A DNA stretch of 64,000 bases from Escherichia coli (GTDB lineage: Bacteria > Pseudomonadota > Gammaproteobacteria > Enterobacterales > Enterobacteriaceae), in the NCBI RefSeq assembly GCF_044324785.1, contig NZ_CP172127.1; one strand, given 5' to 3'. This document shows, one piece after another, positions 1 to 64,000 of the stretch. How positions within the stretch are numbered: the first letter of the stretch is position 1; each line of letters starts with the position of its first letter. Made by a program: the position numbers and the translations under genes. The notes under the pieces were generated by a model. That model worked only from the letters and a program-made list of their open reading frames with translations. It was not told where the DNA came from and did not search any database.

Positions 1-248
1 GCCAGATTTGCCACTTCCTCCAATGGGATATTATGGCTTTCAGCGAGCTTCTGATAACTCTCTTTCCGTGCCTGATTGATATTTGCTACCAGCTCTCGTG
101 TTTCTGGATCAGTGCTTATAGCCGCAAGGTAGCCATTATGCCTTTCACCTACCCGCCCCTGACTTCTGGCTTCATTCAGGGTTAATGCCATCGCACTACT
201 GCTCACCAGACCAATAATCCATACCGCTATGAGTAATGTTCTTTTCAT
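1..248 (-). CDS. ydbL: YdbL-like periplasmic protein (DUF1318), N-terminal ~82 codons; 3' end lies beyond window start
   Basis: Minus-strand ATG at 246-248, 7 nt after ynbE stop; translation begins MKRTLLIAVWIIGLVSSSAMA (signal peptide); position after ydbH-ynbE as in E. coli. Confidence 0.7.
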   Translation of the reverse strand, partial: MKRTLLIAVWIIGLVSSSAMALTLNEARSQGRVGERHNGYLAAISTDPETRELVANINQARKESYQKLAESHNIPLEEVANL

Positions 249-255
249 CATTACC

Positions 256-441
256 TCAGAAAAGATCGCTACGAGTTTCAAGCAGCTCTTCGACATCTTT
301 GTCTGCCTTGATGATGATCTCATGCTCAATTTTAACGTTCATATTGATAGTGATCGGTTCCTTAGGTGCAGCGACTTCAATGCGAGGCGTACAGCCAACC
401 AGCATAAAAGATGACGTCAACGCAGCCAGTAAAATTTTCAT
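256..441 (-). CDS. ynbE: small lipoprotein YnbE (61 aa)
   Basis: 61-aa ORF with lipobox LVGC; start overlaps ydbH stop by 4 nt (ATGA), operon-like. Confidence 0.8.
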   Translation of the reverse strand: MKILLAALTSSFMLVGCTPRIEVAAPKEPITINMNVKIEHEIIIKADKDVEELLETRSDLF

Positions 442-3077
442 TGTTTTTCCTCACACTCTTTTCCTTGCGGACAGTCATTTCCCGGCAGACGCGCGTTCTG
501 CTCCAACCATGCCTGGAGATTATCGCCAAAGCGTAAACTGCGCCACAGCGTAAAAATATTCTCTTCATGATGGTAATTAAGGTTTACCGTACCGCTTTTA
601 CCATCAACGCGACTGGTGCCTGTAATGTTGGCCTGCATGGTTAATAAACCGAGATTATCTAAGTTAATTTTTGTCGATGAACGGCTAATTTCCATATAGC
701 GCAACCAGTTAATTGCTGAACCCGCGGTCATATTGTCTTTCACTACCGCATCTGCGGTGTCTTTATCCAGCCGCAAGGTCATTGGCCCGCTATTTGCCAG
801 CCAACCATCTTTCACTATCCATTTTTCGTTGTTTAGCCATAACGGCAATGCACCACTAAATGCCCCGGACATGGCGAATTGTTTCGGATTGACGGCGCTA
901 ACCAGTTCGCTGGATGAGAGATTATTCAGCCGCAACAGCGCCGGGTCATGTTGCGGCATACGTAATTGTTTCATCAGCACGTTACCGCCTAACACATCGA
1001 CGCTAACATCAGTCAACAGCAATGGTTCTTCTTCTGTCCACGGATAGCGCCCTTGCAAATCAGCCGTAATATTTTTCGCTGTCACCAGATTAATCACTTC
1101 GGCAATTCGCAACGTAACGGGGCCGCGAGTCCCCAGATGCCAGGCTCCATCGGCAAAACGGAAAGGCAGGACAAAATCGACACCGTTAACCTGATTATCT
1201 GGCATCCAGGCACTACCGCCTTTCAACACACCGTGCCCTCCCGCGCGGAATCCTTGTTCAGGCGCAGCAGAAAATGCGACCTGGGCATATAGTTCGCCAT
1301 CGCGTAAGTTCATCTTCCAGTCGGGTGGCACCAGCGGCTGGAATACGGTCAGTGATTGTTTAGGCCACCAGGCGTTACCGCGCAGACGAATACCGTCCCA
1401 GCGACCACTTACCCGAACCGGGCCAATCTCACCAGCATGTAAATCGCCTTTAAAAAGGAAATACGTCGGATCGCGTCCATCGACGCTAAATTTTAAGGTT
1501 GATGGCGGTAACACACTGCCGCCAGTGAACAGCGTTTGCCCGGCGTCCAGTGACAGCGCGCCGCTAAAGGAGGGATGCTGTGCGTCACGTACCCAGACGA
1601 CGGGCTTGTCGAGAATTAGTCGCGGCTTTTCTACCGTCATCGTACCGTATTGTAACTGGTCGAAACCGGTGGAGAGATCGGTCAGCGTAATCGTGCTGTC
1701 ATGCCACTCACCCTTTCCTGCGACGTCCCAGGTGGCATTCATCGGTGTAAAACTGCCTTTTCCCCAGTAGCGCCACTGCCAGCGGCCAGCGTCAGGGAGA
1801 AAATCATTCGCCAGTCCATCCATATGCAGCACGAAATCGCCCAGTTCATTTTCATGCGCCTGCAAAATGGCCTGCAAACGTCCGTCAACACCACGTTGGG
1901 TGACTTTTACACCCGCTAAAGGCCAGCGGATTTCATCGATGTCCAGCGAATCGATGACTCTTCCCTTCGAACGTAATAACGCGCCTGGCTCAAAGGCCAG
2001 CGTTGGGTCAGTCAGACTTCCGCTTAGCTGCGCAGGTAAGCGGGCATATAAAATGAGATCCGCCTGTTTCGCTTCACCGGTCAGCTGCAAAGGCAGCTGG
2101 CTGTTATCCATGCTTAATTTTCCAGGGCCAAAATTAAGCACCGCGTTGCCTTTACCCGCTTGCCCCTGGGTCAGCACACTAAGTCGTCCGCTGACCAGAG
2201 CGTTCTCGAGCCCTGCCTGCCAGTTGTCGACTTTGACACCCAGTCGGCCACTCAAAGGAAAACCTGCATACGGCCAACTCCAGCGACCATCGCTTACGGT
2301 CAATTGTTGACGAGTAATTTGCCACGGCAAATCGAGCAACGGATCGCCGTTATCCCGTGCCAGCACAATCAATTGCCCGCTATTTTCCTGCCAGTCCAGC
2401 TCTGCATCCACCAGTGACGGTTCCTGCGGCAAGTTAAACGTCGCAGTAGTATGCCCACTGACAGGAAGTCCATCCGGCACGAGCGGCATAGTAAATTCCC
2501 CCGCCAGTTTAACCGGCGGCTGATTTTCAAACGCGACGACATCCAGTTCGCTGACTGTAAGTTGTTGCCCTTTCAGCTGGCCTTGAAATTTAACTTTTTC
2601 GCCCTGATAACGCAGTTGCTGGATATCAGAGGTTAATGCGAGAGAGAGTTTTCCCTGCCATTCCTGCCAGGGAGAAAAAATCAGTTTATCGATATTGATC
2701 CAGGTGTTAGGCAGCATGGACTGCCACTGCGCGAGGGTTTTTGGAGCGGCTGGCGATTGCTCCGTCTGCGGCAATTTCGCCAGACAAGCAGAATCAAGTT
2801 CTACCGTGCCGACGTTCAATAACCAGCGGCTGGGATGTGAAAGGCTGGCGTTGGTGATATGCGCAAGCTGACAATCTCCCACCAGATAACGGAGATCGGG
2901 AATGATTAAACCTTTACGCGTAATGCGTGGGCTTTCATCTAATGCAATACGTGTCCCGAGCGGTAGCCAGATGCCCGCCAGCGTGGGAACCCACAAGCCG
3001 AGCGTCATCAGCAGCGTCAACGGCACAAGAATAATCAGTAATAACAGCGCGAGAACGGCTTTATATTTACCCAGCAT
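438..3077 (-). CDS. ydbH: AsmA-family large membrane-anchored protein YdbH (879 aa)
   Basis: 879-aa ORF, N-terminal TM helix, length matches E. coli YdbH. Confidence 0.9.
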   Translation of the reverse strand: MLGKYKAVLALLLLIILVPLTLLMTLGLWVPTLAGIWLPLGTRIALDESPRITRKGLIIPDLRYLVGDCQLAHITNASLSHPSRWLLNVGTVELDSACLAKLPQTEQSPAAPKTLAQWQSMLPNTWINIDKLIFSPWQEWQGKLSLALTSDIQQLRYQGEKVKFQGQLKGQQLTVSELDVVAFENQPPVKLAGEFTMPLVPDGLPVSGHTTATFNLPQEPSLVDAELDWQENSGQLIVLARDNGDPLLDLPWQITRQQLTVSDGRWSWPYAGFPLSGRLGVKVDNWQAGLENALVSGRLSVLTQGQAGKGNAVLNFGPGKLSMDNSQLPLQLTGEAKQADLILYARLPAQLSGSLTDPTLAFEPGALLRSKGRVIDSLDIDEIRWPLAGVKVTQRGVDGRLQAILQAHENELGDFVLHMDGLANDFLPDAGRWQWRYWGKGSFTPMNATWDVAGKGEWHDSTITLTDLSTGFDQLQYGTMTVEKPRLILDKPVVWVRDAQHPSFSGALSLDAGQTLFTGGSVLPPSTLKFSVDGRDPTYFLFKGDLHAGEIGPVRVSGRWDGIRLRGNAWWPKQSLTVFQPLVPPDWKMNLRDGELYAQVAFSAAPEQGFRAGGHGVLKGGSAWMPDNQVNGVDFVLPFRFADGAWHLGTRGPVTLRIAEVINLVTAKNITADLQGRYPWTEEEPLLLTDVSVDVLGGNVLMKQLRMPQHDPALLRLNNLSSSELVSAVNPKQFAMSGAFSGALPLWLNNEKWIVKDGWLANSGPMTLRLDKDTADAVVKDNMTAGSAINWLRYMEISRSSTKINLDNLGLLTMQANITGTSRVDGKSGTVNLNYHHEENIFTLWRSLRFGDNLQAWLEQNARLPGNDCPQGKECEEKQ

Positions 3078-3284
3078 GGGTAGTTAATATCCTGATTTAG
3101 CGAAAAATTAAGCATTCAATACGGGTATTGTGGCATGTTTAACCGTTCAGTTGAAGGTTGCGCCTACACTAAGCATAGTTGTTGATGAATTTTTCAATAT
3201 CGCCATGGCTTTCAATTATATTTGAAATTTTGTAAAATATTTTTAGTAGCTTAAATGTGATTCAACATCACTGGAGAAAGTCTT

Positions 3285-4274
3285 ATGAAACTCGCCGTTT
3301 ATAGCACAAAACAGTACGACAAGAAGTACCTGCAACAGGTGAACGAGTCCTTTGGCTTTGAGCTGGAATTTTTTGACTTTCTGCTGACGGAAAAAACCGC
3401 TAAAACGGCCAATGGCTGCGAAGCGGTATGTATTTTCGTAAACGATGACGGCAGCCGCCCGGTGCTGGAAGAGCTGAAAAAGCACGGCGTTAAATATATC
3501 GCCCTGCGCTGTGCCGGTTTCAATAACGTCGACCTTGACGCGGCAAAAGAACTGGGGCTGAAAGTAGTCCGTGTTCCAGCCTATGATCCAGAAGCCGTTG
3601 CTGAACACGCCATCGGTATGATGATGACGCTGAACCGCCGTATTCATCGCGCGTATCAGCGTACTCGTGACGCCAACTTCTCTCTGGAAGGTCTGACCGG
3701 CTTTACTATGTATGGCAAAACGGCAGGCGTTATCGGTACCGGTAAAATCGGTGTGGCGATGCTGCGCATTCTGAAAGGTTTTGGTATGCGTCTGCTGGCG
3801 TTCGATCCGTATCCAAGTGCGGCGGCACTGGAACTCGGTGTGGAGTATGTCGATCTGCCAACCCTGTTCTCTGAATCAGACGTTATCTCTCTGCACTGCC
3901 CGCTGACACCGGAAAACTACCATCTGTTGAACGAAGCCGCCTTTGATCAGATGAAAAATGGCGTGATGATCGTCAATACCAGTCGCGGTGCATTGATTGA
4001 TTCTCAGGCGGCAATTGAAGCGCTGAAAAATCAGAAAATTGGTTCGTTGGGTATGGACGTGTATGAGAACGAACGCGATCTGTTCTTTGAAGACAAATCC
4101 AACGACGTGATCCAGGATGACGTATTCCGTCGTCTGTCTGCCTGCCACAACGTGCTGTTTACCGGGCACCAGGCATTCCTGACAGCAGAAGCACTGACCA
4201 GTATTTCTCAGACTACGCTGCAAAACTTAAGCAATCTGGAAAAAGGCGAAACCAGCCCGAACGAACTGGTTTAA
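3285..4274 (+). CDS. ldhA: fermentative D-lactate dehydrogenase, NAD-dependent (329 aa)
   Basis: 329 aa; D-2-hydroxyacid dehydrogenase NAD-binding motif GVIGTGKIG; begins MKLAVYSTKQYDKKYL. Confidence 0.95.
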   Translation: MKLAVYSTKQYDKKYLQQVNESFGFELEFFDFLLTEKTAKTANGCEAVCIFVNDDGSRPVLEELKKHGVKYIALRCAGFNNVDLDAAKELGLKVVRVPAYDPEAVAEHAIGMMMTLNRRIHRAYQRTRDANFSLEGLTGFTMYGKTAGVIGTGKIGVAMLRILKGFGMRLLAFDPYPSAAALELGVEYVDLPTLFSESDVISLHCPLTPENYHLLNEAAFDQMKNGVMIVNTSRGALIDSQAAIEALKNQKIGSLGMDVYENERDLFFEDKSNDVIQDDVFRRLSACHNVLFTGHQAFLTAEALTSISQTTLQNLSNLEKGETSPNELV

Positions 4275-4281
4275 TCTTGCC

Positions 4282-4309
4282 GCTCCCCTGCATTCCAGGG
4301 GAGCTTATT
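4282..4309 (+). terminator. rho-independent terminator of ldhA
   Basis: stem gctcccctg / caggggagc with loop cattc, followed by ttattc, 8 nt after ldhA stop. Confidence 0.6.
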
Positions 4310-4384
4310 CAGATAATCCCCAAAGACCTTTCATCCTCTATTCTTAAAATAGTCCTGAGTCAGAAACTGTAATTGAGAACCACA

Positions 4385-4807
4385 ATGAAGAAAGTAGCCG
4401 CGCTCGTTGCGCTAAGCCTGCTGATGGCGGGATGTGTAAGTAATGACAAAATTGCTGTAACCCCAGAACAGCTACAGCATCATCGCTTTGTGCTGGAAAG
4501 CGTAAACGGTAAGCCCGTGACCAGCGATAAAAATCCGCCAGAAATCAGCTTTGGTGAAAAGATGATGATTTCCGGCAGCATGTGTAACCGCTTTAGCGGT
4601 GAAGGCAAACTGTCTAATGGTGAACTGACAGCCAAAGGGCTGGCAATGACCCGTATGATGTGCGCTAACCCGCAGCTTAATGAACTCGATAACACCATTA
4701 GCGAAATGCTGAAAGAAGGTGCACAAGTGGATCTGACCGCGAACCAGTTAACGCTGGCGACCGCGAAACAGACATTAACTTATAAGCTGGCGGATTTAAT
4801 GAATTAA
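4385..4807 (+). CDS. hslJ: heat-shock lipoprotein HslJ (140 aa)
   Basis: ORF track 4373..4807; start set at MKKVAALVALSLLMAGC (lipobox) to match the 140-aa protein. Confidence 0.85.
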   Translation: MKKVAALVALSLLMAGCVSNDKIAVTPEQLQHHRFVLESVNGKPVTSDKNPPEISFGEKMMISGSMCNRFSGEGKLSNGELTAKGLAMTRMMCANPQLNELDNTISEMLKEGAQVDLTANQLTLATAKQTLTYKLADLMN

Positions 4808-5070
4808 TAGCTGCCACAGCTCCCGGCGGCAAGTGACTGTTCGCTACAGCGTTTGCCGTTGGGTAATGCACACATCCCAATCGCCGTACCATCCAGTTGA
4901 CGGGCAACAGAAAGCGAACCGCCGATCATTGCACAATTTGCTTCTCCACTACTGGACATCGACGCTTTTAAACCTGGCGCTACGTGCGCCGCAGTCGCCT
5001 GTTGAACAGGTTCACTACTACACGCCGACAACAATAAAGCGGCACACCCTACCCAAAACGCTGCTCGCAT
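4804..5070 (-). CDS. ydbJ: DUF333 lipoprotein YdbJ (88 aa)
   Basis: 88-aa ORF with signal peptide and lipobox LSAC; convergent 4-bp overlap with hslJ. Confidence 0.8.
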   Translation of the reverse strand: MRAAFWVGCAALLLSACSSEPVQQATAAHVAPGLKASMSSSGEANCAMIGGSLSVARQLDGTAIGMCALPNGKRCSEQSLAAGSCGSY

Positions 5071-5343
5071 CTTTTCTTCCTCTGATCTTCAAGCCAAACG
5101 ACACCGCCATAAATAATAGGCAGCACAGAGGGCGACGTCGAGAGCTGTCCTGCGCGTTGCCCCGCATTTTTACTTTTTTATGGCTATTTTTTTGCCCTCT
5201 GTTTGATCAAAACATTCATTACGCTGATGTGGGGGACACAAAAGCGAAAATGCAGAAGAAAGCCATTTGCTAAAATTGAAAGATAACTACTGGGCGCGCA
5301 GCAATTTCGTGCGCCCCTCATTTGCGCAATGTAAGGGTGTCAT

Positions 5344-8300
5344 ATGATTACTATTGACGGTAATGGCGCGGTTGCTTCGGTGGCGTTTCGCACCAGTGAA
5401 GTTATCGCCATCTACCCTATTACCCCCAGTTCCACGATGGCAGAACAGGCTGATGCATGGGCCGGAAACGGCTTGAAAAACGTCTGGGGAGACACACCAC
5501 GCGTGGTTGAAATGCAGTCGGAAGCAGGTGCTATCGCTACCGTGCATGGCGCTTTGCAGACGGGTGCCCTTTCAACATCGTTTACGTCATCGCAGGGTTT
5601 GCTGCTGATGATCCCGACGCTGTACAAACTGGCAGGCGAACTCACACCGTTTGTCCTACATGTAGCGGCACGTACCGTTGCCACACATGCACTCTCTATT
5701 TTTGGCGATCATTCCGACGTCATGGCGGTGCGCCAGACGGGTTGCGCGATGTTGTGTGCGGCAAACGTCCAGGAAGCGCAAGACTTTGCTCTCATTTCGC
5801 ACATCGCGACGCTGAAAAGCCGCGTGCCATTTATTCATTTCTTTGATGGTTTCCGCACGTCCCACGAAATCAATAAAATTGTCCCGCTGGCCGATGACAC
5901 GATTCTTGATCTCATGCCGCAGGCCGAAATTGATGCTCATCGCGCCCGGGCACTCAACCCGGAACATCCGGTGATCCGCGGTACGTCCGCCAATCCTGAC
6001 ACTTATTTCCAGTCTCGCGAAGCCACCAACCCCTGGTACAACGCGGTCTATGACCATGTTGAGCAGGCGATGAATGATTTCGCTGCCGCGACAGGTCGTC
6101 AGTATCAGCCGTTTGAGTATTACGGGCATCCGCAAGCTGAACGAGTGATTATCCTGATGGGCTCAGCCATTGGCACCTGTGAAGAAGTGGTTGATGAATT
6201 GCTAACCCGTGGCGAAAAAGTCGGCGTGCTGAAAATTCGCCTGTACCGCCCCTTCTCAGCCAAACACTTGCTACAAGCTCTGCCGGGATCCGTACGCAGC
6301 GTGGCGGTACTGGACAGAACCAAAGAACCCGGTGCCCAGGCAGAACCGCTCTATCTGGATGTGATGACCGCACTGGCAGAAGCCTTTAATAATGGCGAGC
6401 GCGAAACCCTGCCCCGTGTCATTGGTGGGCGCTATGGTCTTTCATCCAAAGAATTTGGCCCGGACTGTGTACTGGCGGTATTTGCCGAGCTCAACGCGGC
6501 TAAACCGAAAGCGCGCTTTACGGTTGGTATTTACGATGATGTGACCAATCTGTCACTGCCGTTGCCGGAAAACACCCTGCCAAACTCGGCGAAACTTGAA
6601 GCCTTGTTTTATGGCCTTGGTAGTGATGGCAGCGTTTCCGCGACCAAAAACAATATCAAGATTATCGGTAATTCCACGCCGTGGTACGCACAGGGCTATT
6701 TTGTTTACGACTCCAAAAAGGCGGGCGGCCTGACGGTTTCTCACCTTCGCGTGAGCGAGCAGCCGATTCGTTCCGCTTATCTCATTTCCCAGGCTGATTT
6801 TGTTGGCTGCCACCAGTTGCAGTTTATCGATAAATATCAGATGGTTGAACGTTTAAAACCTAGCGGCATTTTCCTGCTCAACACGCCGTACAGCGCAGAT
6901 GAAGTGTGGTCGCGCTTGCCGCAGGAAGTTCAGGCCGTGTTAAACCAGAAAAAAGCGCGCTTCTATGTGATTAACGCGGCGAAAATCGCCCGCGAATGTG
7001 GCCTGGCGGCCCGTATTAATACCGTCATGCAGATGGCTTTTTTCCATCTGACGCAAATTCTGCCTGGCGATAGCGCCCTCGCAGAATTGCAGGGTGCGAT
7101 TGCCAAAAGTTACAGTAGCAAAGGTCAGGATCTGGTGGAGCGCAACTGGCAGGCTCTGGCGCTGGCGCGTGAATCCGTAGAAGAAGTTCCGTTGCAGCCG
7201 GTTAATCCGCACAGCGCCAATCGACCGCCTGTGGTTTCCGATGCCGCTCCTGATTTCGTGAAAACCGTTACCGCGGCGATGCTCGCCGGGCTTGGTGATG
7301 CCCTCCCCGTTTCGGCGCTGCCGCCAGACGGCACCTGGCCGATGGGCACCACGCGCTGGGAAAAACGCAATATCGCCGAAGAGATCCCCATCTGGAAAGA
7401 GGAACTCTGTACCCAATGTAACCACTGCGTCGCCGCTTGCCCACACTCAGCTATTCGCGCAAAAGTGGTACCGCCTGAAGCGATGGAAAACGCCCCTGCC
7501 AGCCTGCATTCGCTGGATGTGAAATCGCGTGATATGCGCGGGCAGAAATATGTCTTGCAGGTGGCACCGGAAGATTGCACCGGCTGTAACCTGTGCGTCG
7601 AAGTTTGCCCGGCGAAAGACCGTCAGAATCCAGAGATTAAAGCCATCAATATGATGTCGCGCCTGGAACATGTCGAAGAAGAGAAAATCAATTACGATTT
7701 CTTCCTCAACCTGCCAGAAATCGACCGTAGCAAACTGGAACGTATTGATATTCGTACATCGCAGCTGATTACACCGCTGTTTGAATATTCAGGTGCTTGC
7801 TCCGGTTGTGGCGAGACGCCGTATATTAAATTGCTGACTCAGCTCTATGGCGACCGGATGTTGATCGCTAACGCCACGGGCTGTTCTTCAATTTATGGCG
7901 GTAACCTGCCCTCTACACCGTATACTACCGATGCCAACGGTCGAGGACCGGCATGGGCGAACTCGCTGTTTGAAGATAACGCCGAATTTGGCCTTGGTTT
8001 CCGCCTGACGGTCGATCAACACCGTGTCCGCGTGCTGCGTCTGCTGGATCAATTTGCCGATAAAATCCCGGCTGAATTACTAACTGCGTTGAAATCAGAC
8101 GCCACGCCAGAGGTTCGTCGTGAACAGGTTGCAGCTTTACGCCAGCAACTCAAAGATGTTGCCGAAGCACATGAACTGCTACGTGACGCAGATGCGCTGG
8201 TGGAAAAATCAATCTGGCTGATTGGCGGCGACGGCTGGGCTTACGATATCGGCTTTGGCGGTTTGGATCATGTATTGAGTTTGACAGAAAACGTCAACAT

Positions 8301-8868
8301 TCTGGTGCTGGATACGCAATGCTATTCCAACACCGGTGGTCAGGCGTCGAAAGCGACACCGCTGGGTGCAGTAACTAAGTTCGGCGAGCACGGCAAACGT
8401 AAAGCGCGTAAAGATCTTGGCGTCAGTATGATGATGTACGGTCATGTTTATGTGGCGCAGATTTCTCTCGGCGCGCAGCTCAACCAGACGGTGAAAGCGA
8501 TTCAGGAAGCGGAAGCGTATCCGGGGCCATCGCTGATCATCGCTTATAGCCCCTGTGAAGAGCATGGTTACGATCTGGCACTCAGTCACGACCAGATGCG
8601 CCAACTCACTGCTACCGGCTTCTGGCCGCTATATCGCTTTGATCCGCGTCGTGCCGATGAAGGCAAACTGCCGCTGGCGCTGGATTCACGCCCGCCGTCA
8701 GAAGCACTGGAAGAAACGTTACTTCATGAGCAGCGTTTCCGTCGTCTGAATTCGCTGCAGCCAGAAGTGGCAGAACAGTTATGGAAAGATGCTGCAGCTG
8801 ATTTGCAAAAACGCTATGACTTCCTGGCACAAATGGCCGGAAAAGCGGAAAAAAGCAACACCGATTAA
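5344..8868 (+). CDS. ydbK: pyruvate:flavodoxin/ferredoxin oxidoreductase (1174 aa)
   Basis: 1174 aa; two 4Fe-4S ferredoxin motifs CTQCNHCVAACP and CTGCNLCVEVCP; TPP-binding GGDGWAYDIGFGG. Confidence 0.95.
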   Translation: MITIDGNGAVASVAFRTSEVIAIYPITPSSTMAEQADAWAGNGLKNVWGDTPRVVEMQSEAGAIATVHGALQTGALSTSFTSSQGLLLMIPTLYKLAGELTPFVLHVAARTVATHALSIFGDHSDVMAVRQTGCAMLCAANVQEAQDFALISHIATLKSRVPFIHFFDGFRTSHEINKIVPLADDTILDLMPQAEIDAHRARALNPEHPVIRGTSANPDTYFQSREATNPWYNAVYDHVEQAMNDFAAATGRQYQPFEYYGHPQAERVIILMGSAIGTCEEVVDELLTRGEKVGVLKIRLYRPFSAKHLLQALPGSVRSVAVLDRTKEPGAQAEPLYLDVMTALAEAFNNGERETLPRVIGGRYGLSSKEFGPDCVLAVFAELNAAKPKARFTVGIYDDVTNLSLPLPENTLPNSAKLEALFYGLGSDGSVSATKNNIKIIGNSTPWYAQGYFVYDSKKAGGLTVSHLRVSEQPIRSAYLISQADFVGCHQLQFIDKYQMVERLKPSGIFLLNTPYSADEVWSRLPQEVQAVLNQKKARFYVINAAKIARECGLAARINTVMQMAFFHLTQILPGDSALAELQGAIAKSYSSKGQDLVERNWQALALARESVEEVPLQPVNPHSANRPPVVSDAAPDFVKTVTAAMLAGLGDALPVSALPPDGTWPMGTTRWEKRNIAEEIPIWKEELCTQCNHCVAACPHSAIRAKVVPPEAMENAPASLHSLDVKSRDMRGQKYVLQVAPEDCTGCNLCVEVCPAKDRQNPEIKAINMMSRLEHVEEEKINYDFFLNLPEIDRSKLERIDIRTSQLITPLFEYSGACSGCGETPYIKLLTQLYGDRMLIANATGCSSIYGGNLPSTPYTTDANGRGPAWANSLFEDNAEFGLGFRLTVDQHRVRVLRLLDQFADKIPAELLTALKSDATPEVRREQVAALRQQLKDVAEAHELLRDADALVEKSIWLIGGDGWAYDIGFGGLDHVLSLTENVNILVLDTQCYSNTGGQASKATPLGAVTKFGEHGKRKARKDLGVSMMMYGHVYVAQISLGAQLNQTVKAIQEAEAYPGPSLIIAYSPCEEHGYDLALSHDQMRQLTATGFWPLYRFDPRRADEGKLPLALDSRPPSEALEETLLHEQRFRRLNSLQPEVAEQLWKDAAADLQKRYDFLAQMAGKAEKSNTD

Positions 8869-8896
8869 ATGTTCTGGATAAGAATTATCCAATTCT

Positions 8897-9006
8897 AAAA
8901 AAAAGCCCGAACGACTGTTCGGGCTTGTCTTTTTATATGTTGGAAAATCAGTGGCAATGCAATGGCCCAACAGAAAATAAAATCTGTGACAATAAAGGCA
9001 TATAAC
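8897..9006 (-). ncRNA. micC: MicC small RNA (about 109 nt), antisense regulator of porin mRNAs
   Basis: Minus-strand sequence GTTATATGCCTTTATTGTCACAGATTTTATTTTCTGTTGGGCC... ending in hairpin GCCCGAACAGTCGTTCGGGC plus U-run matches MicC as I recall it; lies between ydbK and ompN. Confidence 0.85.
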
Positions 9007-9233
9007 CCGCGCAGAATAACGTATAGCAAATTAAAAGTATAATTTTTATTTTGTATGTATTATCTCCAATACATTCACCAGACTTATTATCATTTCAGAA
9101 GAATTATTTGATTAAGGTTTTACTTAAGGCGTAACAAATAATATTTATCGGCTAACTGAACTTCTCCTTTAGGATGTTTTCACTCCCCGAAATGGGGATA
9201 AAAGGCAAATAAAATAACTAAAGGATTTATTCA

Positions 9234-10367
9234 ATGAAAAGCAAAGTACTGGCACTTTTAATTCCTGCCCTGCTCGCCGCAGGTGCTGCACATGCAGCCG
9301 AAGTTTATAATAAAGACGGCAACAAATTAGATCTGTATGGCAAAGTTGATGGCCTGCATTATTTTTCTGATAATTCAGCGAAAGATGGCGACCAGAGCTA
9401 TGCGCGTCTGGGTTTTAAAGGCGAAACCCAAATTAACGATCAACTAACTGGCTACGGTCAATGGGAATACAATATTCAGGCAAACAACACTGAATCCTCA
9501 AAAAACCAGTCATGGACCCGTCTGGCATTTGCCGGATTGAAATTTGCAGATTACGGTTCTTTCGATTACGGACGTAATTATGGCGTAATGTACGACATCG
9601 AAGGCTGGACCGATATGCTGCCTGAATTTGGCGGTGACTCTTATACCAATGCAGACAACTTTATGACTGGTCGAGCCAATGGCGTCGCGACTTATCGTAA
9701 TACTGATTTCTTCGGTCTGGTAAATGGTCTGAACTTCGCGGTGCAGTATCAAGGTAACAACGAAGGTGCCAGTAATGGTCAGGAAGGCACCAACAACGGA
9801 CGTGATGTTCGCCATGAAAACGGTGACGGCTGGGGTCTTTCCACAACATATGATTTAGGCATGGGCTTTAGCGCTGGTGCGGCATACACCTCTTCTGACC
9901 GCACCAATGACCAGGTTAACCATACTGCGGCGGGTGGTGATAAAGCAGACGCATGGACTGCTGGGCTAAAATACGATGCTAACAATATTTACCTGGCAAC
10001 CATGTATTCAGAAACGCGTAATATGACCCCGTTTGGCGACAGCGATTATGCTGTTGCAAACAAAACCCAGAACTTTGAAGTTACTGCACAGTACCAGTTT
10101 GATTTTGGTCTGCGTCCGGCAGTCTCTTTCCTGATGTCTAAAGGCCGTGACCTGCACGCTGCCGGTGGTGCAGACAACCCGGCAGGTGTTGATGATAAAG
10201 ATCTGGTTAAATACGCCGATGTTGGCGCGACTTACTATTTCAACAAAAATATGTCCACCTACGTTGACTATAAAATCAACCTGTTGGATGAAGATGACAG
10301 CTTCTACGCTGCCAACGGCATCTCTACCGATGATATTGTCGCTTTAGGTCTGGTTTATCAGTTCTAA
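9234..10367 (+). CDS. ompN: outer membrane porin OmpN (377 aa)
   Basis: 377 aa, signal peptide ending AHA, porin-like beta-strand pattern, C-terminal YQF. Confidence 0.95.
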
Positions 10368-10375
10368 ATCCTCCT

Positions 10376-10399
10376 GCCCGCTGTTATGGCGGGCTTTTT
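10376..10399 (+). terminator. rho-independent terminator of ompN
   Basis: gcccgc tgttatg gcgggc followed by ttttt. Confidence 0.7.
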
Positions 10400-10426
10400 C
10401 TGCTTATTCTTCCTCCTTTGATCTAA

Positions 10427-10942
<516 letters not shown>

Positions 10943-10949
10943 CACTAAC

Positions 10950-10975
10950 GCCCGCACATTGCTGCGGGCTTTTTG
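10950..10975 (+). terminator. rho-independent terminator of uspF
   Basis: gcccgca cattgc tgcgggc followed by ttttt. Confidence 0.7.
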
Positions 10976-11117
10976 ATTCATTTCGCAAATGTGCTGACAT
11001 TTTCCCCTCTAATCCGTACCATACACGCCACTGTTTTTATATCAGATTTCTTATGCTGGGCATTCCGGCATGACGCATACTCTTCTGATGCCATATAACG
11101 AATTGAGTCGCTTTTAA

Positions 11118-12053
11118 ATGTCGCAAAATCAAGAAATTAGTAAGAAAGAACAATACAACCTGAACAAATTACAAAAACGTCTGCGTCGTAACGTGGGCGA
11201 AGCCATTGCTGACTTCAATATGATTGAAGAAGGCGATCGCATCATGGTTTGCCTCTCCGGGGGTAAAGACAGCTATACCATGCTGGAGATTCTGCGCAAT
11301 TTGCAGCAAAGCGCGCCAATCAATTTTTCGCTGGTGGCTGTTAACCTCGATCAAAAGCAACCGGGCTTCCCGGAACACGTTCTGCCCGAGTATCTTGAAA
11401 AGCTGGGCGTTGAGTACAAGATTGTTGAAGAGAACACTTACGGTATCGTGAAAGAGAAAATTCCAGAGGGCAAAACCACTTGCTCACTGTGTTCTCGCCT
11501 GCGTCGCGGTATCCTTTATCGTACCGCAACGGAACTAGGGGCGACGAAGATCGCACTGGGTCACCATCGTGACGATATCCTGCAAACGCTGTTCTTAAAT
11601 ATGTTCTACGGTGGCAAGATGAAAGGTATGCCTCCGAAACTGATGAGCGATGATGGCAAACATATCGTGATTCGTCCGCTGGCCTACTGCCGCGAGAAAG
11701 ATATTCAGCGCTTTGCCGATGCAAAAGCGTTCCCGATTATTCCGTGCAACCTGTGCGGTTCACAGCCTAACCTGCAACGTCAGGTAATTGCTGACATGTT
11801 GCGTGACTGGGATAAACGTTATCCGGGGCGTATCGAGACGATGTTCAGCGCAATGCAGAATGTGGTGCCGTCGCATCTGTGCGATACCAACCTGTTCGAT
11901 TTCAAAGGCATTACCCACGGTTCTGAAGTGGTTAACGGGGGTGATCTGGCGTTTGATCGCGAAGAGATCCCACTACAACCGGCGGGCTGGCAGCCAGAAG
12001 AAGATGAAAATCAGTTGGATGAGTTACGACTGAATGTGGTTGAAGTGAAATAA
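11118..12053 (+). CDS. ttcA: tRNA 2-thiocytidine(32) synthetase TtcA, intact (311 aa)
   Basis: 311 aa; PP-loop ATP pyrophosphatase motif SGGKDS; CxxC pairs (CSLC, CNLC). Confidence 0.9.
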
Positions 12054-12100
12054 CCAGGATAGCGCCCGATGCGCAAGCGTATCGGGCTACTCTTATGGAG

Positions 12101-12133
12101 GCCGGATAAGACGCGGCCAGCGTCGCGTCCGGC
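12101..12133. repeat. REP/PU-like palindromic element in the ttcA-dbpA convergent spacer
   Basis: gccggataagacgcggccagcgtcgcgtccggc resembles the GCCGGATAAG...CCGGC REP family; a separate hairpin (gcccgat...atcgggc) lies at 12064-12087. Confidence 0.5.
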
Positions 12134-12181
12134 AATCCCGGAGAAGATGTTTACTCTTGCACCCTGCGATTCAACATTTCA

Positions 12182-13555
12182 TTATTTTAATAACCGCACC
12201 CGGCACGTTTTTCCTTTAATCTTCCCGCCCTGCAACTGTTTCCATGCTTTATGAGCAACAGCCTGACGCACCGCGACATAGACATGCGCCGGATGCACGG
12301 CGATTTTGCCAATATCTGCGCCATCAAGCCCGATATCTCCTGTCAGCGCACCTAATACATCACCCGGGCGCATTTTGGCTTTTTTCCCGCCATCGATACA
12401 TAACGTTGCCATTTCGGCTTCCAGCGGCACAATGGAACTATTAACTGGCGGCGTTTGCCAGTTAAGTTTTATCTGCAACATGTCAGAAATGATATTGGCC
12501 CGCTGTGCTTCTTCCGGGGCACAGAAACTGATCGCCAGACCGCTATTTCCTGCACGCGCTGTGCGACCGATGCGATGTACATGAACTTCAGGATCCCACG
12601 CCAGCTCAAAGTTCACCACCAGCTCAAGCGATTTAATATCCAGACCTCGCGCAGCAACATCAGTCGCAACCAGTACACGGGCGCTACCGTTAGCAAAACG
12701 TACCAGGGTCTGATCGCGATCGCGTTGCTCCAGATCGCCGTGTAACGACAATGCACTTTGCCCTACTTCATTCAGCGCGTCGCAGACAGCCTGGCAATCT
12801 TTTTTGGTATTGCAAAACACCACACAAGAGGATGGCTGATGCAAGCTTAATAACCGTTGCAACAGAGGAATTTTGCCTTTACTGGATGTCTCATAAAATT
12901 GTTGTTCAATGGGTGGCAAAGCATCTGTTGAGTCAATTTCAATCGCCAAAGGATCGCGTTGCACTCGTCCGCTGATTGCGGCGATGGCTTCCGGCCAGGT
13001 TGCCGAAAACAGAAGCGTCTGTCGAGATGCAGGCGCAAAACGGATGACATCATCAATGGCATCGCTAAATCCCATATCCAGCATGCGGTCGGCCTCATCC
13101 ATCACCAAAGTATTCAGCGCATCCAGTGATACCGTGCCTTTTTGCAAGTGATCCAGCAAACGACCCGGCGTTGCCACGATAATATGCGGCGCATGTTGCA
13201 ACGAATCACGCTGCAAACCGAACGGTTGACCACCGCACAACGTCAAAATTTTGGTATTTGGCAGAAAACGCGCCAACCGACGCAATTCACCTGCCACCTG
13301 ATCCGCCAGTTCACGCGTAGGACACAGCACTAAAGCCTGGGTTTGAAATAGCGACGCATCAATTTGCTGTAACAAGCCGAGGCCAAAAGCCGCCGTTTTG
13401 CCGCTGCCGGTTTTCGCCTGCACGCGAACATCTTTTCCGGCAAGGATCGCCGGAAGCGCGGCGGCCTGCACCGGCGTCATGGTTAAATAACCCAACTCAT
13501 TAAGGTTCGTGAGTTGGGCGGGAGGCAAAACATTCAGGGTAGAAAAAGCGGTCAC
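12182..13555 (-). CDS. dbpA: ATP-dependent DEAD-box RNA helicase DbpA (457 aa)
   Basis: 457 aa; Walker A AKTGSGKT, DEAD box VMDEADRML, SAT motif. Confidence 0.95.
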   Translation of the reverse strand: MTAFSTLNVLPPAQLTNLNELGYLTMTPVQAAALPAILAGKDVRVQAKTGSGKTAAFGLGLLQQIDASLFQTQALVLCPTRELADQVAGELRRLARFLPNTKILTLCGGQPFGLQRDSLQHAPHIIVATPGRLLDHLQKGTVSLDALNTLVMDEADRMLDMGFSDAIDDVIRFAPASRQTLLFSATWPEAIAAISGRVQRDPLAIEIDSTDALPPIEQQFYETSSKGKIPLLQRLLSLHQPSSCVVFCNTKKDCQAVCDALNEVGQSALSLHGDLEQRDRDQTLVRFANGSARVLVATDVAARGLDIKSLELVVNFELAWDPEVHVHRIGRTARAGNSGLAISFCAPEEAQRANIISDMLQIKLNWQTPPVNSSIVPLEAEMATLCIDGGKKAKMRPGDVLGALTGDIGLDGADIGKIAVHPAHVYVAVRQAVAHKAWKQLQGGKIKGKTCRVRLLK

Positions 13556-13584
13556 AATCTATTCTCGTGGTCATCGACGCAAAG

Positions 13585-13758
13585 TTAGCAGGCGCGTATC
13601 CTCGCAGATCTACGCTCACGATGCGACAATTTAATCGGTTCTTCATCGGGTGGTGGGTCAGGCATGGGTTGCGGGCGAGGGATTGGATCGGGCACAGGAA
13701 CAGGATCGCCAGGAATCGGTTCAGGGACAGGAATTTGCAAATAAATAAGTGTCGTCAT
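13585..13758 (-). CDS. candidate small proline-rich protein (57 aa), immediately upstream of dbpA
   Basis: ATG at 13758 preceded by GGAGGG 4 nt upstream; translation MTTLIYLQIPVPEPIPGDPVPVPDPIPRPQPMPDPPPDEEPIKLSHRERRSARIRAC; stop 29 nt before dbpA ATG; below the 60-aa cut-off of the ORF track. Confidence 0.4.
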   Translation of the reverse strand: MTTLIYLQIPVPEPIPGDPVPVPDPIPRPQPMPDPPPDEEPIKLSHRERRSARIRAC

Positions 13759-13815
13759 ATTTCCCTCCGGTCATTGGGTGGACTCTTAAAGGGTAGACGC
13801 TGATAAATAACAGGC

Positions 13816-13937
13816 AAAAAAAAGCCGACTCATCAAAGTCGGCGTCGTACGAATCAATTGTGCTATGCAGTAATTCAAAAAAGGAAGTAAGACAATATGG
13901 AGCGCAACGCCCATCGCTTGACGTTGCATTCACCTGC
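13816..13937 (-). ncRNA. fnrS: FnrS small RNA (about 122 nt), FNR-activated anaerobic sRNA
   Basis: Minus-strand GCAGGTGAATGCAACGTCAAGCGATGGGCGTTGCGCTCC...GCCGACTTTGATGAGTCGGC plus U8 matches FnrS as I recall it. Confidence 0.85.
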
Positions 13938-13972
13938 AAGGGAGATATTGCCCTGAATGGGTAGAGAGTTTA

Positions 13973-13986
13973 TTGACTTCGCTCAA
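13973..13986 (-). promoter_or_regulatory. FNR binding site upstream of fnrS
   Basis: TTGACttcgCTCAA, centred about 42 bp upstream of the inferred FnrS 5' end. Confidence 0.7.
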
Positions 13987-14032
13987 ACTTTGCGGCGTTT
14001 TTGTATACAGACAGCCGGAAAAATTGCTTTTG

Positions 14033-15037
<1,005 letters not shown>

Positions 15038-15270
15038 TTATTTTGTAGTCTAGCCTTCTGGCCCTGTTACGCAACATCTCATCACCCCATTACCCTGAAA
15101 TGATTAATAAAATTCTGTCTAAATTGAATACAAAAAGCAAAATGCTTTTCCATATACAAACCGTGTGAAGTGTTAAATAGCGTCTATCATTATCAGAATT
15201 ATCTGATCATATGACGTGGCTTTTTTGCGATCGGATAGCAACAAAAATTGATAAAAATAATGGGATCTCA

Positions 15271-16503
15271 ATGATTACGCACAACTTCAATACCCTGGAC
15301 TTACTCACCAGTCCTGTCTGGATCGTTTCGCCCTTTGAGGAACAGTTAATTTATGCCAATAGCGCGGCGCGACTGTTGATGCAAGACCTCACGTTTAGTC
15401 AGCTACGAACCGGTCCCTATTCCGTCTCCTCACAAAAAGAACTGCCAAAATACCTCTCCGATCTGCAAAACCAACACGATATTATCGAAATCCTCACCGT
15501 TCAGCGCAATGAAGAGGAAACAGCATTGAGCTGTCGGCTTGTTTTGCGAAAGCTGACAGAAGCAGAACCGGTGATTATTTTCGAAGGTATCGAAGCACCG
15601 GCAACGCTGGGTTTAAAAGCCAGTCGCTCGGCAAATTATCAGCGCAAAAAACAAGGTTTTTATGCGCGCTTTTTTCTGACTAACTCTGCACCAATGTTGT
15701 TGATTGACCCGTCACGAGATGGACAAATCGTCGATGCTAACCTCGCCGCGCTCAATTTCTATGGTTATAACCATGAAACGATGTGCCAGAAACATACCTG
15801 GGAAATAAATATGCTCGGGCGTCGCGTCATGCCTATCATGCATGAAATCTCGCATTTACCCGGTGGTCATAAGCCTTTGAATTTTATTCATAGGCTGGCG
15901 GATGGTTCGACTCGTCATGTGCAGACCTATGCCGGTCCGATTGAAATTTATGGCGACAAGCTCATGTTATGTATTGTGCATGATATTACTGAGCAAAAAC
16001 GGCTGGAGGAGCAGCTGGAACATGCTGCCCACCATGACGCGATGACAGGATTACTGAATCGGCGACAGTTTTATCACATTACCGAGCCAGGCCAAATGCA
16101 GCACCTCGCCATCGCCCAGGATTACAGCTTGTTGCTCATCGACACCGATCGTTTTAAACACATTAACGATCTCTATGGGCATTCTAAAGGTGATGAGGTG
16201 TTATGCGCCCTCGCCCGCACTCTCGAAAGTTGCGCTCGCAAAGGCGATTTGGTGTTTCGTTGGGGAGGCGAAGAGTTTGTCTTATTGCTACCAAGAACCC
16301 CACTGGATACCGCGCTTTCGCTGGCTGAAACTATCCGCGTAAGCGTGACAAAAGTGAGTATTTCGGGCTTACCACGCTTTACCGTCAGCATTGGTGTGGC
16401 GCATCACGAAGGAAATGAAAGCATCGATGAACTGTTTAAACGCGTTGATGATGCTTTGTATCGGGCGAAAAATGATGGACGCAACCGCGTGCTGGCGGCA
16501 TAA
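15271..16503 (+). CDS. dgcM: PAS-GGDEF diguanylate cyclase DgcM/YdaM (410 aa)
   Basis: ORF track 15211..16503; start set at MITHNFNTLD; GGDEF active-site motif RWGGEEF. Confidence 0.9.
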   Translation: MITHNFNTLDLLTSPVWIVSPFEEQLIYANSAARLLMQDLTFSQLRTGPYSVSSQKELPKYLSDLQNQHDIIEILTVQRNEEETALSCRLVLRKLTEAEPVIIFEGIEAPATLGLKASRSANYQRKKQGFYARFFLTNSAPMLLIDPSRDGQIVDANLAALNFYGYNHETMCQKHTWEINMLGRRVMPIMHEISHLPGGHKPLNFIHRLADGSTRHVQTYAGPIEIYGDKLMLCIVHDITEQKRLEEQLEHAAHHDAMTGLLNRRQFYHITEPGQMQHLAIAQDYSLLLIDTDRFKHINDLYGHSKGDEVLCALARTLESCARKGDLVFRWGGEEFVLLLPRTPLDTALSLAETIRVSVTKVSISGLPRFTVSIGVAHHEGNESIDELFKRVDDALYRAKNDGRNRVLAA

Positions 16504-16523
16504 GCCGCGGATGCGTCTCGAGA

Positions 16524-17087
16524 TCAACGACTGCGCTTAGCGTGGCGCTCCCAGTTTTCTTGCTTCGCCTGCGCCGTTTTACGTAGTGCGACGTAACACG
16601 CCCCGCTGCCGCCATGATGCGGTAGCGCGGTGCAATATGCCTGAACATCATCAAATTCGGTCAGCCAGCGCGCCACATAGCTGCGGACAATATTGGCATG
16701 CGATTTATCATCCCGCCCTTTACCATGAATAATCAGCACGTTACGCAAACCATCCGCCAGGGCTTGTTGAATAAAACTGAACACCATTTTGCGGCACTCT
16801 TCCACCGGCTGGCGCAAAAGATTCAGGCTCGCCTGTTGCGGATATTTACCACTGCGCAGCTTATCCAGCACCCCATGTTGCAACCCTTCCCGCCGAAACT
16901 CCAGCGGCTGACTTAGTGGGATGATGTCGAGAAATCCGGTGGTGAGGAAATTATCAAGCTGCAGCGTGTCGATACGCTGCGGCGCACGTTGGTTACGCGT
17001 TGGATGCCAGTGGACATCGGTAGCACGTTTCAGCGGCTGGACATCTTCCATGGCGTCAAGAAACAGCGATTTGTCGTCAAGGTTCAT
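16524..17087 (-). CDS. smrA: Smr-domain DNA endonuclease SmrA/YdaL (187 aa)
   Basis: 187-aa ORF; length and position match YdaL. Confidence 0.85.
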   Translation of the reverse strand: MNLDDKSLFLDAMEDVQPLKRATDVHWHPTRNQRAPQRIDTLQLDNFLTTGFLDIIPLSQPLEFRREGLQHGVLDKLRSGKYPQQASLNLLRQPVEECRKMVFSFIQQALADGLRNVLIIHGKGRDDKSHANIVRSYVARWLTEFDDVQAYCTALPHHGGSGACYVALRKTAQAKQENWERHAKRSR

Positions 17088-17281
17088 GTAACCTCCTATG
17101 CACCTTCACACGTCGTGATTCAGACGGGTTAATTGTTCATACTTACTGCATCGTTCCCTTCACAGATTGAAACAATACTCTACTTCATACCTGTGAGTAT
17201 CTGCGCAGGCGGGGCATTTTATACTAGCCTGTTAGCAGTATCGAACAGTTTAGCCCGAGTTTAATTCAGCACAGGCTCCGA

Positions 17282-18796
17282 TCAGGATGATTTATTCATA
17301 GCAGGAACCAACAAAAATGCGATAAATAACAGACCACTGATTAGCAGAAAGGTATCCGAAAATGCCATAGTTTGCGCCTCCCTCAGCATCAATTGACTTA
17401 ATAATTTGGTTGAAGCCAGTATTTCCGATGTCTGGTCACTTCCACTGCGATTAAAAAACAAAGCACTTCTGGAAATGAAGTCATTCACCGTATGGGGAAC
17501 AGAAACCATTTTTTCACCCATTCTCGAAAAATGAAAATTAGTTCGATTATTGAGAATAGAGCCACACAGGGCAATACCAATCGCGCCCCCAAGATTACGT
17601 GTTAAATTAAATACACCAGAGGCTAACTTCAGCCGTTCTTTTGGAATTCCCCCCAGCGTTAATGTTACGATGGGGGCCATCGCAAACTGCTGCGAAATCC
17701 CTCTAATTGCCTGTGGAAACAGTAACTCCTGCCATCCCCATTCGTGGGTTATCGGGGTAAAAAGATACATTGAAAACACAAATCCACCCAGCCCCGCCAT
17801 CAACAGCCATCGCAGATTTATTTTTTTACTTAACCAGAAGTAAAAGGGAACAGAAAATAACTGGAAAATACCTGTTGTGCAAACGGCAAAACCTATCTCT
17901 TCGGCATTTAATCCGCGAACCTGCCCCAAAAACACAGGTATTAAATATACAGTAGAGAATATCCCAACCCCTCCAGAAAAAGAAAAAAAACATCCCAGCG
18001 TGAAATTTTTATCCTTAAAAGCATGAAGATCCATTATCGGATTGGATATTGTAAGTGTACGCACAGCAAATAAAATAAAACTCACCAATGCCAGAACTGA
18101 TGTCAGCAAAATAGTATTATCATCCAGCCATCCCCAGCGCGCTCCTTCTTCAACGGTATATTCCAGACATCCCAGTGTCATGGCCAACAGGATAATACTC
18201 GGATAATCAGCAACTTTCAGTAAAGAGAGATCAGGTTTATCAAAATTAACCAGAAAAGGAATACTCAAAACTAAATATATGCCAGGTAATATATTGATAT
18301 AAAATAGCCATCGCCAGTCGAGATTATCAGTGATCCAGCCCCCCAGAGTTGGCCCTAGCGTCGGTGACAGTGAGGCCAGCGCACTGACTACCGCAGCAGC
18401 CAACCCCAGCTCTTTACCCTGGTAATAAATAAACGCCGTCGTGAAAACTAAAGGGATCATGGATGCGCCAGCCGCTCCCTGTAAAGCACGAAACAAAATC
18501 ATGATCTGAATATTCCATGCAAGTCCACACGCGATACTCATTAAAGTAAATATTCCCGCGGATAGAGTAAAAAGCCAACGAGTGGAAAATACCCGTGACA
18601 GCCACCCAGAGAGCGGAATAACAATAATCTCAGCAATTAAATAGCTGGTCTGAAGCCAGGCCATTTCGTCTTTACCTGCGGACAGACCACCACCTATTTC
18701 ATTTAGGGATGACGATACAATTTGAATATCAAGCTGAGCAATAAATAATCCCATACACATACTGGCGAAAGCAATATGTTTACGCATAGACATCAT
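17282..18796 (-). CDS. MFS transporter, EmrB/QacA-like multidrug-efflux type (504 aa)
   Basis: 504 aa, highly hydrophobic with many predicted TM segments; start overlaps upstream MFP stop by 4 nt (ATGA). Confidence 0.8.
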   Translation of the reverse strand: MMSMRKHIAFASMCMGLFIAQLDIQIVSSSLNEIGGGLSAGKDEMAWLQTSYLIAEIIVIPLSGWLSRVFSTRWLFTLSAGIFTLMSIACGLAWNIQIMILFRALQGAAGASMIPLVFTTAFIYYQGKELGLAAAVVSALASLSPTLGPTLGGWITDNLDWRWLFYINILPGIYLVLSIPFLVNFDKPDLSLLKVADYPSIILLAMTLGCLEYTVEEGARWGWLDDNTILLTSVLALVSFILFAVRTLTISNPIMDLHAFKDKNFTLGCFFSFSGGVGIFSTVYLIPVFLGQVRGLNAEEIGFAVCTTGIFQLFSVPFYFWLSKKINLRWLLMAGLGGFVFSMYLFTPITHEWGWQELLFPQAIRGISQQFAMAPIVTLTLGGIPKERLKLASGVFNLTRNLGGAIGIALCGSILNNRTNFHFSRMGEKMVSVPHTVNDFISRSALFFNRSGSDQTSEILASTKLLSQLMLREAQTMAFSDTFLLISGLLFIAFLLVPAMNKSS

Positions 18797-19824
18797 CTCT
18801 CATCAACACTGACGGTGACGGACAGTCCCGGGCGAAGAAGTTGCTTTAATTCCTTTGCGTCGTCAAATGCAATCCGTACCGGGACACGCTGAACAATTTT
18901 GGTGAAATTGCCAGTGGCATTTTCTATCGGAATCAAGCTGAAACTGGCTCCTGTCGCTGGGGAAAGGCTTTCAATGTGACCGTGAAACACTTCCCCTTTG
19001 AGAATATCAGCACGGATCTCAGCCTTCATTCCTGGCTTCATTCCCGCTATTTGGTTTTCTTTATAATTTGCATCAACCCACAACTCACTGACTGGTACTA
19101 GTGAAACTAACGATGTGCCGCCTTCCACCCAACTGCCTGTATGGGCGCTGCGGTTTGCGACAATGCCATCAATCGGCGCACGAACAAGGGTATATTCCAG
19201 ATCCAGTAGTGCCTGAGTCAAAGCGGCCTGAACTTCTTCGATACTTGCACGTACGTTTTCTTCCTGAGCAGATAAAACTGCCAGCCGTTGCTTCTCCACC
19301 ATGAAATCGTTCGCGGCTTTGCGCTCCTTTGCTGCGACCTGCTGGTAGTCAAACCTGGCGTTATCAATAATTTGTTGCGATATTGCCGCTGATTGTGCGA
19401 GTTTTTCATAACGTTCAGTATCTCGCAGGCGCTTTTGCTCCTCATGTTTTACTGCCTGCCATGTTTCACTGGCACTTTGAATTATCGACTGCTGCATCGC
19501 AATAGTGGCTTGAATGCTTTCGAGATTGGCTTTGCTACTTTTTATTTTTGCCTCAAGCCTGGCGACATTTGCACGATAATCCCGATCATCGAGACGCAGG
19601 ATAATATCGCCTTTTTTTACGCTCTGATTATCGCGCACCTCTATAGCAGAAATATAACCAGAAACTTTACTTGCCACCGTGGTGATATTACCACCAATGT
19701 AAGCATCATCCGTCGTCTGTATAAATCTTCCTTTGCTTACCCACCAGATAAAAAAGACAACGCCAGCCAAAATAATACCGATCGCTACCACCCCAATAAG
19801 CTGTTTTTTAGAAATTATCATCAC
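18793..19824 (-). CDS. HlyD/EmrA-family membrane fusion protein (343 aa)
   Basis: N-terminal TM anchor (VVAIGIILAGVVFFIWW), long coiled-coil region, C-terminal beta-barrel segment typical of MFPs. Confidence 0.8.
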   Translation of the reverse strand: MMIISKKQLIGVVAIGIILAGVVFFIWWVSKGRFIQTTDDAYIGGNITTVASKVSGYISAIEVRDNQSVKKGDIILRLDDRDYRANVARLEAKIKSSKANLESIQATIAMQQSIIQSASETWQAVKHEEQKRLRDTERYEKLAQSAAISQQIIDNARFDYQQVAAKERKAANDFMVEKQRLAVLSAQEENVRASIEEVQAALTQALLDLEYTLVRAPIDGIVANRSAHTGSWVEGGTSLVSLVPVSELWVDANYKENQIAGMKPGMKAEIRADILKGEVFHGHIESLSPATGASFSLIPIENATGNFTKIVQRVPVRIAFDDAKELKQLLRPGLSVTVSVDER

Positions 19825-19917
19825 TCTTTACACCGTATATATCCGGAAACTTGCATTCGTCATATTTAAAATTTAACATGGCTTATTTGATGATTTCTGA
19901 CAAAATACCTACTGTAA

Positions 19918-20733
19918 ATGACAATCACACTGCAACCCAAAGCATCACCAGGGCATCACATTATCGGACTGGATTCGGAACATCTGAATGGAGGCACAGT
20001 TCCCTGGCATAAACATCTCTATGCCCAGTTGCTTTACCCGGCTGAAGGAGTCGTTCGTGTATGGGCTGGAGAAAGCGTCTGGCTAGTCCATGCCAGCAGC
20101 GCGCTTTGGCTGCCCCCACAAATGCCGCATAAGTTTGTTGCGACAGGCAACGTACTTTTAAAAACCGTACTGGTTTCAGAAGCGGAAAGTGAAACGCTGG
20201 GAAAAGTTTGCTTCATGACGGGTATTTCACCCCTGTTAAGAGAATTACTAATTGCAATTAACCAACTTCCACCGTCGCAAAGTACCACAGATAAACAACA
20301 GTTACGTTTTTCAGCCCTCGAGACACTGATACTTCAGGAAATAAAAATGGGGGTGAAAATGTCACTTGAACTCCCTTGGCCAAATGATGAGCGGCTACAG
20401 CAGCTTTGTGAGAATTTGCTAAACAACCAAGGGTATCTACCAACACTGGATAATCTAGCGGATAAAATTAACGTCAGTAGCCGTACACTCATGCGCTTAT
20501 TTGTTAAAGAGACGGGATTAACATTTCGCCACTGGGTTCAGCAAATGCACGTTATTTCTGCAGTGACGCTTCTTGATGATGGATATTCGTTGACCAAAAT
20601 TGCCCATCGTCTGGGCTATGCCTCAGCTGAATCGTTCGGCAATATGTTTAAGCGTCGAACGGGCTACTCGCCCGGTAAATTTACTCGTCGATTAACGATG
20701 CATGATTATGCAATCACAAGACAAATGATTTAA
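19918..20733 (+). CDS. AraC/XylS-family transcriptional regulator with N-terminal cupin-like domain (271 aa)
   Basis: C-terminal double HTH (KIAHRLGYASAESFGNMFKRRTGYSPGKF); divergent from the MFP-MFS operon. Confidence 0.8.
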   Translation: MTITLQPKASPGHHIIGLDSEHLNGGTVPWHKHLYAQLLYPAEGVVRVWAGESVWLVHASSALWLPPQMPHKFVATGNVLLKTVLVSEAESETLGKVCFMTGISPLLRELLIAINQLPPSQSTTDKQQLRFSALETLILQEIKMGVKMSLELPWPNDERLQQLCENLLNNQGYLPTLDNLADKINVSSRTLMRLFVKETGLTFRHWVQQMHVISAVTLLDDGYSLTKIAHRLGYASAESFGNMFKRRTGYSPGKFTRRLTMHDYAITRQMI

Positions 20734-20803
20734 CTTATATTTTCGTGAAATCTGTCACTGAAGAAAATTGGCAACGGATGGGTAAAACCGTTATAACACT
20801 GTC

Positions 20804-20897
20804 ACCGGTCACCAGGACCCCAGGCCGGATTTAAGACGAGGATGCACTGCTGTGTGTACTGTAGAGTCTGGCGGATGTCGACAGACTCTATTTTTTT
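20804..20897 (+). ncRNA. mcaS: McaS (IsrA) small RNA
   Basis: ACCGGTCACCAGGACCCCAGGCCGGATTTAAGACGAGGATGCACTGCTGTGTGTACTGTAGAGTCTGGCGGATGTCGACAGACTCTATTTTTTT; GGA motifs plus terminal hairpin and U-run; -35/-10 candidates ttggca/tataac upstream. Confidence 0.8.
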
Positions 20898-20905
20898 ATG
20901 CAGTT

Positions 20906-21814
20906 TTAACTTTGCAGATAGCCGCATTCTCGCCGAAATTGCGTGATTAATGACGCGGTCAGTGGTGTCTGGCGACTATCACGCCGCTGAATCAAATAAT
21001 AGGTCGCTTTCGGTAAAATTTCGCTAACCGGCAACATCACCAGCCCCTGTCCGTGCAAGGGATCGCAGCCCATTTCTTCAGGTAGTATGCTGAGAAAATC
21101 GCTTTTTGCCACCAGACTGATACAGGCTGAGAACGTCTCGCAGACTACGCCGACCTGTGGCGTTTGCGCCTGATCGTCAAGCAATTCACTCAAGTGTTTG
21201 TAGTAGCTGCCGTGTGGCGTCGGCATTGTCCAGCTGTAGTCCAGTAACTGTTTGATCGAACGGGCACCAATGGCGGGATGTCCCGGGCGGCAAAAGATCG
21301 CGAATTGTTTTTCCAGTAATTTCTCAAAAGTAAATTCGTGGTCGTAGGGTCCCTGATAATAGGTATTGATGGTGAAATCCAGTTCCCCCTGGCGCAATTC
21401 ATTAATCATCGATACCAGTTGCCCTTCCATAATGCGTACTTTTACCTGCGGATGCTGCTGATGAAAACGAGATATGACAGCTGGCATCAGACTGCGGGAA
21501 ATACTGGCCCCCATGCCGATATTAATTTGCCCTGCCAGTTGCCCTTGTCGTTGGCGAATATCCTCTTGCGCTGCGCGCAGCTCTTCAAGAATAAGACTGG
21601 CGTGCTGATAAAAACTTTCACCGGCATCAGTTAACGTCACGCCTTTACTACGGCGAAAAAAGAGTTGTGCCGCCAACCCTTCTTCCAGCTCCTGAATAGA
21701 TTTACTCAGTGCCGGTTGCGACATATTCAACATTCGGCTCGCTCCGCGAATGCTGCCCTGACGAGCCACTTCAACAAAAGCCCGAATTTGATGAATTTTT
21801 ACCTGAAAAGCCAT
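20906..21814 (-). CDS. abgR: LysR-family regulator AbgR (302 aa)
   Basis: 302 aa; N-terminal LysR HTH; divergent from abgABT. Confidence 0.9.
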   Translation of the reverse strand: MAFQVKIHQIRAFVEVARQGSIRGASRMLNMSQPALSKSIQELEEGLAAQLFFRRSKGVTLTDAGESFYQHASLILEELRAAQEDIRQRQGQLAGQINIGMGASISRSLMPAVISRFHQQHPQVKVRIMEGQLVSMINELRQGELDFTINTYYQGPYDHEFTFEKLLEKQFAIFCRPGHPAIGARSIKQLLDYSWTMPTPHGSYYKHLSELLDDQAQTPQVGVVCETFSACISLVAKSDFLSILPEEMGCDPLHGQGLVMLPVSEILPKATYYLIQRRDSRQTPLTASLITQFRRECGYLQS

Positions 21815-21989
21815 GACGCCACCGATAACCGTTATTTATCAGACCAAAGAAACTGGCATCTACTTTAATGCAGATGATTGTGTCAGGGTAATTTATGAAC
21901 GGTTAAAACTGTGAAAAATCAGTTAGTGATAAGTAAAAACTATCGCTACGTGAACCGGGTCACACTTTTTACTGATGACGGGAAAGGTT

Positions 21990-23300
21990 ATGGAGTCTTT
22001 GAATCAATTTATTAATTCGCTTGCCCCAAAATTATCGCACTGGCGACGTGATTTTCACCACTATGCAGAGTCTGGCTGGGTGGAATTCCGCACTGCCACC
22101 CTTGTTGCGGAAGAATTGCACCAGCTCGGTTATTCACTGGCGCTGGGCCGCGAAGTAGTTAATGAAAGTAGCCGGATGGGATTACCTGATGAATTCACTC
22201 TACAACGCGAATTCGAGCGCGCTCGTCAACAGGGTGCGCTAGAACAATGGATTGCGGCTTTTGAAGGCGGTTTCACTGGCATCGTCGCTACCCTGGATAC
22301 CGGTCGCCCCGGTCCGGTGATGGCTTTCCGTGTCGATATGGACGCGCTGGATCTCAGTGAAGAACGGGATGTCAGCCATCGCCCCTATCGCGACGGTTTT
22401 GCGTCATGTAACGCCGGAATGATGCATGCCTGTGGTCATGATGGACATACCGCCATTGGGCTTGGGCTGGCGCATACCCTTAAACAGTTCGAGTCCGGAC
22501 TACATGGCGTCATCAAACTGATTTTTCAACCTGCAGAGGAAGGTACGCGTGGCGCGCGGGCGATGGTCGATGCAGGAGTAGTGGATGATGTTGATTATTT
22601 TACTGCCGTGCACATTGGCACTGGTGTACCTGCGGGCACAGTAGTGTGCGGCAGTGATAATTTTATGGCAACCACCAAATTTGACGCGCACTTCACCGGG
22701 ACCGCCGCTCACGCAGGCGCAAAACCAGAAGACGGTCACAATGCCTTGTTGGCGGCAGCACAAGCAACTCTTGCACTGCATGCAATCGCCCCGCACAGCG
22801 AAGGCGCTTCCAGAGTAAACGTGGGCGTTATGCAGGCAGGAAGCGGTCGTAATGTTGTTCCCGCCTCAGCGTTGCTGAAAGTGGAAACACGCGGGGCCAG
22901 CGACGTCATTAATCAATATGTTTTTGACCGTGCACAACAAGCGATTCAGGGCGCAGCAACCATGTATGGTGTCGGCGTTGAAACTCGTCTGATGGGTGCA
23001 GCTACCGCCAGTTCTCCTTCGCCGCAATGGGTCGCATGGTTGCAAAGTCAGGCAGCTCAGGTCGCCGGGGTCAATCAGGCCATTGAACGTGTTGAAGCGC
23101 CTGCGGGTTCCGAAGATGCCACATTAATGATGGCCCGCGTGCAGCAACATCAAGGGCAAGCCTCCTATATGGTGTTTGGCACACAGCTGGCGGCAGGTCA
23201 TCACAACGAAAAATTCGATTTTGACGAGCAGGTTCTCGCTATTGCCGTCGAAACGCTGGCGCGCACCGCGCTCAATTTTCCCTGGACGCGAGGTATCTGA
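21990..23300 (+). CDS. abgA: p-aminobenzoyl-glutamate hydrolase subunit A, M20 amidohydrolase (436 aa)
   Basis: ORF track 21975..23300; start set at MESLNQFINS; M20 metal-binding residues. Confidence 0.9.
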   Translation: MESLNQFINSLAPKLSHWRRDFHHYAESGWVEFRTATLVAEELHQLGYSLALGREVVNESSRMGLPDEFTLQREFERARQQGALEQWIAAFEGGFTGIVATLDTGRPGPVMAFRVDMDALDLSEERDVSHRPYRDGFASCNAGMMHACGHDGHTAIGLGLAHTLKQFESGLHGVIKLIFQPAEEGTRGARAMVDAGVVDDVDYFTAVHIGTGVPAGTVVCGSDNFMATTKFDAHFTGTAAHAGAKPEDGHNALLAAAQATLALHAIAPHSEGASRVNVGVMQAGSGRNVVPASALLKVETRGASDVINQYVFDRAQQAIQGAATMYGVGVETRLMGAATASSPSPQWVAWLQSQAAQVAGVNQAIERVEAPAGSEDATLMMARVQQHQGQASYMVFGTQLAAGHHNEKFDFDEQVLAIAVETLARTALNFPWTRGI

Positions 23301-24745
23301 TGCAGGAAATCTATCGTTTTATCGACGATGCGATTGAAGCCGATCGCCAACGTTATACCGATATTGCCGATCAAATCTGGGATCATCCAGAAACACGTTT
23401 TGAAGAGTTCTGGTCAGCGGAGCATCTGGCTTCGGCGCTGGAGTCTGCAGGCTTCACCGTTACCCGCAACGTAGGCAATATCCCAAATGCCTTTATTGCT
23501 TCGTTTGGTCAAGGCAAACCGGTTATCGCCCTGCTGGGGGAATATGACGCCCTGGCAGGTTTAAGTCAGCAAGCCGGTTGCGCGCAACCTACATCCGCGA
23601 CGCCCGGTGAAAATGGTCACGGTTGCGGACACAATTTGCTGGGAACCGCCGCCTTTGCCGCAGCAATAGCCGTCAAGAAATGGCTGGAACAATATGGGCA
23701 AGGCGGCACGGTGCGCTTTTATGGTTGTCCTGGCGAAGAAGGCGGCTCGGGTAAAACGTTCATGGTCCGCGAGGGGGTATTTGATGATGTGGATGCGGCA
23801 CTCACCTGGCACCCGGAAGCCTTTGCCGGTATGTTCAATACCCGCACGCTGGCAAACATTCAGGCATCATGGCGCTTTAAAGGGATCGCAGCACATGCCG
23901 CGAACTCCCCTCATTTGGGACGCAGCGCCCTTGATGCCGTAACGTTGATGACCACTGGCACCAACTTCCTCAACGAACATATTATTGAAAAAGCGCGCGT
24001 ACACTATGCCATCACAGATAGCGGCGGGATCTCGCCCAACGTGGTCCAGGCGCAGGCAGAAGTGCTTTATCTTATCCGCGCCCCCGAAATGACCGATGTG
24101 CAGCATATTTATGATCGGGTCGCCAAAATCGCCGAAGGTGCGGCATTGATGACCGAAACCACGGTTGAATGCCGCTTCGACAAAGCCTGTTCCAGTTATC
24201 TCCCGAATCGCACCTTAGAAAATGCCATGTACCAGGCCCTATCCCATTTTGGTACCCCGGAATGGAACTGCGAAGAACTGGCTTTTGCGAAACAAATTCA
24301 GGCTACGCTCACCTCCAACGATCGGCAAAACAGTCTGAATAATATCGCCGCAACCGGTGGCGAAAACGGCAAGGTTTTTGCACTACGTCATCGTGAAACG
24401 ATACTGGCGAATGAAGTCGCTCCATATGCCGCCACCGATAACGTGCTTGCGGCATCGACTGATGTCGGCGACGTCAGTTGGAAACTGCCTGTTGCCCAGT
24501 GTTTCAGCCCCTGTTTTGCCGTCGGTACACCGCTACATACGTGGCAACTGGTTAGCCAGGGGCGAACATCTATTGCTCATAAAGGAATGCTGCTGGCGGC
24601 GAAAACTATGGCAGCAACCACAGTCAATCTCTTCATTGATTCAGGGCTATTGCAAGAATGCCAACAAGAGCATCAGCAAGTTACGGACACGCAACCGTAT
24701 CACTGCCCTATCCCGAAAAACGTGACACCGTCACCTTTAAAATAA
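23300..24745 (+). CDS. abgB: p-aminobenzoyl-glutamate hydrolase subunit B (481 aa)
   Basis: 481 aa; start overlaps abgA stop by 1 nt; motif GHGCGHNLLG. Confidence 0.9.
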   Translation: MQEIYRFIDDAIEADRQRYTDIADQIWDHPETRFEEFWSAEHLASALESAGFTVTRNVGNIPNAFIASFGQGKPVIALLGEYDALAGLSQQAGCAQPTSATPGENGHGCGHNLLGTAAFAAAIAVKKWLEQYGQGGTVRFYGCPGEEGGSGKTFMVREGVFDDVDAALTWHPEAFAGMFNTRTLANIQASWRFKGIAAHAANSPHLGRSALDAVTLMTTGTNFLNEHIIEKARVHYAITDSGGISPNVVQAQAEVLYLIRAPEMTDVQHIYDRVAKIAEGAALMTETTVECRFDKACSSYLPNRTLENAMYQALSHFGTPEWNCEELAFAKQIQATLTSNDRQNSLNNIAATGGENGKVFALRHRETILANEVAPYAATDNVLAASTDVGDVSWKLPVAQCFSPCFAVGTPLHTWQLVSQGRTSIAHKGMLLAAKTMAATTVNLFIDSGLLQECQQEHQQVTDTQPYHCPIPKNVTPSPLK

Positions 24746-24781
24746 CAACAACAACGCAAACACAACAAACGAGGAATGCCC

Positions 24782-26308
24782 ATGAGTATGTCATCCATAC
24801 CGTCGTCCTCCCAATCCGGGAAGCTCTATGGCTGGGTCGAAAGAATTGGTAACAAGGTTCCCCATCCTTTTTTGCTCTTTATCTATTTGATTATCGTACT
24901 CATGGTGACGACGGCAATTTTGTCGGCCTTTGGCGTCAGTGCGAAAAACCCGACCGATGGTACGCCGGTGGTCGTGAAAAACCTGCTCAGTGTGGAAGGA
25001 TTACACTGGTTTTTACCCAATGTGATTAAAAACTTTAGCGGTTTTGCTCCACTTGGTGCGATCCTGGCGCTGGTTTTAGGTGCCGGCCTAGCGGAGCGCG
25101 TCGGCTTACTGCCAGCGCTAATGGTTAAAATGGCATCGCATGTGAATGCCCGCTACGCCAGTTATATGGTGCTGTTTATTGCTTTTTTCAGCCACATTTC
25201 TTCCGATGCGGCGTTAGTGATCATGCCACCGATGGGTGCGCTAATTTTTCTGGCGGTGGGCAGGCATCCAGTTGCAGGTTTACTGGCCGCCATTGCAGGC
25301 GTAGGTTGCGGCTTTACGGCTAATTTACTGATTGTCACAACCGACGTGTTGCTGTCGGGGATCAGCACGGAGGCTGCGGCTGCGTTCAATCCGCAAATGC
25401 ACGTCAGTGTAATTGATAACTGGTATTTTATGGCCAGCTCCGTAGTCGTACTGACGATTGTTGGCGGCCTGATAACCGACAAAATCATTGAGCCACGTTT
25501 AGGTCAATGGCAGGGAAACAGCGATGAGAAACTGCAGACATTAACCGAAAGTCAGCGTTTTGGTTTACGCATAGCAGGTGTCGTATCGCTACTTTTTATT
25601 GCTGCGATTGCGCTGATGGTGATCCCGGAAAACGGGATATTGCGCGATCCGATTAATCACACCGTGATGCCATCCCCCTTTATTAAAGGTATCGTGCCAC
25701 TGATCATTCTTTTTTTCTTTGTGGTCTCGCTGGCTTATGGCATCGCTACCCGCACAATTCGACGTCAGGCGGATTTACCGCATTTAATGATTGAACCGAT
25801 GAAAGAGATGGCGGGATTTATCGTGATGGTTTTTCCCCTCGCCCAGTTTGTCGCCATGTTTAACTGGAGCAACATGGGGAAATTCATCGCCGTGGGGCTG
25901 ACCGATATACTGGAAAGTTCAGGGCTTAGCGGCATCCCGGCGTTTGTCGGTCTGGCGTTGCTTTCCTCTTTCTTATGCATGTTTATCGCCAGCGGTTCCG
26001 CAATCTGGTCGATTCTGGCCCCCATTTTCGTACCGATGTTTATGCTACTTGGCTTTCACCCGGCATTTGCGCAAATCCTCTTTCGTATTGCCGACTCATC
26101 CGTATTGCCTTTAGCGCCGGTATCTCCTTTTGTTCCACTGTTTCTTGGATTCCTGCAACGTTACAAACCAGACGCGAAACTGGGTACTTACTATTCGTTA
26201 GTTTTGCCCTATCCACTTATCTTTTTGGTGGTATGGCTGCTGATGTTGCTGGCGTGGTATCTTGTTGGCTTGCCGATAGGTCCGGGTATTTACCCACGTT
26301 TGTCTTAA
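24782..26308 (+). CDS. abgT: p-aminobenzoyl-glutamate transporter AbgT (508 aa)
   Basis: Polytopic membrane protein; ORF track 24776..26308 trimmed to MSMSSIPSS. Confidence 0.9.
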
Positions 26309-26318
26309 GAGAGAACGG

Positions 26319-26834
26319 ATGCTGAGATTACTTGAAGAAAAAATTGCCACGCCACTGGGTCCACTGAGGGTGATTTGCGATGAGCAATTTCGCCTGCGGG
26401 CGGTTGAATGGGAAGAGTACAGCGAACGCATGGTGCAGCTGCTGGACATCCATTATCGCAAAGAAGGCTATGAGCGCATTTCTGCCACCAACCCAGGTGG
26501 TTTAAGCGACAAGCTTCGTGAATATTTTGCCGGTAATCTTAGCATTATTGATACGCTTCCCACTGCCACGGGGGGGACGCCATTTCAGCGCGAAGTCTGG
26601 AAAACACTGCGCACTATCCCCTGCGGGCAGGTAATGCATTATGGCCAACTGGCTGAACAATTAGGCCGCCCAGGCGCGGCGCGTGCCGTTGGTGCGGCAA
26701 ACGGATCGAATCCCATCAGCATCGTCGTACCTTGCCATCGGGTTATTGGCCGAAACGGCACCATGACCGGATATGCAGGCGGAGTTCAGCGAAAAGAGTG
26801 GTTATTGCGCCACGAAGGTTATCTTTTGCTGTAA
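26319..26834 (+). CDS. ogt: O6-alkylguanine-DNA alkyltransferase Ogt (171 aa)
   Basis: 171 aa; active-site motif PCHRV ([10 protein letters not shown]). Confidence 0.95.
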
Positions 26835-26995
26835 ACATTAAACAATTTGTGCCAGCTTGTTCACACTTTTATGTAAAGTCACCCTTAACAACTTAAGGGT
26901 TTTCAAATAGATAGACATATATTTACATCTAATATCGGAATTCTCTGCTGTTAAGGTTTGCTTAGACTTACTTGCTCCCTAAAAAGATGTTAAAA

Positions 26996-27009
26996 TTGAC
27001 AAATATCAA
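26996..27009 (+). promoter_or_regulatory. FNR box at the fnr promoter (autoregulation site)
   Basis: TTGACaaatATCAA, 20 bp upstream of the fnr ATG. Confidence 0.7.
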
Positions 27010-27028
27010 TTACGGCTTGAGCAGACCT

Positions 27029-27781
27029 ATGATCCCGGAAAAGCGAATTATACGGCGCATTCAGTCTGGCGGTTGTGCTATCCATTGCCAGGATTGCAGC
27101 ATCAGCCAGCTTTGCATCCCGTTCACACTCAACGAACATGAGCTTGATCAGCTTGATAATATCATTGAGCGGAAGAAGCCTATTCAGAAAGGCCAGACGC
27201 TGTTTAAGGCTGGTGATGAACTTAAATCGCTTTATGCCATCCGCTCCGGTACGATTAAAAGTTATACCATAACTGAGCAAGGCGACGAGCAAATCACTGG
27301 TTTCCATTTAGCAGGCGACCTGGTGGGATTTGACGCCATCGGCAGCGGCCATCACCCGAGCTTCGCGCAGGCCCTGGAAACCTCGATGGTATGTGAAATC
27401 CCGTTCGAAACGCTGGACGATTTGTCCGGTAAAATGCCGAATCTGCGTCAGCAGATGATGCGTCTGATGAGCGGTGAAATCAAAGGCGATCAGGACATGA
27501 TCCTGCTGTTGTCGAAGAAAAATGCCGAGGAACGTCTGGCTGCATTCATCTACAACCTGTCCCGTCGTTTTGCCCAACGCGGCTTCTCCCCTCGTGAATT
27601 CCGCCTGACGATGACTCGTGGCGATATCGGTAACTATCTGGGCCTGACGGTAGAAACCATCAGCCGTCTGCTGGGTCGCTTCCAGAAAAGCGGTATGCTG
27701 GCAGTCAAAGGTAAATACATCACCATCGAAAATAACGATGCGCTGGCCCAGCTTGCTGGTCATACGCGTAACGTTGCCTGA
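27029..27781 (+). CDS. fnr: global anaerobic regulator FNR (250 aa)
   Basis: ORF track 26972..27781; start set at [10 protein letters not shown]; Fe-S cysteine cluster CAIHCQDC; CRP-family HTH. Confidence 0.95.
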
Positions 27782-27932
27782 TTTTTCCGCATAACTCACT
27801 ATCCTTCTGTCATATCATTAAATTTTTCTGATTTATTGATCTGACAGAAGGTTCATCACTGTTTCATTCACCAGATATGGGTTAATCTTTTAATTACAAA
27901 CTGCGTTGACAGTTGTTGTAAGGAGACCCTGT

Positions 27933-28883
27933 ATGGCTATGTATCAGAACATGCTCGTTGTTATCGATCCTAACCAGGACGACCAACCAGCATTGCGGCG
28001 AGCTGTTTATTTACATCAACGGATTGGTGGCAAAATTAAAGCCTTTTTGCCGATCTATGACTTCTCATACGAAATGACCACCCTGCTCTCTCCGGACGAA
28101 CGTACCGCTATGCGTCAGGGCGTCATCAGCCAGCGTACAGCCTGGATCCACGAGCAGGCAAAATATTATCTCAATGCTGGCGTTCCCATTGAAATTAAAG
28201 TGGTCTGGCATAACCGTCCTTTCGAAGCCATCATTCAGGAAGTGATCAGCGGCGGGCACGATTTGGTGCTAAAAATGGCGCACCAACATGACCGTCTGGA
28301 AGCGGTGATTTTTACGCCAACGGACTGGCATCTGTTACGCAAATGCCCAAGCCCGGTGTGGATGGTGAAAGACCAGCCGTGGCCGGAAGGGGGTAAGGCG
28401 CTGGTGGCGGTGAATCTCGCCAGTGAAGAGCCGTATCATAATGCGCTCAATGAAAAACTGGTCAAAGAGACGATCGAACTGGCGGAACAAGTCAACCATA
28501 CCGAAGTTCATCTGGTTGGCGCTTATCCGGTAACGCCAATTAATATCGCGATTGAACTGCCGGAATTTGATCCGAGCGTTTATAACGATGCCATTCGTGG
28601 GCAACATTTGCTGGCAATGAAAGCCCTGCGGCAGAAATTCGGCATTAATGAAAACATGACGCACGTAGAAAAAGGTCTGCCAGAAGAGGTGATTCCTGAT
28701 TTGGCGGAGCATTTACAGGCGGGGATTGTGGTTCTGGGCACGGTCGGACGCACCGGTATTTCAGCGGCATTCCTCGGCAACACGGCGGAACAGGTGATTG
28801 ATCATCTTCGCTGCGACCTGCTGGTCATTAAACCTGACCAGTATCAGACACCCGTTGAACTGGATGACGAAGAAGACGATTAA
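27933..28883 (+). CDS. uspE: tandem-domain universal stress protein UspE (316 aa)
   Basis: ORF track 27906..28883 trimmed to [10 protein letters not shown]; two Usp domains. Confidence 0.9.
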
Positions 28884-28903
28884 CGACTCTTCAATAACTG
28901 ACA

Positions 28904-28930
28904 AGGCCCGAGTTATCGGGCCTATTTTTT
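28904..28930. terminator. terminator hairpin between convergent uspE and ynaJ
   Basis: aggcccga gtta tcgggcct followed by attttttt. Confidence 0.65.
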
Positions 28931-28932
28931 AC

Positions 28933-29190
28933 TTACTGCTCTTCGCCGCCAAGGAAATAAATTCCCAACGGGATTGCCAGCAACACAGTAAAGACCAGGC
29001 TATAAACAAAAATCATCGATGACTGAATCACATACATTGATGTCGTCCACTCAGACAGCGGAATATTGTACTGTTCTATCACGCCGCCGATGGTCGCGCG
29101 AGTCACAACCGACGCCGCAATAATGAAAACCGCCAACAAACCAAAGAGAAATTTCTTCCCTTTCGCTGACTTCAGTTTCGCCATAATCAT
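28933..29190 (-). CDS. ynaJ: small membrane protein YnaJ (85 aa)
   Basis: 85 aa with two hydrophobic helices. Confidence 0.8.
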   Translation of the reverse strand: MIMAKLKSAKGKKFLFGLLAVFIIAASVVTRATIGGVIEQYNIPLSEWTTSMYVIQSSMIFVYSLVFTVLLAIPLGIYFLGGEEQ

Positions 29191-29433
29191 GATGTAATCC
29201 TTGTGCAGACAAATTTCTTGTTACCTAAACGTAACAATACCATGACATTTTACCGTTGTCTGCTCTGAAAACCTTACCTCTTAGCTGGATTTACAATCAA
29301 CGCATTGATTAGTTAGCTAATGTTGCTACTTCCTTCCCTGACTATTGATGATCTGAATGAATTGTCGCGGTAAAATAGCCCCGCCAGGGGTTTCCGGCAT
29401 GACGACAATTATCTGGAGGAGCCTGATAAAACA

Positions 29434-30465
29434 ATGATCGCTGAACTGTTTACAAATAATGCGCTTAATCTGGTCATTATTTTCGGTAGCTGCGCAGCAT
29501 TGATTCTGATGAGCTTTTGGTTTCGCCGCGGAAATCGTAAAAGAAAAGGTTTTTTATTCCATGCGGTGCAATTTTTAATCTACACCATAATTATCAGTGC
29601 TGTTGGTAGCATCATTAATTATGTTATAGAAAACTATAAACTCAAATTTATCACCCCAGGCGTTATCGATTTTATCTGTACGTCCCTGATTGCGGTTATT
29701 CTGACGATTAAGCTATTTCTGCTGATTAATCAGTTTGAAAAACAGCAGATTAAAAAAGGTCGCGATATCACCAGTGCGCGGATTATGTCGCGTATCATCA
29801 AAATCACCATTATTGTGGTGCTTGTTCTGCTTTATGGCGAACATTTCGGCATGAGCCTTTCTGGCTTGTTGACCTTTGGTGGTATTGGTGGTCTGGCTGT
29901 CGGTATGGCCGGTAAAGATATTCTGAGTAACTTCTTTTCCGGGATTATGCTCTATTTCGACCGTCCTTTTAGTATTGGCGACTGGATCCGTTCACCGGAC
30001 AGAAATATCGAAGGTACAGTAGCGGAAATTGGCTGGCGAATTACCAAAATTACGACCTTTGATAATCGTCCATTGTACGTACCGAACTCGCTGTTTTCGT
30101 CAATCAGCGTAGAAAACCCTGGACGAATGACCAACCGGCGCATTACCACGACCATTGGTTTACGTTATGAGGATGCGGCAAAAGTGGGCGCTATTGTCGA
30201 AGCCGTACGTGAGATGCTGAAAAATCACCCGGCCATCGACCAGCGACAAACCCTACTGGTTTATTTCAACCAGTTTGCTGACTCTTCATTGAATATTATG
30301 GTTTATTGCTTTACCAAAACCACGGTATGGGCTGAATGGCTTGCTGCACAGCAAGACGTTTATTTGAAGATTATCGATATTGTACAGTCACACGACGCGG
30401 ACTTTGCCTTCCCCAGCCAGACGCTGTATATGGATAACATTACACCGCCGGACCAGGGTCGCTAA
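29434..30465 (+). CDS. ynaI: MscS-family mechanosensitive channel YnaI (343 aa)
   Basis: 343 aa; N-terminal TM helices followed by MscS beta domain. Confidence 0.9.
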
Positions 30466-30682
30466 ATCAGACATCACTGGCGTTATCCACAAGGGTAACG
30501 CCAGTTCCCATTACATCAATGCTTCACAATATACATAGTCCGACTGTACGCCACATCTTCAGGGTTATTAATGGGATAACCTTTCAGCCACGGCTTGATT
30601 AATCGTCCATTGGTATATTGATAAATTGGTGCAATCGGTGCTTGCTCCATGAGGATTTTTTCTGCCGCATTGTAATCGGCAT

Positions 30683-30691
30683 TACGCGCTT
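30683..30691. repeat. IS1 target-site duplication, left copy (TACGCGCTT)
   Basis: identical 9-mer immediately flanks both IS1 ends. Confidence 0.9.
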
Positions 30692-30746
30692 GGTGATGCT
30701 GCCAACTTACTGATTTAGTGTATGATGGTGTTTTTGAGGTGCTCCA

Positions 30747-31022
30747 GTGGCTTCTGTTTCTATCAGCTGTCCCTCCTGTTCAGCTACTGACGGGGTGGTG
30801 CGTAACGGCAAAAGCACCGCCGGACATCAGCGCTATCTCTGCTCTCACTGCCGTAAAACATGGCAACTGCAGTTCACTTACACCGCTTCTCAACCCGGTA
30901 CGCACCAGAAAATCATTGATATGGCCATGAATGGCGTTGGATGCCGGGCAACTGCCCGCATTATGGGCGTTGGCCTCAACACGATTTTACGTCACTTAAA
31001 AAACTCAGGCCGCAGTCGGTAA
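30747..31022 (+). CDS. insA: IS1 InsA (91 aa)
   Basis: [43 protein letters not shown]... zinc-finger/HTH InsA. Confidence 0.95.
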
Positions 31023-31444
31023 CCTCGCGCATACAGCCGGGCAGTGACGTCATCGTCTGCGCGGAAATGGACGAACAGTGGGGCTATGTCGGGGCTAAAT
31101 CGCGCCAGCGCTGGCTGTTTTACGCGTATGACAGTCTCCGGAAGACGGTTGTTGCGCACGTATTCGGTGAACGCACTATGGCGACGCTGGGGCGTCTTAT
31201 GAGCCTGCTGTCACCCTTTGACGTGGTGATATGGATGACGGATGGCTGGCCGCTGTATGAATCCCGCCTGAAGGGAAAGCTGCACGTAATCAGCAAGCGA
31301 TATACGCAGCGAATTGAGCGGCATAACCTGAATCTGAGGCAGCACCTGGCACGGCTGGGACGGAAGTCGCTGTCGTTTTCAAAATCGGTGGAGCTGCATG
31401 ACAAAGTCATCGGGCATTATCTGAACATAAAACACTATCAATAA
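30941..31444 (+). CDS. insB: IS1 InsB reading frame (expressed as InsAB' by -1 frameshift)
   Basis: 167-aa ORF in the -1 frame overlapping the insA 3' end. Confidence 0.9.
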
Positions 31445-31459
31445 GTTGGAGTCATTACC

Positions 31460-31468
31460 TACGCGCTT
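31460..31468. repeat. IS1 target-site duplication, right copy (TACGCGCTT)
   Basis: identical to 30683-30691. Confidence 0.9.
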
Positions 31469-32963
31469 TAACGGTATTTTCCGTTGATGCCTGGGCCAGT
31501 ACTTTGTCGTATGCCGGATTGTTAAAGCGTGAAATATTCCCTGAATGCGTTGACGTTAACAACGTAAGGAAAGTGGAGGGTTCATTATAATCCCCTACCC
31601 ATGAGGCGCGGATAACATCAAAATTGCCGGTGTTACGGCTATCGATATAGGTTTTCCATTCCTGATTCTGCAATTTAACATCTACGCCAAGGTTCTTTTT
31701 CCACATCGATGCTACAGCAATCGCAATTTTTTGATGGTTTTCTGAAGTGTTATACAAAAGCGTCAGCTTCAGCGGTTTTTGCGGACCATAACCAGCTGCG
31801 CTCAACAAAGTTTTTGCCTGCGCATTCAGTTCTTCCTGACTCATTTGTTCAAACGGCGAAGGCTCCGGCGTAAAACCGGCAGTAACATCTGGTGTAAAAT
31901 GCCACGCTGGCTTTTCCCCCGTCCCCAACACTTTTTCGGTCATCAGGCGGCGATCTATCGTCATACTTAATGCCAGGCGAACACGCTGATCGGCCGTCGG
32001 CCCTTTTTGCGTGTTAAACGCATAATAATAGGTCCCGAGCTGCGGCGGCGTATAAACCTGCCCCGGAATATCCTTCAACAGCTTCTGATACATATTTTTC
32101 GGGAAGGATTCGGTGATATCAATATCCCCCGCGAGGTAACGCTTAGTGGCTGCGGATTCCTGATTAATTGGCAAGAAGGTCACTTTTTGCAGTACCGTTT
32201 TGGCGTTATCCCAATAATGGGTATTCGGTACCACGACCAGTTTTTCATTGACTACGCGCTCTTCAAGAACATAAGCGCCATTACCGATCAGTTTTCCGGG
32301 TTTCGTCCACTCTTTAATGCTTTCTACGTTGGCTTTTTGCACCGGGAAGAAGGCAAAGTTAGCGGTTAAATTCACAAACCACGGCAACGGTTTATCAAGC
32401 TGGATTTTCAAAGTATGGGCATCAACTGCGGTGACGCCAAGCTGGTCAGGCGTGGCTTTACCATCAATAATCGCCTGTGCGTTGTTGATTCCCGCCAGCG
32501 CGGCAAACCATGCAAATGGCGACAATGTTTTTGGGTCCACCAGACGTTGCCAGCTGTAGACAAAATCTTGCGCCGTTACCGGTGTGCCATCCGCCCATTT
32601 TGCGTTATCGCGCAAGGTAAATGTCCAGATACGGTTGTCATTACTTTTCCACTGAGTCGCAACGCCGGGGACAATCTCCCCTTTCTCGTTCTGATTCACC
32701 AGTCCTTCAAACAGATCGCGAATGACCTGAATCTCTGGCAGGCCCACGGCTTTAGCGGGATCCAGCGACGCAGGTTCATCTTTAATGTGGCGCACCAACT
32801 CCTGCTTCTCTGCCAGTACTGTGCCGCTCGGAACTTCTGCAGCATACGAAAGAGAAATGCTGCTGACCAACAGCGCACAACACGTGACTGAAACAGAGTG
32901 CTTCATAAGTTTCCCTCTAACCGACATTAAAATTGATGCGTAATTATTTGTTTCGCCTTAAAG

Positions 32964-32998
32964 AAATGCAAACAACTTCCATCAAAAAAGTGACAAAG
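32964..32998. promoter_or_regulatory. conserved motif upstream of mppA (copy A); candidate operator/promoter element, possibly for PgrR(YcjZ)
   Basis: AAATGCAAACAACTTCcatCAAAAAAGTGA matches 28 of 32 positions with a copy upstream of mpaA (36954-36988). Confidence 0.45.
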
Positions 32999-33242
32999 GA
33001 AGCATCAAATGTTTTAAGTATCAATATATCAAATCAGATTTAGCGTAAATAATAGTCTCCAAAATGCGGTAAAGCACATAGAACTCCGAACACTACGTTC
33101 GGGCTTCGCACGTTCAAACCCGTTTTCGGTATCATAATCAGCATCTGTCGCCATTGTGCGAAGAATAAAAAATGACCAAAACGTTGAAAGGAACTGAGAA
33201 TACGTTAAGAGAAGAATTAAATTAATGTATCAGCAAGTAGTG

Positions 33243-34142
33243 CTAAACAGCACCTTTATACTTCAGCCTATCTATAAATAATGAGAATGCCGAGCCAGCA
33301 TGTCGACGGTGTGGATAGTACAGGTGATAACCGGGTAAATCTGGTGTGAATTTATCCAAAACACGTATCAGTTTTTTTTCTTTAATAGCCCGCTCAACCT
33401 GATCATAAGGTAGATACGCCAACCCATGCCCATCAATTGCAGCATCAATGATCAGGTCTATCGTATTCAGTAAAAGCTGACCTTCCATGCGAACACGAAC
33501 TTCACGTCCACCGCGTATTAATCTCCAGCGATTTGCTGTACCCGATGTGGGAAGATACAAATTAATTGCCTGATGATCTATTAATTGTGACACTGACGTT
33601 GGAGCACTTCGACGAGAAAAATAATCCGGTGAGCCAACAATAGCCATTGGTATATCTGGCCCGATTCGAATGGCGATCATATCTTTATCCATCTCCCCAC
33701 CCAGACGGACGCCTGCATCAAAACGTTCAGAAACGACATCGGTCAAACCATAATCAATGGTAAGCTGGATATCAATTTCAGGATGCGATTTCAGGAATGT
33801 GCGCATAGCTGGTAACAATATCGTTTTTGCTGCATGTTCTACAGTAGTAATACGTATTGTCCCGGATGGGCGGTTCTGCAGATCGCTCAGGGATGTCAGG
33901 GCAGAATCTATGTCATGCAACATAGGGCCAAGAACAGACAAAAGATGCTCGCCCGCTTCAGTGGGTACAACGCTGCGCGTGGTTCGCGTCAGAAGCCGCA
34001 ATCCTAATCGTTCTTCTATACGGCGCACTATCTGGCTTAAAGCTGACTGCGCCATGCTCAGGCGGGCTGCTGCGCGAGTGAAGCTACGCTCCTCTGCAAC
34101 GACGACAAACGCCATCAGATCAGCGATTTCTTCACGCTTCAT
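33243..34142 (-). CDS. ycjZ: LysR-family regulator YcjZ (I believe renamed PgrR, peptidoglycan-recycling regulator) (299 aa)
   Basis: 299 aa; N-terminal LysR HTH (AARLSMAQSALSQIVRRIEERLG); divergent from ycjY. Confidence 0.85.
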   Translation of the reverse strand: MKREEIADLMAFVVVAEERSFTRAAARLSMAQSALSQIVRRIEERLGLRLLTRTTRSVVPTEAGEHLLSVLGPMLHDIDSALTSLSDLQNRPSGTIRITTVEHAAKTILLPAMRTFLKSHPEIDIQLTIDYGLTDVVSERFDAGVRLGGEMDKDMIAIRIGPDIPMAIVGSPDYFSRRSAPTSVSQLIDHQAINLYLPTSGTANRWRLIRGGREVRVRMEGQLLLNTIDLIIDAAIDGHGLAYLPYDQVERAIKEKKLIRVLDKFTPDLPGYHLYYPHRRHAGSAFSLFIDRLKYKGAV

Positions 34143-34166
34143 TCAGTATCTCCATACAATCTATTA

Positions 34167-34180
34167 ATCATTTAAATGAT
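34167..34180. promoter_or_regulatory. perfect 14-bp palindrome in the ycjZ/ycjY divergent region (candidate LysR-type operator)
   Basis: ATCATTTAAATGAT, followed by direct repeat GGTCTAATCA at 34182-34191 and 34200-34209. Confidence 0.4.
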
Positions 34181-34267
34181 AGGTCTAATCATGATTTTGG
34201 GTCTAATCAACTTAATGATCAATATCTATAGTGATATCACCAACCGTCAAAACGAACCGACAACTCC

Positions 34268-35200
34268 ATGAGGAACGGAATGATGAATAATAAAGTCAGC
34301 TTCACTAACAGCAATAATCCAACCATCTCTTTGTCTGCAGTGATCTATTTCCCTCCAAAATTTGATGAAACCCGTCAGTATCCGGCAATTGTGGTATCTC
34401 ACCCAGGTGGGGGCGTTAAAGAGCAAACGGCCGGAACCTATGCCGAAAAACTGGCGGAAAAGGGATTTGTCACTATTGCTTATGACGCATCTTATCAAGG
34501 TGAAAGCGGCGGCGAGCCGCGTCAGTTAGAAAACCCATACATTCGTACTGAAGACGTCAGTGCCGTGATTGATTACCTGACAACGCTTTCTTATGTCGAC
34601 AATACCCGAATTGGTGCGATGGGAATTTGTGCCGGTGCAGGATATACAGCCAATGCTGCAATTCAGGATCGCCGCATCAAGGCCATCGGTACTGTTAGTG
34701 CGGTCAATATTGGTTCGATGTTCCGTAATGGTTGGGAAAACAATGTGAAATCTATTGATGCCCTACCATACGTTGACGCGGGTTCAAACGCCCGAACCAG
34801 CGATATTAGCAGCGGAGAATACGCCACTATGCCACTGGCACCAATGAAGGAGTCCGATGCGCCGAACGAAGAACTGCGTCAGGCCTGGGAGTATTACCAC
34901 ACCCCTCGCGCGCAGTATCCAACAGCACCGGGTTACGCTACTTTGCGCAGCCTTAACCAGATTATTACCTATGATGCTTACCATATGGCGGAAGTGTACC
35001 TGACTCAGCCGATACAGATTGTGGCGGGCAGCCAGGCAGGGAGCAAATGGATGAGTGACGACCTGTACGATCGAGCATCAAGCCAGGATAAACGCTATCA
35101 CATTGTTGAAGGCGCAAACCATATGGATCTTTATGACGGCAAAGCCTATGTGGCTGAAGCAATTTCAGTATTAGCTCCGTTCTTTGAGGAAACTCTGTAA
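34268..35200 (+). CDS. ycjY: alpha/beta hydrolase, dienelactone-hydrolase-like with Cys nucleophile, YcjY (310 aa)
   Basis: GxCxG nucleophile elbow (MGICAGAG) in an alpha/beta-hydrolase-like sequence; start may be a few codons downstream. Confidence 0.8.
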   Translation: MRNGMMNNKVSFTNSNNPTISLSAVIYFPPKFDETRQYPAIVVSHPGGGVKEQTAGTYAEKLAEKGFVTIAYDASYQGESGGEPRQLENPYIRTEDVSAVIDYLTTLSYVDNTRIGAMGICAGAGYTANAAIQDRRIKAIGTVSAVNIGSMFRNGWENNVKSIDALPYVDAGSNARTSDISSGEYATMPLAPMKESDAPNEELRQAWEYYHTPRAQYPTAPGYATLRSLNQIITYDAYHMAEVYLTQPIQIVAGSQAGSKWMSDDLYDRASSQDKRYHIVEGANHMDLYDGKAYVAEAISVLAPFFEETL

Positions 35201-36132
35201 TGAAACATATTCAAATCCGCAATAGTGATATGGCCTGGCATATTGCTGCCAATATTCAGTTTCCACCAAATTTTGATGAGTCAAAACAGTATCCGGCGAT
35301 TATCAGCGTCCATCCTTTTGGCAGTTGTAAGGAGCAGACGTCTGGCAATATCTATGGCAAGGCATTGGCTGAAAAAGGCTATGTCGTTCTCGCTTATGAC
35401 GCCAGTTTCCAGGGAGAATCTGGTGGGGAGCCTCGTTGGATAGAAGATCCGACACAGCGCGTTGAGGATATTAGCCGTGTTATCGATTATGCAGTAACTC
35501 TGCCATATGTTGATGCTGAACGCATTGGCGTGCTGGGTGTGTGTGGGGGGGGTGGCTATGCCATTAATGCCGCGCTGACAGAAAAACGAATTAAAGCTGT
35601 AGTGAGTATTACGGGTGTTAATATCGGGCGTCTTTTTCGAGAAGGTTTCAGCAATTACGATCCGATTGGCGCATTGAATGCAATGGCGTCGCAACGAACC
35701 AAAGAGGCTCGTGGTGGAGAATTACAGATCAACGAATTACTTCCCGCCAGCCTGGATGCAGCAAAAGCCCATGGACTGACCGAACGCGATGTTTATGAAG
35801 CAACTGACTACTATAAAACACCACGCGGGCAACAACCGGGAGGTGCGACAAAAATGTTGTTCTCACATGCACAGAAAACGCTGGCCTGGGATGCCTTCGC
35901 ATTTACTGAAGTGTTACTGACTCAGCCGGTGATGGTAGTAGTTGGTGAAAAAGTCGGTGCCTTCGGTGCTTATCGTGATGGACTGGAAGTCTATGGCCGG
36001 GCGATGGTTTCGCAGGATCGTCAGTTAGTTTCGTTACCCGATTTCTCACATTATGAACTGTATGACAAACCGGAAGCAGTTCAGGAGGCGCTGGAAAAAG
36101 TTATTCCTTTTTTCAACACCCATCTGGGATAA
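35200..36132 (+). CDS. paralogous alpha/beta hydrolase with Cys nucleophile (310 aa); corresponds in position to a region I recall as the K-12 ymjD remnant
   Basis: Clear paralog of the upstream gene (shared blocks AYDASFQGESGGEPR, LGVCGGGG); start overlaps ycjY stop. Confidence 0.75.
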   Translation: MKHIQIRNSDMAWHIAANIQFPPNFDESKQYPAIISVHPFGSCKEQTSGNIYGKALAEKGYVVLAYDASFQGESGGEPRWIEDPTQRVEDISRVIDYAVTLPYVDAERIGVLGVCGGGGYAINAALTEKRIKAVVSITGVNIGRLFREGFSNYDPIGALNAMASQRTKEARGGELQINELLPASLDAAKAHGLTERDVYEATDYYKTPRGQQPGGATKMLFSHAQKTLAWDAFAFTEVLLTQPVMVVVGEKVGAFGAYRDGLEVYGRAMVSQDRQLVSLPDFSHYELYDKPEAVQEALEKVIPFFNTHLG

Positions 36133-36137
36133 GTTTC

Positions 36138-36788
36138 ATGAGAAATATTATGAAAAAAGTACTCATTCTTGGTGCTGGCGGTCAGATAGCCCGCCATGTG
36201 ATTAATCAACTGGCAGATAAACAAACCATTAAACAAACTTTATTTGCTCGTCAGCCAGCAAAAATACACAAACCCTATCCAACTAATAGCCAGATTATTA
36301 TGGGGGATGTACTGAATCATGCAGCACTGAAGCAGGCCATGCAGGGACAGGATGTTGTGTATGCCAACCTTACGGGGGAAGATTTAGATATTCAGGCAAA
36401 TTCAGTGATCGCTGCGATGAAAGCCTGTGATGTTAAACGTCTGATCTTTGTTCTTTCCCTCGGTATTTATGATGAAGTTCCAGGAAAATTTGGCGAATGG
36501 AATAATGCAGTTATTGGTGAACCCCTAAAACCATTCCGCAGGGCTGCGGATGCAATTGAGGCTTCTGGACTGGAATATACAATTCTTCGCCCTGCCTGGC
36601 TGACTGATGAAGATATTATTGATTATGAGCTTACCTCACGCAATGAACCATTCAAAGGTACGATCGTATCACGTAAGAGTGTCGCCGCATTAATTACAGA
36701 TATCATCGATAAACCTGAGAAACACATTGGTGAGAATATAGGCATCAATCAACCCGGGACTGATGGCGATAAACCCTTCTTCATGTAA
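36138..36788 (+). CDS. NAD(P)H-binding NmrA/SDR-like protein (216 aa); corresponds in position to a region I recall as the K-12 ymjC remnant
   Basis: Rossmann motif VLILGAGGQIARH near the N-terminus; true start may be MKKVLILG at 36150. Confidence 0.7.
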   Translation: MRNIMKKVLILGAGGQIARHVINQLADKQTIKQTLFARQPAKIHKPYPTNSQIIMGDVLNHAALKQAMQGQDVVYANLTGEDLDIQANSVIAAMKACDVKRLIFVLSLGIYDEVPGKFGEWNNAVIGEPLKPFRRAADAIEASGLEYTILRPAWLTDEDIIDYELTSRNEPFKGTIVSRKSVAALITDIIDKPEKHIGENIGINQPGTDGDKPFFM

Positions 36789-36953
36789 ATCAATTATATA
36801 GCTACCATCGTACTGTACTATGTGCAGTACGATTTATTAAACTTATTAAGGTGAACTGATCAATCAGATGCGATTAACATGTGTAGAACCAGTAAGAATA
36901 AAATACGCCATGTATATAACATTACGACAATTCTAATATCTGCACATCAATGA

Positions 36954-36988
36954 AAATGCAAACAACTTCTGGCAAAAAAGTGATACAA
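36954..36988. promoter_or_regulatory. conserved motif upstream of mpaA (copy B)
   Basis: AAATGCAAACAACTTCtggCAAAAAAGTGA; matches copy A at 28 of 32 positions. Confidence 0.45.
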
Positions 36989-37078
36989 GATCGATGACAT
37001 AGCGTTGAAGAAAAGGATTTGATAATCCGCAAAATTTGCACAACACTGCCTGTAATACTTCCTGAACCAGAGACGATC

Positions 37079-37807
37079 ATGACCGTAACCCGCCCACGCG
37101 CCGAACGCGGCGCATTTCCGCCCGGAACAGAACATTACGGACGTTCATTATTGGGCGCGCCGTTAATCTGGTTTCCTGCCCCTGCAGCCAGCCGCGAAAG
37201 TGGTTTGATTCTGGCTGGCACTCACGGTGATGAAAACTCTTCGGTCGTCACGCTCTCCTGTGCTCTGCGGACGTTGACACCTTCTTTGCGCCGTCATCAT
37301 GTGGTGCTGTGTGTAAATCCTGACGGCTGCCAGTTGGGGTTACGGGCCAATGCTAATGGTGTGGATTTAAACAGAAACTTTCCGGCGGCGAACTGGAAGG
37401 AAGGTGAAACCGTTTATCGCTGGAACAGCGCCGCTGAAGAACGTGATGTCGTTTTACTGACAGGTGACAAACCTGGCTCCGAACCTGAAACCCAGGCGCT
37501 GTGCCAGCTTATACACCGCATTCAACCTGCCTGGGTGGTCTCATTCCACGATCCACTGGCCTGTATTGAAGATCCCAGACACAGCGAATTAGGCGAATGG
37601 CTAGCCCAGGCGTTTGAATTGCCTCTGGTAACCAGCGTCGGTTATGAAACACCTGGCTCTTTCGGTAGTTGGTGTGCGGATCTCAACCTGCATTGCATAA
37701 CCGCAGAGTTTCCGCCCATCTCCTCCGACGAAGCCAGCGAAAAATATCTCTTTGCGATGGCAAACTTGCTGCGCTGGCATCCTAAAGATGCAATTCGCCC
37801 GTTGTGA
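37079..37807 (+). CDS. mpaA: murein peptide amidase A, gamma-D-Glu-meso-DAP zinc carboxypeptidase (242 aa)
   Basis: ORF track 37019..37807 trimmed to MTVTRPRAERG; zinc-binding HGDEN motif. Confidence 0.9.
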   Translation: MTVTRPRAERGAFPPGTEHYGRSLLGAPLIWFPAPAASRESGLILAGTHGDENSSVVTLSCALRTLTPSLRRHHVVLCVNPDGCQLGLRANANGVDLNRNFPAANWKEGETVYRWNSAAEERDVVLLTGDKPGSEPETQALCQLIHRIQPAWVVSFHDPLACIEDPRHSELGEWLAQAFELPLVTSVGYETPGSFGSWCADLNLHCITAEFPPISSDEASEKYLFAMANLLRWHPKDAIRPL

Positions 37808-38747
37808 ACTGAAGCGCCGGTTCCACATCTACCGCCAGCCAGGTCGGTCCGTCAAGATCGGCGAAACTGACCTGCGGCACCAGCGGTAAAGCGGCGCTAA
37901 TGGCACGAGAGGTACACAACATGCAGCCCAGCATCAGACTAAAACCTTGTGCACGTGCTTCAGTCGCCAGCGCCAGCGCTTCCGTCAGGCCACCCGTTTT
38001 ATCGAGCTTAATGTTAACCATCTCATAGCGCCCTTTCAGCGCCTTCAGATTGCTACGAGTATGACAACTTTCATCTGCACAAATCGGTAACGGATGAATA
38101 AAATTCTCCAGTGCCGCATCGTCCTGCGCAGGGAGCGGTTGTTCAAGCATCGCAACGCCTAAATCCGCCAATAGCTGGCAACGCGCCGCCAACCCTTCTG
38201 CACGCCAGGATTCATTTGCGTCAACGATCAGCGTCGCATCGGGCACAGCTGTGCGAATTGCCACCATCCGCTCACTGATAAGATGGTTATCCAGCTTCAC
38301 TTTCAGTAATTTCGCGCCTGCCTGCCAGAATGTTGATGCACTATTGGCCATCTGATCAGGCGTACCGATGACTACCGTCTGTGCAGTGGTGACTATCTCG
38401 GGAAGCGTTACGCCGATCAAATCAGCCAGCGATTGCTGCTGTTTTCGCGCCGCCAGATCCCACAATGCACAATCCAGCGCATTACGTGCTGCGCCGGCAG
38501 GGAGAATTTTTTGCAACTCCTCCCGTGTCAGCCCTTTCTCTAATTGCGGCACGACGCTCATAATTTGCGCCATTACCGAGGCATCACTTTCTCCATAGCG
38601 CGGATAGGGCGTGCATTCACCGGTGCCTTTAATACCCTCTTCTTCCAGTTCAACCACCACCACGCGCGCTTCACTGCGACTTCCCCGAGCAATCACAAAC
38701 GGGGTATGTAAGGGCCAGGCTTCCTCAAATACCTTAACGGTTCTCAT
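37782..38747 (-). CDS. ycjG: L-Ala-D/L-Glu epimerase, enolase superfamily (321 aa)
   Basis: ORF track 37782..38789 trimmed to MRTVKVFEE; enolase-superfamily fold; 3' end overlaps mpaA by 26 bp (convergent). Confidence 0.9.
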   Translation of the reverse strand: MRTVKVFEEAWPLHTPFVIARGSRSEARVVVVELEEEGIKGTGECTPYPRYGESDASVMAQIMSVVPQLEKGLTREELQKILPAGAARNALDCALWDLAARKQQQSLADLIGVTLPEIVTTAQTVVIGTPDQMANSASTFWQAGAKLLKVKLDNHLISERMVAIRTAVPDATLIVDANESWRAEGLAARCQLLADLGVAMLEQPLPAQDDAALENFIHPLPICADESCHTRSNLKALKGRYEMVNIKLDKTGGLTEALALATEARAQGFSLMLGCMLCTSRAISAALPLVPQVSFADLDGPTWLAVDVEPALQFTTGELHL

Positions 38748-38865
38748 CTTTACTCCTTGTTGTCGCAGTGGTCTGCGGATTAAGCGCAAATAGCGTTTGC
38801 TGTGTTATTGACAGTTAGCATAAACTAGGTGTGACGTTAACTATATGTAAACAGGAAAGATAATC

Positions 38866-39372
38866 ATGTCACAAACCGTTCATTTCCAGGGCAACCCGGT
38901 TACAGTCGCCAATTCCATCCCGCAGGCGGGTAGCAAAGCGCAGACTTTTACTCTCGTGGCAAAAGATCTGTCTGACGTCACCCTCGGTCAGTTTGCGGGT
39001 AAACGCAAAGTGCTGAACATTTTCCCGAGTATTGATACCGGTGTTTGCGCCGCATCAGTACGTAAGTTTAACCAACTGGCAACAGAGATCGACAACACCG
39101 TTGTGCTGTGTATCTCTGCCGATCTGCCGTTCGCCCAGTCTCGTTTCTGCGGCGCAGAAGGTCTGAACAACGTTATCACCCTCTCCACTTTCCGTAACGC
39201 TGAGTTCCTGCAAGCTTACGGTGTGGCAATTGCTGATGGCCCACTGAAAGGTCTGGCAGCGCGTGCCGTTGTGGTTATTGATGAAAATGACAATGTGATT
39301 TTCAGCCAGCTGGTGGATGAAATCACCACCGAGCCGGATTACGAAGCAGCTCTGGCTGTACTGAAAGCATAA
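38866..39372 (+). CDS. tpx: thiol peroxidase Tpx (168 aa)
   Basis: 168 aa; peroxidatic Cys in [10 protein letters not shown]. Confidence 0.95.
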
Positions 39373-39376
39373 GTTA

Positions 39377-39409
39377 ATATGCCTGATGGTGTTGCACCAT
39401 CAGGCATAT
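39377..39409. terminator. bidirectional terminator hairpin between convergent tpx and tyrR
   Basis: perfect 15-bp stem atatgcctgatggtg / caccatcaggcatat with 3-nt loop. Confidence 0.7.
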
Positions 39410-39415
39410 TCGCGC

Positions 39416-40957
39416 TTACTCTTCGTTCTTCTTCTGACTCAGACCGTATTCCCGCAACTTATTGGCAATCGCGGTATGCGAAACGCCCAGGCGTTTTGCC
39501 AGTTTGCGCGTGCTGGGATAATTGCGATAAAGCTGGGTTAATACCGAGCGTTCAAAACGGCTGGTGATTTCGTCCAGCGAACCTTCCATCGCATCTTCGC
39601 CCACGGCTACCGTTGCGGCGTCATAATCCGGTAACAAAATATCCTGTGGACGCAGCTCATAACCGTCCAGTTGTGTTAGTGCGCGATAAATAGCGTTCTT
39701 TAACTGCCGCACATTTCCCGGCCACGCATAACGCGTAAGTACAGTATTCAGGTCAGCGGCCAGTTTCGGACGCGGCACGCCCTGCTCGTCGGCAAAGCGG
39801 GCGACGAACAGCTCGGTTAACGGCATGATGTCCTGCGGACAGTCACGTAGCGGCGGCAGATTGAGCGTCAACACGTTCAGACGATAATAGAGATCTTCAC
39901 GGAACACGCCTTTTTGCACCAGTTCGACAAGATTCTTCTGCGTCGCGCAAATCACCCGCACATCGACATGCACCTCATGGTCTTCGCCAACCCGACGGAA
40001 AGTGCCATCATTAAGGAAACGCAGTAATTTCGCCTGCATCCGTGGTGACATCTCACCTATTTCATCCAGCAGTACCGAACCACCGTTCGCCTGCTCAAAG
40101 AACCCTTTCTTCCCTTCCGGAGCATGACCAAACAGTTCACTCTCGACCGCATCTTCCGGGATAGAAGCACAGTTCAGCGCCAGATAGGGTTTGCCCGCGC
40201 GTGGGCTTGCCTGATGACAGGCATACGCAAAGAGATCTTTTCCGGTGCCGGTATCACCCGTAATCAGCAGCGGCGCGCTTAGCATCGCCAGTTTTTGCGC
40301 CTGTTCGACAACATGCTTCATTTTCGGGCTGACAGCGACAATTTGACTAAAGGCGCTGACGTCCTGGGCGGCGACATTTTGCAACTGACGGCCCATACGA
40401 ATCGTTGATCGCAACATCACCACCGCACCGGTCAGGACGTGTTGATCATTTTCATCCTGAAGATAAACAGGCGTAATCTCCATCAGGAAATTCTGCCCAT
40501 TAATAACGACATGCTCGTTATGCGAATCTTGCGGTTCGCTTTCCAGCCAACGTAAAAAATTAAAGCCGTTAATCAATTGTGCGGCGGTATGGTTGCGCAG
40601 GCGATCCAATTTTTGCCCAAAAAGCTGACAGCTCGCCGGGTTCGCCATATCCACTTTGCTTTTCATATCGACAGAGAGCACAGGTTCAGGCAACGCCTCC
40701 AGTAACGCGCTCAACGCCAGATGCTCACGTTCGGAAGGCATCCACGGGACAGTACGGACATCGGTAACACCTGCAATACGGCGTATTTCGGCCATCAGAC
40801 TGCTGAAACTCTCAAACTCCAGTTCAGCAAAATTGAGGTAGATTCGCCCAATGGGGTCAATCTCAATACCGCGTAAATCAATGCCTCTTAGCACGAGTAG
40901 ATCGAGTAATTCGCGGGTCAGACCGAGTCGGTCTTCACAAAAGACTTCCAGACGCAT
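39416..40957 (-). CDS. tyrR: sigma-54-family regulator of aromatic amino acid genes TyrR (513 aa)
   Basis: ORF track 39416..40984 trimmed to MRLEVFCEDRLG; AAA+ Walker A GDTGTGKDLFA; C-terminal HTH. Confidence 0.95.
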   Translation of the reverse strand: MRLEVFCEDRLGLTRELLDLLVLRGIDLRGIEIDPIGRIYLNFAELEFESFSSLMAEIRRIAGVTDVRTVPWMPSEREHLALSALLEALPEPVLSVDMKSKVDMANPASCQLFGQKLDRLRNHTAAQLINGFNFLRWLESEPQDSHNEHVVINGQNFLMEITPVYLQDENDQHVLTGAVVMLRSTIRMGRQLQNVAAQDVSAFSQIVAVSPKMKHVVEQAQKLAMLSAPLLITGDTGTGKDLFAYACHQASPRAGKPYLALNCASIPEDAVESELFGHAPEGKKGFFEQANGGSVLLDEIGEMSPRMQAKLLRFLNDGTFRRVGEDHEVHVDVRVICATQKNLVELVQKGVFREDLYYRLNVLTLNLPPLRDCPQDIMPLTELFVARFADEQGVPRPKLAADLNTVLTRYAWPGNVRQLKNAIYRALTQLDGYELRPQDILLPDYDAATVAVGEDAMEGSLDEITSRFERSVLTQLYRNYPSTRKLAKRLGVSHTAIANKLREYGLSQKKNEE

Positions 40958-41027
40958 GGGAACCTTCACCTGAAAAAAGAACAATTAATATGATGATATG
41001 ACACTATTTGGATAGCAGGAAGGTTTC

Positions 41028-41045
41028 TGTCAACAATCATTGACA
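41028..41045. promoter_or_regulatory. TyrR-box-like palindrome in the tyrR upstream region
   Basis: TGTCAAcaatcaTTGACA, compare TyrR box TGTAAA-N6-TTTACA; 71 bp upstream of tyrR ATG. Confidence 0.5.
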
Positions 41046-41104
41046 CAAAGACGGAAAAACGGGCACTTCGGCGTAAAGATATCCGGTCAGCACCCGATAT
41101 TGCA

Positions 41105-42166
41105 TTATTTTTCGCTGGGCGTTTTGCCTTTTTGCAGCGTTTCTTTCACCTGACCGATAAGCTGACGACGGAAATCCCCAAGGCGAGGTTTGTCATCGTC
41201 AATCCACGGCAGAGGGCGGCAAAGCTCCATAGCTTTAATCCCCAGTCGTGCCGTCAGAAGTCCAGCACCAATCCCCTGAGCTGCCCGGGTAGACAAACGC
41301 GCAGCGAGATCTTGCGACATCCAGTCCATCCCCACTTCGCGCACCAGTTCGCTGGCCCCGGCGAAAGCGATATTCAGCAATACCAGCTTAAACAGGCGCA
41401 AACGGCTGTAATATCCCAGTTCAATGCCATACAGCGTGGCGATGCGATTGATCAAACGCAGATTGCGCCAGGCGATAAATGCCATATCCACCAGCGCCAG
41501 CGGGCTAACGGCGATCATCAACGTTGATTCCGCTGCCGAACGGCTGATTTCGCGCCGCGCCTGGGCATCTAAAACTGGCTGGACCAGATGAGCATACAGG
41601 CTGACCACTTCACGATCGTTCTGCGTTTCATGGATTGAGGCATACCAGCGTTGCAGTGCCGGATGCGACTGGTCGATGCCCGCCTGCTGCGCCAGTTTTT
41701 CGCAAAATGCGCGGCCTTTACCCGTGCCGTGACTGTGCAACAAATCGCGCGCTTCGTCGCGTTCATGGGCGCGCTGTCGCAAGCGCCATAAGCGCCGCCA
41801 CTCTGTTACCACAGAACCTACGCCAGCGCCGATAATCAATGCCCCAGCGGCACATCCACCCAGCGCTACCCAATCCTGAGTTTGCCAGGCGTTCATTGTC
41901 CACTGTACGCCCTGCCCGACAACGCTTGCGCCAAACAGAGCCAGCCCGCCCATCACCATTTTGCGCCACAGGCTGCGTTTCGGACGTAACGCTGCGTCCA
42001 TCACCGCTTCAACTTGCCCTTCTTCTTCCGGTGCTTCGTCGAGCGTGGCCGGAGCAAAATTTTGCGCCTGATTTTCGTCAAAGGTCTGCTGCGCCCTGAA
42101 TTTTGGATTCTGATCGACCTCCAGTGGACCGTCGAAATCAATACGTGGTTTTAACGGTTCGGTCAT
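41105..42166 (-). CDS. ycjF: UPF0283 inner-membrane protein YcjF (353 aa)
   Basis: 353 aa; start overlaps ycjX stop (4 nt). Confidence 0.85.
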
Positions 42167-43560
42167 CGCAATTTATCTCCTATTAAAAATTCCAGCGCAG
42201 CATCAAGACGAATATGCGGCAGCGGTTTGTCGACATCCATCACCTGCGGACGAAACGCCTCAAACTGGAAGCCTTGCTTATCCCAGAACGCCTGACCAGG
42301 TAAACGTGCGGGAACTTCGCCAGGATAAACAGTGAGCGGTGCGCCATCGCTGAGTCGATTACCGCGCAGCGCCGGGATTTTCTCACCGTTAACATCAATA
42401 ATGCCGCTGGTGGTCGCCTGAACTGACGCCAGCCCCAGGCAGTCCATGCTGATCCCTTCGAAAGCCGCATTTTGCCAGGCATCCTGAATTAGTTGTTGCA
42501 GTAATGAAACCATATTGGCGTGCTGATCGATGGTCACATGGTCTGCTTTAGTGGCAGCAAACAATAGCTTATCGATAACCGGCGAAAACAAACGCCGGAA
42601 CAGGGTTCGCTGCCCGTAGTGGAAACTTTGCATCAGCTGCGTCAGCGCCAGACGCATATCATTAAATGCCTGTGGCCCACTGTTGAGAGGCTGCAGGCAA
42701 TCCACCAGCACAATCTGGCGGTCAAAGCGCAGAAAATGATTCTTATAGAATCCCTTCACCACTTTCTCGCAGTAATAATTAAACCGCTCGCGCAGCATTC
42801 CGGCATTGGTATGCTTATCGGCCTGCGCCAGTTTGGACTCGCCCCAGGCATCGACATCCGGCCACGGGAAGAATTGCAGCGCGGGCGCACCTGCCATATC
42901 TCCCGGCAAGACAAAGCGCCCAGGCTGAATAAAGTGCAACCCCTGCTGTTTGCAGTGGTGGAGATACTCGGTCCAGGCGGCGGCAATGTCTGCCAGCCGG
43001 TTTTCGTCGGCAGGCGCTAGCGGATCCAGCCCTTCGCACATCATTCGCCATTTCGCCGACCATTCGCCGCGCTGACCATTAAGTAAGCCCGTCATCTGGC
43101 GCGACCAGCTTAAATAGTCCTGCGCCAACATCGGCAGATCGAGCAGCCATTCGCCGGGATAATCCACAATCTCCAGATACAGCGTGGAGGTGTCCTTGAA
43201 GTGGCGTAGCAGCGAATCGTTCGATTTAAAACGTAACGCCAGGCGAATTTCACTGACGCCGCGCGTAGGCGTCGGCCAGGCGGGAGGATCGCCATATAAC
43301 TGCGCCAACCCTTCATCATAGGTGAAGCGCGGAATGCCAAAGTCACGCTGGGGAATGCGTTTTACGCCCAGCAGGCGCTCTTCACGCACCGCACTTAAAA
43401 GCGGCAAACGTGCTCCGGCATGAATATTGAGCAACTGATTAACCATCGCGGTGATAAACGCTGTTTTGCCGCTGCGGCTAAGTCCGGTTACAGCGAGGCG
43501 CAGATGTCTGTCGACACCCCGATTCACCAGCGCATTAAGTTCATTTTTAAGTCGCTTCAT
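42163..43560 (-). CDS. ycjX: P-loop NTPase YcjX (DUF463) (465 aa)
   Basis: 465 aa; Walker A GLSRSGKT. Confidence 0.85.
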
Positions 43561-43678
43561 TGCTGTCCTGTGCCAGAAAGCTGTAGAAAGGATTAGATAC
43601 TGGAGATAATAATGTGGGTTAATTTTGATTTATCAAATGAATAAGCGGCGTTGTTTACACCGCTCAATAAGTAATTTG

Positions 43679-43993
43679 TTAACCTTTGACCTTCGGCATT
43701 GCGATGTCTTTCAGGCCACCGGCGTTCTCAACGTGGGTATATCCCATCTCGCTAAGGATCTCTTTTGCCTGCCCTGACTGGCGTCCGGCATTGCAATACA
43801 CTTTCACGGTGTCGTTTTTATCCGGAACGGCGGTGGCAATGCGCTCTTTTACTTCCTTCAGGGGAATATTGATGGCCCCCTGAACGTGCTCTTGCTGATA
43901 CTGCTCTGGAACACGAACATCGATCCAGTGTTCAGCGGCGAAAACGGGCAGTGAAAACACCAGTGTCAGAGCAAGTAAGCCTTTTTTAAACAT
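43679..43993 (-). CDS. pspE: periplasmic rhodanese (thiosulfate sulfurtransferase) PspE (104 aa)
   Basis: signal peptide; rhodanese active-site Cys in YCNAGRQS. Confidence 0.9.
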   Translation of the reverse strand: MFKKGLLALTLVFSLPVFAAEHWIDVRVPEQYQQEHVQGAINIPLKEVKERIATAVPDKNDTVKVYCNAGRQSGQAKEILSEMGYTHVENAGGLKDIAMPKVKG

Positions 43994-44067
43994 GTAAGCG
44001 TCCTTCTATGGATGAAAATTGCCATCCATAATATGCCTTAGCTTTAACAATTTTTGCGAAACTCCCC

Positions 44068-44289
44068 TCACCTTTTATAACGCTGCGCCAGTTTATTGGC
44101 AGCCCGACTTAACAGCGGTTCCAGCGCCACGGCCAGCAACATTTTCAGTGGTCGGCGAGCAACTGATTTTATCGCCCAGCCAGCTACACCCGCCGGGCCA
44201 TAGCGCAGTGCGGTAAGAAGTACCAGCTTGCCTGCTAATTTGAAACCAGGCTTCACCTTTTGCCCGGCCTGTTGCCAGCGAGTATTCAT
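44068..44289 (-). CDS. pspD: phage-shock protein D (73 aa)
   Basis: ORF track 44068..44301 trimmed to [10 protein letters not shown]. Confidence 0.85.
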
Positions 44290-44297
44290 AACTTTCC

Positions 44298-44657
44298 TCA
44301 CAGTTGACGGAAACGGCTACGTAACGTGAAAGTATCGGAAGTGACATAACGTTCCATCTCGCGTAAACGCGTTTCACTTGCCGCCAGTTCACGGTCGACT
44401 TCATCCAACAATTCGCTGCTGGAAGGTAGCTGCTCACCAAAGGCCATGTTGTCCGGCATTGGATCAAGCGCAAATGACAAAATGATGTAAGCAACCAGGG
44501 TAAACAGCGCCAGACCGAAGAAAATCGACAGCACCACCAGGATACGCACCAGTTTTACCGGTACATCAAAATAGTTGGCAATCCCGGCGCAAACGCCGCG
44601 TACCATGCCCTGCTGCGGAATACGCCATAATTTTTTATTGAGATTAATGCCCGCCAT
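44298..44657 (-). CDS. pspC: phage-shock protein C (119 aa)
   Basis: 119 aa with single TM; overlaps pspB stop. Confidence 0.9.
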
Positions 44658-44881
44658 TAGCGATCCCTCCAGTTCGGATGTTCTGCATCAAGAATAGATT
44701 CCAGCGCCTGAGTACGTTCGCGCATCCGTTTTGCTTCATCAGCCAGTTGCGCTAATCGCTGCTGCTCACTTTGCGACAATTCACTGCGACCAGAACGATT
44801 GCTGTAATGCAGCCATAACCAGATCGGTAAAACAAACAGCACAAAAATGGTTAACGGAATAGCCAGAAATAGCGCGCTCAT
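44657..44881 (-). CDS. pspB: phage-shock protein B (74 aa)
   Basis: 74 aa with N-terminal TM helix. Confidence 0.9.
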   Translation of the reverse strand: MSALFLAIPLTIFVLFVLPIWLWLHYSNRSGRSELSQSEQQRLAQLADEAKRMRERTQALESILDAEHPNWRDR

Positions 44882-44934
44882 AAGGACTCCTTAGACGATG
44901 AGCGGCGGCGCGTTCGGACGCCGCCTGGATGTTA

Positions 44935-45675
<741 letters not shown>

Positions 45676-45769
45676 TTATCTTTTTGATTTATAAAGATCT
45701 GATTGAAGAATCAACAGCAGCATGCCAGGATAAGTTAGCGAATTACACTAACAAGTGGCGAATTTCATC

Positions 45770-46747
45770 ATGGCAGAATACAAAGATAATTTACTCGGCG
45801 AGGCGAACAGCTTTCTCGAAGTGCTGGAACAGGTTTCGCATCTCGCACCGCTGGACAAACCGGTGCTCATCATCGGCGAGCGCGGCACAGGTAAAGAGCT
45901 GATTGCCAGCCGTCTGCATTATCTCTCCTCCCGTTGGCAGGGGCCGTTTATTTCCCTTAACTGCGCGGCGTTAAATGAAAATCTGCTGGATTCCGAACTG
46001 TTTGGTCACGAAGCGGGCGCGTTTACCGGTGCGCAAAAACGTCATCCAGGGAGATTTGAACGTGCCGACGGCGGTACGCTATTTCTTGATGAACTCGCTA
46101 CGGCACCGATGATGGTACAGGAGAAATTATTGCGCGTGATTGAGTACGGTGAACTGGAGCGCGTTGGCGGCAGCCAGCCATTGCAGGTGAATGTGCGGTT
46201 GGTATGCGCGACGAATGCCGATCTCCCGGCGATGGTCAATGAAGGTACTTTTCGCGCTGACCTGCTCGACCGGCTGGCTTTCGATGTAGTGCAACTGCCG
46301 CCCCTGCGCGAGCGCGAAAGCGACATTATGCTGATGGCAGAACACTTTGCCATTCAGATGTGTCGGGAAATCAAGCTGCCTCTGTTCCCGGGGTTTACGG
46401 AGCGCGCCAGAGAAACATTGCTGAATTATCGCTGGCCGGGAAATATTCGTGAATTGAAAAACGTGGTGGAACGTTCAGTGTATCGCCACGGCACCAGCGA
46501 TTATCCGCTTGATGACATCATTATTGATCCCTTTAAACGGCGTCCGCCTGAAGACGCTATCGCCGTTTCAGAAACCATCTCGCTTCCAACACTGCCGCTG
46601 GATTTACGTGAGTTTCAGATGCAGCAGGAAAAAGAGTTGCTGCAACTCAGTTTGCAACAAGGGAAATATAACCAGAAGCGCGCGGCTGAATTACTGGGGT
46701 TAACCTATCATCAGTTCCGCGCGTTGTTGAAAAAGCACCAGATTTAG
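45770..46747 (+). CDS. pspF: sigma-54-dependent activator PspF (325 aa)
   Basis: ORF track 45755..46747 trimmed to MAEYKDNLL; AAA+ Walker A GERGTGKE and GAFTGA sigma-54 contact motif. Confidence 0.95.
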   Translation: MAEYKDNLLGEANSFLEVLEQVSHLAPLDKPVLIIGERGTGKELIASRLHYLSSRWQGPFISLNCAALNENLLDSELFGHEAGAFTGAQKRHPGRFERADGGTLFLDELATAPMMVQEKLLRVIEYGELERVGGSQPLQVNVRLVCATNADLPAMVNEGTFRADLLDRLAFDVVQLPPLRERESDIMLMAEHFAIQMCREIKLPLFPGFTERARETLLNYRWPGNIRELKNVVERSVYRHGTSDYPLDDIIIDPFKRRPPEDAIAVSETISLPTLPLDLREFQMQQEKELLQLSLQQGKYNQKRAAELLGLTYHQFRALLKKHQI

Positions 46748-46782
46748 CGAAGTTGGGCAATACAACTTGCCGGATGCGGCGT

Positions 46783-46786
46783 GAAT
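46783..46786. repeat. 4-bp direct repeat (GAAT) flanking the left end of the IS3-family element; lies within the left half of a split REP palindrome
   Basis: left flank ...gccggatgcggcgtGAAT | TGAACTGCACCCC... Confidence 0.6.
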
Positions 46787-47310
46787 TGAACTGCACCCCA
46801 AATGTTGGACATAATCTGACATCTGAAGGTGCAGTTTATGAAACATTCATTTGAAGTAAAACTTGCCGCTGTAAATCATTACCTGGCTGGTCATGCAGGC
46901 ATCATTTCTACGGCAAAACTCTTTCAACTTTCTCACACCAGCCTCTCACACTGGATTAATCTTTTTCTTCTTCACGGTCCTCGGGCACTGGATTGCAGAC
47001 ACAAGCGTAGCTATTCTCCTGAAGATAAACTTTGCGTGGTTCTTTATGCTCTCGGGCATTCTGAGTCTCTACCCCGGGTAGCTGCCCGGTTTAACATTCC
47101 CAGCCACAACACGGTTAAAAACTGGATAAAAGGCTACCGCAAATCTGGTAATGAGGCCTTTATCAGGCGCAGGAAGGAGAAAAGCATGACCCGTTCTGAT
47201 GATACCCATGAAAACGAGGCAAACATGACGCCGGAAGAGATGAAGAATGAGCTGCGTTATCTTCGCGCAGAAAATGCATATCTGAAAGCCATGCAGGAGC
47301 ATCTCCTGGA

Positions 47311-48218
<908 letters not shown>

Positions 48219-48222
48219 GAAT
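48219..48222. repeat. 4-bp direct repeat (GAAT) flanking the right end of the IS3-family element; start of the right half of the split REP
   Basis: ...CAGTTCA | GAATgctttatccggc. Confidence 0.6.
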
Positions 48223-48313
48223 GCTTTATCCGGCATACATAATCAATACGTCGTTTGCAGGCCTGATAAGCGCAGCGCATCAGACATTATTGCGTTGACC
48301 CTGCTTCTGCGTA

Positions 48314-49579
48314 TTAATCTTTCAGCGCATCCTGCAAAATTTTCATTGCCGCATCGAATTGCGCATCCGGGATGGTCAGCGGATACAGGAAACGAATCAC
48401 GTTGCCGTATGCGCCACAGGTCAGCAGAAGCAGCCCCTGCGCCAGCGCGCGTTGCTGGATTTTCTGTGCAATCGCCGCTGACGGCTCGCCCGTTTGCGGA
48501 TCGTTAAACTCTGCCGCAATCATAGACCCCAGACCGCGTACCGCCGCGATGGCCGGAACGCTTTCTTTGGCATCAATCAACGTGTTTGTCAGGCGCTGGC
48601 CCAGTTGATTCGCGCGTTCACAGAGTGATTCTTTGTCGATAATGTTGAGCACAGCGTGCGCGGCAGCCACCGCCAGCGGGTTCCCGGCGTAAGTACCACC
48701 CAACCCGCCCGGCGCGGGCGCGTCCATAATATTCGCGTTACCGACCACGCCCGAAAGCGGCATGCCGCCTGCGAGGCTTTTCGCCATCGTCATTAAGTCC
48801 GGCTTATCGGCGTAGTGATCCATGGCAAACAGTTTACCGGTACGCGCAAAGCCGCTTTGCACTTCATCGGCAATCATCACAATGCCGTGCTCGTCGCACA
48901 GGCGGCGAATGGCGGCAACCAGCTCTTTGGGTGCAACGTTGAAACCGCCCTCGCCCTGCACCGGTTCGAAAATAATCGCCGCCACCTGCTTCGCTTCAAT
49001 GTCCGATTTAAACAAGCGTTCGATGGCGTCGAGGGAGTCCTGCGTTGAAACGCCATGTAAATCTGACGGATAAGGTACGTGATATACCGAACCGGGGAAC
49101 GGGCCGAAGCCGATTTTGTACGGCGCGACCTTTCCGGTCAGCGCCATGGTCATATATGTACGACCGTGGAAGCCGCCGCTAAACGCAATCACGCCAGGGC
49201 GTCCGGTATGGGCGCGGGCGATTTTCACCGCGTTCTCCACCGCTTCCGCACCGGTAGTGAAGAACGCAGTTTTAGCCTGCCCGCTCACCGGGGCAAGGGC
49301 GTTGATTTTCTCCGCCAGGGTGACGTAGCTTTCGTACGGCACAATCTGATACGCCGTGTGGGTAAACTGTTGCAATTGCTGCTCCACCGCCGCGACCAGA
49401 TCAGGGTGGCGATGCCCGGTATTCAGCACCGCAATGCCTGCGGCGAAATCGATATATTCGTTGCCCTCTACATCCTTCAGCGTGGCGTTTTCTGCCGACT
49501 GGGCGAAGAAGTTACACATCACGCCAACCCCGCGTGGGGTAGCAGAAAGACGACGCTGATGGAATTCATTGTTGCTCAT
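48314..49579 (-). CDS. puuE: 4-aminobutyrate aminotransferase PuuE (421 aa)
   Basis: class-III PLP aminotransferase; 421 aa. Confidence 0.95.
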   Translation of the reverse strand: MSNNEFHQRRLSATPRGVGVMCNFFAQSAENATLKDVEGNEYIDFAAGIAVLNTGHRHPDLVAAVEQQLQQFTHTAYQIVPYESYVTLAEKINALAPVSGQAKTAFFTTGAEAVENAVKIARAHTGRPGVIAFSGGFHGRTYMTMALTGKVAPYKIGFGPFPGSVYHVPYPSDLHGVSTQDSLDAIERLFKSDIEAKQVAAIIFEPVQGEGGFNVAPKELVAAIRRLCDEHGIVMIADEVQSGFARTGKLFAMDHYADKPDLMTMAKSLAGGMPLSGVVGNANIMDAPAPGGLGGTYAGNPLAVAAAHAVLNIIDKESLCERANQLGQRLTNTLIDAKESVPAIAAVRGLGSMIAAEFNDPQTGEPSAAIAQKIQQRALAQGLLLLTCGAYGNVIRFLYPLTIPDAQFDAAMKILQDALKD

Positions 49580-49616
49580 GTTTCACACCTTTTGACTCTT
49601 CACTGTTAATCGGAAA

Positions 49617-50897
49617 TTAAACGCCCAGACGATCGCGCAGGCTGTAATAAGCCGCGCCCATCGCGGTAAATGGCACGCGCAGCGTGCGCCCGCCGGGGAA
49701 CGGGTAATGCGGCAGATTGGCGAAGGCGTCGAAGCGTTCGGCGTCACCGCGCAGCAGTTCAGCAATCAAACGCCCGGCAAGATGGGTACAGGTGACGCCG
49801 TGGCCGCTGTAACCCTGCATGTAATAGATGTTGGTATCAAGGCGACCGAACTGCGGCATGCGCGACAAGGTCAGCAGGAAGTTGCCCGTCCAGCGGTAAT
49901 CAATTTTCACGCCCTTCAGCTGCGGGAAGGTTTTCAGCAGTTTCGGCACAACAAGACGCTCAACGTCATCTGGGTCGCGCGCGCCGTAGACCACGCCGCC
50001 GCCGTACAGCAGGCGGTTATCGGCAGTCAGGCGGTAGTAATCAAGCAGATAGTTACAGTCTTCCACGCAGTAGTTTTTCGGGATCAGCGAACGGGCTAAA
50101 TCATCGGAAAGCCGCTCGGTGGTGATCACCTGCGTACCGCACGGCATGCTGCGTTTCGCTAGTTCCGGCTCTACTTTATCGCCCAGATACGCATTCCCGG
50201 CGACAACCACATACTTCGCCGTCACCTGACCATTGGCAGTCCGCACCACGGCTGGCGTGGTGTGCTGGATCTGCGTCACGGCGGAAAGCTCATACACGCG
50301 CCCGCCGTTCAGGCGGATGGCATCGGCTTCACCAATGGCGAGGTTTAGCGGGTGAATATGCCCACCGCTGTGATCCAGCAGCGCACCAGTGTAGCGATCG
50401 CTGGCGACCTCGCGGCGAATAGCGTTGGCGTCCAGCAGCTCCAGCTGTTTATTGCCGTAGCGTTCCCAGTTCTCTTTCTGCTCTTCGAGTGTGGCGAGTT
50501 GTTTATCATTCATCGCCACAAACAGACCGCCGGGGCGATAGTCGCAGTCAATCTGATAACGTTTGATACGTTCGCGGATGATCTCGCCACCCTCGAACAT
50601 CATGCTGCCGAGCATACGGGCGGTGTCCATGCCGTAGCTTTTTTCGATCACGTCGATGTCGCGGCTGTAGGAGTTCACAAGCTGCCCGCCGTTGCGTCCG
50701 CTTGCGCCGAAGCCGATGCGTGAGGCTTCAAGAACCACCACGTCAAAGCCCGCTTCTGCCAGATGCAGCGCGGAGGAAAGCCCGGTATAGCCGCCGCCGA
50801 CCACGCAAACATCGCAGGAAATCGACTCATTCAGTGTGTCGAATGGCGCGTATTTATTCGCACTGGCGGCGTAATAACTGCTGGTATGTTCGGTCAT
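49617..50897 (-). CDS. puuB: gamma-glutamylputrescine oxidase PuuB (426 aa)
   Basis: FAD-binding GxGxxG (VCVVGGGYTG). Confidence 0.95.
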   Translation of the reverse strand: MTEHTSSYYAASANKYAPFDTLNESISCDVCVVGGGYTGLSSALHLAEAGFDVVVLEASRIGFGASGRNGGQLVNSYSRDIDVIEKSYGMDTARMLGSMMFEGGEIIRERIKRYQIDCDYRPGGLFVAMNDKQLATLEEQKENWERYGNKQLELLDANAIRREVASDRYTGALLDHSGGHIHPLNLAIGEADAIRLNGGRVYELSAVTQIQHTTPAVVRTANGQVTAKYVVVAGNAYLGDKVEPELAKRSMPCGTQVITTERLSDDLARSLIPKNYCVEDCNYLLDYYRLTADNRLLYGGGVVYGARDPDDVERLVVPKLLKTFPQLKGVKIDYRWTGNFLLTLSRMPQFGRLDTNIYYMQGYSGHGVTCTHLAGRLIAELLRGDAERFDAFANLPHYPFPGGRTLRVPFTAMGAAYYSLRDRLGV

Positions 50898-50898
50898 T

Positions 50899-52386
50899 TC
50901 AGGCCTCCAGGCTTATCCAGATGGTTTTCAGTTCGGTGAATTTTTCAAGGGCATGCAGGGATTTGTCGCGACCGTTGCCGCTCTGCTTATAGCCGCCAAA
51001 CGGCACTGTCATATCGCCATCGTTGTAGTTATTGACGAAGACGGAACCGGCTTTCAGGCGGCGACTCATGCGGTGCGCGCGGGAGAGGTCGCGCGTCCAT
51101 ACTGCCGCGCCGAGGCCGTACTGGCTGTCGTTAGCAAGCTGAAGCGCCTGATCTTCTGATGTGAAACGCGTGACCACCAACACCGGGCCGAAAATCTCTT
51201 CGCGGCTTAAGGACGCATTCGGGTCTACATCCACAAAGATGGTCGGGCCGATGGCGGCAGCCAGCTCGGCGTTACGGCCATCCAGCAGCAGTTGCCCTTT
51301 GCCTTCGCCTTCACGAATAAAGCTATGCACCGAGTCGGCGTGGGCGCAGTCGATTAAGGTGCCCATGGTGGTTGCGGGATCAAGTGGATGGCCCGGCTGC
51401 CAGTTTTGCGCCTGCTGTTTTAACAGGGCTAAGAATTCATCGGCGATGCTCTCTTCCAGCAACAAACGCGTTCCGGCGATGCACACCTGGCCCTGGTTGT
51501 AGAAAATGCCTGCGGCGGTGGCGCTTGCCGCCTGTTGCAAATTCGGGCAGTCGGCGAAAACGATGTTGGCGCTTTTGCCGCCCGCCTCCAGCCAGACGCG
51601 TTTCATGTTGCTGTCGCCCGCGTCCTTCAGCAGCTGTTTCCCGGTGCGGGTTGAGCCAGTAAAGGCAATGGCATCGATATCGTTATGGCGCGAAAGCGCC
51701 TGCCCGGCTTCATGACCAAAACCCGTCACCACGTTCAACACACCATCCGGCAGCCCCGCGTCTTTCGCCAGCCCCGCGAGACGAATCGCACTGAGCGGTG
51801 ATTTTTCAGACGGTTTTAGAATCACGCTGTTTCCCGCCGCCAGCGCCGGGCCGAGTTTCCAGCAAGTCAGCAGCAGCGGGAAGTTCCACGGCACGATGGC
51901 GGCAATCACGCCGACCGGTTCACGCACGATCATCGCCAGCTCATGGCTACTGGTGGTCGCCACTTCGCCATACACTTTGTCGATCGCTTCGGCGTACCAG
52001 CGAATGGCGCGCGCCGCGCCGGGAATATCATCACGCAGGCTGTGACGAATCGGTTTACCGGTGTCGAGCGTTTCCAGCAGTGCCAGCTCTTCGGCGTTGG
52101 CTTCCATTAAATCGGCGAGTTTATTCAGTACCGCTTTACGTTTAGCCGGAGAAGAGAGTGACCAGTCGCCGCGTTCAAATACGCCGCGTGCTGCGCTCAC
52201 CGCACGGTCGATATCGACGCTCTTGCCGCGGGCAATTTTCGCCAGCGGTGCCTGGGTGACCGGATCAACGGTTTCAAAAGTTTCATTTTCCGCCGCAGCA
52301 GTATATTCACCGTTAATAAATAAGCGGGTTTCAATGGCGAGACTTAACGCTTTATCCTGCCAGTAAGCCAGATGATGAAAATTCAT
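50899..52386 (-). CDS. puuC: gamma-glutamyl-gamma-aminobutyraldehyde dehydrogenase PuuC (495 aa)
   Basis: ORF track 50899..52482 trimmed to MNFHHLAYWQ; aldehyde dehydrogenase family. Confidence 0.9.
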   Translation of the reverse strand: MNFHHLAYWQDKALSLAIETRLFINGEYTAAAENETFETVDPVTQAPLAKIARGKSVDIDRAVSAARGVFERGDWSLSSPAKRKAVLNKLADLMEANAEELALLETLDTGKPIRHSLRDDIPGAARAIRWYAEAIDKVYGEVATTSSHELAMIVREPVGVIAAIVPWNFPLLLTCWKLGPALAAGNSVILKPSEKSPLSAIRLAGLAKDAGLPDGVLNVVTGFGHEAGQALSRHNDIDAIAFTGSTRTGKQLLKDAGDSNMKRVWLEAGGKSANIVFADCPNLQQAASATAAGIFYNQGQVCIAGTRLLLEESIADEFLALLKQQAQNWQPGHPLDPATTMGTLIDCAHADSVHSFIREGEGKGQLLLDGRNAELAAAIGPTIFVDVDPNASLSREEIFGPVLVVTRFTSEDQALQLANDSQYGLGAAVWTRDLSRAHRMSRRLKAGSVFVNNYNDGDMTVPFGGYKQSGNGRDKSLHALEKFTELKTIWISLEA

Positions 52387-52535
52387 TATGACTCCTGTTT
52401 CACGTCTATCAGATATATGCAGTTTGTGAACGTCAGGGCGCAGAGATCCCCGGGCCGTATGCCCGTTTATTTCTGGCGACATTCTTTATAGATTGCCGGG
52501 CGCATTGCGCTTACCCGGCTTACAGAACAAAAAGA

Positions 52536-53093
52536 TTAAAACGTGGTGGGCGTATGGGCGCTGATAATTCGGCAAATACCTGCCGACGTATTACTGAAAC
52601 TGTGCGGGATGCCGGTATTAATGGCATAACTTTGCCCCGCGACGAGGTGGTAATCCTGACCATTAATCGTCAGAACAATTTCACCTTCCAGTACAGTGCC
52701 TATTTCCTCACCCTGATGCTTAATTCTTTCCCCAGTGGTTGTGCCCGGCTGGTAAGTTTCAAAGATCATCGCCAGCGTGCGATTCGGGTTACCGTTATGA
52801 ACCAGCTTCATTGACACACCCTGACTGCCCATCTCAATTAAGTCGTCCTGATTAATGACGACCTGCGGCTCATCAGGTTTTTCCGGCTCGGAAAAGAATT
52901 CCGAGAGTGACAGACCATACACCTTCAGCAGCTTTTGCAGCGTACTTATGGCAGGGCTGACTTTATCTTGTTCTATCGTACTGATAGCACTGTGAGTCAG
53001 CCCGGAGAGTTCGGCGGCACGACGTTGTGAAAGCCCCTGCTGCTGGCGGATTTCCGACAAGCGTTTTCCTGGCGCCAGTCCCTCATCACTCAT
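52536..53093 (-). CDS. puuR: repressor PuuR, HTH_XRE plus cupin (185 aa)
   Basis: 185 aa; N-terminal Xre-type HTH. Confidence 0.9.
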   Translation of the reverse strand: MSDEGLAPGKRLSEIRQQQGLSQRRAAELSGLTHSAISTIEQDKVSPAISTLQKLLKVYGLSLSEFFSEPEKPDEPQVVINQDDLIEMGSQGVSMKLVHNGNPNRTLAMIFETYQPGTTTGERIKHQGEEIGTVLEGEIVLTINGQDYHLVAGQSYAINTGIPHSFSNTSAGICRIISAHTPTTF

Positions 53094-53119
53094 ATTTGCA
53101 TTTCCTTAAACTGTAGTGG

Positions 53120-53884
53120 TCAGAGTCGCTGTTTTTCAGCGATATGGTGCTGACAAGCGGTGATAAAGCCCTCGAACAATATACGCGAAAGCGCGTACTC
53201 GCTACTGTTCCATTCCGGGTGCCACTGTACGCCCAGCGCAAAAGGATGATTGATGACGCTAACCGCCTCAACTAAGCCATCCGGCGAGCGAGCTTCAACA
53301 CGCAACCGTGGGCTAACGACCTTCGCCCCTTGTCCATGCAGAGAGTTTACCCAAAAGTTGCTACATTCAGGTAACAACGCAGACAGTAATCCCCCCTCTT
53401 CAACCAGAACTTCATGCGACGGCGCATATTGCTGCTCCACCGGCAGTTCGGGATCTTCCCGATGTTCCAGCAATTCAGGCTGTTCGCACAGCTTGCGATG
53501 CAACGAACCACCGGTTGCCACCACCAGTTCCTGTAAACCCCGGCAGATGGCGAAAATGGGGATGCGCCTTTCGAGTGCGGCATTAATTAACGCCATGCTC
53601 AGAAGATCACGCCCAGGATCGGCGTCAGGCTCATCGCCGTTTTCACCATATAGGTGCGGCTGCACATTGCTGGGACTACCAGGAAGATAAATACCATCGA
53701 GTTTCGGCAAAAGTTGTTCAAGTAATGACGGTTCCGCCAGCGCATGTGGCAGCGCAATTGGCAAGCCGCCTGCGTGGATGATGGCATTCAGGTACTTTTC
53801 TTGCAGAGTCTGGGTCGCATGACCCTTAAGCCTGTTCCTGCACATTACGACACCGATAACCGGATTGTTCATTATATTTTCCAT
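53120..53884 (-). CDS. puuD: gamma-glutamyl-GABA hydrolase PuuD, class-I glutamine amidotransferase (254 aa)
   Basis: ORF track 53120..53896 trimmed to MENIMNNPVIG; nucleophile Cys in AICRGLQ. Confidence 0.9.
   Translation of the reverse strand: MENIMNNPVIGVVMCRNRLKGHATQTLQEKYLNAIIHAGGLPIALPHALAEPSLLEQLLPKLDGIYLPGSPSNVQPHLYGENGDEPDADPGRDLLSMALINAALERRIPIFAICRGLQELVVATGGSLHRKLCEQPELLEHREDPELPVEQQYAPSHEVLVEEGGLLSALLPECSNFWVNSLHGQGAKVVSPRLRVEARSPDGLVEAVSVINHPFALGVQWHPEWNSSEYALSRILFEGFITACQHHIAEKQRL
53866..53880. promoter_or_regulatory. PuuR-box candidate 1 (overlaps the first codons of puuD)
   Basis: minus-strand AAAATATAATGAACA; first of three repeated 15-mers in the puuD/puuA region. Confidence 0.6.
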
Positions 53885-53942
53885 GCTCAATCTCACAAAG
53901 TGGACTAAATTATCGCCATTACTGCGCTTTAAATGACCTTTA

Positions 53943-53957
53943 TGTTCAATATTTTTT
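53943..53957. promoter_or_regulatory. PuuR-box candidate 2
   Basis: minus-strand AAAAAATATTGAACA. Confidence 0.55.
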
Positions 53958-54037
53958 CAATCTAGCAGTGGGTTTTCATTTTTGCAAACTCAATTTAACA
54001 TTTGACAAACATTTAGTTTGCATACAGATTCGAATGG

Positions 54038-54052
54038 TGGTCATTATATTTT
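54038..54052. promoter_or_regulatory. PuuR-box candidate 3
   Basis: minus-strand AAAATATAATGACCA. Confidence 0.55.
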
Positions 54053-54095
54053 ACGCTTTGATAACGAGCGGAAAACAAACCAAAGGCGAAGAATC

Positions 54096-55514
54096 ATGGA
54101 AACCAATATCGTTGAAGTAGAGAACTTTGTTCAGCAGTCAGAAGAGAGGCGGGGTAGCGCCTTTACGCAGGAAGTGAAACGCTACCTGGAGCGCTACCCG
54201 AATACGCAATATGTTGATGTTTTACTTACCGATTTAAATGGTTGCTTCCGTGGAAAACGTATTCCTGTTTCAAGCCTGAAGAAGCTCGAGAAAGGGTGTT
54301 ATTTCCCGGCCTCGGTATTTGCAATGGATATTCTGGGCAACGTAGTAGAAGAAGCGGGTCTGGGTCAGGAAATGGGCGAACCGGATCGTACCTGTGTTCC
54401 TGTTCTCGGTTCCTTAACCCCTTCTGCCGCCGATCCAGAGTTTATCGGTCAGATGCTCCTGACCATGGTCGATGAAGATGGCGCTCCCTTTGACGTTGAG
54501 CCGCGGAACGTTCTTAACCGCCTGTGGCAGCAGCTGCGCCAGCGCGGATTGTTCCCGGTCGTAGCGGTAGAGCTGGAGTTCTATTTACTGGATCGCCAGC
54601 GCGACGCTGAAGGGTATCTGCAACCGCCCTGCGCGCCTGGCACCGATGACCGCAATACACAAAGCCAGGTTTACTCCGTTGATAACCTCAACCACTTCGC
54701 CGACGTGCTCAATGATATTGATGAGCTGGCGCAGTTACAGCTGATTCCGGCAGATGGCGCGGTCGCCGAGGCCTCGCCAGGTCAGTTTGAAATCAATCTT
54801 TACCATACCGATAACGTGCTGGAAGCTTGCGATGATGCGCTGGCACTAAAACGCCTGGTGCGTCTGATGGCAGAAAAGCATAAGATGCACGCCACTTTTA
54901 TGGCGAAGCCGTATGAAGAGCACGCGGGCAGCGGGATGCATATCCATATCAGTATGCAAAATAATCGTGGCGAGAACGTGCTTTCTGACGCGGAAGGCGA
55001 AGATTCGCCGCTGCTGAAAAAGATGCTCGCCGGGATGATTGACCTGATGCCGTCATCAATGGCGTTGCTGGCACCAAACGTGAACTCGTATCGCCGCTTC
55101 CAGCCGGGAATGTATGTGCCGACGCAGGCGTCGTGGGGCCATAACAACCGCACCGTTGCCCTGCGTATTCCGTGCGGCGATCGTCATAATCACCGCGTGG
55201 AATATCGCGTGGCGGGTGCCGATGCCAACCCATATCTGGTGATGGCAGCGATTTTTGCCGGTATTTTGCATGGCCTTGATAACGAGCTGCCGTTGCAGGA
55301 AGAAGTCGAAGGCAACGGGCTGGAACAGGAAGGCTTACCCTTCCCGATTCGCCAGAGCGATGCCCTGGGTGAGTTTATCGAGAATGATCACCTGCGCCGC
55401 TATTTAGGCGAACGCTTCTGCCATGTCTATCACGCCTGTAAAAATGATGAGCTGTTGCAGTTTGAGCGCCTCATCACAGAAACAGAAATTGAGTGGATGT
55501 TGAAAAACGCGTAA
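54096..55514 (+). CDS. puuA: gamma-glutamylputrescine synthetase PuuA, glutamine-synthetase family (472 aa)
   Basis: ORF track 54018..55514 trimmed to METNIVEVENF. Confidence 0.95.
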   Translation: METNIVEVENFVQQSEERRGSAFTQEVKRYLERYPNTQYVDVLLTDLNGCFRGKRIPVSSLKKLEKGCYFPASVFAMDILGNVVEEAGLGQEMGEPDRTCVPVLGSLTPSAADPEFIGQMLLTMVDEDGAPFDVEPRNVLNRLWQQLRQRGLFPVVAVELEFYLLDRQRDAEGYLQPPCAPGTDDRNTQSQVYSVDNLNHFADVLNDIDELAQLQLIPADGAVAEASPGQFEINLYHTDNVLEACDDALALKRLVRLMAEKHKMHATFMAKPYEEHAGSGMHIHISMQNNRGENVLSDAEGEDSPLLKKMLAGMIDLMPSSMALLAPNVNSYRRFQPGMYVPTQASWGHNNRTVALRIPCGDRHNHRVEYRVAGADANPYLVMAAIFAGILHGLDNELPLQEEVEGNGLEQEGLPFPIRQSDALGEFIENDHLRRYLGERFCHVYHACKNDELLQFERLITETEIEWMLKNA

Positions 55515-55816
55515 TACCCCTTGCGGGGTTGTTTCATCGGCCTGAGCGGAGCCAGGCCTGACATTTGCTGGTAATCCAGACATTTTCCGGATGTCGCGTT
55601 ATGGAGCGCAGGCGGCAACGGGCTTCCGTTAACGATTAAGACTGTGACGAGGAAATGAGATGATGCCGATGATTAAATCCCCGCATGGCGAGGGAGGCTG
55701 CGTATGCGCCCCTCCTGCGACTGACTGGACTCCGCCCCCTTTGCTTCCCTTGCTAAACAGGTTTGATTTCAGGTCGACACGACCGCAAACCTTATTACGC
55801 AGGGGAGGCAGCAATT

Positions 55817-57202
55817 ATGGCTATTAATTCACCACTGAATATTGCTGCGCAACCCGGCAAAACCCGTCTGCGAAAATCACTGAAATTGTGGCAGGTGGTG
55901 ATGATGGGTCTGGCCTATCTCACGCCGATGACTGTGTTCGATACCTTTGGTATTGTCTCCGGCATTAGCGACGGTCACGTTCCGGCGTCCTATTTGCTGG
56001 CGCTGGCGGGCGTGCTGTTTACCGCTATCAGCTACGGCAAACTGGTTCGCCAGTTTCCGGAAGCCGGTTCGGCCTATACCTACGCGCAAAAGTCGATTAA
56101 CCCGCACGTCGGATTTATGGTCGGCTGGTCATCGCTGCTGGATTATCTCTTTTTGCCGATGATCAACGTCTTGTTGGCGAAAATCTATCTCTCCGCCCTC
56201 TTCCCGGAAGTGCCGCCGTGGGTGTGGGTGGTAACCTTCGTCGCCATTTTAACCGCCGCGAATCTGAAGAGCGTCAACCTGGTCGCAAACTTCAATACCC
56301 TGTTTGTACTGGTGCAAATCTCCATCATGGTGGTGTTTATCTTCCTGGTGGTTCAGGGACTGCATAAAGGAGAAGGCGTTGGCACCGTCTGGTCACTTCA
56401 GCCGTTTATCAGCGAGAACGCGCACCTGATCCCGATTATTACCGGGGCGACGATTGTCTGTTTCTCCTTCCTCGGTTTCGATGCGGTGACCACGCTTTCG
56501 GAAGAGACGCCGGACGCCGCACGCGTGATCCCTAAAGCCATCTTCCTGACGGCGGTATACGGCGGCGTTATCTTTATCGCTGCGTCGTTCTTTATGCAGC
56601 TGTTCTTTCCCGATATCAGCCGCTTTAAAGACCCGGACGCCGCACTGCCTGAAATTGCGCTGTACGTCGGCGGCAAGCTCTTCCAGTCGATTTTCCTCTG
56701 CACCACGTTTGTGAACACGTTAGCGTCTGGCCTGGCTTCACATGCCAGCGTGTCGCGTCTGCTGTATGTGATGGGGCGTGACAATGTGTTTCCGGAGCGC
56801 GTGTTTGGCTATGTGCACCCGAAATGGCGCACGCCAGCGCTGAACGTCATTATGGTCGGGATTGTTGCGCTGTCGGCGCTGTTCTTTGATTTAGTCACCG
56901 CGACAGCATTGATTAACTTCGGTGCTCTGGTGGCATTTACCTTCGTAAATCTGTCGGTGTTTAATCATTTCTGGCGGCGTAAAGGAATGAATAAAAGCTG
57001 GAAGGATCACTTCCACTATTTGCTGATGCCGCTGGTTGGCGCGCTGACGGTGGGTGTGCTGTGGGTTAACCTCGAGTCAACGTCACTGACACTCGGTTTG
57101 GTATGGGCTTCATTAGGCGGCGCATATTTGTGGTATCTGATCCGCCGCTATCGCAAAGTGCCGTTGTATGATGGTGACAGAACGCCGGTGAGCGAAACGT
57201 AA
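55817..57202 (+). CDS. puuP: putrescine importer PuuP, APC family (461 aa)
   Basis: ORF track 55763..57202 trimmed to [12 protein letters not shown]; 12-TM amino-acid/polyamine permease pattern. Confidence 0.9.
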
Positions 57203-57335
57203 TAGTCGGATGCGCGGCGCATTATCCTGCCTGAGGGTAATGCACCGCGCCATTAACTATAAAAAGATGTATGACCCGGATCACGAGTGCTATCATCCGC
57301 CCTTATGCTTAGCGCATTAACCCCAGGGGCAAACA

Positions 57336-57581
57336 ATGAACCACGATATCCCGCTAAAATATTTTGATATTGCCGATGAGTACGCGACCGAATGCGCAGA
57401 GCCTGTCGCAGACGCTGAACGCACACCGCTGGCCCACTACTTCCAGTTACTGCTCACCCGTTTGATGAACAATGAAGAAATCAGCGAAGAAGCCCAACAT
57501 GAAATGGCTGCTGAAGCGGGGATTAATCCCGTACGCATTGATGAGATCGCAGAGTTTTTGAATCAATGGGGTAATGAGTAA
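57336..57581 (+). CDS. ymjA: small protein YmjA (81 aa)
   Basis: 81-aa acidic ORF in the expected position between puuP and sapA. Confidence 0.8.
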
Positions 57582-57614
57582 TTATTTCATTGCAGACGCT
57601 CGGTCAGTATCGTT

Positions 57615-57645
57615 GCCCGGATAAAGCGTTCACGCCGCATCCGGC
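57615..57645. repeat. REP (palindromic unit) element
   Basis: GCCCGGATAAAGCGTTCACGCCGCATCCGGC, canonical REP-like sequence. Confidence 0.75.
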
Positions 57646-57893
57646 TAAAAATGACACGCACTGCAGCGTGCCTTAATGGGTTTCTCACGATCGTACCGCT
57701 CTGCTCCTCGCTAAGTTGTTCTGTGAGTTATAGTTATAGAGAAATCACGGGTACGAATGTTGAACAGATGGCGACGTCACCTGTTCAACGACCAACCACA
57801 CGGCCCTCATTAAGACCCCTGAACACAAACGGTAATGGCAAATGTCATTAAATATTAGTAAGATAGCCTCTTTACATAAAATCCCTTAATATT

Positions 57894-59537
57894 ATGCGCC
57901 AGGTATTATCGTCTCTTTTGGTGATTGCTGGACTTGTGAGTGGTCAGGCAATCGCCGCGCCTGAATCCCCCCCGCATGCTGATATCCGCGACAGCGGTTT
58001 TGTCTATTGCGTTAGCGGGCAAGTCAACACCTTTAACCCATCCAAAGCGAGCAGTGGGTTAATTGTCGATACCCTTGCCGCCCAGTTTTATGATCGACTG
58101 CTGGATGTCGATCCCTATACCTATCGCCTGATGCCGGAACTTGCCGAAAGCTGGGAAGTTCTCGACAACGGCGCGACCTATCGCTTCCACCTGCGTCGCG
58201 ATGTTCCGTTTCAAAAAACCGACTGGTTTACTCCCACTCGTAAAATGAATGCCGACGATGTGGTGTTTACCTTCCAGCGAATTTTTGACCGCAACAACCC
58301 GTGGCATAACGTCAACGGCAGCAACTTCCCCTACTTCGACAGCCTGCAATTTGCCGATAACGTGAAAAGCGTCCGCAAACTGGATAATCATACGGTTGAG
58401 TTCCGACTCGCCCAGCCGGATGCTTCTTTTTTGTGGCACCTGGCGACCCATTATGCATCGGTCATGTCGGCAGAATATGCCGGGAAGTTAGAGAAAGAAG
58501 ATCGCCAGGAACAACTCGACCGTCAACCGGTTGGCACCGGTCCGTATCAGTTGTCGGAATACCGCGCCGGGCAATTTATTCGCTTACAACGTCATGATGA
58601 TTTCTGGCGTGGTAAGCCGTTGATGCCACAAGTGGTGGTGGATTTAGGCTCTGGCGGTACAGGACGATTGTCGAAACTCCTGACCGGGGAGTGCGACGTT
58701 CTGGCCTGGCCTGCTGCCAGTCAGCTATCCATTTTGCGTGACGACCCACGCTTGCGTTTAACGCTGCGTCCTGGGATGAACGTCGCCTATCTGGCATTTA
58801 ACACCGCCAAGCCGCCGCTAAATAATCCCGCTGTCCGCCATGCGCTGGCACTGGCGATCAATAACCAGCGTCTGATGCAATCCATCTATTATGGTACGGC
58901 TGAAACGGCAGCCTCTATTTTACCGCGCGCCTCGTGGGCCTATGACAACGAGGCTAAAATTACTGAATACAATCCGGCGAAATCGCGCGAACAGTTGAAG
59001 GCGTTGGGGCTGGAAAACTTAACGCTGAAACTGTGGGTGCCAACACGTTCGCAGGCGTGGAACCCCAGTCCACTGAAAACCGCCGAACTGATTCAGGCGG
59101 ATATGGCACAGGTTGGCGTAAAAGTGGTGATTGTGCCGGTAGAAGGTCGCTTTCAGGAGGCGCGGTTGATGGATATGAGCCATGATCTGACGTTATCCGG
59201 TTGGGCGACTGACAGTAACGACCCGGACAGTTTCTTCCGTCCGTTACTGAGCTGCGCAGCAATTCATTCGCAGACCAACCTCGCCCACTGGTGCGATCCG
59301 AAATTCGACAGCGTGTTGCGTAAGGCGCTCTCCTCGCAGCAGCTGGCGGCGCGTATTGAAGCCTATGACGAAGCGCAAAGTATTCTGGCGCAGGAATTAC
59401 CTATTCTGCCGCTGGCGTCGTCATTGCGTTTGCAGGCCTATCGGTACGATATCAAAGGTCTGGTACTTAGTCCGTTTGGTAACGCCTCCTTTGCTGGGGT
59501 GTATCGCGAGAAACAGGATGAGGTGAAAAAACCATGA
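57894..59537 (+). CDS. sapA: periplasmic peptide-binding protein SapA (547 aa)
   Basis: signal peptide; family-5 solute-binding protein. Confidence 0.95.
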
Positions 59538-60499
59538 TTATCTTCACCTTACGCCGCATTTTGTTATTGATTGTCACCTTGTTCCTGCTGACCTTCGTTG
59601 GCTTCAGTTTGAGCTATTTCACTCCACACGCGCCGTTACAAGGCGCGTCACTGTGGAATGCCTGGGTGTTCTGGTTTAATGGCCTGATCCACTGGGATTT
59701 TGGTGTTTCCAGCATTAACGGTCAACCAATTGCCGAACAGTTAAAAGAGGTCTTCCCGGCGACGATGGAACTGTGCATCCTCGCCTTCGGTTTTGCGCTG
59801 ATTGTTGGCATCCCCGTGGGGATGATTGCCGGGATTACGCGCCATAAGTGGCAGGATAACTTGATCAACGCCATCGCCTTACTGGGCTTTTCAATCCCGG
59901 TGTTCTGGCTGGCGCTTCTGTTGACGCTGTTTTGTTCACTCACGCTAGGTTGGTTGCCCGTTTCAGGGCGTTTCGATCTGCTCTACGAAGTGAAACCGAT
60001 TACCGGTTTTGCGTTGATTGATGCCTGGCTTTCGGACTCACCATGGCGGGATGAAATGGTCATGAGCGCAATCCGCCATATGATATTGCCCGTGATCACC
60101 CTGTCGGTTGCGCCAACAACTGAAGTGATCCGACTGATGCGTATCAGCACTATCGAAGTGTATGACCAGAACTATGTTAAAGCAGCGGCGACCCGCGGTT
60201 TGTCGCGCTTTACTATTTTGCGTCGCCACGTTCTGCATAACGCGTTACCTCCGGTTATTCCTCGCCTGGGCTTACAGTTTTCTACCATGCTGACGCTGGC
60301 GATGATCACCGAAATGGTTTTTAGCTGGCCGGGTTTAGGCCGCTGGTTAATTAACGCTATCCGCCAGCAGGATTACGCAGCCATTTCCGCCGGAGTGATG
60401 GTGTGTGGCTCACTGGTCATTATTGTTAACGTGATTTCTGATATTTTGGGTGCCATGGCTAACCCTCTGAAACATAAGGAATGGTATGCCTTACGATAG
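59534..60499 (+). CDS. sapB: ABC permease SapB (321 aa)
   Basis: overlaps sapA stop; polytopic permease. Confidence 0.95.
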
Positions 60500-61376
60500 C
60501 GTATACAGCGAAAAGCGCCCGCCGGGCACGCTGCGTACCGCCTGGCGCAAATTTTATAGTGATGCCTCTGCGATGGTCGGCCTGTACGGCTGCGCGGGGC
60601 TGGCTGTACTGTGTATTTTTGGCGGCTGGTTTGCGCCTTACGGCATCGATCAGCAATTTCTCGGTTATCAATTATTGCCGCCGTCATGGTCGCGCTATGG
60701 CGAAGTTTCTTTCTTCCTGGGGACTGACGACCTCGGACGCGATGTTTTAAGCCGTTTACTGAGCGGAGCTGCGCCAACCGTAGGCGGCGCATTTGTGGTG
60801 ACGCTTGCCGCTACGATCTGTGGCCTGGTACTGGGCACCTTCGCCGGGGCGACGCACGGCCTACGCTCAGCGGTGCTTAACCATATTCTGGATACCTTAC
60901 TGGCGATCCCTTCCCTGCTGCTGGCAATTATCGTTGTAGCGTTTGCCGGACCGAGTTTGTCTCACGCCATGTTTGCCGTCTGGCTGGCGCTACTGCCGCG
61001 TATGGTACGTTCGATTTACAGCATGGTGCATGACGAACTGGAAAAAGAGTACGTCATCGCCGCCCGTCTGGATGGCGCATCAACGCTGAATATTCTCTGG
61101 TTTGCTGTGATGCCAAACATCACCGCCGGGCTGGTCACCGAGATCACCCGCGCACTGTCGATGGCAATTCTCGATATCGCCGCGCTGGGCTTTCTCGATC
61201 TCGGCGCGCAACTCCCCTCGCCTGAATGGGGAGCGATGCTCGGTGATGCGCTGGAACTGATTTATGTCGCCCCGTGGACTGTCATGCTGCCAGGTGCGGC
61301 AATTATGATTAGCGTGCTGTTGGTTAACCTCCTTGGCGACGGTGTCCGTCGTGCAATTATTGCGGGGGTGGAATAA
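60486..61376 (+). CDS. sapC: ABC permease SapC (296 aa)
   Basis: overlaps sapB; permease. Confidence 0.95.
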
Positions 61377-62368
61377 TGCCATTACTCGATATTCGTAACC
61401 TGACCATTGAATTTAAAACCGGTGATGAGTGGGTTAAAGCCGTCGACCGCGTAAGTATGACCTTAACCGAAGGTGAAATCCGCGGTCTTGTTGGTGAATC
61501 CGGTTCCGGCAAGAGTTTGATTGCGAAAGCAATTTGTGGGGTGAATAAAGATAACTGGCGTGTTACAGCTGATCGTATGCGTTTTGATGATATCGATTTG
61601 CTGCGTCTCTCCGCACGCGAACGGCGCAAGCTGGTTGGTCACAACGTGTCGATGATTTTCCAGGAACCGCAGTCGTGTCTTGACCCTTCAGAACGTGTGG
61701 GTCGCCAGTTGATGCAAAACATCCCAGCCTGGACCTATAAAGGCCGTTGGTGGCAGCGTTTTGGCTGGCGCAAACGCCGTGCCATTGAACTGCTGCACCG
61801 CGTGGGGATTAAAGATCACAAAGATGCGATGCGCAGTTTTCCCTATGAGTTGACCGAAGGTGAATGTCAGAAAGTGATGATAGCCATTGCACTGGCGAAT
61901 CAACCGCGTCTGCTGATTGCTGACGAACCGACAAACTCAATGGAGCCAACAACCCAGGCGCAAATCTTTCGCCTGCTGACGCGTCTCAACCAAAACAGCA
62001 ATACCACTATTTTGCTTATCAGCCATGACTTACAAATGCTTAGCCAATGGGCGGATAAAATTAACGTGCTTTACTGCGGTCAAACGGTGGAAACCGCGCC
62101 AAGTAAGGAGTTGGTGACAATGCCACATCATCCTTATACCCAGGCGCTGATCCGCGCGATACCAGACTTCGGCAGCGCGATGCCGCATAAAAGTCGCCTC
62201 AATACGCTGCCCGGCGCTATCCCACTGCTGGAACAGTTACCGATTGGGTGTCGTCTGGGGCCGCGTTGCCCGTATGCACAACGAGAATGCATTGTGACGC
62301 CACGTTTGACGGGGGCGAAAAATCATCTCTATGCCTGTCATTTCCCGCTGAACATGGAGAAAGAGTGA
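61376..62368 (+). CDS. sapD: ABC ATPase SapD (330 aa)
   Basis: Walker A GESGSGKS. Confidence 0.95.
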
Positions 62369-62369
62369 G

Positions 62370-63176
62370 ATGATCGAAACGTTGCTTGAAGTGCGTAATT
62401 TAAGTAAAACGTTCCGCTACCGGACCGGCTGGTTTCGTCGTCAGACCGTAGAAGCGGTAAAACCCTTGAGCTTTACGCTACGTGAAGGCCAGACACTGGC
62501 GATCATTGGCGAGAATGGTTCTGGTAAATCCACGCTGGCAAAAATGCTGGCGGGAATGATAGAACCTACCAGCGGCGAGTTATTGATTGACGATCATCCG
62601 CTGCATTTTGGCGATTATTCCTTCCGCAGTCAGCGTATCCGCATGATTTTTCAGGATCCTTCGACCTCGTTGAATCCCCGTCAACGTATCTCGCAAATTC
62701 TGGATTTTCCACTGCGTCTGAACACCGATCTGGAACCTGAACAGCGTCGCAAACAGATTATTGAAACGATGCGTATGGTTGGGCTGCTACCGGATCACGT
62801 CAGTTACTATCCGCATATGTTGGCACCCGGGCAAAAACAGCGTCTGGGGCTGGCGCGCGCGCTGATATTGCGCCCAAAAGTCATTATTGCCGATGAAGCC
62901 CTCGCCTCACTGGATATGTCGATGCGTTCGCAGTTGATTAATCTGATGCTGGAGTTACAGGAAAAACAGGGCATTTCGTATATTTATGTTACCCAGCATA
63001 TCGGAATGATGAAGCACATTAGCGACCAGGTGCTGGTGATGCATCAGGGCGAGGTTGTCGAGCGAGGCAGCACCGCGGATGTGCTGGCATCGCCGCTGCA
63101 TGAACTCACCAAACGGCTTATTGCCGGTCATTTTGGCGAGGCATTGACGGCGGATGCGTGGCGTAAGGACCGTTAA
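62370..63176 (+). CDS. sapF: ABC ATPase SapF (268 aa)
   Basis: Walker A GENGSGKS. Confidence 0.95.
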   Translation: MIETLLEVRNLSKTFRYRTGWFRRQTVEAVKPLSFTLREGQTLAIIGENGSGKSTLAKMLAGMIEPTSGELLIDDHPLHFGDYSFRSQRIRMIFQDPSTSLNPRQRISQILDFPLRLNTDLEPEQRRKQIIETMRMVGLLPDHVSYYPHMLAPGQKQRLGLARALILRPKVIIADEALASLDMSMRSQLINLMLELQEKQGISYIYVTQHIGMMKHISDQVLVMHQGEVVERGSTADVLASPLHELTKRLIAGHFGEALTADAWRKDR

Positions 63177-63805
63177 CAGGTTTCCTGGCTAGTACAATAT
63201 TCTTCACCGATAGCATCAGGGTCGATAAAGGGATACTCATTTTGCATAATATCCTGTAAATATTGTGCAAAATTAACAGCAATGACCTGATAGCTATCGG
63301 GATCATGTAAATAACGAACAATTTGTCCAGATTTTCCTTTTGGAGATGGAGAAAAGTCGATATATAAACGTGAAGTGCCGCCATTATTAATGCAATGAGC
63401 AAAACAGAGCCAGCGATGAAACGGTACAGTTGGATCTATACGTTCATCAACATCGACTTCGTCCATTTGCCCATCGTAGATTTTCATGATGGATTCCTGA
63501 CCAAACCATGACTTTCTTTCCTCCAAAATCTGCTGGGCAGACTGGAGATAATAGGGATATTCTCCGCCTTCAACATCCGCCCCTAAAACGGGTAAAAATA
63601 CCTTTTTATCCTGATGTTGTTGAAAATAAGTTCCCTTGATCTGGCGAAGCAAACCGAGTAAATCCTCCGAAGAATCAGGATATTCATGGAGAAGTTCTGT
63701 TATATCGCTTTCTTGCGCTCCAGACAGTGTTGCAAATAATGCCCTGACATCCGTTGGCAAATGTGCGGCAAGCCCGGCCAAATATTCCTGATACATTGTC
63801 ATCAT
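63173..63805 (-). CDS. uncharacterised acidic cytoplasmic protein (210 aa), convergent with sapF; possibly SMI1/KNR4 (SUKH)-like, unverified
   Basis: 210-aa ORF MMTMYQEYLAGLAAHLPTDVRALF...; no signal peptide or TM segment; 4-bp convergent overlap with sapF stop; does not resemble the 117-aa YcjD I expect next to sapF in K-12. Confidence 0.6.
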   Translation of the reverse strand: MMTMYQEYLAGLAAHLPTDVRALFATLSGAQESDITELLHEYPDSSEDLLGLLRQIKGTYFQQHQDKKVFLPVLGADVEGGEYPYYLQSAQQILEERKSWFGQESIMKIYDGQMDEVDVDERIDPTVPFHRWLCFAHCINNGGTSRLYIDFSPSPKGKSGQIVRYLHDPDSYQVIAVNFAQYLQDIMQNEYPFIDPDAIGEEYCTSQETC

Positions 63806-64000
63806 AACGTCCTTTTTTAATCCATAATGAACAGCGTGTTTTGACTGTTTTTCTTAACAAAAGTTCCTGCTGTGCAACGCTCTGGCTCTTTAGTCCTTTC
63901 GTCGCTTATAATAGCTTTTTTCGGTCTTCCTCTTTCTCAAGAGAAAAGCTGCCTGATGTACAGGCACTGAAACGAGTATCAACAATAAGGATTAAAGCTA

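Follow-up and report, generated by a model that had tools for sequence, protein, structure and literature searches.

The 64,000-nucleotide stretch of Escherichia coli DNA analysed here (the window) carries, between sapF and fabI, a very rare and intact gene for a protein of the SUKH-1 (SMI1/KNR4) family. The pattern of its junctions implies that the gene was imported by homologous recombination, at the 3' end of sapF on one side and in the fabI leader on the other. The best reading of the protein, which we hold with about as much doubt as confidence, is that of an orphan, stand-alone toxin binder of the immunity type, acting in the cytoplasm. Two things appear to be new here: the description of this cassette as a third occupant of the sapF-fabI interval, with the fabI promoter region included, and that of a Knr4-like subfamily whose members are solitary in most of the contexts examined. 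The features on which the text draws are the following.

62370..63176, plus strand: sapF, the convergent neighbour, whose stop overlaps the stop of the SMI1/KNR4 gene
63167..63977, no strand: replaced, putatively imported tract of about 810 bp, with mismatches against the K-12-type sequence and then loss of homology
63173..63805, minus strand: coding sequence of the SMI1/KNR4 (SUKH-1) family, 210 aa, ATG start
63806..63999, no strand: intergenic region between the SMI1/KNR4 gene and the divergent fabI, compared among three locus types
63810..63814, minus strand: putative Shine-Dalgarno-like AAGGA, read off the sequence, with a spacing of 4 nt to the first ATG and of 7 nt to the second
64000, plus strand: first base (A) of the fabI start codon and last base of the window, equivalent to position 9601 of locus L001

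The gene and its protein

The open reading frame at 63173-63805 is a real, intact gene and not a chance ORF, since its product has 418 homologues (E <= 1e-3), a Pfam match and a confident structure model, and since the two E. coli alleles differ with a dN/dS of 0.21. The first-pass annotation had described an acidic, soluble ORF of 210 aa that overlaps the sapF stop by 4 bp, and both the coordinates and the pI of 4.44 agree with this description. Positions 63173-63176 are common to the two reading frames, whose stop codons are interlocked in gTTAAc, and no terminator-like site was found between the genes. With the stops interlocked in this way, each transcript would enter the other gene in antisense unless it were terminated inside. 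The N-terminus reads MMTM, so that the true start may be either M1 (63805) or M2 (63802). The protein is acidic, soluble and cytoplasmic in character: it contains 33 aspartate and glutamate residues against 14 lysines and arginines, its GRAVY is -0.41, and neither a membrane segment nor a signal peptide was detected, the most hydrophobic 19-mer scoring at most 1.07.

The membership of the protein in the SUKH-1 family is established, because three lines of evidence agree on it: the Pfam match, the Knr4-like fold found by Foldseek on the AlphaFold model, and the invariant family signature. The sequence had earlier given a weak impression of an SMI1/KNR4 (SUKH)-type domain, for which a Pfam search was proposed as a check. 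That search returned SMI1_KNR4 (PF09346; E 5.9e-9, 37.0 bits) over residues 65-184 and model positions 38-124 of 125, as the single Pfam domain of the protein, and Foldseek added the Knr4 core to this. A precomputed PF09346 match is also present in all 120 of the homologues listed, and in strain N3 (NZ_CP031609) RefSeq gives the product of the identical locus, AXA56_RS17405, the name 'SMI1/KNR4 family protein'. The NCBIfam and PHROGs profiles gave no match to the protein, and tblastn against phages gave no homologue.

The sequence search of solved structures retrieved the yeast Knr4/Smi1 core alone (E 1e-3). The AlphaFold model, built on an alignment of 62 homologues, has a mean pLDDT of 94.8 and a pTM of 0.91; 188 residues reach a pLDDT of at least 90, no segment falls below 50, and confidence is lower in the final ~10 residues alone. 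In the PDB, Foldseek gave the Knr4 core as the best match (E 2e-9, TM 0.6), together with FBXO3, BF1740 (annotated SMI1/KNR4), Syd and YobK, and the model shows the alpha+beta fold of SUKH proteins. The 62 aligned homologues share 27 invariant columns, among them C138, N140, N141, G142, G143, S145, D150, G160, Q161, R164, H167, D168, P169 and D170. The C-terminal SUKH signature (glycine-rich turn, acidic residue on the strand that follows, G-x-[IV] strand, acidic/His motif) is thus present, and its residues align with the equivalent segment of Knr4. The window protein is a single-domain SUKH-1 protein of a larger, 'Knr4-like' type of about 195-210 aa.

The sapF-fabI interval and the replaced tract

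In K-12-type genomes, the interval between sapF and fabI is occupied by ycjD (DUF559), which stands at this site in 3,346 of 5,426 complete E. coli genomes. The interval has been described as dimorphic in the species in the available portion of a recent study (PMC12817139), with eefRABCD in phylogroups B2, D, E, F and G, and with ycjD in A, B1, C, ST69 and ST182. The O157:H7 and B2-type (MS8320) examples that we compared hold a TetR regulator and RND efflux genes there. The SMI1/KNR4 cassette lies in the same interval as these two states and was found in one of the 5,426 complete genomes, that of strain N3; universal presence, against which the first-pass annotation proposed to check its idea of an accessory gene, is therefore not seen. 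The same annotation had remarked that the gene does not resemble ycjD, and this is borne out by the alignment, in which the K-12-type similarity breaks off where sapF ends and is seen again only from ~46 nt before fabI. No nucleotide similarity was detected between positions 63177-63949 of the window and the K-12-type interval, and Pfam gave SMI1_KNR4 alone, with no YcjD/DUF559 match. While the portion of PMC12817139 available gives two states, the cassette is a third and very rare one, now added to a locus that was recently called dimorphic there. Unlike the ycjD and eefRABCD states, it also swaps the last ~77 nt that precede the conserved 46-nt leader of fabI.

The sapF gene of the window is about 98% identical to the K-12-type gene up to 63119; synonymous mismatches follow at 63167, 63170 and 63173, and the homology is gone thereafter. 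It returns at ~63950, is diverged until 63977 and is normal from there onward into fabI. The replaced tract consequently takes in the last 10 nt of sapF, where the three synonymous changes lie, and continues through the SMI1/KNR4 gene into a diverged fabI promoter and leader. Its GC content, like that of the gene, is 41% (GC3 35%), compared with 51% in sapF and 50% in the window. The junction pattern implies that the donor was a relative that already had the order sapF-gene-fabI; neither the protein collection nor the GTDB species genomes gave a sequence above 62% identity from outside E. coli. The swap would amount to a short tract of homologous recombination in which the promoter and leader of an essential gene were exchanged too.

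Within the intergenic region, a TATAAT (in GCTTATAATAGC) is separated from the fabI ATG by about as much as in K-12, in diverged surroundings, and the 145 nt upstream of the SMI1/KNR4 gene resemble a diverged fabI promoter plus leader. This diverged promoter and 5' leader, of which the last ~23 nt are identical, occupies window positions 63806-63977 and L001 9407-9578. The regulation of fabI could therefore differ in strains with the cassette. For the SMI1/KNR4 gene itself, the consensus scan found no minus-strand promoter above thresholds in 63806-63999.

Strain N3 is 99.3% identical to the window over 62400-64000, and its ~195-nt intergenic region is 100% identical. The order there is SMI1/KNR4 gene, fabI (with its ATG at the equivalent of window position 64000), yciW, rnb and pdeR. 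In the protein collection, 17 contigs carry the 99% allele and one carries the 89% allele; the contigs shown for both alleles have sapA-F, the gene, fabI, yciW and rnb, in the same order throughout. The idea that an upstream partner might lie past the window end has thus to be abandoned, as fabI begins at 64000 and the other carriers examined have sapF-gene-fabI-yciW-rnb. Inspection beyond 64000, proposed in search of a toxin or an Rhs/CdiA-type neighbour, met fabI, yciW, rnb and pdeR instead in strain N3. A toxin partner beyond the window is ruled out by the order sapF-gene-fabI-yciW-rnb in every other carrier examined.

A cognate immunity gene of a polymorphic toxin system (CDI, Rhs, T6SS, T7SS/LXG) is expected immediately downstream of a toxin gene with a variable C-terminal toxin domain and co-oriented with it. 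Here sapF is convergent to the gene and fabI divergent from it, and this holds for the window, for strain N3 and for every contig examined with the 99% or the 89% allele. The arrangement also differs from the orphan or poly-immunity arrays of the rAID, AID-1 or Rhs-associated kinds, for it is a single gene with no recombinase and no Rhs or VgrG; some distant relatives, in Chitinophaga and Pseudomonas, are found in surroundings of that kind. Of the immunity-type reading proposed at the outset, the part that concerns the SUKH-1 family stands, on Pfam and fold, and the toxin neighbour falls, fabI being the next gene.

The nucleotide identity of the second E. coli allele is 92% and its protein identity 89%. 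Between the two, dS is 0.23 and dN 0.05, and the resulting dN/dS of 0.21 indicates that the protein is under purifying selection. At least four flank backgrounds carry the cassette: on three of them, whose flanks differ mutually by 1.2-1.7%, it is 99.4-99.9% identical, and a fourth has the 92-93% allele. A near-identical cassette on differing flanks means either that it passed from one lineage to another or that the polymorphism is old. All copies seen, on the four backgrounds and in both alleles, have an intact reading frame.

Some further observations were made along the same DNA. The sapA gene of strain N3 is annotated as frameshifted (L001 3496-5138), and that of the window is an intact ORF of 547 aa (57894-59537). 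Between pspF and puuE, at 46829-48186 on the plus strand, an ORF of 176 aa matches the N-terminal part of an IS3-family transposase (E 2.9e-14) and one of 240 aa its C-terminal part (E 3e-89), which is probably why even the best matches in E. coli leave 6% of window positions 40000-63172 uncovered (94% coverage). At ~43560-44935, ORF sizes alone suggest that ycjX/ycjF/tyrR come directly after pspA-E, in which case the strain would lack the ycjMNOPQRSTUV-ompG-ycjW block of K-12.

Relatives and their genomic contexts

Beyond Escherichia, the relatives of the window protein have 194-214 aa and 42-49% identity to it, and a scan of some 100,000 species genomes gave 323 stretches that encode relatives. 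Their hosts include Chitinophaga, Capnocytophaga, Paenibacillus, Lysinibacillus, Bacillus, Listeria, Pseudomonas, Burkholderia, Stenotrophomonas and Mangrovibacter, among others. The nearest proteins other than the two E. coli alleles, at 61-62% identity, likewise come from Escherichia; all others are below 50%.

These closest proteins belong to a rare Escherichia island between yegX/thiD and yegW/fbaB (L007 1413-8624; L008; L101 2393-9624; L103 474-9796). The island contains two or three large paralogous DUF6493/DUF7824/DUF7825 proteins (855-890 aa), followed by a SWIM zinc-finger protein (447-448 aa), and some versions end with an SMI1/KNR4 gene whose product is 61-62% identical to the window protein over its full length (P0003, P0004). 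In these, P0003 and P0004 are the last gene of an operon of two DUF6493 genes, SWIM and SMI1_KNR4, and start 14 to 34 bp after the SWIM gene. The island proteins gave no NCBIfam match, and a literature search on DUF6493 gave nothing.

In the contexts examined, the relatives are mostly solitary, and a few adjoin an Rhs toxin or form tandem arrays of paralogues. In Chitinophaga oryzae, the homologue lies 1.1 kb downstream of a gene whose 1,475-aa product has an RHS-associated core domain followed by a C-terminal extension; the two are separated by a 130-aa gene and a GNAT gene, and an Imm70 gene is nearby. In Pseudomonas, the homologue is found within runs of short co-oriented genes that include a second copy of the family and a weak SMI1_KNR4 gene. 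Two tandem paralogues end a six-gene co-oriented run in Pseudomonas folii and Pseudomonas sp. ICMP 561 (L033 7920-9272; L045 8001-9270), and a similar run of short genes follows an HSP70-like gene and a 530-aa gene in another Pseudomonas locus (L012). Transposases flank the homologue in Paenibacillus, and on plasmids of the Bacillus cereus group and of Priestia it is solitary.

The homologues of Stenotrophomonas (L018 7959-8591, L032 and L066 among others) occur in about 35 species genomes, with 43-46% identity, and in the three loci mapped the gene stands at a shared syntenic position. In the annotated locus (L018), its neighbours are ispB, a YghX-like hydrolase, murD/murL and lysC-lysA. Such stable conservation is unusual for an immunity-type gene. 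The Rhs/vgrG6 poly-immunity cluster of Stenotrophomonas (bioRxiv 10.64898/2026.07.13.738213) was considered as the home of these homologues and rejected for the annotated locus, given the housekeeping neighbours.

When the ORF products of 80 loci were clustered by BLAST, no neighbour conserved across genera emerged beyond generic families, it being understood that ORF calls are crude in GC-rich genomes and that the target gene was lost to antisense ORFs in 22 of the 80 loci. The recurrent neighbour clusters are each dominated by one genus, that is, they represent shared synteny. A link to GNAT acetyltransferases was considered, as one was seen beside the homologue in Chitinophaga oryzae, Pseudomonas PDM28 and Lysinibacillus; it is not general, and an iterated GNAT HMM gave adjacency only in Lysinibacillus (one synteny block) and in one Paenibacillus. 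The 967-aa protein upstream of the Terrimonas homologue was set aside as a toxin candidate, since it appears from its sequence to be UvrA. A further impression found no support, as Pfam on the concatenated proteins gave YjbR only and hhalign against the family profile was not significant.

Possible functions and comparison with known systems

We think that the window protein may be best understood as an orphan immunity-type binder because of its fold, its cytoplasmic character, the mobility of the gene, the purifying selection on it and its occasional toxin-linked relatives. From these we infer the binding of a toxin, the kind of toxin and the benefit to the host. The ~810-bp cassette would have arrived by homologous recombination from the 3' end of sapF to the fabI leader, so placing the gene at this site instead of ycjD or eefRABCD and without a cognate toxin. 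When a competitor injects a polymorphic toxin by an Rhs/T6SS, CDI or similar route, the protein would bind the C-terminal domain of the toxin one to one and block it; the target of such a toxin would most probably be nucleic acids or something else in the cytoplasm. Several findings speak against this reading. None of the E. coli copies has a linked toxin, the 80 loci show no neighbour conserved across genera, and selection between the E. coli alleles is purifying and not diversifying. Moreover, identities of 42-49% are maintained across Bacteroidota, Bacillota and Proteobacteria, with the 27 invariant columns in 62 sequences, a conservation that is unusually high for an immunity protein. Together with the synteny of the three Stenotrophomonas loci mapped and the housekeeping neighbours in the annotated one, this cross-phylum conservation looks more like a stable cellular role.

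Yeast Knr4/Smi1, FBXO3 and Syd are SUKH-fold binders of conserved cellular proteins, and the window protein might likewise be an adaptor or regulator that binds such a protein, with no role in immunity and with the E. coli copies acquired horizontally. We regard this as possible although on the whole unlikely. The yeast Knr4 core as the closest solved structure, the dN/dS of 0.21 and the solitary copies in most genomes examined are in line with it, as are the presence in many Stenotrophomonas species, with shared synteny in the three mapped loci and housekeeping neighbours in the annotated one, and the cross-phylum conservation, in which the polar residues C138, N140, N141, S145, D150, Q161, R164, H167, D168 and D170 are invariant. 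However, this motif coincides with the general structural signature of SUKH proteins and so may not point to any one partner; conservation does not extend to an operon partner; and a housekeeping role would not predict a family so patchy (323 of about 100,000 species genomes), borne on plasmids or flanked by transposons in places and nearly absent from E. coli. A wider proposal, which we find rather doubtful, would take the whole Knr4-like solitary SUKH-1 subfamily for a conserved intracellular binding module with a fixed partner, the counterpart of yeast Knr4 and not an immunity family, widespread in Stenotrophomonas and scattered elsewhere by transfer; the E. coli copy would then be a third sapF-fabI allele from an unsampled enterobacterial donor, with a foreign fabI promoter.

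It is also conceivable, if improbable, that the gene is a functionless passenger, yet to decay, in a recombination tract from a related donor. The tract brings the promoter and leader of the essential fabI, so that selection could act on the tract as a whole, the gene is extremely rare, and its own promoter was not recognised by the consensus scan; yet it has a good putative Shine-Dalgarno sequence, its frame is intact in every copy seen, and two alleles separated by a dS of 0.23 retain a dN/dS of 0.21. We give very little credence to a role as a component of anti-phage defence, which would draw on a match to the PADLOC candidate model PDC-M40A (E 9.4e-11, profile positions 71-166 of 169): the match spans the generic SUKH core alone, PDC-M40 is a candidate system for which a literature search gave no mention, no defence genes stand beside the E. 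coli gene, and it has no phage homologues. Hardly more credible would be an action in trans with the proteins of the DUF6493-SWIM island, despite the closest non-allelic homologues (61-62%; P0003/P0004, 14 to 34 bp after the SWIM gene) being part of its operon. A variant with three DUF6493 genes and SWIM lacks the SMI1 gene, which is therefore optional there; megablast detects the island in two of the 5,426 complete genomes, with matches only ~75% identical in both and N3 not among them; and none of the other relatives in the 80 loci has DUF6493-SWIM neighbours.

In our opinion, the window offers a clean case of a lone orphan SUKH gene in a core-genome interval and not in an immunity island, which can be used to ask what such genes protect against. 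The conservation of the subfamily and its apparent stability in Stenotrophomonas also call into question the blanket label of 'immunity protein' for bacterial SMI1/KNR4 matches.

Yeast Knr4 is a signalling hub in cell-wall stress. The Knr4/Smi1 core of Saccharomyces cerevisiae (PDB 5J1B, 8AJ2) is the closest solved structure, with 15-19% identity to the window protein. The yeast protein has long disordered N- and C-terminal arms around its SUKH core, whereas the E. coli protein lacks them and is ordered almost throughout its 210 aa. Its closest non-allelic relatives, the island copies P0003 and P0004, are co-oriented with SWIM in a four-gene operon, whereas the window copy is monocistronic and convergent with sapF.

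The orphan immunity-type reading is to be compared with the bacterial SUKH-1 proteins that have been described as cytoplasmic immunity proteins binding the toxin domains of polymorphic toxins (PMC3113570). Toxin-linked members of the family, such as YobK of B. subtilis (2PRV), RhsPI of the RhsP-WHH pair (8BD1) and the Tdi-type proteins (8G0K_D, 6ITW), are encoded directly downstream of a toxin gene, unlike the window gene, which lies between sapF and fabI with no toxin; they are also shorter (about 130-190 aa) and without the N-terminal helical extension of the window protein. Isolated SUKH copies have been proposed to act as guards against non-self toxins (Zhang, Iyer and Aravind 2011, PMC3113570), and orphan SUKH immunity proteins have been shown, for rAID I2, to bind and neutralise a T6SS effector (PMC12247911). 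The rAID orphans, the isolated SUKH genes of the 2011 proposal and the window gene have in common that they are SUKH genes without a cognate effector. In the Bacteroidales, however, the rAID genes form co-oriented arrays of short genes next to a tyrosine recombinase and bear signs of positive selection, whereas the window gene stands singly in a core-genome interval that has no recombinase, and its dN/dS is 0.21.
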